DNA of 63,563 bases, counting the filler, from Collodictyon triciliatum (Eukaryota): the NCBI GenBank assembly GCA_043381765.1. It is 5 parts of 5 records of this genome, joined end to end, with 100 filler letters (N's around TTAATTAATTAA, not from the genome) between each part and the next. Parts side by side here need not be neighbours in the genome. Positions count along the whole stretch, not along the records: positions 47,833 to 61,753 come from JBHJMP010000731.1; 4 more parts are not named here. One strand, 5' to 3'. Below, piece after piece: positions 1-63,563 of this stretch (position 1 is the first letter of the stretch; each line of letters starts with the position of its first letter). The notes under the pieces were generated by a model. It saw only the letters and a program-made list of their open reading frames with translations. It ran no database searches and was not told the DNA's origin. Position numbers and translations under genes: made by a program.

Positions 1-89
<89 letters not shown>

Positions 90-593
90 TCATTTCGTGT
101 CCTCTGTGTTCCAATAAAGTTTTCTTTTTTCATCGTTAAGCTCTCTCACCCAAAGCACATTCGATAAAGCAGGAGTGCGTTGAATAGATTCGAATATACA
201 CACAGTTTTCAAATCCTGGCCCCAATAGCCAACAATTCTTTTCTGCTCGTTTTTTTATTATTATTATTATTTTTTAATTTGAATAACTTCGTTGTGAGTA
301 GGACACGTTAAGGTTCTTTTCCTTTTTTTCTGTTTTATTATTATTAATCATTACTTTGACCTCATCTTTAATTAATCCTTCCATAACTCATTCCCTTTGC
401 GCACTATCTTGAAACAGCCAAGGCAAATAAGACAAAAAGAAAAAAACACAGGAATGATAAAGTTGGGCGCCTCACGCCAAAACGATCGTTTATATACTTC
501 TAAAATACCTCATCCACAAACAATCCCTTTTATAAAAACTTTATATGACTCCATCGATGAAAAACCAAAAAAAAAAAAAAAAAAAAAAATATT

Positions 594-666
<73 letters not shown>

Positions 667-910
667 GGACTCTTCAAACGAGTGACCATATGACCCAAGT
701 AATAAATGCAATATATATATATGAGAAGAGGAATAAAAAAAAAATATTGCAAAAGAGATAAAGCCATGAAAATCAGACCGTAGATCCAAAATCGAATCCG
801 ATCTTACCAACCCGAACACAAACGCGCATCATCAACGAAACCAAAACCAAAAAATAAATCCATAATTGCTCACAGGGCATCGAAGAGGACAAAAAAAGAA
901 AAGAGCCCGA

Positions 911-1812
911 ATGAATCCCACGCCCAGCGAGCCGAGCGGAGCCGAGTGGGCGACAGACGTGAGCCATCTCTTCAACAGCCCAAAGGACAGCGACGTGACA
1001 TTCATGGTGGAAGGCGTCCTCTTCTACGCGCACAAGCATGTGATCTGCACACGCTGCCCGTATTTCCGCAGCCTGCTGGATAAGCTTGTGCAGTTCAGCG
1101 ATATGGAGGTCCAAATCGACATCCGCGATGCATCGGCCGAGCTCTTTGCCATTCTGCTGCGCTACATCTACACAAACATGGTCATCTTCCCGCCCACGCA
1201 GGCCTGGTCGCTTTACGCCCTCTCCCAGAACTACCGCCTGCAGGATCTCCAGGTCCGCGTCCAGCTCTACATGGCCTCCACTCTCAATGCCGACAATCTC
1301 TACCAGATCTGGAGCCATGCCCAGCTCATGGGCGCACGCTTTCTAAGCAAGATCTGTGCTGATTACTTTGAAAAGAACGTCGCAAACGCATCGGCAAATC
1401 GTGCTCTCCCAACCCTCGGCACAACACTATTCCTTAATCATCTCTCCATCGAAAACGGTGTCGGCATCTCTGTCCAGAATCCTCCCCAGTCCGTCCACGG
1501 GATTTATCCTTCTCTGTCTTCATCGGCTCAGAATCAATCTCACAATACTGCAGCACCTGCGATTTCCGAATCGTCCCCGCAAGTTCACCCGTCGGCTTTT
1601 CTTGGTGGCTCGTTTTCTCAGGGCGGCTCTGCGCATCAAGGCTCCGCTCAGGCATATCACGTCCAGCCCTCAGTATCCCCCTCATCAGCATCTTATCCAA
1701 CTCAGTATATGGGTATTATTTTTACTTCTGTTATTTTTCATACTCCCTAATCCTCTTTTTTTTATTCTCTTTTTTTTTATTCTCTTTTTTTTTATTCTCT
1801 TTTTTTTTATTT

Positions 1813-1908
<96 letters not shown>

Positions 1909-2008
1909 NNNNNNNNNNNNNNNNNNNNNNNNNNNNNNNNNNNNNNNNNNNNNNNNNNNNNNNNNNNNNNNNNNNNNNNNNNNNNNNNNNNNNNNNNNNN
2001 NNNNNNNN

Positions 2009-2094
<86 letters not shown>

Positions 2095-3976
2095 GAGACG
2101 ATTGAAACTGTGACGATTTACATAATTGCCCGATATCCAGGCGACCCCCTCGGGATGGAAAGAAGGAACTCCGTTACATCACTATTCAGCAGCGGCGGAT
2201 TCGACTTTCCATCTTCGGCGTACGCAGGCGACTTCCAGGACATACCCAACGAGCATGCACCCATGGGCTACAGCCCATTCAGCTCAGGCACAGCTGCCAC
2301 CCTGCCGGACGAATTTGCAGGCTCCTCGCAACAGCTCACAACACCTGCCACATCCTCAAAGCCAACGACGACTACTGCACCGTCTCAATTCTACGCAACG
2401 CCGTCCATCTCAGCAACCCCTTTCACAATTGCATCTCCAGGCACCGGACCAGTAACGCACTCATTCTCAGCAGAATCCCATGCGTTCTCCATAGCCCCTC
2501 CGGAATTCGCTGCCGAGCAGGCCCGCGCAAAGCCCATACGCGAGCAAGCACAAACCAACAGCACCGACGCAGACAAAGATTCCAGCCATGCAAGCCGCCC
2601 CGGTGACAATCCTGACGACACTGAGAACGATAATGAGGAGTCGGCCTTAATGGAGGTCCAGAAGTTTCTCAACACCAGCGACACCGCACCAGACAAAGAC
2701 CAAGAGTCTGAAACGCAAGCAGCAACAACAACAACGTTAGACAGCATCAAGGCACTGCATCCTATGCATGCCGGGACGAAGCAGGAGATTGGGACATTTG
2801 CGACCCCAACGCCGATGCAAATACCGACTGCATCTTCCATTCCGATACAAACGCAGATGCAGATGCCGCTATCAGCCGCGAATCACCCACACTGCTCTTT
2901 GGGTGTACGAGATGATAAGACGGAGGGAGTCTCAGCTCGGAGGGATTTCCCCATCTCCTTTCCTGCACCGCGCCCGCGTACCCACTCACAGTCGTCGGCC
3001 ACATCGTCAGACAGCCTGGAGAAGGTGCTGATTCTGATGAAGGGTCTGATCCCGCTGATCCAGGTTGCCCTTGCGGCGGATCGGTGCTCCATCTACGTCC
3101 ACGATTCAACGCGCTCTGAGCTCTGCACGCTCTTCAGCGCAGGCCCCGACGTGATGCACCTGCGCATTCCAGACACGACAGGCATTGCCGGCTCCGTCTA
3201 CAACAGCGGCCGCCTGGTCAACATCGCAGACGTCTACTCAGATCCCCGCTTCTACTCGTCGGTGGACCAGAACACCGGGTACAAGACAAAGTCGATGCTC
3301 TGCGCCCCGGTCCGGCTCGCTGCGGCCTCCCGCACGGCCGGCGTCATTCAGGCCATTAACAAGCGCGGTGGAGTTGCGTTCTCGCCGGCGGATGAGCAGC
3401 TGCTCCAGCACTTTGTTGCTGTTGTTGCTGCCTTCTTGGAGCGTGTGCAGGAGGACGCGGGTGTGCTTCGGGGCGTCGGCGCAAAGAGCAAGGGCTTTGG
3501 AGCTGCGGATGACAGCGGAGACGATGACGAGAGCGCGACCCAGCTCACAAACCGTTCCGTCTCCGAGGCTGACGATAGCCACAGTGTACTTACCCATCTT
3601 TATATCTGGGCATATCAGAGCATATTTTGCTCTCTCTTTTTTCTCTCTCTTTTTTCTCTCTCTTTTTTCTCTCTCTCTTTTCTCTCTCTCTTTTCTCTCT
3701 CTCTCTCCTCCTTTTTCATTTCAATACAGCCATGCTTCTCATTAAACTCGGTGCCACTAGCAAATCTCCGGCGCCTCTGGCCGTGAGCGCACGCGGTCTT
3801 TGGGCAACCAGGAGCCGCGCTTCGAGACATTCCACATCGACCCGAACCAGAAGCCTCGCAGGCCAAAGAAGCCCGTCAGACAGAATCCATCAGAGACGCA
3901 CGTGCAAACCAACCAGCAGAAAAAGTACAAGTCTGGCCAGTTTCCGGTCTTTCATTTCCGCACATCAAAGAAGTAA
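911..3976 (+). CDS. BTB/POZ(-BACK-like) domain protein with C-terminal PDE-type GAF domain; predicted exons 911-1712, 2141-3585, 3761-3976
   Basis: Exon 1 has the BTB signature SDVTFMVEGVLFYAHKHVICTRCPYF...FAILLRYIYT. Exon 2 has the GAF signature ADRCSIY...GIAGSV...NIADVYSDPRF...D.NTGYKTKSMLCAP...VIQAINK...F...DEQLL. The GT-AG junctions (g|gtatta...ccag|gc; agt|gtactt...ctag|caa) keep frame to TAA at 3974-3976. Intron 1 spans an N gap. Confidence 0.75.
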
Positions 3977-4421
3977 TTTAATGTGTGCATCTCTTCTCTT
4001 CTCTTCTCTTCTTTTCAGAGCCACCCCATTATTTTATCGCTGCCGCCACCCACTGCTTATAATTCTGTGCGCACGGCTGCTACATTAACATTATATGCCA
4101 CATCTCTGCTTCGTGTTTTCTCCTTTGTAATCCTCGCTCTGTGCTGGAAACCGGCACAAATGAAGCCCCCGCCTAAGGTCCTAGGAGTATACTGTTCTCG
4201 CTTGTATTAGCTTTGTTGTGTTTTGTTTTTAGGATATTTTTTTAGTCAATTTGAGTTGTGAATGTCAAAAAGAAAATAATCGTGGCAATAGCAAAATGGT
4301 GAAAGAAAGAAAAGAAGGATAAAGAGAGGGAGAGATGCAGTTCAAGAACAGGAGAAGCAGAAGGGTACGGTAAAGGACAGCGGCCGGGCGGGGCTGTGCG
4401 GTGGGCGCCTCCCGCGGCTCT

Positions 4422-7283
4422 TCAGGAAAGGAGGGCGATGATGGCCGAGGGCGTGTCTTTGTCGTTGAGGTGGATGGTTGTGTAGCGGATGGCGTCGAGA
4501 AGGCCCCCCTGTGGGGTCGGCTGTCTCTTGAGCAACTCGATGCATCTCTTCACCTGCAGCCGTCCGGGTTTGGTTTGGTTTGGTTTGGTTTGGTTTGGTT
4601 TGGTTTGGTTTGGTTTGGTTTGGTTTGGTTTGGTTTGGTTTGGTTTGGTTTGGTTTGGTTTGGTTTGGTTTGGTTTGGTTTGGTTTGGTTTGGTTTGGTT
4701 TGGTTTGGTTTGGTTTGGTTTGGTTTGGTTTGGTTTGGTTTGGTTTGGTTTAGTTTGGTTTGGTCTTGTCACCACACGACATTTTTTCTTTTTCTTTTTC
4801 TTTTTCTTTTTCTTTCTCTTTCTCTTTCTCTTTCTCTTTCTCTTTCTCTTTCTCTTTCTCTTTCTCTTTCTCTTTCTCTTTCTCTTTCTCTTTCTCTTTC
4901 TTTTAGATACATATATTGTATTTTCTATTTGTGGTGAGACGGGTCTTACATTCACGGGACTCTTCTTGTGGAAAGCTCCGAGGGGATTTACGTGGTCGTA
5001 AAGGATGAGGCACCCGGTCATCCCTCGCAATACAAACTCGACAAGTTCTGGCTTTTCAATTCTAAGGAAAGAGTCGTGAGAGAAGAACAAAAAACCATTC
5101 ATCGAAAAATTGGGACTCAGGCAATCAGTCTTTTTTTTTTTCTTCTGTGAACTGGTTATATTTTTTGTGGGTTCATTGTTTTGGATGAATTATTCTTCTA
5201 CCGAGAAACATACACTGCGATCGATGGTATTATAAAAGATTTTGAATTTTGGGGAAAAGGTGAGAGGATTATGCGTACTTTTTTCGGCTGACCATTCCCT
5301 CAAGTATATTTGCAAGGAGGGCAAGAATTTCTGTCAGCGTTTCTACGCGTGTGCTGGGGTTGTCTAGTAGGTATTTCTTTGTGGAATCAACAACCACTCG
5401 CATCATCTACGGTGTCGAGAGGAAAGATAAAGTGGTCAAATATTTATATGTAATGTTGGAATTAGAACTTTAATGCTCTAAAACTCTAACCAAGGTGATA
5501 GAAAAATTTGCGAATACAGGGAAAAAAAAACCATGCACAAGGAGACACTGAATGGTAAACTCAAATGTAAAGGATGAACTCATGGGGGAAAATTGAGTAT
5601 CGTACGGGTGTTGGGCTGGCGAAGAAGAGGGAAATCTTGTTTGCTAGCTCGTCTTTCATCCTCCCTTGTGTTTCGTCCTATTGAGATAGTTGCTGTTAAA
5701 ACTATAATCGAATAGTTGAAGTGCAAATCAATAAGCTTTTAAAGAACTTGGTTAATTAATATATATGTAAGGTGGGGCAGTAATATGCGGGAAACCAAAC
5801 ACAATGCGGGTGTAGGAGAGTGATTAAGATAGGAATGTACTTTAGGGCCCTTGGAGCGGCTGGTAGTTCTTCGGTAATAGGAGAAGTCATTTTGTATTTG
5901 AGGGCACCCCATCTGAAAGAAAATTGTCATATAACCAAATATATTTATATATACATAACACAATTGGCGCTCAGTTGATCAAACTGAATGAATCTAAGAA
6001 TTTGCTTTTAAATAAAACACCTTTTTCTGATCAAAACGGAGGATAAAATCAAATAAGTGAGCCAGTTGCCTAGTCAGAGCCTACAAAAATATTCATAGTT
6101 GATCAGCCTTGTTCTTTTTGATTGGAATTTTCATTAGATTGAGATATGTCTGACATGGGGAGAGGGAATCATGAAACCGAGGAAGAAAACTCCAGGTTCT
6201 AATTTGTATTCATAAAAATGAGGTAACCTGCTGGTCTTGAAGATGCTGGTCCCCAGAAGAACGTGAAAATCCTCTGAAAAGCAATCGCACAACTTCGTCT
6301 GCACATAAGTATAAATTCTAAGTGAATACAAAACACATTTTTTGGATTTATTTAGAGCTTTGGGAGCAGAACTTATTACGAGTGGTAATTTAATGTAGAC
6401 ACATCATGAAGACTTGTGGGGAATGCGCACTGATAATATGTTGATATAATTTTGAATCCTAACCTATACGGCTACTGTATTCGTAAAACTCTCGTTGGAC
6501 TTCGACGCACGGAGCAACTTCCTTCCATGCCGCCTCTTCGGTTTCTTTGCATGGATTTGACATAGCCTATAGAAAAGAAAAGGAAGAAATTCACCCCGAA
6601 ATATGAATTTAGAGTGTGTATTCTGTTTCTTGCGTAGATTTGTATTTTCTCTTTGTAGGCTGCGGTAAAATTGTCGGTACTAATTCAGTCGTTAGAATAT
6701 CAACAACCAAAGAATTTGAATGAAGCTTATCGGTATAGATGTTCATTACTCCTACCTGTCGAATCACTTCGCCACATCCTTTGTAGCTCCCAACCTTCTC
6801 TAGGTATGTCGGTGAGGCCCGCAGAATATCCTCCACTTGCTCGTAGATCTGACGCTCTTCAGGCGAAGAGGGGGTGGCATCTACATATGTTCGTCCGTGT
6901 GAATGTTTTTCGTTAAAAATACGAGAAAAATCTAGAAAAAAGCCAGACAAAATAACAGGTTTCACTTCTTTTTTTTTCTCATTTTCTTGGTTTCCTTTTA
7001 TTTCTCTTTGTGTTTTTTGTTTGTTTTTTGTTTGTTTTTTGTTTGTTTTTTGTTTGTTTTTTGTTTGTTTTTTGTTTGTTGTTTTTGCTTTCGTTAAAAA
7101 AACAACTTGTGTGAGTTTTAAAGTTTCTGTAATCTTCGTTTACTTTCATTTTCCCGGTTAGATTTTGGTACAACTTTGACGATGAAAGCGAGCGCAATAT
7201 GAGTTATAAAGGGTACTTTCAATGTCGATGAAGATGTCTGGTGACTCCTTTGGTGAAGACAGGTAGGAAACCAGTTGGCCCAT
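4422..7283 (-). CDS. CYRI: CYRI/FAM49 family Rac1-binding protein (about 10 exons)
   Basis: Spliced translation MGQLVSYL...IFIDIE/ATPS.EE...YKGCGEVIRQ/AMSNP...AW/FDFILRFDQKK/MGCPQIQNDFSYYRR/ANKISLFFASPTP/FVLRGMTGCLILYDHVNPLGAF.K.SPVN/VKRCIELLK...LLDAIRYTTIHLND..TP matches the DUF1394/CYRI family. Introns are GT-AG. Confidence 0.93.
4569..4903. repeat. (TTTGG)n followed by (TTTCTC)n microsatellites filling the last CYRI intron
   Basis: Directly visible. Confidence 0.95.
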
Positions 7284-8453
7284 CTCTTACCTAAGCAGGT
7301 GTTGGTTTTCGCAGGAAAAGGAGAGGAAAAAAATTAATTTTGTTTCGCTTCGGTTGCAAAGCAAAGCAAAGCAAAGCGAGCTACCTCTGGTTTGAGTGAG
7401 TGTCTGAGAAAAACTTTGGCACACAACATTTGCTATGATTTTATCGTGAGTTGAACAACNNNNNNNNNNNNNNNNNNNNNNNNNNNNNNNNNNNNNNNNN
7501 NNNNNNNNNNNNNNNNNNNNNNNNNNNNNNNNNNNNNNNNNNNNNNNNNNNNNNNNNNNNNNNNNNNNNNNNNNNNNNNNNNNNNNNNNNNNNNNNNNNN
7601 NNNNNNNNNNNNNNNNNNNNNNNNNNNNNNNNNNNNNNNNNNNNNNNNNNNNNNNNNNNNNNNNNNNNNNNNNNNNNNNNNNNNNNNNNNNNNNNNNNNN
7701 NNNNNNNNNNNNNNNNNNNNNNNNNNNNNNNNNNNNNNNNNNNNNNNNNNNNNNNNNNNNNNNNNNNNNNNNNNNNNNNNNNNNNNNNNNNNNNNNNNNN
7801 NNNNNNNNNNNNNNNNNNNNNNNNNNNNNNNNNNNNNNNNNNNNNNNNNNNNNNNNNNNNNNNNNNNNNNNNNNNNNNNNNNNNNNNNNNNNNNNNNNNN
7901 NNNNNNNNNNNNNNNNNNNNNNNNNNNNNNNNNNNNNNNNNNNNNNNNNNNNNNNNNNNNNNNNNNNNNNNNNNNNNNNNNNNNNNNNNNNNNNNNNNNN
8001 NNNNNNNNNNNNNNNNNNNNNNNNNNNNNNNNNNNNNNNNNNNNNNNNNNNNNNNNNNNNNNNNNNNNCTGTACCTATCATTGCTACTTGTGTAGCGGCA
8101 GTAAAGAAGCCAACGCCTCGTTTCGATGAATAGTACATATTGAGCTGATAACATATGATTGTAATGAGTCTAATATTTTGTATAAATTATGTACATATGT
8201 ATTATAATCGTCTTTTTGGTGCATGTTTTGAATTTAATTGTAAAGCTGTACATATTATGTACATATATTCCACATTTGATAAGGCCACAAGGCCAAACCT
8301 GGCGCAGATCAAATCACAACTGCGTTCGAGATCACCACTTTTGCGAGGCAGGCAAGCTGGAACAGTTTTAATCACAGGACGAACGGTGATAACAGCCACC
8401 ACAAGGAGTCAAACAAGAGAGAAAGACCCAATGCTTCATTTCCTTCCAGATCG

Positions 8454-9727
8454 ATGGAGAAGCCGAGACGCCCAAACATCCTAATTACTGGAACGCCTGG
8501 GACTGGCAAGACAACGCTTTCGGAGGAGCTTAGCCGCGCAACAGGGCTGAGACACGTAANNNNNNNNNNNNNNNNNNNNNNNNNNNNNNNNNNNNNNNNN
8601 NNNNNNNNNNNNNNNNNNNNNNNNNNNNNNNNNNNNNNNNNNNNNNNNNNNNNNNNNNNNNNNNNNNNNNNNNNNNNNNNNNNNNNNNNNNNNNNNNNNN
8701 NNNNNNNNNNNNNNNNNNNNNNNNNNNNNNNNNNNNNNNNNNNNNNNNNNNNNNNNNNNNNNNNNNNNNNNNNNNNNNNNNNNNNNNNNNNNNNNNNNNN
8801 NNNNNNNNNNNNNNNNNNNNNNNNNNNNNNNNNNNNNNNNNNNNNNNNNNNNNNNNNNNNNNNNNNNNNNNNNNNNNNNNNNNNNNNNNNNNNNNNNNNN
8901 NNNNNNNNNNNNNNNNNNNNNNNNNNNNNNNNNNNNNNNNNNNNNNNNNNNNNNNNNNNNNNNNNNNNNNNNNNNNNNNNNNNNNNNNNNNNNNNNNNNN
9001 NNNNNNNNNNNNNNNNNNNNNNNNNNNNNNNNNNNNNNNNNNNNNNNNNNNNNNNNNNNNNNNNNNNNNNNNNNNNNNNNNNNNNNNNNNNNNNNNNNNN
9101 NNNNNNNNNNNNNNNNNNNNNNNNNNNNNNNNNNNNNNNNNNNNNNNNNNNNNNNNNNNNNNNNNNNNNNNNNNNNNNNNNNNNNNNNNNNNNNNNNNNN
9201 NNNNNNNNNNNNNNNNNNNNNNNNNNNNNNNNNNNNNNNNNNNNNNNNNNNNNNNNNNNNNNNNNNNNNNNNNNNNNNNNNNNNNNNNNNNNNNNNNNNN
9301 NNNNNNNNNNNNNNNNNNNNNNNNNNNNNNNNNNNNNNNNNNNNNNNNNNNNNNNNNNNNNNNNNNNNNNNNNNNNNNNNNNNNNNNNNNNNNNNNNNNN
9401 NNNNNNNNNNNNNNNNNNNNNNNNNNNNNNNNNNNNNNNNNNNNNNNNNNNNNNAAAAAAAACAACACAAAAAAAAAAACAATTGTAGAGAACAACTAAG
9501 AATAGCGATTTGTGAATATGATCGGTATCAAAGATTCCTTCCATGAAGACTAATTTTAAAAGATAGATGATTCATTTTTTTCCATTCAATTATTATATTT
9601 ACTCGAACAGATAATTGTTATACTGGATAGCAACACACCCGAAGAGATGATGGCCAATGCCCAAAGAGTCCAAGCATGGCTTACATCTCACATCCATGGT
9701 CATTACCCTGGATTCCAACCACTATAA
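8454..9727 (+). CDS. AK6: Adenylate kinase 6 (AK6/Fap7/CINAP); middle lost in N gap
   Basis: N-terminus RPNILITGTPGTGKTTLSEELSRATGLRH. Last exon 9611-9727 IIVILDSNTPEEMMANAQRVQAW...TAA matches the AK6 C-terminus. Confidence 0.88.
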
Positions 9728-10161
9728 AGTCTTTAAACATGGAATTGAGGCGCGCTCCCGCAAATATACTTCATCTCGCGACCTGGTGGTGCTGTCACAA
9801 ACTCTTACAACCCTAAAATAAAAACAAAATTCACCAAAAAAATGAAAAAAGAGTAGAAAACTTAAATGATGAATGAGCGCTTCAATTTTATACTTTTATT
9901 CTCAAGACCTATTGCCAACGAAGGATGTTATCGACATTGCGAAGTGTCTTTGTACCACTGCACCTCCAAAAAGCCCAGCGAAACAACAAACCAAAGCCGC
10001 AACCCCCACGAAAGTGACATTGCCCACCTACCAAAGCTATGTAGCCGACTATGTAGTTGCCAGACGAGGGTCAATCTGTGGGTAATTTCCTTAAAAAGCA
10101 GTGATTCCGTTGCGCGATTAGTTTTTGCTGTTTCTGCCATTTGGGGTTCGATCGGATTCAT
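9722..10161 (-). CDS. Possible small spliced gene encoding a one-TM protein, convergent with AK6
   Basis: A phase-compatible GT-AG chain gives MNPIEPQMAETAK...THRLTL/VGNVTFVGVAALVCCFAGLFGGAVVQRHF...GN/RSRDEVYLRERASIPCLKTL*. No family recognised. Confidence 0.3.
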
Positions 10162-10597
10162 CACTTCCAATCACGTTCCTTGGTCGCGGTCAAAGCAGAG
10201 GTGCAAAAGAATAGTATGTGCTGAAGTTAAGGATTAAGCCTGAGGTCTCTGCCAACGCCTTTCATATCCATAAAACTAGCGAGGAATCACAGAAGATTAC
10301 CTCCAATTGCTTTGGGGCTTTCCTCTATTTCCTTTTCATTTCCTTTTTTTTTTTTAATTCTTCCTGTTCGAGATACGCCCCAGAAAACCAGAGTATGCCT
10401 ACTTCCCCGAAATAAATTGCCACTAGCCACCTTTGGTTCGCTCATTTCCCTTTCCTTTCCTTTCCTTCCCTCTCCTTGACATAGCTGTTCTGCTAGCAAG
10501 CAAAGGTGGCTTATCGGAGTAGGAAAGAAACTAAGATTCATTTCAAAGAAAATAATAGTAAAAAGCACCAATAAACCCAATAAAACTCAATAAACAG

Positions 10598-13500
10598 ATG
10601 TATCGTGATTTCTGTCCCGTGCGTCCAGAAGACAAATGGTGGAGTGACCAGCAATACGAAGGCCTTCAACAGCGCATTTTAAATGCAAAGTCCACTATCC
10701 AAGACGATCCTCCCCCGGAATTTACGCACTTGAAAGTGAACTACAAGAGGAAAGTACAAGAGAAAGGTATGTGCACAACTCTATTATATTCACACACCAT
10801 TTTCTAGTTACTTTATTTCTGTTAAAGACGCTAGGGAATATAGAGTTTCATAATCAAAATGTTTTAGTCATGTGATGATATATCAATGACGGTATGATTG
10901 GTAGAAGTAGATTTGCTTATGAGTATACGTCAGAGAACTATTTCTTCACAGCTTTATATATTGTGTGTATGTGTGTCTGTGTGGTTTGCTGACTCTATTC
11001 TGTATATTTATATTGGACAATACCAACTTTGTTTTTTTCCTTCCTCTGGAATATCGAGTGGTATCATTTTTTCTTTTTACTCATCATATATCATTTAATT
11101 CAACCAGAAAAACAAAGGTTGATTGAAAAAGAGACCGAACGAATTAATTCTCGGATCAGTGTCGTCTCTGTTATCCGCAACGAGCAAAAGCAGACCGCGC
11201 CACGGACGAAGTCTATGATTGAAAGTTATCAAAAGAAAGAGGCGGACAGAATATACCGAGAGAATCTGGTTTGTAGCAGAGAAAATAAAGAACATGTCAG
11301 CCCTTCTAGCACTCCAATTTTTATGAATCATTATGACACTCTTTTTCATATATGTTTTTTTTTTAATATTTTTTTTATTTGTTGGTTCTGGTTTTTTCCT
11401 TTCTTAACTTTACTTATAATTATTAACCAAAAATCCGAAATGTTGTGCTTGAATATACTTACGATCATAAATCGATTCAAAATAGGCGCTATTTGCTCGT
11501 TTACAAAGCAAGAAGTCCTGCTACAACCACATCGAAGCTGAGCGACAATACCAACAATCCCAAGTATATGTACGTCAAATCTCAACATTCGCATATACAT
11601 CACCAAGGAAACCATACCGACCGCGGCATTTGGAGCCACTATCTCTTTATTCAGAAAGCGATGCAGATGCAGATGGAGATGTACATAATGTCGTTCGCGA
11701 GCGTGCTGACCACGGGACATATGAAGCCGCAGATGAAGATGAGTCTTACATAAATGCGGCTGAATCTGCTCGAAGTCAAAAGATGACATTAGATTCTGCA
11801 AGATATGACCGCCCGCATGTTACATATGAAAAGGCGGCATCAGTCGGGGCATCTCCGAGGATATCAAGAATACGCAGAGGGAATAAAAGCGAGAATCAGA
11901 GTCAGAACGTATCAAAATTCACCATCCAAGAGTCAAAGAATCCGAGGCCGGCTATGAAGCCTTCAAAGCCTGATGGGCCCAAGCCTGCTGGCCTCAACAC
12001 AGCACCGCAATCTCGCAAGCTTGTTGAAGTACCCAAGAAAGCTGAGGCCAGAAAGTCGGAGAGCGTCGATGGAGTAGACACAAATGAACAACAAGAGAAT
12101 GGGAATGAAATGTCGAAAGTAAACGTGCGTCATCAAAGTATGGAAAACCAAAACATAGGTTCACACGGATGCGAGGAATTCGAAGAAAGAGATAGCCATA
12201 ACATCGATTTAATTGCAAACAGTACTACAAAACGCGCAGAGAGAGCAGGAAGTAATGACAACAAAGTATCCAGTGATGAAGCAGAAAACAGGTTACATGA
12301 CGGAGGCGATTCCGATGAAAATACTTTTGATCAGGAGGATAGTGAGGAAATCACAAATGATGATTCCCATGACACCAGTGATTCGTATGAAACCGATGAG
12401 GAAAAGGAGGGCCACGAGATACAAAATACCGATGGTGAAGGAATGGGTGATAAGTTTGAGCATTCAAAAGAATATGGCTCAGTCATTGGATGTATGAAGA
12501 GAGAAAGGAATCCAAATAGCCAAAACGATATCGAAATCGGAGATGAAAACGGTGTCGATGAAGATGGTCAGGAAGTTGAGCCGATGATTACTACATCAGA
12601 GCAACACACACAAACAATGAGTCAAGATGAGATGGAAGTTGAAAATTATGAGCTTCATGGTAAGCCAAGCAGTCATTTTGAAGCAACGAGCCCCATTGTT
12701 CGTGAGAACTGTAAAAAGGATGAAGTCTCAAGAAAAAATTCAGAAAATGACAACCTTCCTACACAACCTGATTCATATCTTTTTGGAAAGAGAATCCTAG
12801 GTAAGGATTCCGAGCAAGAAGAGATAGATGAGGGACTTACGAAAGAAACCACAGATGAGAAAGCAGGTGCATCAACAAAAGAAATAGTGCATAAAGCAGC
12901 CCAAGAAATAACACACGAATTACAAGAAGCAACACAAGAAGAAGCAACACAAGAAGAAGCAACACAAGAAGAAGCAACACAAGAAGCCCAAGAAGAAGCA
13001 ACAGAAGAAGCAACAGAAGAAGCAACAGAAGAAGCAACAGAAGAAGCAACAGAAGAAGCAACAGAAGAAGCAACAGAAGAAGCAGCACAAGAAGCAACAG
13101 AAGAAGCAACAGAAGAAGCAACAGAAGAAGCAGCACAGGAAGCAACAGAAGAAGCAACAGAAGCAACAGAAGAAGCAACAGAAGAAGCAACAGAAGAAGC
13201 AACAGAAGAAGCAACAGAAGAAGCAACAGAAGAAGCAACAGAAGAAGCAACAGAAGAAGCAATCCAAGACGCACAAGAAGCAACAGAAGAAGCAGGACAA
13301 GAAATAGCGCAAGAAGAAGCACAAGAAGCAGCACAAGAAGCAACCCAAGAGGTAACAGAGGAAGCAACATATGATTTACAAGAAATAGCGCAAGAAGCAG
13401 CACAAGAAGCAGCACAAGAAGCAGCACAAGAAGAAGCACAAGAAGCAGCACAAGAAGCAGCACAAGAAGCAGCACAAGAAGCAACACAAGAAGCAGGACA

Positions 13501-14197
13501 AGAAATAGCGCAAGAAGCAGCACAAGAAGTAGCACAAGAAGTCCAAGAAGTAGCGCAAGACGCAGGACAAGAAGCAGGACAAGAAGTAGCACAAGAAGTC
13601 CAAGAAGAAGCAACACAAGAAGCAACACAAGAAGCAACACAAGAAGCAGCACAAGAGGCAGCACAAGAGGCAGCCCAAGAAGTACAAGAAGAAGCACAAG
13701 AAATAGCGCAAGAAGCAACACAAGAAGCAACAGAAGAAGCGACACATGATTTACAAGAAGCAGCACAAGTAGAAGCCCAAGAAGAAGGACAAGTAGAAGC
13801 CCACGAAGAAGGACAAGAAATAGCGCAAGAAGCAGCACAAGAAGTAGGACAAGAAGCAGGACAAGAAGCAGGACAAGAAGCAACACAAGAAGCAGCACAA
13901 GAAGTCCAAGAAGAAGCAAAAGAAGAAGCAAAAGAAGAAGCAACAGAAGACGCACAAGAAATAGCGCAAGAGGTAGCGCAAGAAGATGCACAAGAAGCAG
14001 GACAAGAAGCAACAAAAGAAGCAGCCCAAGAAGCAAAAGAAGAAGCAAAAGAAGAAGCAAAAGAAGACGCACAAGAAATAGCGCAAGAAGCAACACAAGA
14101 AGAAGCCCAAGAAGTAGCACAAGAAGCAACAAAAGAAGCAACCCAAGAAGGAACGCACGAAGCAACCGACGGAGCGTATGGCGGGGTGCGGGGGTGA
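10598..14197 (+). CDS. CFAP97D1/D2-like (KIAA1430/hemingway domain) axonemal protein with long acidic tail; exons 10598-10766, 11108-11268, 11486-14197 (or spliced onward from 14175)
   Basis: QRILNAKSTIQDDPPPEFTHLKVNYKRKVQEKEKQRLIEKETERI...KSMIESYQKKEADRIYRENLALFARLQSKKSCY resembles the CFAP97-domain family. GT-AG junctions are in frame with the 855-aa ORF. Confidence 0.75.
12920..14165 (+). repeat. Coding 12-bp tandem repeat (GAAGCAACAGAA / GAAGCAGCACAA variants) encoding EEAT/QEAA tetrapeptides
   Basis: Directly visible array of about 1.2 kb inside the ORF. Confidence 0.95.
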
Positions 14198-14567
14198 TTC
14201 ACTGAAACAAAGCAAAAGAAAATGAAAGAAAAAGATGAGAGCGTCATATTCTCTCCCACCCTACAAAGCAAACCACCCAAACCTCAGACACACCCGAAGC
14301 CCTCCCTGCTCTCCATCCACTATGAGTCAAGAACCAGAGCCTTGTAGCATCATAACAACACCGCGCAATAAAACAAACATAACAACCAACACAACATACA
14401 AAGCTACGATATAAAGAAAATATCACCGTGTTTTATCCAAATATATATATATTTGGTTTCTTTTCAACAGTTTAGTGTTTTATCCAAATATATATTTAGA
14501 TAATCATAACAACAAAAGGACGGAGGACGAGCCCTTGGAACCGACATCAGCGGAAAACAAACGCCAG

Positions 14568-15444
14568 GCGTCTCGGCTATCTCCTCGAACTCAATGCCAC
14601 TGCTGCCACTGCCGCCGCCTCCGATTCGCACACAATCCGCACCCAGGCGCTCGACCTCTCCAAGGTGCAGGACGAGGTCAAGGACCTCCACAGCCGCATG
14701 GCCTCGCTCCACCAGAGAGACCTCCAATCCAACAGCCACATCGAGGCGCTGACGCTGGAGCTGCACCACCACAAGGCTGCCTTGCTCGAAAAGGACTCGC
14801 AAATAGAGTCCATACTGTCCCTCGGCTTGGCTGCTTCGTCAATGTCGCCGTCTCCAGTCCTCATTCCTTCTCATCCTCAATCATCTTTTGGTTCTGAAAC
14901 ACTCGGGTCCCACGCACAGGAATCCTCCTCGGATAACGACCAAACCGTCATCATCAAACAACTGCAGCAGCAGGTGGATGATTATCAACAAAGAGAGTCT
15001 CAGTGGAAGGGAGAGATGGAAACCCTTCAGAGGACATTGCACGACTGCAAAAAGCGGCTGGATGAGAAGGAAAAACAAATCGAATCTATCCTTGACCTCA
15101 ACATGGGTATGTTTGCCTCGGCTTCCCAAGCAAATCCTGGTTCCTCATCTGCAGACGAGAAATCAGCAAAGACCATCGCAGACCTCGAAGCCAAACTTCG
15201 TAAAGTAAATGACCAGCTTTCCCACGCACACAGTGACCTGGATAAAGTGCGTATCCAGTCTTCTCTAAAAGATGCCCAACTATCAAATTACATGGCCAAG
15301 TACAAAGAATCGGTTGAGGCATTTAAAAGACAGGAGCAAGATTGGACAGAAAGGCAAAGTGCTTACGAGGCCCGCATCACTTCTCTCCTTGAATGCCAGG
15401 ACCACATCCAACAACATGACCAACAAGACGAGGAAACATTCTAG
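14568..15444 (+). CDS. Coiled-coil coding exon, probably the 3' end of the CFAP97D-like gene
   Basis: Open frame with heptad-like sequence and no in-frame ATG before the GTG start called at 14665. The acceptor acgccag at 14567 is phase-compatible with upstream donors. Confidence 0.7.
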
Positions 15445-16349
15445 AGACAGGCTTTCTTTCCACTCCCTTTCCTTTGGATTCTTCCCATGCTTGCTTCTTT
15501 TTTTTTTCCCCTCTCTCTCTCTCTTTTTTTTTTCCTTCCTTTTTATTTTATTTTTTACAATCGACTTTACGCTTGCTCTCCTTTACATCATCAAAATGTT
15601 GCATGTTTTGGACTCTCAAACCCATCTATTAACTTTCTCTCCTTTCCTTTTTCTTCATCTTTAATCTTTATGATATTCCTTTCCTTCCCCAATTGTTTTT
15701 CTTTTTCCTATATTTCCTTTTTTTCTTTTTCGTTTGTTTTATCCTTCTTCTATCTATTTTTTCTTCTTCTCTTTCTAAAGTCCTCGCTCATGGATACAAA
15801 TAATGGAAGAGAATAGGAGGATAACTGAAAGACAAGAGATGGAGAAAGGGAAGAGAAAAACAAAACCCAAACAAAAAAAAAAGTCTCTAAAACAGAAATT
15901 CACCATCGCTGAGACAATGACGCACAAACTCTGCCAAAGAATAAATGAATATCATACAAAAACAAACAAATTTAGGAGCAAACCACTAACTTTCATTTTC
16001 TTTTCCATTCACATTGGGTATACTTTTCGGACATATATCCCTCATCTGCATCTGCTGTATCCGCCAGCATACTTTACCCGCCCCTTTCAAAACCAAACCT
16101 TTTTGTGTATGGATCAATTTTTTTTTTTTTGTGCAACGATTTCAATAAAAAAATAAATAGAAATAGAAATATATAATCTGTTTTACAAAATAAATTGGAA
16201 TGAAACAGCAATGGCAGTAATAATTACGAAAAATAAAATAAAATTAAAAAAAATAGGACAATAATAATCATATGAGTCTGTTAAGACACTACAGCCCCAG
16301 ACTCACATGTCGAATACCCAACACATTCTTTGTGCATAACAAGCCTGGG

Positions 16350-16696
16350 ATGAGTGAAACAGCCGAAAGTTCAACAAGCAAAAAACAGGAGGCTGGCCTG
16401 GCGTCGAAGAGGAAGGTTCAGGTTTAAGATGGATGCTTTTGAATCTGCTGTCCGCCTATAAAAAGCACATCGGGTTTTTATTCCCCAAGAGGGGTTTTAT
16501 TTTTATTTTTATTTTTATTATTATTTATTAATGATCACTTTTTTTTTTTGTTTCTGCCGATATGTATATTCATCTATTCAAAAGAATATACTGGAAGACG
16601 GACCACCAGATCCGAAGGTGAAGAAGCCAAGAGACAAAGGTGAAGATACCATAACGGATAAGCAACTGTGCGAGACTGAATACATTTTTGAAAATG
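16350..16696 (+). CDS. Two 5' exons (16350-16421, 16585-16696), possibly an N-terminal extension of MED12
   Basis: MSETAESSTSKKQEAGLASKRKVQ/NILEDGPPDPKVKKPRDKGE... with GT-AG junctions. A contig linker separates them from the MED12 core. Confidence 0.5.
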
Positions 16697-16887
16697 GTAT
16701 GTAAAGATGTCCTTTGCTTAGGCAATTACATACTGGATCACATATTGTTGTTCTTGCTCAGGCTGTCCTATTCATTATTTCCCTTTATTCGATTCAAGCT
16801 AGAGCTGTCATATTTTTACTGTAAAGAATGCTTAAATTAGATGAGTTTAATAAGTATTGCGAGGGATATACAAATATTAACAGAAAT

Positions 16888-17063
16888 AATACTAAAAGAA
16901 TACTAAAAGAATACTAAAAGAATACTAAAAGAATACTAAAAGAATACTAAAAGAATACTAAAAGAATACTAAAAGAATACTAAAAGAATACTAAAAGAAT
17001 ACTAAAAGAATACTAAAAGAATACTAAAAGAATACTAAAAGAATACTAAAAGAATACTAAAAG
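16888..17063. repeat. (AATACTAAAAG)n 11-bp minisatellite abutting a gap
   Basis: About 16 perfect copies visible. Confidence 0.95.
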
Positions 17064-17107
17064 NNNNNNNNNNNNNNNNNNNNNNNNNNNNNNNNNNNNN
17101 NNNNNNN

Positions 17108-17119
17108 TTAATTAATTAA
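17108..17119. other. Assembly linker TTAATTAATTAA flanked by Ns
   Basis: Identical six-frame-stop 12-mer inside an N spacer; recurs four times in the window. Confidence 0.95.
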
Positions 17120-18371
17120 NNNNNNNNNNNNNNNNNNNNNNNNNNNNNNNNNNNNNNNNNNNNGAGAATAGAAAGAGAATAGAAAGAGAATAGAAAGAGA
17201 ATAGAAAGAGAATAGAAAGAGAATAGAAAGAGAATAGAAAGAGAATAGAAAGAGAATAGAAAGAGAAAAAAAGAGAAAAAAAGAGATAAAAAAGAGATAA
17301 AAAAGAGATAAAAAAGAGATAAAAAGAGATAAAAAAGAGATAAAAAAGAGATAAAAAAGAGATAAAAAGAGAAAAAAGAGAAAAGGGGCGGCGTAGCGTA
17401 AGGTTAGTTGTAAATAAATTGTATTTGTCATCCAGCTGTTTTGTTGTCATATGCATATACTGATAGGATGAGTCTGACACACACCTGAGAGCCTCGGCCT
17501 TCTTTTGCAGTTTTCTGAGAAGAATAAAGTCTAGAGAGAAGATTGTGATGTTTTGATATAAATGGTTAGATAAAATATCCAGAATGGGCTGCTTGATAAA
17601 AATATGCTACGCTGAAAAGGACTGATGAAACAAAAATTGTAACAAAAACGTAAGAATGATTTGCTGCACCATCTAGTCTGGTCATATTAATATTGTCTTC
17701 CAGCGATGTAGATTCCAGGAGATTTTGATACTGTGTAATGTTCTGATTATGTTCAGGAGAGCGTAAATGGGCAAGAGTTAGACCGAAAAATAAGCTTTTC
17801 CTAATTTTTCATTTTAAACGCCAGGCGGATATAAATTGAGCTAAAAGGAATAGAACGAGAGCTCCTGAAAGGCAAGAGCCATTTGACAAAACAGATAGAC
17901 GAGAAAATGAGACATAGCTCACAAAGTTAAAATGGAAAAAACATGGAAAAAATGAAAAAAACATGGAAAAAAACGAAAACGAATTCGAAAACGAAAAAGA
18001 AACGATAAAAAGATAAAAAGATAAAAAGATAAAAAGATAAAAAGATAAAAAGATAAAAAGATAAAAAGATAAAAAGATAAAAAGATAAAAAGATAAAAAG
18101 AAAAAAAGATAAAAAGATAAAAAGATAAAAAGATAAAAAGATAAAAAGAAAAAAAGAAAAAAAGAAAAAAAGAAAAAAAGAAAAAAAGAAAAAAAGAAAA
18201 AAAGAAAGAAAGAAAAAAGAAAAAAAGAAAAAAAGAAAAAAAGAAAAAAAGAAAAAAAGAAAAAAAGAAAGAAAGAAAATAGAAAAAGAAAAAGAAAAAA
18301 GGAATAATTGGCCAAACCTCCCAAATAGAGTCATACTCATTTTCCCCCACGCAAACGCTCTAAACACCTAG

Positions 18372-30017
<11,646 letters not shown>

Positions 30018-30394
30018 GTGAGTATACTAGATCTTTGTGAACCCTTTTACCCATTTACATTTTTTTTATCTTTTTTTTTTTATCTTTTTTTATCTTCTTT
30101 TATCTTTTTTATCTTTTTTATCTTTTTTATCTTTTTTATCTTTTTTATCTTTTTTATCTTTTTTTTATCTTTTTTTATCTTTTTATCTTTTTTTATCTTT
30201 TTTTATCTTTTTTTATCTTTTTTTATCTTTTTTATCTTTTTTATCTTTTTTATCTTTTTTTATCTTTTTTTTATCTTTTTTTTATCTTTTTATCTTTTTT
30301 TTATCTTTTTTTATCTTTTTTTATCTTTTTTTATCTTTTTTTATCTTCTTNNNNNNNNNNNNNNNNNNNNNNNNNNNNNNNNNNNNNNNNNNNN

Positions 30395-30406
30395 TTAATT
30401 AATTAA
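30395..30406. other. Assembly linker TTAATTAATTAA
   Basis: Same N-flanked 12-mer. Confidence 0.95.
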
Positions 30407-30450
30407 NNNNNNNNNNNNNNNNNNNNNNNNNNNNNNNNNNNNNNNNNNNN

Positions 30451-30512
<62 letters not shown>

Positions 30513-30596
30513 AAAAAACAAAAAAACAAAAAAACAAAAAAACAAAAAAACAAAAAAACAAAAAAAACAAAAAAACAAAACAACAAGTCATTCTAG

Positions 30597-33500
30597 ATTC
30601 AAAACCCAGATGGACGAGAAAGTGATTTTCGATAAAGGCGGAGCGCTCGACGTGAAGAAGCTGTTGGAGACGCTGGAAAGATCCGCAGAGCATTTTCTTT
30701 CAATATCCGAAGCGAAACGCGCAGAGTCAGAAAACAAATTGGAGCAGAAATGGACTCAGTATAAAGAATTGGAGCATCGGCAGCAGCTACAAAGAAGTGC
30801 CGCAAGCGATTCTGAAAGTGAAGCCGACGATAACGCATCCAAAGACTCGGATGATGCGGAGTCAGAAACGGAGGATATCACAGACGCACTGGGGCAATGG
30901 ATTCTGAAGGAGCTCAAAAGTGTATTGGGGGGATTCCATCGCATGATCATCGCGGAGTTTACAGCAACCAGCCGAACGTTGCTGATGAGTGTACGTTTTT
31001 TTGTTTGTTTTCCCTTGAGCTCATGATGACTGACATATAACCCTCCTTTTTTCTTCTTTATGTGTTCGCTACATTTAATGTCTTTGATATTTTTTTCTTA
31101 TGCATCTATCCGCTTCTCTTTGGACGGCTTGATGGATTATTAAATTTTTTCATATTTCCATTCGAAAGCTGGAAGATATTCGGTTCTATGTTCAAGCAGT
31201 CGAAACAGAGTTGAGTTCATGGAAGTTGAAGCATCAAGTCAAGGTCTTCAACTCCATGGTACGGTTGATTGATTAAAATACAAGTTGTTTGATTGATGAA
31301 TAATTTAACATGTGTGTATATGATTAAACAGGACCAAGAAGATCAACGTGACCAAGAAATAGCTTACGAGTGGGGGCTTGCTGAACGAGCATATCGCGAA
31401 CAGATCGAACAATTGCAGGGACAACTCGCCGCGAAGATGTCGCTACTGGACCAGGCAAAGGATGAGCAGGAAGAAATCATAAAGAAAAGCCAAGCAGATA
31501 TTAAGGTGATTCCTTTATCATGCCCAAAAAATAATAATAAGACAAATTGTTATTTCAGAAGAAGAAGAAGAAGAAAATAGAGAAAATGATTCGAATCGCA
31601 CTGGCAAACCAGTTGAAAAGTTTATGAGTAACAAGTTATACTTTCTTTTTAACAACTTTTTTAAGAAATAAATATTCTTTCCTCTCATGTCACAGCGCAT
31701 TCTTGCAATTTCGCAGTCAAGGGAATCAGAAGCCCCCGGAAAACACCAAAACATGTCTGGGTCGCAGGATTCGCTTCAATTATCGATATTCCAGGCGCTC
31801 AATGCATTCCAACAATCTCTGAGCGAAAAAATGGCCCGTTCTCCATTATCTCAAACTTATCCACATGGAGATTACCCAGAACGGCAGACGTTCAGCTTTG
31901 CAAATCATGGCACGCCAATTGCTCGAATCCAGTCTCAATCATCCCGCTGTCTCGAACAGCTAACCAGCGAAATGGATATTCTTCGATTCGAGGTTATGTG
32001 CAATCATTATATGAATTCAAGATGGTTATCTTTTATTTATCAACCTATCATTTTTTGTATGCTATGGGTGTTTGAATCCAGGACTGGTATTAAATCTACT
32101 CGCCAATTATCGTCATCAAATAGTTGGAACAGATATTAGCCAAGTATGAAGCAGCTAAAATTGCAGACAAGACTGCAAAAGCAGAGATTCGTGAGCTTCA
32201 GACCAGAAAGCAGCATCTGGAGAGCAAAGTGGCAAATTATACATACATTCCTGTTACATTTATCAACTTTTTCTATGAATTCCATTTCATCAATATATGC
32301 TAAGATAATACTGGGTCTTATGATTCATTCGTATACTTTCAATGATTTTTTTTTAAACGAGGCAATATAATGCAGCTTGCAGAGGCACAGAAAGTCATTC
32401 AAGGTTTGAGTTTAAATCTGAAGAAGAAAGTATCTAATCTTTAGTTGTTTTTTTTTTTTTCATGAAAAGATTCTCATATTAACAGCCAAGATTGCAGAAT
32501 TGGAAGGCAAAATGGTGGAAGGAACTCGAGCACTGCATCAAATAGCAAGGTACTGATTATGTTCCGTTTAATGGCTCCAACATCCCATCCCATAAAAACA
32601 CTTCCACTCTCAGATTGTGTCAATATATTCAGCTATTGTTTGAGTAGAGCTTAAAATTATGAATGTACTAAAGATTGCAGGAGCAGTTGGGTTCGAAGGA
32701 ATCAGCCATTCAGCAGCTACGAAGCCAGAATAATTCGCTTGTCCAATCCGAGACAATCCTAAGACAATTGAAAGAACAACACGAAAAAGAGATAGAAGCC
32801 TTACGACATTTGGTAATCAATCCTCAACCGCCAAAGAACAAAAAATGAACAAAACATAATACAAATAATAGACAAAATCATGCTGTACGATTTTTAATCT
32901 CGGCATGACTATAATACATACTCCAAATGACCAATTTAAATATACTCTCGAATGATTGAAAACGAGTCCATTAGAATCGATGTTTCTGTACTACAGCGTG
33001 TACCCGTAATAAAAAAAAGAAAAAGATAAGTATTATGGCATTTTAATATTTGTTGATACGAAGAACGAAGCAAAGGATTCTGCGAATGCACAAAGGACCA
33101 GTGCTCAATCACAGCTTGATGCACAAGTTAGTAGCCTGAAAGTATGTGCTGTATTGTTTTTAAGTTGTATGATACCATGGGCAGTAGTTTTATGTTTTTT
33201 CTTTCGGAAACTTATTGAAAAAAAATCAAAAATTCATCTATCTGAATTTTGTTTTCCATTTTAATATCTCATCACTGGGTTGTCTTTAACTTATTGCTAC
33301 TGTAGCAAAAGATAAAAGAAATTACGCTTGCACATCAGCACGAAATAAATGCCTTAAAGACATCCGTTGAAGACCTTCGGCGTGAAAAAGATGAAATGCA
33401 CAAGAGAATTTCATTTTCCAAGGGAAAGCCGGATGGGGATGCTGGATCATCGTCGTTAGGCACACCACATAAATCCGATCTAATGGTAAGACATTTTTAC

Positions 33501-36500
33501 CGTTTTTTTTTCTGTGTAGGCCTCGGCTTCAAAGCTGAATATTCAAAGTGGTGTACGCCATTATAACAGACGCTGATACTTTCTGCCATAAAGGCTTCAA
33601 CAACAGATTACCTGCAGCAGATCGAATCTCTTTACAGAGCAAACGAGGAGATGAACATTAATCTACAAGCCCTCACAATCCGATTGCGAGAGGAAGAAGC
33701 AAAAGCCGTCAAATTGGACAGAGAAGTGATGGAATTGAAAGCTTTGGCTAAGTTTCGACAACACCAAATCGAAAAGGTAGGTCTTTTTTGCCTTACTTTG
33801 ATTCAATCACCCACATTATCTCTATCATGCTTCATCTCACATTATTATGTACGAACTACTTTCTTTTCTTTTTGCTATGATTTATTTTGACCATATGTGA
33901 AACATGATAGTTTAGTGTATTCTGTGATGAAAACGTCTCGTTGAAAGCAGTTATTGAGGACCTGTCTCTTCAACTTCAACAGCTGAAGGGAGAATCAGAG
34001 GTGCCCGCATCGAATGTTTTTTCTTATTTATATTTCAAACAGCATATCTGGTTAGCTAACAACCTGTAAACCAAAATGCTCTGTTTAGGTTGACGCCTCT
34101 CAACTATCATCTCCCGTAAAAACAGGTCATTTACATATATGTGGTATCCATGGCCAAAAGAAAATAGGAGAAACTATACATACAGTGTGCATTTATCTTG
34201 TACATTTTTAAAATAATATCTTCCCCAGAGAGAACTTTATCTCCGACAAGCACCCGAACGAGAGAAAGCATCGGTGGTGAACTCTGTAAAGTCCGGGATT
34301 TCCTGGAAAATGAGCAAGGTATTATGAATTTGAATATGTCCGTGCAAATCAATTTTTCGGGGGGAAACAACAATAATTCGATACTTTTGAATCGCAGAGT
34401 ATCTGATAAAAATTGTGGATGAAATGGAGACATGGAAAGCTGAATTTTACAAAGAATCCACAATGAATAAGTCTTTACAGGTTATTACAATACTTTTTTT
34501 TTTATTGAATATTTCGTTTTATTTTACTTGAATCGGATTCCTTCTTAATGTCCCTCAAATTTTCAAACTTTACAATGAAGAAAAAACACCATAACGGTAA
34601 AGTAACCATGCATTGATTAATGTGTATGAAATAATCAGAAAGAGGTGAAACTGCTCCAAGATAAACTGAATCAAGCCGGAGTTGAGGCCAAGCAACTACA
34701 GGAGAAATTACAAGCAGAGAATCTTGAGAGAATAAATATTGGAAAAGAGTTACAAAACACCCAATCCGAGCTGCAACTAATGCGAGATGCAATCCTATCG
34801 CTGTAAATTTTATCAATCTAAGATTTTTTATGTTGATATCTTTTTGGGAAATTAAGCAGAATATGTAGTTCATACTTTCTTCACATACGAAAGATGTGAC
34901 TTGCCGGCATCCGTGGTAGGAGATTGCGACCCCAACAAGACGAATAGAACTCAGAGTACCTTTTTTCTTTTTTTCTTTTTCTTTTTCTTTTTTCTTTTTT
35001 CTTTTTTCTTTTTTCTTTTTTCTTTTTTCTTTTTTCTTTTTTCTTTTTCTTTTTTCTTTTTCTTTTTTCTTTTTTCTTTTTTCTTTTTTCTTTTTTCTTT
35101 TNNNNNNNNNNNNNNNNNNNNNNNNNNNNNNNNNNNNNNNNNNNNNNNNNNNNNNNNNNNNNNNNNNNNNNNNNNNNNNNNNNNNNNNNNNNNNNNNNNN
35201 NNNNNNNNNNNNNNNNNNNNNNNNTTTTTCTTTTTCTTTTTTCTTTTTTCTTTTTTCTTTTTTCTTTTTTCTTTTGTTGTTTTTTGTTGTTGTTTGTTGT
35301 TTGTTGTTTTTTTTTGTTGTTTTTTTGTTTGAAACCATCCATCAACAAGTTGCTTTCCTATTGCGTAAAACGTACTGTTGTTAATTTACATGCGCTTGCC
35401 AATACTTGAAAGATATATCCACAATGTAATATACCACAATTAAATAAAGACTCAGCATTCCTATTGGGACTCCTTTCACTGTAGACTTCACTCTTGACGC
35501 GTCTTCTATTGCCGAAAATGCAGCAAAAGCTAGTGCTATTAAGTCAAAAGCGACAAAAATAAACGAGCTCCTCAGTTTTAGCCACAAGTACATAATGGAC
35601 ATGTCGGCGGTAAGCTCTCAAAATCATCAATAAACACCGAAACTTTTAGTCCTGTTTCTTTGGATTTGTGCTCATCGCGATTAGTTAAAACTGGCCCAAT
35701 GAGTAAAAATTGACTAAAGAAGCCATCACTTCATTAACAAATTAGTTGTTTTTTTTTCTTCATCTGTGCCGAGATTTTTTTTAAAAAAAAAACTTCTAGA
35801 ATTCCAGCAGCCTTCGGCTACTGTCCACAAAGATCAGATCCACGCTGCAACAAGAACTTGACTCGACCCTTGATTCTACCTTTGACTATGGACTGCTTGA
35901 GAGCACACGCGAAGGCACAAGGTGATACAATCTAATCCTCTAAGGCAGCAAGATAAATGTGTTCCAATTATTTGCAAGAAGGCTACATCCATTCATTTTG
36001 TCTGTTAGCTTGAAATCTTTCACGAAATTAAAATTCCTCGGGACATCACTCTGCGATTTTAGTGTGCGAGAATATGAAGGGCTGGTTTCTGAAATTAAAT
36101 CACAATTGGAACTGTTGCGCTCATTCGCATGGCATCCTCACACATCCACTGTTCGACCCACCGAATTTCAAAAATTGACAGATAATGTTAAAAGGTCTCA
36201 CATTCATACTCTTATGTGTTTGTCACAAACTGATTTTTGCTGTAATGTGATATCCCCAGCTGCTTGAGTGAATAGTCCTTCTCTGAGGCTGGTTAGTCCC
36301 TTTTGATGAATGAGACGACCTTTCCTGTGTTTTTTAAGCCCTAGTACTAAAATAGACCATTTGGTCTAGAATTTTGAGCATTATTCCTGATTTACAAGAA
36401 CTTCAGACCTCTCAACACCTCAATCGCAGTGCGGTGATGCCAACGCTTTCATCTAAATCAAACATCCTCACTGACATTGCAAGTTTGTTTGGTATTCGAT

Positions 36501-38536
36501 GGCAAAAAATAAAAAAAAAAAAATTGTTGGCTTTGCCTTACATTTTTCTTCTATTCGCCACAATGTTTTTTTTTCTGTTTTTTTGGATAACTCCCATAAC
36601 CAAAATCAAAAATTTTTTAGCTGAAATAGCTTCATTGGATATTTGCTTTCATTCGCTGAAGCATGTGCATTCAAAACTCATCCGGGGGATGTACAAGATG
36701 AAGACATTAATCAACCCCTCGAGTGAATCAATTATACAGACCCCTCAAAAAGATACATCCCGTGTGGAAACGCGCAGGTTGTTGAATTCAACACCAAGAA
36801 GACTTGATGCTGGTCAAAACTCAATTGAACATGCCCAAGTTGAACAAGCTCCACCCACCGACCATCACCAGATCAAAATGTAAATGTTTGCGATTTGCAG
36901 ACAATAGGTCACCATAACTTTCACTTGATCAGGAATCCTGTTTCATCCATTTACATAGTATCTATTTGTAGTCTTGATGTTCGAACACCTCAGCTGGATG
37001 TGGGCACCAGGACACAGCATCATGTATTCACATATCACTGATTGATTGCAAGAATAATCTTTGTAGAAGATAAACGAATTTGTTGAATTTTCATCAAAAA
37101 AATCTACTTTTTTCTGTGAAAACTTCCCACATTAACGATAGCAATACTTTTCTCATGGAATGTTGTTTTTGAATAAAACTGCTTCATAGACTCCAATGAG
37201 GCACTTGACACCAACTTTACCAGTTAACGCCACGTCCCCCTACATGACTGGTGCGAACGCAACAGCTTTTACACCCCGGCAAAATTCTATAAACAGCGAG
37301 GCTCGTGTTCAATTAATAGGTCGTGTTAGTGTCAATACCTCACCCCACCTTCATCCTGTAACCCCGAGTACGCCACATGTAACTGCGCAAATTCCGAACG
37401 TCTTGAATCCGGGTAATTTGTTGGAGCTCAGTCCCAACATATAACTTTGGTATAAACAGTATTAATAGCATTTTTATCTGTGAAAGAATAATATATACTC
37501 TTCACTCAAATTTCTCATTGGTATGTGCATCGGAAACCAGGAAACATTTCGGCTAGGTCAGAATCGAATTACCCAATCGCATATCGGGCTCCTTCACACG
37601 AACAACAACAGCAACCGCATATTGCAGAGACTCCTGTATGTTTTACGTAGAAGATAAGACATACATACATACATACATACATACATACATACATACATAC
37701 ATACATACATACATACATACATACATACATACATACATACATACATACATACATACATACATACATACNNNNNNNNNNNNNNNNNNNNNNNNNNNNNNNN
37801 NNNNNNNNNNNNNNNNNNNNNNNNNNNNNNNNNNNNNNNNNNNNNNNNNNNNNNNNNNNNNNNNNNNNCATACATACATACATACATACATACATACATA
37901 CATACATACATACATACATACATACATACATACATACATACATACATACATACATACATACATACATACATACATACATACATACACATGTACTTTACCG
38001 TTTGTAAAAGCTGACATCCTATTATCCAGAGACAGACCGTTTTTCTCCCTGCACACAACCTCGTATGTAATTCTAAATAATCAAGGCGCATGAATTGTGA
38101 GACATCTTTTTATATCTAAAAATGTGTGTGTTCACTATAGACCAGCCAGTCACCACACATATACACTCGTCCTGATATAATCGGCCTGCAGAATACCAGC
38201 CGAAATACATCTGTTCCGATTCAATACACGCCTGCCATGGTCATTGATTGTATCCATCTTATGCAAAATGAATGCATTCGACTGAGTGTACCTCATCAAC
38301 TTTTCAATTTTGAAAATTTGTCAATTACCATTTAATTACCGAATGATGTGGTAGACCGCCAGGGAATATACAAGTGCCAGCCCTGCCGGACATATTGATT
38401 CATCTGGTCGATATGAGGTAATATTGCGTCGTGCACATACAATTTTAATGTAGCCCTTGCCTAATCATTTAATGGAACAGAGATGGAAACACAAAAAAAA
38501 TTAGAATCACTTTATTTGGCGGCTTGTCGAAAGTAA
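30597..38536 (+). CDS. Large multi-exon coiled-coil protein with Pro/Thr-rich C-terminus, function unknown (5' end possibly missing)
   Basis: A series of short GT-AG exons encodes heptad-rich segments (e.g. AERAYREQIEQLQGQLAAK, LQALTIRLREEEAKAVKLDREVMELK). No family recognised; the exact end is uncertain (about 38504 or 38536). Confidence 0.6.
37660..37984. repeat. (TACA)n microsatellite around an N gap
   Basis: Directly visible. Confidence 0.95.
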
Positions 38537-39541
38537 GCTCTTCAAGGCTCTTTCAGCCTATATTTTTTTCTCAAAATATCAATAATAGAGCTATTCATTG
38601 AATAGTTCAAATCATATTTCGATTTTGATCTCATTATCTATTAATTATTGAAGTGAATCATGCTACTTCGTGATTGGCCATCGCATAGTTGGGGCAACCC
38701 CTCGTTTATGGTTCATTTTAAGCAAGGGAGCATCTCGTTTATAATTCTTTCAAAAATATCATTCAAAACGAGAAGCAATTCGTTTCCTCAAGTATTTATT
38801 CCTTCCTTACTTTCCTTTTTTCTTCCTTTTTACTTCCTTTTTTTCTTCCTTTTTTCTTCTTTTTTCTTCTTTTTTCTTCTTTTTTCTTCTTTTTTCTTTC
38901 TTTTTTCTTTCTTTTTTTTGAAGTAGTTAGTAGAGCGAACTCGAATTTTGAACTCACTTAAAATCAAAGCTTTCAGTCTTTTTCATCCCCACACAAATTC
39001 AAGTACCTTCGTGCGCAAATAAACATTACTAGAACTCAAGTAATATTTTTCAGAGCGAACTTAATGAGGTTTATTATATCAGTATTGATTATATTAAATT
39101 GCACATTGTTGAACTCGAATGGCCGATTGTCTATTCTAAGTCACAAATTCAGGGCGCGGATTCGTGTGTCTGTCCTTGGATACGAATCAATTTCCTATTT
39201 GAACAAGCAGAAGTTTTTCGGTCAAATGAATCTTTGGTACATAAATCTTGTAATGAGGGTAGCTAAGTTAGCCTGTTTATCAATCTGGTACATGTTTACT
39301 CTTATTTCTCATGTGAAAAAGGGAGACATCCTGGGTGAAATGTTGGCTCGTTCTCCAACTTTCGCTTGATAAGGGCTGCCTAGTGTTTCTTGACTCAACC
39401 ACCATATGTGTTGTAGGGTGAATCACTCATTGCCTAAAGATAAGAATCCTCAAACTCATCGCCCAGTCATAATTTGAGAGAAGCACTCGATACTTTTTTT
39501 TTTTTTGTTAAATGAAATAACCTCACGACAGCAGTGCTGAG

Positions 39542-40681
39542 ATGAGTGTCAAAAGCCCGACTCGGTTGTACACTGGCCAGGACCTGAAGTCTCCTCGTAG
39601 TATGGGCCAGACAAATCAAATGTCCATGGGTCTCAAGACAACAATGAAGGTGGGCTGTTCTGTAACGCATTTAAATCACGGGACTCTTCCAATCAGATGA
39701 ACGGAATTAAACAGTCTTAGTTTTTCTTCTGAAAGACTCTANNNNNNNNNNNNNNNNNNNNNNNNNNNNNNNNNNNNNNNNNNNNNNNNNNNNNNNNNNN
39801 NNNNNNNNNNNNNNNNNNNNNNNNNNNNNNNNNNNNNNNNNNNNNNNNNNNNNNNNNNNNNNNNNNNNNNNNNNNNNNNNNNNNNNNNNNNNNNNNNNNN
39901 NNNNNNNNNNNNNNNNNNNNNNNNNNNNNNNNNNNNNNNNNNNNNNNNNNNNNNNNNNNNNNNNNNNNNNNNNNNNNNNNNNNNNNNNNNNNNNNNNNNN
40001 NNNNNNNNNNNNNNNNNNNNNNNNNNNNNNNNNNNNNNNNNNNNNNNNNNNNNNNNNNNNNNNNNNNNNNNNNNNNNNNNNNNNNNNNNNNNNNNNNNNN
40101 NNNNNNNNNNNNNNNNNNNNNNNNNNNNGAGTCGCTGGCCCAGCTTGTTAAGGTAGAACATTACATTTCAATTCGACACTGCTCTTAGTCACACTCTATA
40201 CACGGAGTGTGACTTGAAATCAAGTTGTGACCATTATCAACAATCCTGTCAAAAATCGCGAAGGGAGAAGCCAAAGAGGACTGGGTGAAATGTGCCATCG
40301 ATGCCGGGACAACATATGGAGAATGGGCTTTAGTGAGAAGGAAGAGAGATGACCTTGTGAAACTATTTGAAAAAGGAGCCCCAAGTGCCGAAAAACAGGA
40401 CGCTGTGGTGTTTGTATATGTCCTATTATCCATATTTTTCCTCACATCAGATTGATCAGTGCAAGAACTAGTATGGTGCTCATGAGTAGAAAAAAGGCGA
40501 TCTCTAAATTCTTGTAAACCGACTTACACGATACGTATTTATGCCGATTAGAAAGCTGAGAAATGCACAGTCTTTTATGACAATCACAGAGGTCATGTTT
40601 CTGTGGATGCCTCCAAAAATTCAGTGCATGATGACAGAAGGAGGCCACACGATGGATGACATTTTATACTGTATATTTTAA
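39542..40681 (+). CDS. Small hypothetical protein, spliced, partly in a gap
   Basis: Phase-0 exon chain MSVKSPTRLYTGQDLKSPR...TTMK / ..ESLAQLVK / GEAKEDWVKCAIDAGTTYGEWALVRRKRDDLVKLFEKGAPSAEKQDAV / SFMTITEVMFLWMPPKIQCMMTEGGHTMDDILYCIF*. Confidence 0.5.
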
Positions 40682-40968
40682 ATTACTTACTTTATACTAC
40701 TTTTTTAATAATGAACGCATGTGTAATTTGAACAATACTTTCAATTGCTTGAATTGAAATCGCACATTTGACAAATACCATGAAAACGATAAAAAAAAAA
40801 ATTAATCAAAAATCGAAAAGTTAAGGAAAAGCTTGGCGATCCGACCGTTGATAGACAGCGCTTGACAAAATTATGGAATCATATTGCCACATACAACCGC
40901 AGGACAAAAGAGCGGGTTTCATTTTCTTCACATGCAATCTTTTTTCGACTCTGCATGAAAATATTCAA

Positions 40969-45081
<4,113 letters not shown>

Positions 45082-45837
45082 TGCTCGTATTTCATTCGGA
45101 ATAAATAGTGGGGAAAAACATAAACGGCATGTAAACAACATTCATTCTTATAATTCTCTTTCGATTGACATTATTTGAGGCCGTTTGCTGCGCAGCACCC
45201 GATTAAATCAAATGTGTTGGAATCAATCATGAAAAAAAAATTGCCATCGTTCATCCTCCGTATACCTGGAATCAATAGGTTCATTAGCTTTCAATTAAAC
45301 GAATATATCAAAGCACCAAAATAAGATACGGCCCACTCCTGCTTTCACACGTTTTGTGACATTGCTCGCGAGGAGTGGTGGTTTGCTTTGGAGAGACTTT
45401 GAAGGCTGTCTGGGCAGATATTTCCTTGGATGCATACCATTTTAAGTAAAGCAAACAACAGTTTTGGGTGGGTTGGGCAGATAGTATCGAGAAAATGCGA
45501 CGAATACATAACCCGGCTGACTCAATGTGATTTTGCAATAGATACACTTGATAGTAGTGGTGACAGTTACAGGAAAAAGCGCAGACGATATTTTTAGATT
45601 CATATATTATAAATTCCAGATGCAAATGGTTTCGAATCTCACCGAATGGGAATCATGGGAACAGCGACATCCCAAACAAAGAAGCGGAAACCAAACCACT
45701 CGCAACAGAGTCACAGAGCAGCAGACAAAAGCCGAGTCAAAGACACAACCGACTCTGACGAGAGTGCGACACGCACACAGACACACACAAACTGAAACTG
45801 CACATGACCAAGCGCAGACGGACGCACGAATCAGCGG

Positions 45838-47592
45838 ATGAGCAACGAGACGGCAGCGCGCTTTGAAAGCACCGACGAATGCCTGCCTTTGCTTGCAGAC
45901 GAAGACACGGACGCTGGGAAGGGAGCAGGCCGCTTCAAGAACGATGCTGCGCTTCTGCGCCGGTTGCGCATGCGTGTCTTTGTCCTCACGTGGCTGGGCT
46001 ACTTCTCCTTCTACCTGACACGCAAGCCCATCTCTGTGGTGAAGAGCACCCTGGAGGACGACGAAGGCATCAGCTCCACCACACTCAGCTTCTACGACAC
46101 GGGATACCTGACTACATACGCAGTCGGCCAGTTTGTCAACGGCGCTCTTGGCGACCGCATCGGCTCCCGTTGGTTGATCAGCATCGGTCTGTGGGTCATT
46201 TCGCAAACTGCATAGTCAGTCAAAGTCCACAGCAAATCACAGCGATGCTGACAGCAGACTGACTTTCGACTATCAACCATTCTTTTTATATTTTTTATAT
46301 ATATTTCTTTCCTCATTACTATTCTTTATTTGTTGTTGTATTTTTTTATTAATGTTATACTTAATAATTGGGGGGCGAACAGGACTCATCGGCTCCTCCC
46401 TGTGCTGTGGGCTCTTTGCGCTCACGACGGACGAGTGGTATCTGGGTATCCTGTGGACTCTGAATGGATTCTTCCAGTCGTGCGGGTGGCCAGGGTGTGT
46501 CAAAGGCATGACCCCGTGGTTCACGACAGCCGAGCGTGGTGCTCTGATGGGGTGGTGGAGTACGTGCTACCAGGTATTATTCGGTAATTACAAAACATAA
46601 AAAATCATAAAAATCATAAAAATCATAAAAATCAAAAAAATCATAAAAAAACATAAAAAACATAAAAAAAACATAAAATAAAGAAAAAAACATCCGTGTT
46701 GAAGCAACATTGAACACGAAACAAAAACAAGCATGCCCGATGTTTACACTGAGAGGCAAACCAACAAACACCCCAGATTGGCGGCGTAGTTGGCACAGTC
46801 ATCTCCACGGCCTTCCTGGACGCATACGGATGGGAAACGGCGTTTTTCTACCCATCGCTCTTTGTGTTCTGCAGCGGAATCTTTATCGGGGCGTTTCTCG
46901 TAAACCACCCGAACGATGCGGGGCTGGAGTCGCCGCTGGAGCTGGAGCAGCGAGCCAGCCAGAAGCCCGGGGTGACGGAGCAGATGCCGATTCTGCAGGC
47001 GCTGCTGCTGCCCGGGGTGATTGAGATTGGGCTTGCGTACTTCTGCCTCAAGCTTGTGCGGTATGCGCTGCTCTTCTGGCTGCCGTACTACCTGGACGAG
47101 GAGGTCGGGTACTCGTCCGGCACGGCCGGGTATGTGTCGGCCATGTTTGACGTGGGCGGGTCCATCGGCAGCGTTGCGGCAGGCTATGCGTCGGACCGGT
47201 GGGCGGGCGGCCGTCGCGTTGTTGTTGCTGCGCCCAGCTTCATCCTGGCTGCGGCGGCCATGGGGCTCTACATCGCCGTGGGCGACGACGGGGTCGCACT
47301 CAACGCGGCCGTCTTGGCCTTTGTCGGTGTCTTCATCTTTGCGCCCGACTCCATCCTTGCCGGGGCTGCTGCGCAGGACATCGGCGGCGCTGCGTCCTCC
47401 ACCGTGGCCGGGCTCATCAACGGCATCGGCTCCATCGGCGCAATCCTGCAGGGCCCCGTCACAGACCAGATGGCCGACAACTACGGCTGGCAGTCCCTCT
47501 TCTACCTCCTCATCGGCATGTGCGGCCTCGCCTTTCTGGTTCTGCTCAGGCTGCTGCGCAGAGAGATTCGTGCTGGCCCAAAGATTCTCTGA
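45838..47592 (+). CDS. MFS organophosphate:Pi antiporter, SLC37/GlpT/UhpT family; exons 45838-46186, 46383-46573, 46777-47592
   Basis: YLTRKP, YAVGQFVNGALGDRIG, NGFFQSCGWPGCVKGMTPWF...ERGALMGWWSTC, FCLKLVRYALLFWLPYYL, DVGG..G...AGYASD and VAGLINGIGSIGA motifs. Confidence 0.92.
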
Positions 47593-47638
47593 GTGTCGCT
47601 GTTGTCGCTTTCGGCGCCCTTCTCGTTTTCTTCTTTGG

Positions 47639-47671
<33 letters not shown>

Positions 47672-47677
47672 CTTTTT

Positions 47678-47732
<55 letters not shown>

Positions 47733-47776
47733 NNNNNNNNNNNNNNNNNNNNNNNNNNNNNNNNNNNNNNNNNNNN

Positions 47777-47788
47777 TTAATTAATTAA
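47777..47788. other. Assembly linker TTAATTAATTAA
   Basis: Same N-flanked 12-mer. Confidence 0.95.
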
Positions 47789-48237
47789 NNNNNNNNNNNN
47801 NNNNNNNNNNNNNNNNNNNNNNNNNNNNNNNNCAAAAAAACAAAAAAACAAAAAAACAAAAAAACAAAAAAACAAAAAAACAAAAAAACAAAAAAAAACA
47901 AAAAAAAAACAAAAAAACGAAAAAACAAAAAACAAAAAAAAAACAAAAAAACAAAAAAACAAAAAAACAAAAAAACAAAAAAAGCTTTTGGGGGCTAGGA
48001 TCAGAAACAAAGCCAATCTTACCTATGCCTTCTTTGTATCATCTGTGCCTTGTCTCACGACTGGGTCGAGTTCTCAGTCTGTGTCCACGACGGCAATTTT
48101 TTTATGTAGTTCCAACAGTGATGTTTGGGTCGCAGTTAACATCAATCTGAAAACCATCAATCTACTTTAATCAAAGGGAAACAAACAAGGAAGAAAAAAA
48201 AAAGGAAGAGAAGCAAAAAAAGGGTTGGCTGAGCTCT

Positions 48238-50199
48238 ATGACGGACTATGTGCAAGTGTCTATTCGCATTCGCACCTTCATTCCCCGAGATGCCGCCGTC
48301 CACGCGCGTCCCTGTGTGACAGCAAAAGAGCAGAAGCTCGTGATCGGAACCGACGAACTGGGTTATTCTTCAGCCTTTCCTTTCCTTTTTTTTTTTTTTT
48401 TTTTTAATAAGTTGTCCGTTTTATTTACCTCTTACTTCCTATGCAAATTGCTATGAAATGATATGTACTGAATGAATAGGTCAAAAGACTTTTCAGTTTG
48501 ACAGTGTTTGGCATCCGCAATCGAAAGGTTTCGGTCTTCTATGACGCTTTAAACCTTTATATGTGCTTGGAATCCATATCACCCGCTAGTTCTATTCTCC
48601 AAAGCAAACTTACATTGATTTCTGCGGTCATATACTTTTGTGTCTCAATTTCTTTAAATTCTTCCTCGTTGCATACATCCAGAGACGTCCATCGTATCGG
48701 ATCAGAAAAACTTCTTTGACTCTGTGATTTCTCCGATGATGTCTCATTTTGAAGAAGGTTTCATTTCAGATGCTTCGCCGCCACAAATTGGCTGATGATT
48801 GTTACTCACAGCAGGAAAGAAACAAAAGACTTTGTAGATATCTGACAAAGAATTTCCTTCAAACAACAATTGTCCTCTAGGATTTGACTGCACAGTGTTT
48901 ACTTACGGCCACTCCAACACTGGAAATACGCACACATGTTTTGGAACTTTCCCGCACGTCGGACTTGTCCCACTTTTTGCTGATGCGATGTATAATCGGG
49001 TCGGAAACTTTGAGCATGACAAGGTTCTTCGATGATACAATCAATCCACAGTCTCCTCTCCAAACCCAACCTCCTCCTCCTCCTCCTCCTAACTTTAATA
49101 TCTCGTTATATCACTTGTAATGAGGGCAATACGAAATACTCTACAATAACAACCAGAGCCCCTGAAAATGGTGTTGCAGAAATTCTTCGCTGCGCAGAAG
49201 GCCATGTGTCCTTTTACTCACTTATATCTTCCTTTTCTTTATTTTTTTTTTATTTTTTTTTAGAAAACACGTCTTGGATTTTCCTTAGTGGAGGTATTCA
49301 ACGACCAAGTTATCGACTTAATGAGCGTGGAACCGCCGCGTGCAAGTTTGAAGGTATCTTATCCACCGTTTTCACCATAACTCATATGTACAAAAAATTC
49401 ACCAGGATAGATGTTGTGCCAAGACCATTCGCATGAAAGTTTCTTCTCTCCATCATACCTTTTAAGGTTATTGTGTCATTAAAATCGCGAAATAAGTTGA
49501 TTAATCTTTCAAACTGCGTAGTTGCGGCTTCAGAAGACAGGATACGTATTGGATGGACTTACTGAAATAGCTGTGATAAATCTTCAAGACTTTGCTGAGA
49601 GACTCGCTGTGGGCCTGCAAAGAAGGTTACAATTCAAACATTACACCACGTCTTTTTGAGTGCAAATCAAGGTGCAAATAATAGATCTGACCCGTACATA
49701 ACATCGCCACAAAAAGAGCGAGAGAGAATAGTATACGTCCTCAATCTTTATGTTCGACTCAACGCTTTCTAATTGTTCCCTTTTTTTTTTCTTTTTTTTT
49801 TCAGATCTGTTGGAAGCACCTCATCAAATCCCGCTTGCTCAAGGGCGCATACTCTGGTAAGGAGAACAATCTACAGTTTCTTTCCATTTTTTTTTGGAGT
49901 GTTACAACCTACCTTGAGGCCGTTTATTCGCCCCATTATGAAAATGAGTAGGAGATATTACCTCAAAAATATGAAATCAATTAGGCCATATTCACTCTCT
50001 ATACGTCCATCACCGAAGAAGGTCGTAATTATGAGAGAATAGCAAAGTTTAGCTTCTACGACATCGCTGGTGAGACTATTTGCGTGATATTGAGATCCAT
50101 GTGCACTATTACCATTACTGGATGGTTATGTGATAGCCATTTTGTCAAGTATCGATTGACATCCAGAGTCTTGATTCTTTATCTCGGTTTAAGACACCA

Positions 50200-50280
<81 letters not shown>

Positions 50281-52840
50281 TTGCGTAATCAATTCGTAAA
50301 TACTGAAATTCTGGTCGGTAACAGGCCGCCAAAGGGCTGAAACCTCAGGTTTGAAAGGAGAACGGCTCAAAGAAGCGTCAAAAATCAACCTGAGCCATTC
50401 TGCTCTGTTTAAAGTTGTCGATATCCTATCCAACTCGAAGAAGAGCTCACGCAAAGCATCTGACACCACACAGCTGATTCCCTACCGGGAAACAATCCTG
50501 ACACAGCTTCTGAAGGAGGCATTGGGAGGCAGAAGGTATTCATGCATATATGTAGGAGAAATCCTGAGCTTTTATTTCAATTTATTCACCAGTTCCAAAA
50601 TACTTACGAAAGCCAATGGTCACGTTTTTTTTTTTTTGTTGACTCTTGGTGTTCGCATTATTTCATATGTCGTATCCTTTAAGCCCCGAAATTTATTATT
50701 CGAAAAATTGCCGCTCATAAATACATATCGATGCAGTAAAGCTCATATGGTTGGTTGTGTCAGTCCGTGTGACGTGGACATTGAGGACACGCTCGTTACT
50801 CTTCGACTTGCCGATAAGATGAAGTGCATATTATTCATCAATGAGTTCTTCATAAGAATCTATATATTTTCTTATTTTTTGTTTCNNNNNNNNNNNNNNN
50901 NNNNNNNNNNNNNNNNNNNNNNNNNNNNNNNNNNNNNNNNNNNNNNNNNNNNNNNNNNNNNNNNNNNNNNNNNNNNNNNNNNNNNNNNNNNNNNNNNNNN
51001 NNNNNNNNNNNNNNNNNNNNNNNNNNNNNNNNNNNNNNNNNNNNNNNNNNNNNNNNNNNNNNNNNNNNNNNNNNNNNNNNNNNNNNNNNNNNNNNNNNNN
51101 NNNNNNNNNNNNNNNNNNNNNNNNNNNNNNNNNNNNNNNNNNNNNNNNNNNNNNNNNNNNNNNNNNNNNNNNNNNNNNNNNNNNNNNNNNNNNNNNNNNN
51201 NNNNNNNNNNNNNNNNNNNNNNNNNNNNNNNNNNNNNNNNNNNNNNNNNNNNNNNNNNNNNNNNNNNNNNNNNNNNNNNNNNNNNNNNNNNNNNNNNNNN
51301 NNNNNNNNNNNNNNNNNNNNNNNNNNNNNNNNNNNNNNNNNNNNNNNNNNNNNNNNNNNNNNNNNNNNNNNNNNNNNNNNNNNNNNNNNNNNNNNNNNNN
51401 NNNNNNNNNNNNNNNNNNNNNNNNNNNNNNNNNNNNNNNNNNNNNNNNNNNNNNNNNNNNNNNNNNNNNNNNNNNNNNNNNNNNNNNNNNNNTTTTTTTT
51501 TTATTTTGTGGGAGAAAATCAACCACTTACGTCCTGAACTACCACAGAGAGCGCACGCAAGTCATCGCGCCGATTCACCACCACCGGGGAAAGCATCGGG
51601 TACCGAGACGACATCTCTGAAGTGTCCTGGACAGACAGCATCCGCAGCGGCCGTTTCTCTGTGCGTGGAATGACCCGACCTGAGGCCGAGCAGCAGAGAC
51701 TCCGCAGCAGCTCGTCAAAGATACCAACACCCTCGCCAAACTTCAAAGGCAAGAAGGAGACACCAAACCTCAGCATCAAAGCTGGAGAATCGCTGCACTC
51801 GCCAAAGAAAGGCCCGCTCGTCTTCTCGCCCTCCAAGAGAAACTCCCCGACTGCGGCCACCGCCACAGAGTATCTCTACCCAAACGAAGCATCCAACGTG
51901 CATCCACACCTGCTGCATGCCGAGATCGAAACGCAGACAGAGTTTTTCGAGGAACACAACTACAACAGAGACTACGACTCCAGCGTCGGGGTTGGGACTG
52001 AAGAGGCGCCCACACCGTCCTCAAAGAGCAACGCCTCGCGGGGCATAGACTTTGAAGTCCAGACACGGGCGGACGAGGCCGAGGCCGAAGACGAAGACGA
52101 AGACGAGCCACCGCGGGCTATTTCGCGTGCTTGGTCGATGCCAAACAGGGTTTTGCCGACTGCTGAGGAGTCAGATTGGCAAACAACAACGACAACAACA
52201 TCATCAACAACAGCACTGGTGGCGGCGATGGACAACCACGAAGGCGCAGATGCAAAAACCACGCAAGAGCAGCAGCAAAAGCAGATGTCGCGGACTGATG
52301 AGAAATCAGAGAACTCGGGTGCTCAAGGCATGCCAGCCGCATCGGCCCTGAGTGTGTCCCAGAGCACAAAGACAGTCGCGTATGTCGGCCGCCCTCAGGC
52401 CTTCTACCACATGAGCAGCCCTGCTTTTCTTGTGCCGGCGCAGCCTGCCTTCCAACACAGCAGCTTTTTTGCACAGCCCGTTCCGATGCAAGCGCACGTG
52501 CCTCCTCCGCAGCCGAGATTTGTTCAGCCCGGCGCGCTGCGACACTCGGTCGATCTGTCAAACTTCCCTGTCACGCAGACAGCTTATCCTGTTCCTGGTA
52601 TCCCCATTGTCCACTCTGCCTCCGGCGCTAATCACCCGGCATCGCAGGTAGTCTTTGATGGGCTGCGCTTCACCTGATTTCTTTGCTCCGTCTTCGTCTT
52701 CTCTTTTGCCTTGCCCTATTTGTCTCAAAGATATAATGAGACGCGCAACATTCATGGACTTTTTTCTTTTTTCTCAATCTCTTTTTTCTCAACAGGTAAA
52801 CGCGGCTCCCTTCTCACACGGCGCACTCATCCCTCAATAG
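48238..52840 (+). CDS. Divergent N-terminal kinesin motor-domain protein with low-complexity tail (probable pseudo-kinesin)
   Basis: Spliced translation VQVSIRIR...FQFDSVW...GFDCTVFTYGHSNTGNTHTCFG...GLVP...SLVEVFNDQVIDL...GLTE...NPACSRAH...FYDIAGRQRAETSGLKGERLKEASKINLS...IPYRETILTQLLKEALGGRSKAHMVGCVSP...EDTLVTLRLADKMK gives the complete kinesin fold. The join to the tail crosses an N gap. Confidence 0.88.
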
Positions 52841-53707
52841 AGCCTCGTGGGGAGTGACGATTTTCAATATCTATCGTTCCCTCTTTTCTTTCATCCTTCT
52901 ATTCTTTTACTCTCTCCTCCTTTGCCACCATTCACAGCCCCGTTCTTTTTCTTTTCCATCTCGTCAGTCACTGGGTGGAACAAGAATAAGCAATCCAACA
53001 AAAACAAAAACAAAACATCTATTGAAAAAAGGTAACCTGACATTATATTTATTTTATTTTTTTGTCATAATTACAGTTATTACTGCTCTGTTTCTGTTCG
53101 TGCGTGTATCATTTGTATATTCGGATGCGATGCAAACACAAAAGACTTGCGCGAAATACTTGGACTCTTGGCAAACGATGCGCTCAGAGGCCGCCGGGCG
53201 CAACGCGAGAGGCAAGCAGAGTGACTCTGGGAAGCAGCTCAAAGACGCGCTCTGGATGGATTCGTCTGGTGTTTTCGCCCACAGCTTTTCTGCGGCAGGG
53301 GATTGGCAGCGGCGATTCTGGGGGCTTATTCTTATTTATTTTCTTTTTTCTTTTTTCTTTTTTCTTTTTTCTTTTTTCTTTTCTTTTCTCTTTTCTTTTT
53401 CTTTTTTCTTTTTTCTTTTTTCTATATTTATATTTTTTATATTTATTATCATTTTCTTTTTTCTTTTTTCTTTTTTCTTTTTTATATTTTTTATATTTAT
53501 ATTTTTTTTATTATTATTATTTTCCTTTTTTCTTTTTTTTTGAATCAGCCACACACAAGTAATTGAATTTTCAAATCAGCCCAAGAAAAAACAAGACAAA
53601 ACAATAGAACAAAAGAAAAGAAAAAAGCAAAAGACAGGAGAGAGCGACGCTGCTCTGTTGCAAGGCATCTAAAAAGAGTGCGTTTCTATCGTTGAAGAGT
53701 CGCGTTC

Positions 53708-61587
<7,880 letters not shown>

Positions 61588-61797
61588 GTCTTTAAATCTT
61601 TTCCTTTTTCTTTTTTTATTTTTCCCTTTTACTTTTTTACTTTTCTTCACTTTTTTACTTTTCTTTAAATCTTTTCCTTTTTCTTTTTTACTCTTTTACT
61701 TTTTTACTTTTTTACTTTTTTTTTACTTTTTTTTTTTTCTTTTTTACTTTTTTNNNNNNNNNNNNNNNNNNNNNNNNNNNNNNNNNNNNNNNNNNNN

Positions 61798-61809
61798 TTA
61801 ATTAATTAA
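61798..61809. other. Assembly linker TTAATTAATTAA
   Basis: Same N-flanked 12-mer. Confidence 0.95.
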
Positions 61810-62070
61810 NNNNNNNNNNNNNNNNNNNNNNNNNNNNNNNNNNNNNNNNNNNNTTTTTTTTTTTTTTTTTTTTTTTTTCTTTTTTTTTCTTTTTTTTTTG
61901 GCTGCAAAACAACAAAAATTCAGGTCTGAATAGCTTTATTATCATGTAATTGACTTTTAAGCATTTAAGAGAAAATAAAAATCATAATCTCACTTAATAT
62001 TGGACTCTATTCGGGGCCAAAAAAATTAATAAAGCAAAATAATTTAAGATGGTGGCGTAGGAATGAATCG

Positions 62071-63412
62071 CTAGTCATCCAAAGTGATACGCATTTCCTC
62101 CCTTTGTCTTAACCCTACGCCCTGAAATAAGTGTGTTTTTTTTTGTCCTATCATTTTTTTCTTTTTAACCTTCTATTCTATTCCGTATTTTTTTAATTAG
62201 CCTTAGCAACAGCGTCATATCCACATAATATCTTAGCCACACATTTACAAAATATTAGTAATAATAATATCAACAACAATTTACGAGAATGTGAACAGTG
62301 TTCGCCAGAATGATACGTAGGATTGGATGACCCGAACAAAAAGGAAGGATGCTATTCAGGAGCCTCGCGTCGTGTTGGGGTAGCTGGCCCATCGCTTCAC
62401 CAAATAATCAGTCGCAATATACAGCCGGCGAACACAGGCAATCCAGTCATCAACTGCACAATTCACATGACACCCTGATTAGCCTTGGGAAGCTTCAAAG
62501 AATATAGATTTTATTGCGTATTCCAGACCAAGTCGATTTAGTTGTCTTTCACTTTTAGTGTGAAAAATTGAATTATAAAATGAGAACAGAACAAAAAGAA
62601 GAAAAAAAAACCACCATCGACTTTCCAACCAATTAACCAGACAATTTGTGTACCAGAGCCACGAAAAGAACCAACCAACTCCACCACCATAAACTTTTGC
62701 AGTTTACAATCATTATTGTCTTTGCCAACCTTTCCACCAACCACATATAAAAGAAAAAGAAACAAACAAACAAACAAAAGAACATCATACTTAAAAAAAA
62801 AATAAGGAATAGAAGGGATAACGACGTGAAAGGGCATAGAAACTGATGGAGTAAATTGAACCAGTTAATTAGACCCAAACATCTCTGCAAATGTAAACTG
62901 CGTTTCATTGCGACTTCTTAAGGGAGACATATTGCCATCGACCATTCTCTTCCCAAAGAAAGGTCGCGTCACTTCGACAGGTTCTATTTCAGTGGACAAG
63001 GATAAGTACTACTCTTATAATGCAGTCGATAAATACACATGTCATCAAGGTCCATGAATGAATTAGAACCAACCGTGCGTGACCAGCTTTTTGCGGTTCA
63101 CTTTTTCCAGTGATGACATTGGTGTAGGAATAAACTTTGACATCCTATATGCACAAAAAGAGTTGTGAGTTGCCATGAGACACGTGAATGGAGTATGTCA
63201 AAGCTTGATAGCGCAATTCAAAAAAAAACATGTTCTATTCAGTTTACAAACGACTGTTCGGAAAGACCCTTAACCTCTTTGGTGCAACTGGGTTTTCGAT
63301 AGGGGGCATATATCCAGTCATCCCTTTGCCAGGTATGAAAACGGGTTCTTGTGAATGGGTGGTGCGGCTTGATATGTCTGGGTACATTTTTCGACGCGTC
63401 TCACTGGCGGAC
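62071..63412 (-). CDS. 3' part of an unknown gene with hydrophobic (TM-like) C-terminus; start lies beyond the window
   Basis: Phase-compatible exons SASETRRKMYPDISS...VAPKR/MSKFIPTPMSSLEKVNRKKLVTH/EPVEVTRPFFGKRM...AEMFG/LWWWSWLVLFVAL/.../GVGLRQREEMRITLDD*. The last junctions are ambiguous. Confidence 0.5.
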
Positions 63413-63419
63413 CTAAATC

Positions 63420-63563: not shown

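Follow-up and report, generated by a model that had tools for sequence, protein, structure and literature searches.

A probable KIF28-type kinesin-3 derivative in Collodictyon triciliatum is a predicted non-hydrolysing kinesin and probably a static microtubule-binding scaffold

Introduction

Can a kinesin whose P-loop lysine and switch II glutamate are both replaced be a functional protein, and if so, what would it do? A gene of this kind lies in a 63,563-nucleotide stretch of joined parts of the Collodictyon triciliatum assembly GCA_043381765.1 (hereafter, the window). C. triciliatum belongs to CRuMs, which branch near the base of Amorphea and whose cytoskeleton has, to our knowledge, hardly been studied in molecular terms. 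Dead kinesins are already known; the present one is a separately derived, kinesin-3-born example, and in CRuMs it adds one more origin of a non-catalytic kinesin, here out of a transport-type kinesin-3.

Results and discussion

Gene structure and transcripts

The gene lies on the plus strand and runs past the span of 48238–50825 assigned to it in an earlier note, reaching a stop codon at 52840. Its features, in window coordinates, are as follows.

48238–48361, + strand: exon 1, with the start codon and the N-4 motif RIRT (48265–48276); an RNA contig of X9 lies over 48195–48341
48480–48527, + strand: exon 2; its joint to exon 3 is seen in RNA run X9
48683–48757, + strand: exon 3; both flanking introns are spliced out in RNA X9 record 22
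48881–49023, + strand: exon 4, with the P-loop GHSNTGNT (48907–48930), in which the Walker A Lys is Asn (codon AAT, 48925–48927)
49264–49353, + strand: exon 5, with Phe in place of a Tyr that is conserved in the closed-switch network (Y138 of KIF5B); the relative Diphylleia rotans has Leu
49522–49625, + strand: exon 6, loop 8 and beta5; RNA X7 record 17 lies over 49569–49625
49805–49856, + strand: exon 7, with switch I NPACSRAH (49827–49850); RNA joint 49855–49984 in X7
49985–50069, + strand: exon 8, ending in the switch II residues DIA-G (50060–50069) and followed by a phase-1 intron
50325–50535, + strand: exon 9, with switch II R-Q (CGC CAA, 50327–50332, replacing S-E), loop 11/helix 4, basic loop 12 and PYRETILTQ (50480–50506)
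50737–50823, + strand: exon 10, beta8 and helix 6; 3' end uncertain, as the donor may be at 50824 or near 50844
50886–51492, no strand: N gap of 607 bases, where the neck region is expected (about D. rotans residues 343–395)
51547–52647, + strand: tail exon, Ser/Pro/Thr-rich and of low complexity, with no Pfam match
52796–52840, + strand: probable last exon with the stop codon, loosely aligned to the D. rotans C-terminus

The intact core reading frame described earlier is borne out, all nine motor introns being GT..AG and the 339-codon motor frame open, and the same exon model was reached independently by a profile-to-genome spliced aligner. An acceptor for exon 6 at 49534 in a previous model was dropped for 49522, which removed the only gap against the orthologue. 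Over exon 9, a DNA contig of run X2 (50292–50442) differs from the window at two sites only, both synonymous. Two apparent 1-base deletions at 50427 and 50429 (runs X1 and X2) that would shift the frame were rejected, as the contigs behind them match over 32 bases and otherwise have long unrelated ends. The read evidence draws on four of the 11 runs found.

The assembly is fragmented, the N gap falls within the gene itself, and the codon at 48925–48927 and the 50069/50325 joint are uncovered among the read contigs listed (eight pieces are unlisted), all of which leaves some room for a pseudogene, an assembly error or a wrongly spliced model. Against this, spliced RNA contigs of the gene come from two studies, the switch II intron has the same position and phase in the canonical paralogues L039 and L074, three of the four exon variants listed are synonymous (a weak signal at depth 2–4), and the D. 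rotans orthologue P0003 carries the same residues, with 224 of 339 motor positions identical (66%) and no internal gaps over the 339 columns. Such a reading is already largely refuted and its probability is negligible; the spliced transcripts and the gapless orthologue uphold the earlier view that this is no pseudogene.

Both catalytic residues are lost in two species

Every motif lies where the earlier note had placed it: the N-4 and switch I motifs, the P-loop with GGA-AAT-ACG at 48922–48930, switch II with DIA-G joined to GC-CGC-CAA (50325–50332), and the loop 12/helix 5 motif PYRETILTQ. In the transcript-derived D. rotans protein, the P-loop reads GHSTTGNT and switch II DIAGRQR, so the change of P-loop Lys to Asn and of switch II SE to RQ is common to both species. 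Among the 257 nearest full motors, the P-loop Lys is present in all 257 and the switch II Glu in 256 (one gap), and the Lys is likewise found in 42/42 other loci of the C. triciliatum genome with a complete P-loop. Since D. rotans has the same residues at positions so nearly invariant elsewhere, the replacements are not due to chance or sequencing error. Of 61 near-invariant columns, 42 are kept in both species and 15 are changed in both, with the same derived residue at 12 of these 15, including K100N, S244R, E245Q and L267H (P0003 numbering); Arg at the position of S244R occurs in only 1/257 other motors.

The earlier claim that all nucleotide-binding motifs are degenerate holds for the P-loop and switch II but not for the remainder of the pocket. 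In D. rotans, the N-4 motif RIRP and switch I NQASSRAH are canonical, the latter matching NxxSSR[SA]H, and the RIRT and CSRAH changes are confined to the C. triciliatum copy, whose switch I keeps its Asn, second Ser, Arg and His and differs from the pattern by one Ser-to-Cys change; the SRAH variant itself occurs in 39/257 other motors. The equivalents of T92, S202, D231, G234, N198, R203 and H205, with the Mg ligands among the kept elements, and the N-4 RxR are retained in both species. In kinesin, the part of PMC4383081 that deals with the pocket has K91 contacting the alpha and beta phosphates and R203 forming a salt bridge with E236. No P-loop lysine mutants turned up in a search of the literature. 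Neither species retains the Lys or the Glu; a product incapable of ATP hydrolysis is therefore predicted, in support of the earlier proposal of an ATPase-dead kinesin.

By sequence, the motor is a kinesin: residues 12–344 of P0003 match PF00225 positions 1–327, the full-profile motor match, at E 4.9e-73, and its best sequence matches in the PDB are KIF13B and KIF1A. Identity between the species is 11/12 in the P-loop region, 32/39 across switch II, loop 11 and helix 4, and 19/20 in loop 12/helix 5, versus 223/334 overall; the helix-4 residues are intact, and the equivalents of microtubule-facing E250 and N255 are kept. Conservation is lowest in helix 6 (8/15; E330D, R340K). Overall, the motor changes 3–4 times faster than the active paralogues (between-species identity of 66% versus 90% and 85%).

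Three word-indexed protein searches returned no orthologue besides that of D. rotans, and the best 150 of 1.84 billion representatives held no new one, the next best matches being 29–38% identical. A metagenome scan with P0003 gave 23 candidates, none confirmed, a metagenome search with the degenerate P-loop pattern gave no matches, and the ESM Atlas gave generic kinesin clusters only. This kinesin is thus known from two species in the collections searched, and since these may omit close genomes, its range is not fixed by this result.

Probable origin from a KIF28-type kinesin-3

In a careful tree, the Collodictyon/Diphylleia pair falls within the KIF28 group with support of 90/84, and a quick tree places it there with 99 SH-aLRT, on a very long stem branch (3.9–4.0). 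The AU test rejects grouping with KIF1/13/16 (p 0.0017); it does not reject grouping with kinesin-2 (p 0.128). A clade of the pair with the five Diphyllatea KIF28 rows was not recovered, and it is not rejected either (p 0.128). FastTree set the pair beside the long-branched P0257 at the kinesin-3 base, a placement treated as long-branch attraction. Six of the nine introns agree exactly in position and phase with the three active KIF28-type paralogues of the same genome (L037, L039, L074), compared with at most one for any of 45 other loci and none for its own kinesin-2 (L034). Tree and introns therefore point to KIF28 kinesin-3 and not to Vik1 or to KIF26, of which the motor tree contained no row and the matches no sequence. 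The kinesin likely arose from a KIF28-type kinesin-3 by duplication, in support of the independent derivation suggested earlier.

KIF28/KLP-6 proteins (D. rotans P0143 and P0131; L037, L039 and L074; Apostichopus KIF28 P0132) resemble the dead kinesin in tree placement and introns, and also share local signatures, among them a basic loop 12 and the strings SRAHT, INLS and LTQ..ALGG. However, the dead kinesin lacks their P-loop Lys and switch II Glu, has no evident neck coil, and carries an unrelated low-complexity tail; a profile search of P0003 at E up to 1 found neither an FHA nor a KIF1B domain. It is probably a derivative of the KIF28 subgroup rather than a working member of it.

Tail motifs and oligomeric state

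The tail is 39% identical to that of D. rotans and contains islands of exact conservation. Its candidate motifs are as follows.

51715–51726, + strand: SKIP, a candidate EB-binding motif of the SxIP type, unchanged in D. rotans (residues 452–455)
51799–51840, + strand: two S-P-x-K/R sites, which we take to be of the CDK-type consensus, both also in D. rotans
52042–52065, + strand: GIDFEVQT, eight residues identical in both species and presumably a candidate match to the LC8-type consensus

Shuffling the tails yields a loose SxIP in about 40% of cases and an exact S[KR]IP in 1.2%; between the species, exact conservation holds for 4% of tail 4-mers. In both species, the stretch around SKIP is basic, rich in Ser and Pro, and free of acidic residues; a basic residue within the four positions before it is present in C. 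triciliatum but not in D. rotans. The genome also has EB1 genes (four matches).

The neck of the C. triciliatum copy falls in the N gap, so the coil score rests on D. rotans, where a neck-linker-like stretch follows helix 6 and a crude heptad score of our own making finds no window at or above 14 after the motor, compared with 10, 10 and 12 such windows in three KIF28 proteins; the best scores of 13.8 and 15.4–16.1, respectively, leave a thin margin. Because the full-length orthologue has no coiled coil by this crude score, the heterodimer partner is the weaker half of the "scaffold or heterodimer partner" proposed earlier, and the scaffold is favoured.

A probable static scaffold and competing explanations

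We favour, as the likely explanation, a hydrolysis-dead, rigor-like microtubule-binding scaffold or stabiliser that would sit statically on microtubules. From the conserved loop 11/helix 4 and loop 12/helix 5, microtubule binding is inferred to be retained. Loss of the Lys would weaken nucleotide binding and favour the nucleotide-free, strong-binding state; if ATP did bind, the Gln would trap the pre-hydrolysis strong-binding state, and in neither case would the head go through its cycle. Because no coiled coil is evident, the protein is likely a monomer or dimerised by a partner, and its disordered tail would likely recruit partners, with SKIP for EB proteins and the CDK-type sites as a switch. 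By analogy, its likely target would be a stable microtubule array, e.g., the support roots of the feeding groove. The same Glu-to-Gln change in KIF3B (E250Q) gives a rigor mutant that decorates microtubules, as described in part of PMC11043552, and a portion of PMC12005725 describes kinesin-1 E236A as trapped before hydrolysis.

Some observations sit uneasily with this reading. The rigor data come from single mutants in otherwise normal motors, whereas about 15 invariant sites have changed together here, which may give a different resting state. A protein entirely free of nucleotide would have no need of the Mg ligands or of switch I, yet the former and most of the latter are kept. Helix 6 has drifted, within a motor that evolves 3–4 times faster than its active paralogues.

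The kept pocket residues and N-4 RxR, the 11/12 identity of the P-loop region, and an Arg at S244R in both species though so rare elsewhere would fit a remodelled nucleotide sensor, one that binds Mg-ATP or ADP with the switch II Arg in place of the P-loop Lys and toggles its microtubule affinity by occupancy, with little or no hydrolysis. Yet those residues may equally reflect fold stability, the additional loss of the N-4 Pro and first switch I Ser in C. triciliatum suggests a relaxed need for nucleotide, and the reach of the Arg to the phosphates is conjectural, so we regard a sensor as unlikely. The tail would suit a head that grips microtubules or tubulin only weakly or conditionally, with EB binding through SKIP placing a plus-end tracker or signalling scaffold: the motif is identical in both species within its basic stretch, is rare in exact form among shuffled tails, lies in a tail of which few 4-mers are conserved between the species, and coexists with EB1 genes and a drifted helix 6. 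Against such a weak binder, which seems distinctly unlikely, loop 12/helix 5 is near-invariant (19/20), a lone SxIP carries modest weight, and the D. rotans motif fails one context rule among those for SxIP motifs in the relevant part of PMC4834103.

A foothold of the Vik1/Cik1 kind, in which the dead head would pair with an active KIF28 paralogue and tune its motility, has three candidate partners in the same genome, the neck-linker-like stretch of D. rotans and an established precedent, but Kar3 heterodimers rely on a long coiled coil, both according to an excerpt of PMC4338441, and the heptad score shows none in D. rotans, albeit by a thin margin; we consider it very unlikely. A slow yet active ATPase or motor using altered chemistry might be read from the kept fold-defining and Mg-binding residues and the 42/61 near-invariant columns, but with phosphate-binding Lys and catalytic Glu both gone, and Glu-to-Gln alone abolishing KIF3B function in cells (the same part of PMC11043552), it is extremely unlikely.

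A more elaborate version of the scaffold reading is doubtful, if conceivable: a kinesin-3-derived "natural rigor" protein in which the dominant disease substitution of KIF3B became fixed in Diphyllatea, the P-loop/switch II interface was rebuilt around it (Arg possibly replacing the Walker A Lys), cargo and dimer modules were lost, and an EB-binding, CDK-regulated tail was gained. If true, the protein would serve the cytoskeleton of the feeding groove as a microtubule clamp built for that purpose or as a latch gated by nucleotide.

Comparison with known non-catalytic kinesins

KIF26A/KIF26B and Smy1 (kinesin-11) have a kinesin fold that likewise lacks a canonical P-loop and DLAGSE, and are the closest functional model; Kif26b binds microtubules and is not released by ATP, as stated in part of PMC3387196. 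Their ancestry probably differs, by tree (without a KIF26 row) and introns, and the core of the dead kinesin, in contrast to theirs, aligns full-length to normal motors apart from a small number of targeted substitutions. The Diplonema papillatum protein KinesinWW is also a conserved, lineage-restricted protist kinesin without functional P-loop and switch residues, and is located at a microtubule-based feeding structure, the cytopharynx; by its description in part of bioRxiv 10.64898/2026.03.30.714256, on which our comparison is based, it differs in being highly degenerate, bearing a WW domain and belonging to Euglenozoa. Vik1/Cik1 have microtubule-binding, non-catalytic, kinesin-14-type C-terminal heads without ATP-binding structural elements, joined to Kar3 by a long coiled coil (again from the excerpt of PMC4338441), whereas the head here is N-terminal, keeps the pocket framework and has no clear coiled coil. 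The engineered and disease-linked rigor mutants KIF3B E250Q, kinesin-1 E236A and KIF5B K91R/T87I affect the same positions, E250Q being the identical substitution, but they are dominant, harmful and single, while the changes here are fixed in two species together with about ten more shared substitutions.

Unlike Vik1 or KinesinWW, the dead kinesin has active sister paralogues in the same genomes and a head that can be aligned over its full length, and dead and active forms together offer a clean comparison for finding the small set of changes that makes a microtubule-binding scaffold out of a motor. The comparison also bears on how a harmful rigor change becomes tolerable. Counts of kinesins by Pfam match overstate the number of motors.

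Gene structure and expression of the window kinesin

The motor of the window kinesin, a single-copy gene on G000:C731 by DNA search of its intron-rich 75 Mb genome (G000), spans 48238-50823 in ten exons, with nine introns that are all GT..AG and a frame that stays open. The same exons were recovered independently by a profile-to-genome spliced aligner, with a profile from canonical motors, which shifted the exon 6 acceptor to 49522. The gene is interrupted by an N gap of 607 bases and resumes beyond it. Its tail portion comprises:

51547-52647, + strand, tail exon of 367 codons
52796-52840, + strand, probable last exon

All motifs quoted in the earlier note were recovered, i.e., GHSNTGNT with AAT at codon 48925-48927, NPACSRAH, RIRT and PYRETILTQ, together with switch II, DIAG|RQ, split at 50069/50325. 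Read evidence was drawn from four of the 11 sequencing runs found. One contig of RNA run X9 joins exons 2, 3 and 4, and a contig of RNA run X7, from a separate study, is continuous through exons 6, 7 and 8; at a depth of 2-4, these RNA contigs demonstrate splicing, not expression level. A contig of DNA run X2 extends over the acceptor of exon 9 and the codons for Arg-Gln, differing at two sites, both synonymous. None of the contigs among the matches listed reaches codon 48925 or spans the joint in switch II.

Searching with exon 9 returned one relative among 117 candidates, P0003, a complete Diphylleia rotans protein of 733 aa in EukProt; no further orthologue was found in the protein and metagenome collections searched, and additional Diphyllatea transcriptomes are mentioned in PMC11603278. 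The two motors are identical at 224 of 339 positions with zero internal gaps and the tails at 127 of 328 with 18 gaps, while two canonical kinesin pairs from the same genomes show 90% and 85% identity, figures that make the source of the window most likely a further Diphyllatea (CRuMs) member. The window kinesin gene is expressed and conserved.

The conserved lesion lies in the P-loop and switch II

We aligned both orthologues with 257 motors, those of 268 database matches spanning at least 270 residues. Of these motors, 257/257 carry the P-loop Lys and 256/257 have Glu in switch II. Among 61 near-invariant columns, 42 are intact in both species, 15 are altered in both and the remaining 4 in a single species; the identical new residue occurs in both species at 12 of these 15 columns, including Q95H, K100N, L241I, S244R, E245Q, L267H and E330D (P0003 numbering). 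The four single-species changes are all window-only, and three of them cover RIRT and CSRAH. The earlier claim that all nucleotide-binding motifs are degenerate thus holds in both species for the P-loop and switch II, the conserved lesion, rather than for four motifs.

Mapping by motif onto KIF5B (residue roles as described in PMC4383081) shows that the equivalents of T92, S202, D231 (Mg site), R203, E250 and N255 are kept, and those of K91, E236 and Y138 are lost. Against a baseline of 223/334 identical residues, the orthologues share 11/12 in the P-loop region, 19/20 in loop 12/helix 5, 32/39 in switch II-loop 11-helix 4 and 8/15 in helix 6. Elsewhere in the genome, the P-loop Lys is present in 42/42 other kinesin loci whose P-loop is complete, and the Glu of switch II in 41/43 with switch II covered, counts from 48 modelled loci that form a lower bound, as the search scored 122 of 203 candidates. 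The window kinesin is a real, conserved candidate pseudo-motor.

Probable origin from a KIF28-type kinesin-3

The closest PDB matches by sequence are kinesin-3 motors. In a 44-row LG+C20 tree, the window kinesin and P0003 fall within kinesin-3 (100/96) and its KIF28 group (90/84; SH-aLRT 99 once six long rows are removed), on a stem of 3.98 versus tips of 0.43 and 0.17. AU tests rejected grouping the pair with KIF1/13/16 (p 0.0017) and did not reject grouping with kinesin-2 (p 0.128), so the tree by itself is not decisive. Gene structure is decisive for a KIF28-type origin. Six of the nine introns match in exact position and phase those in predicted models of the genome's three KIF28-type paralogues (L037, L039 and L074; four or five per paralogue), two of which have one-to-one D. 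rotans orthologues, and two further introns fall within one residue of paralogue introns, in gappy loops. Each of the other 45 loci has at most one intron in common with the window kinesin, and the kinesin-2 locus L034 has zero. The phase-1 intron in switch II is common to KIF28-type paralogues and independently supports the 50069/50325 junction. A domain search of P0003 found neither of the KIF28-typical FHA and KIF1B domains.

Non-catalytic kinesins are already known as a class, Costal2 among them, and the window kinesin adds a candidate case, probably KIF28-derived. Described members include KIF26A/B and Smy1 (PMC3387196, PMC12783630), Vik1/Cik1 (PMC4338441) and diplonemid KinesinWW, located at the cytopharynx (bioRxiv 10.64898/2026.03.30.714256) and compared here by its description. 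By prediction, the window kinesin functions as KIF26 does, and it differs by its apparent KIF28 descent. The literature searched, with most subscription journals outside its scope, yielded no report dealing with kinesins of Diphyllatea, nor any describing a dead kinesin-3; some of it names kinesin with Collodictyon.

A predicted static scaffold and its alternatives

Glu-to-Gln alone leaves KIF3B decorating microtubules while motor function fails (as outlined in PMC11043552), E236A arrests ahead of hydrolysis (PMC12005725), and pocket-destabilising P-loop changes shift the head towards strong binding with no nucleotide present (PMC10656020). Loss of the Glu would hold the head pre-hydrolysis and strongly bound; loss of the P-loop Lys would leave it nucleotide-free and strongly bound. 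Because both routes predict strong, non-cycling binding, a static microtubule-binding scaffold is favoured, and we consider it probable, with ATPase loss and binding both predicted from sequence. A nucleotide sensor, to which the kept Mg ligands and an Arg244 fixed in both species would point, seems unlikely. An active motor is very improbable, and a pseudogene or artefact the least credible reading.

The tail would likely supply the scaffold's partners, and it also bears on a weak head positioned by EB, which we regard as doubtful at best. A Pfam search of the tail gave zero matches; the two species share five identical runs of at least four residues (YRDDISE, SKIP, LVFSP, GIDFEVQT and PVPGIPI), and two S-P-x-K/R sites, of the CDK-type consensus, are conserved. 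SKIP fits the EB-binding SxIP class (motif rules in PMC4834103), with EB1 genes present in the genome, and is a candidate motif of modest signal: shuffled tails contain a loose SxIP in about 40% and an exact S[KR]IP in 1-2%, exact conservation between the two species extends to 4% of tail 4-mers, and D. rotans departs from one context rule. Against a Vik1-like partner, decidedly improbable, heptad scoring of a crude kind gave no coiled coil in P0003 beyond its motor, by a thin margin versus three KIF28 controls. The static scaffold remains the preferred reading.

Other loci in the genome and the window

At least 49 contigs of the genome bear kinesins. L050 (G000:C7911:1-3020), an intronless, GC-rich and very divergent kinesin with the longest tree branch, retains the P-loop Lys (GGRGTGKT) with switch I and switch II unrecognisable, and may represent another dead motor, a retrocopy or a contig from contamination. 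Three further intron-rich kinesin models have altered switch motifs and also retain this Lys: L069 (G000:C1745; MNRSH, DLAGR), L070 (G000:C4624; TNRSH, DLAGIE) and L075 (G000:C1717; SAEGH, ILAGSE). Judging from such models, several impaired motors may exist in this genome. The EB1 copies L081 and L082 (G000:C4125 and C9329) are near-identical, a few bases apart, and are either separately assembled alleles or the outcome of a recent duplication. A further two EB1 genes, more divergent, accompany them. The genome also has 44 NACHT matches, mostly intronless open frames of 1,000-3,400 codons, unusual for an intron-rich genome, none of them on the kinesin contigs found.

Other window features are:

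866-1747, + strand, BTB-domain open frame (domain match)
2092-3783, + strand, GAF-domain open frame (domain match)
45808-47592, + strand, MFS_1 transporter, upstream neighbour of the kinesin (domain match; last exon GC-rich)
about 53700-58500, + strand, intron-rich gene downstream of the kinesin (exons inspected by eye)
17064-17163, 30351-30450, 47733-47832 and 61754-61853, joints between parts (44 N, 12-base spacer, 44 N)

The transporter lies on contig C729 and the kinesin on another, with no link evident. By its exons, the downstream gene may be an RRP6/EXOSC10-type 3'-5' exonuclease. The spacer at 47777-47788 has stops in every frame; the joints are assembly linkers, not biology.
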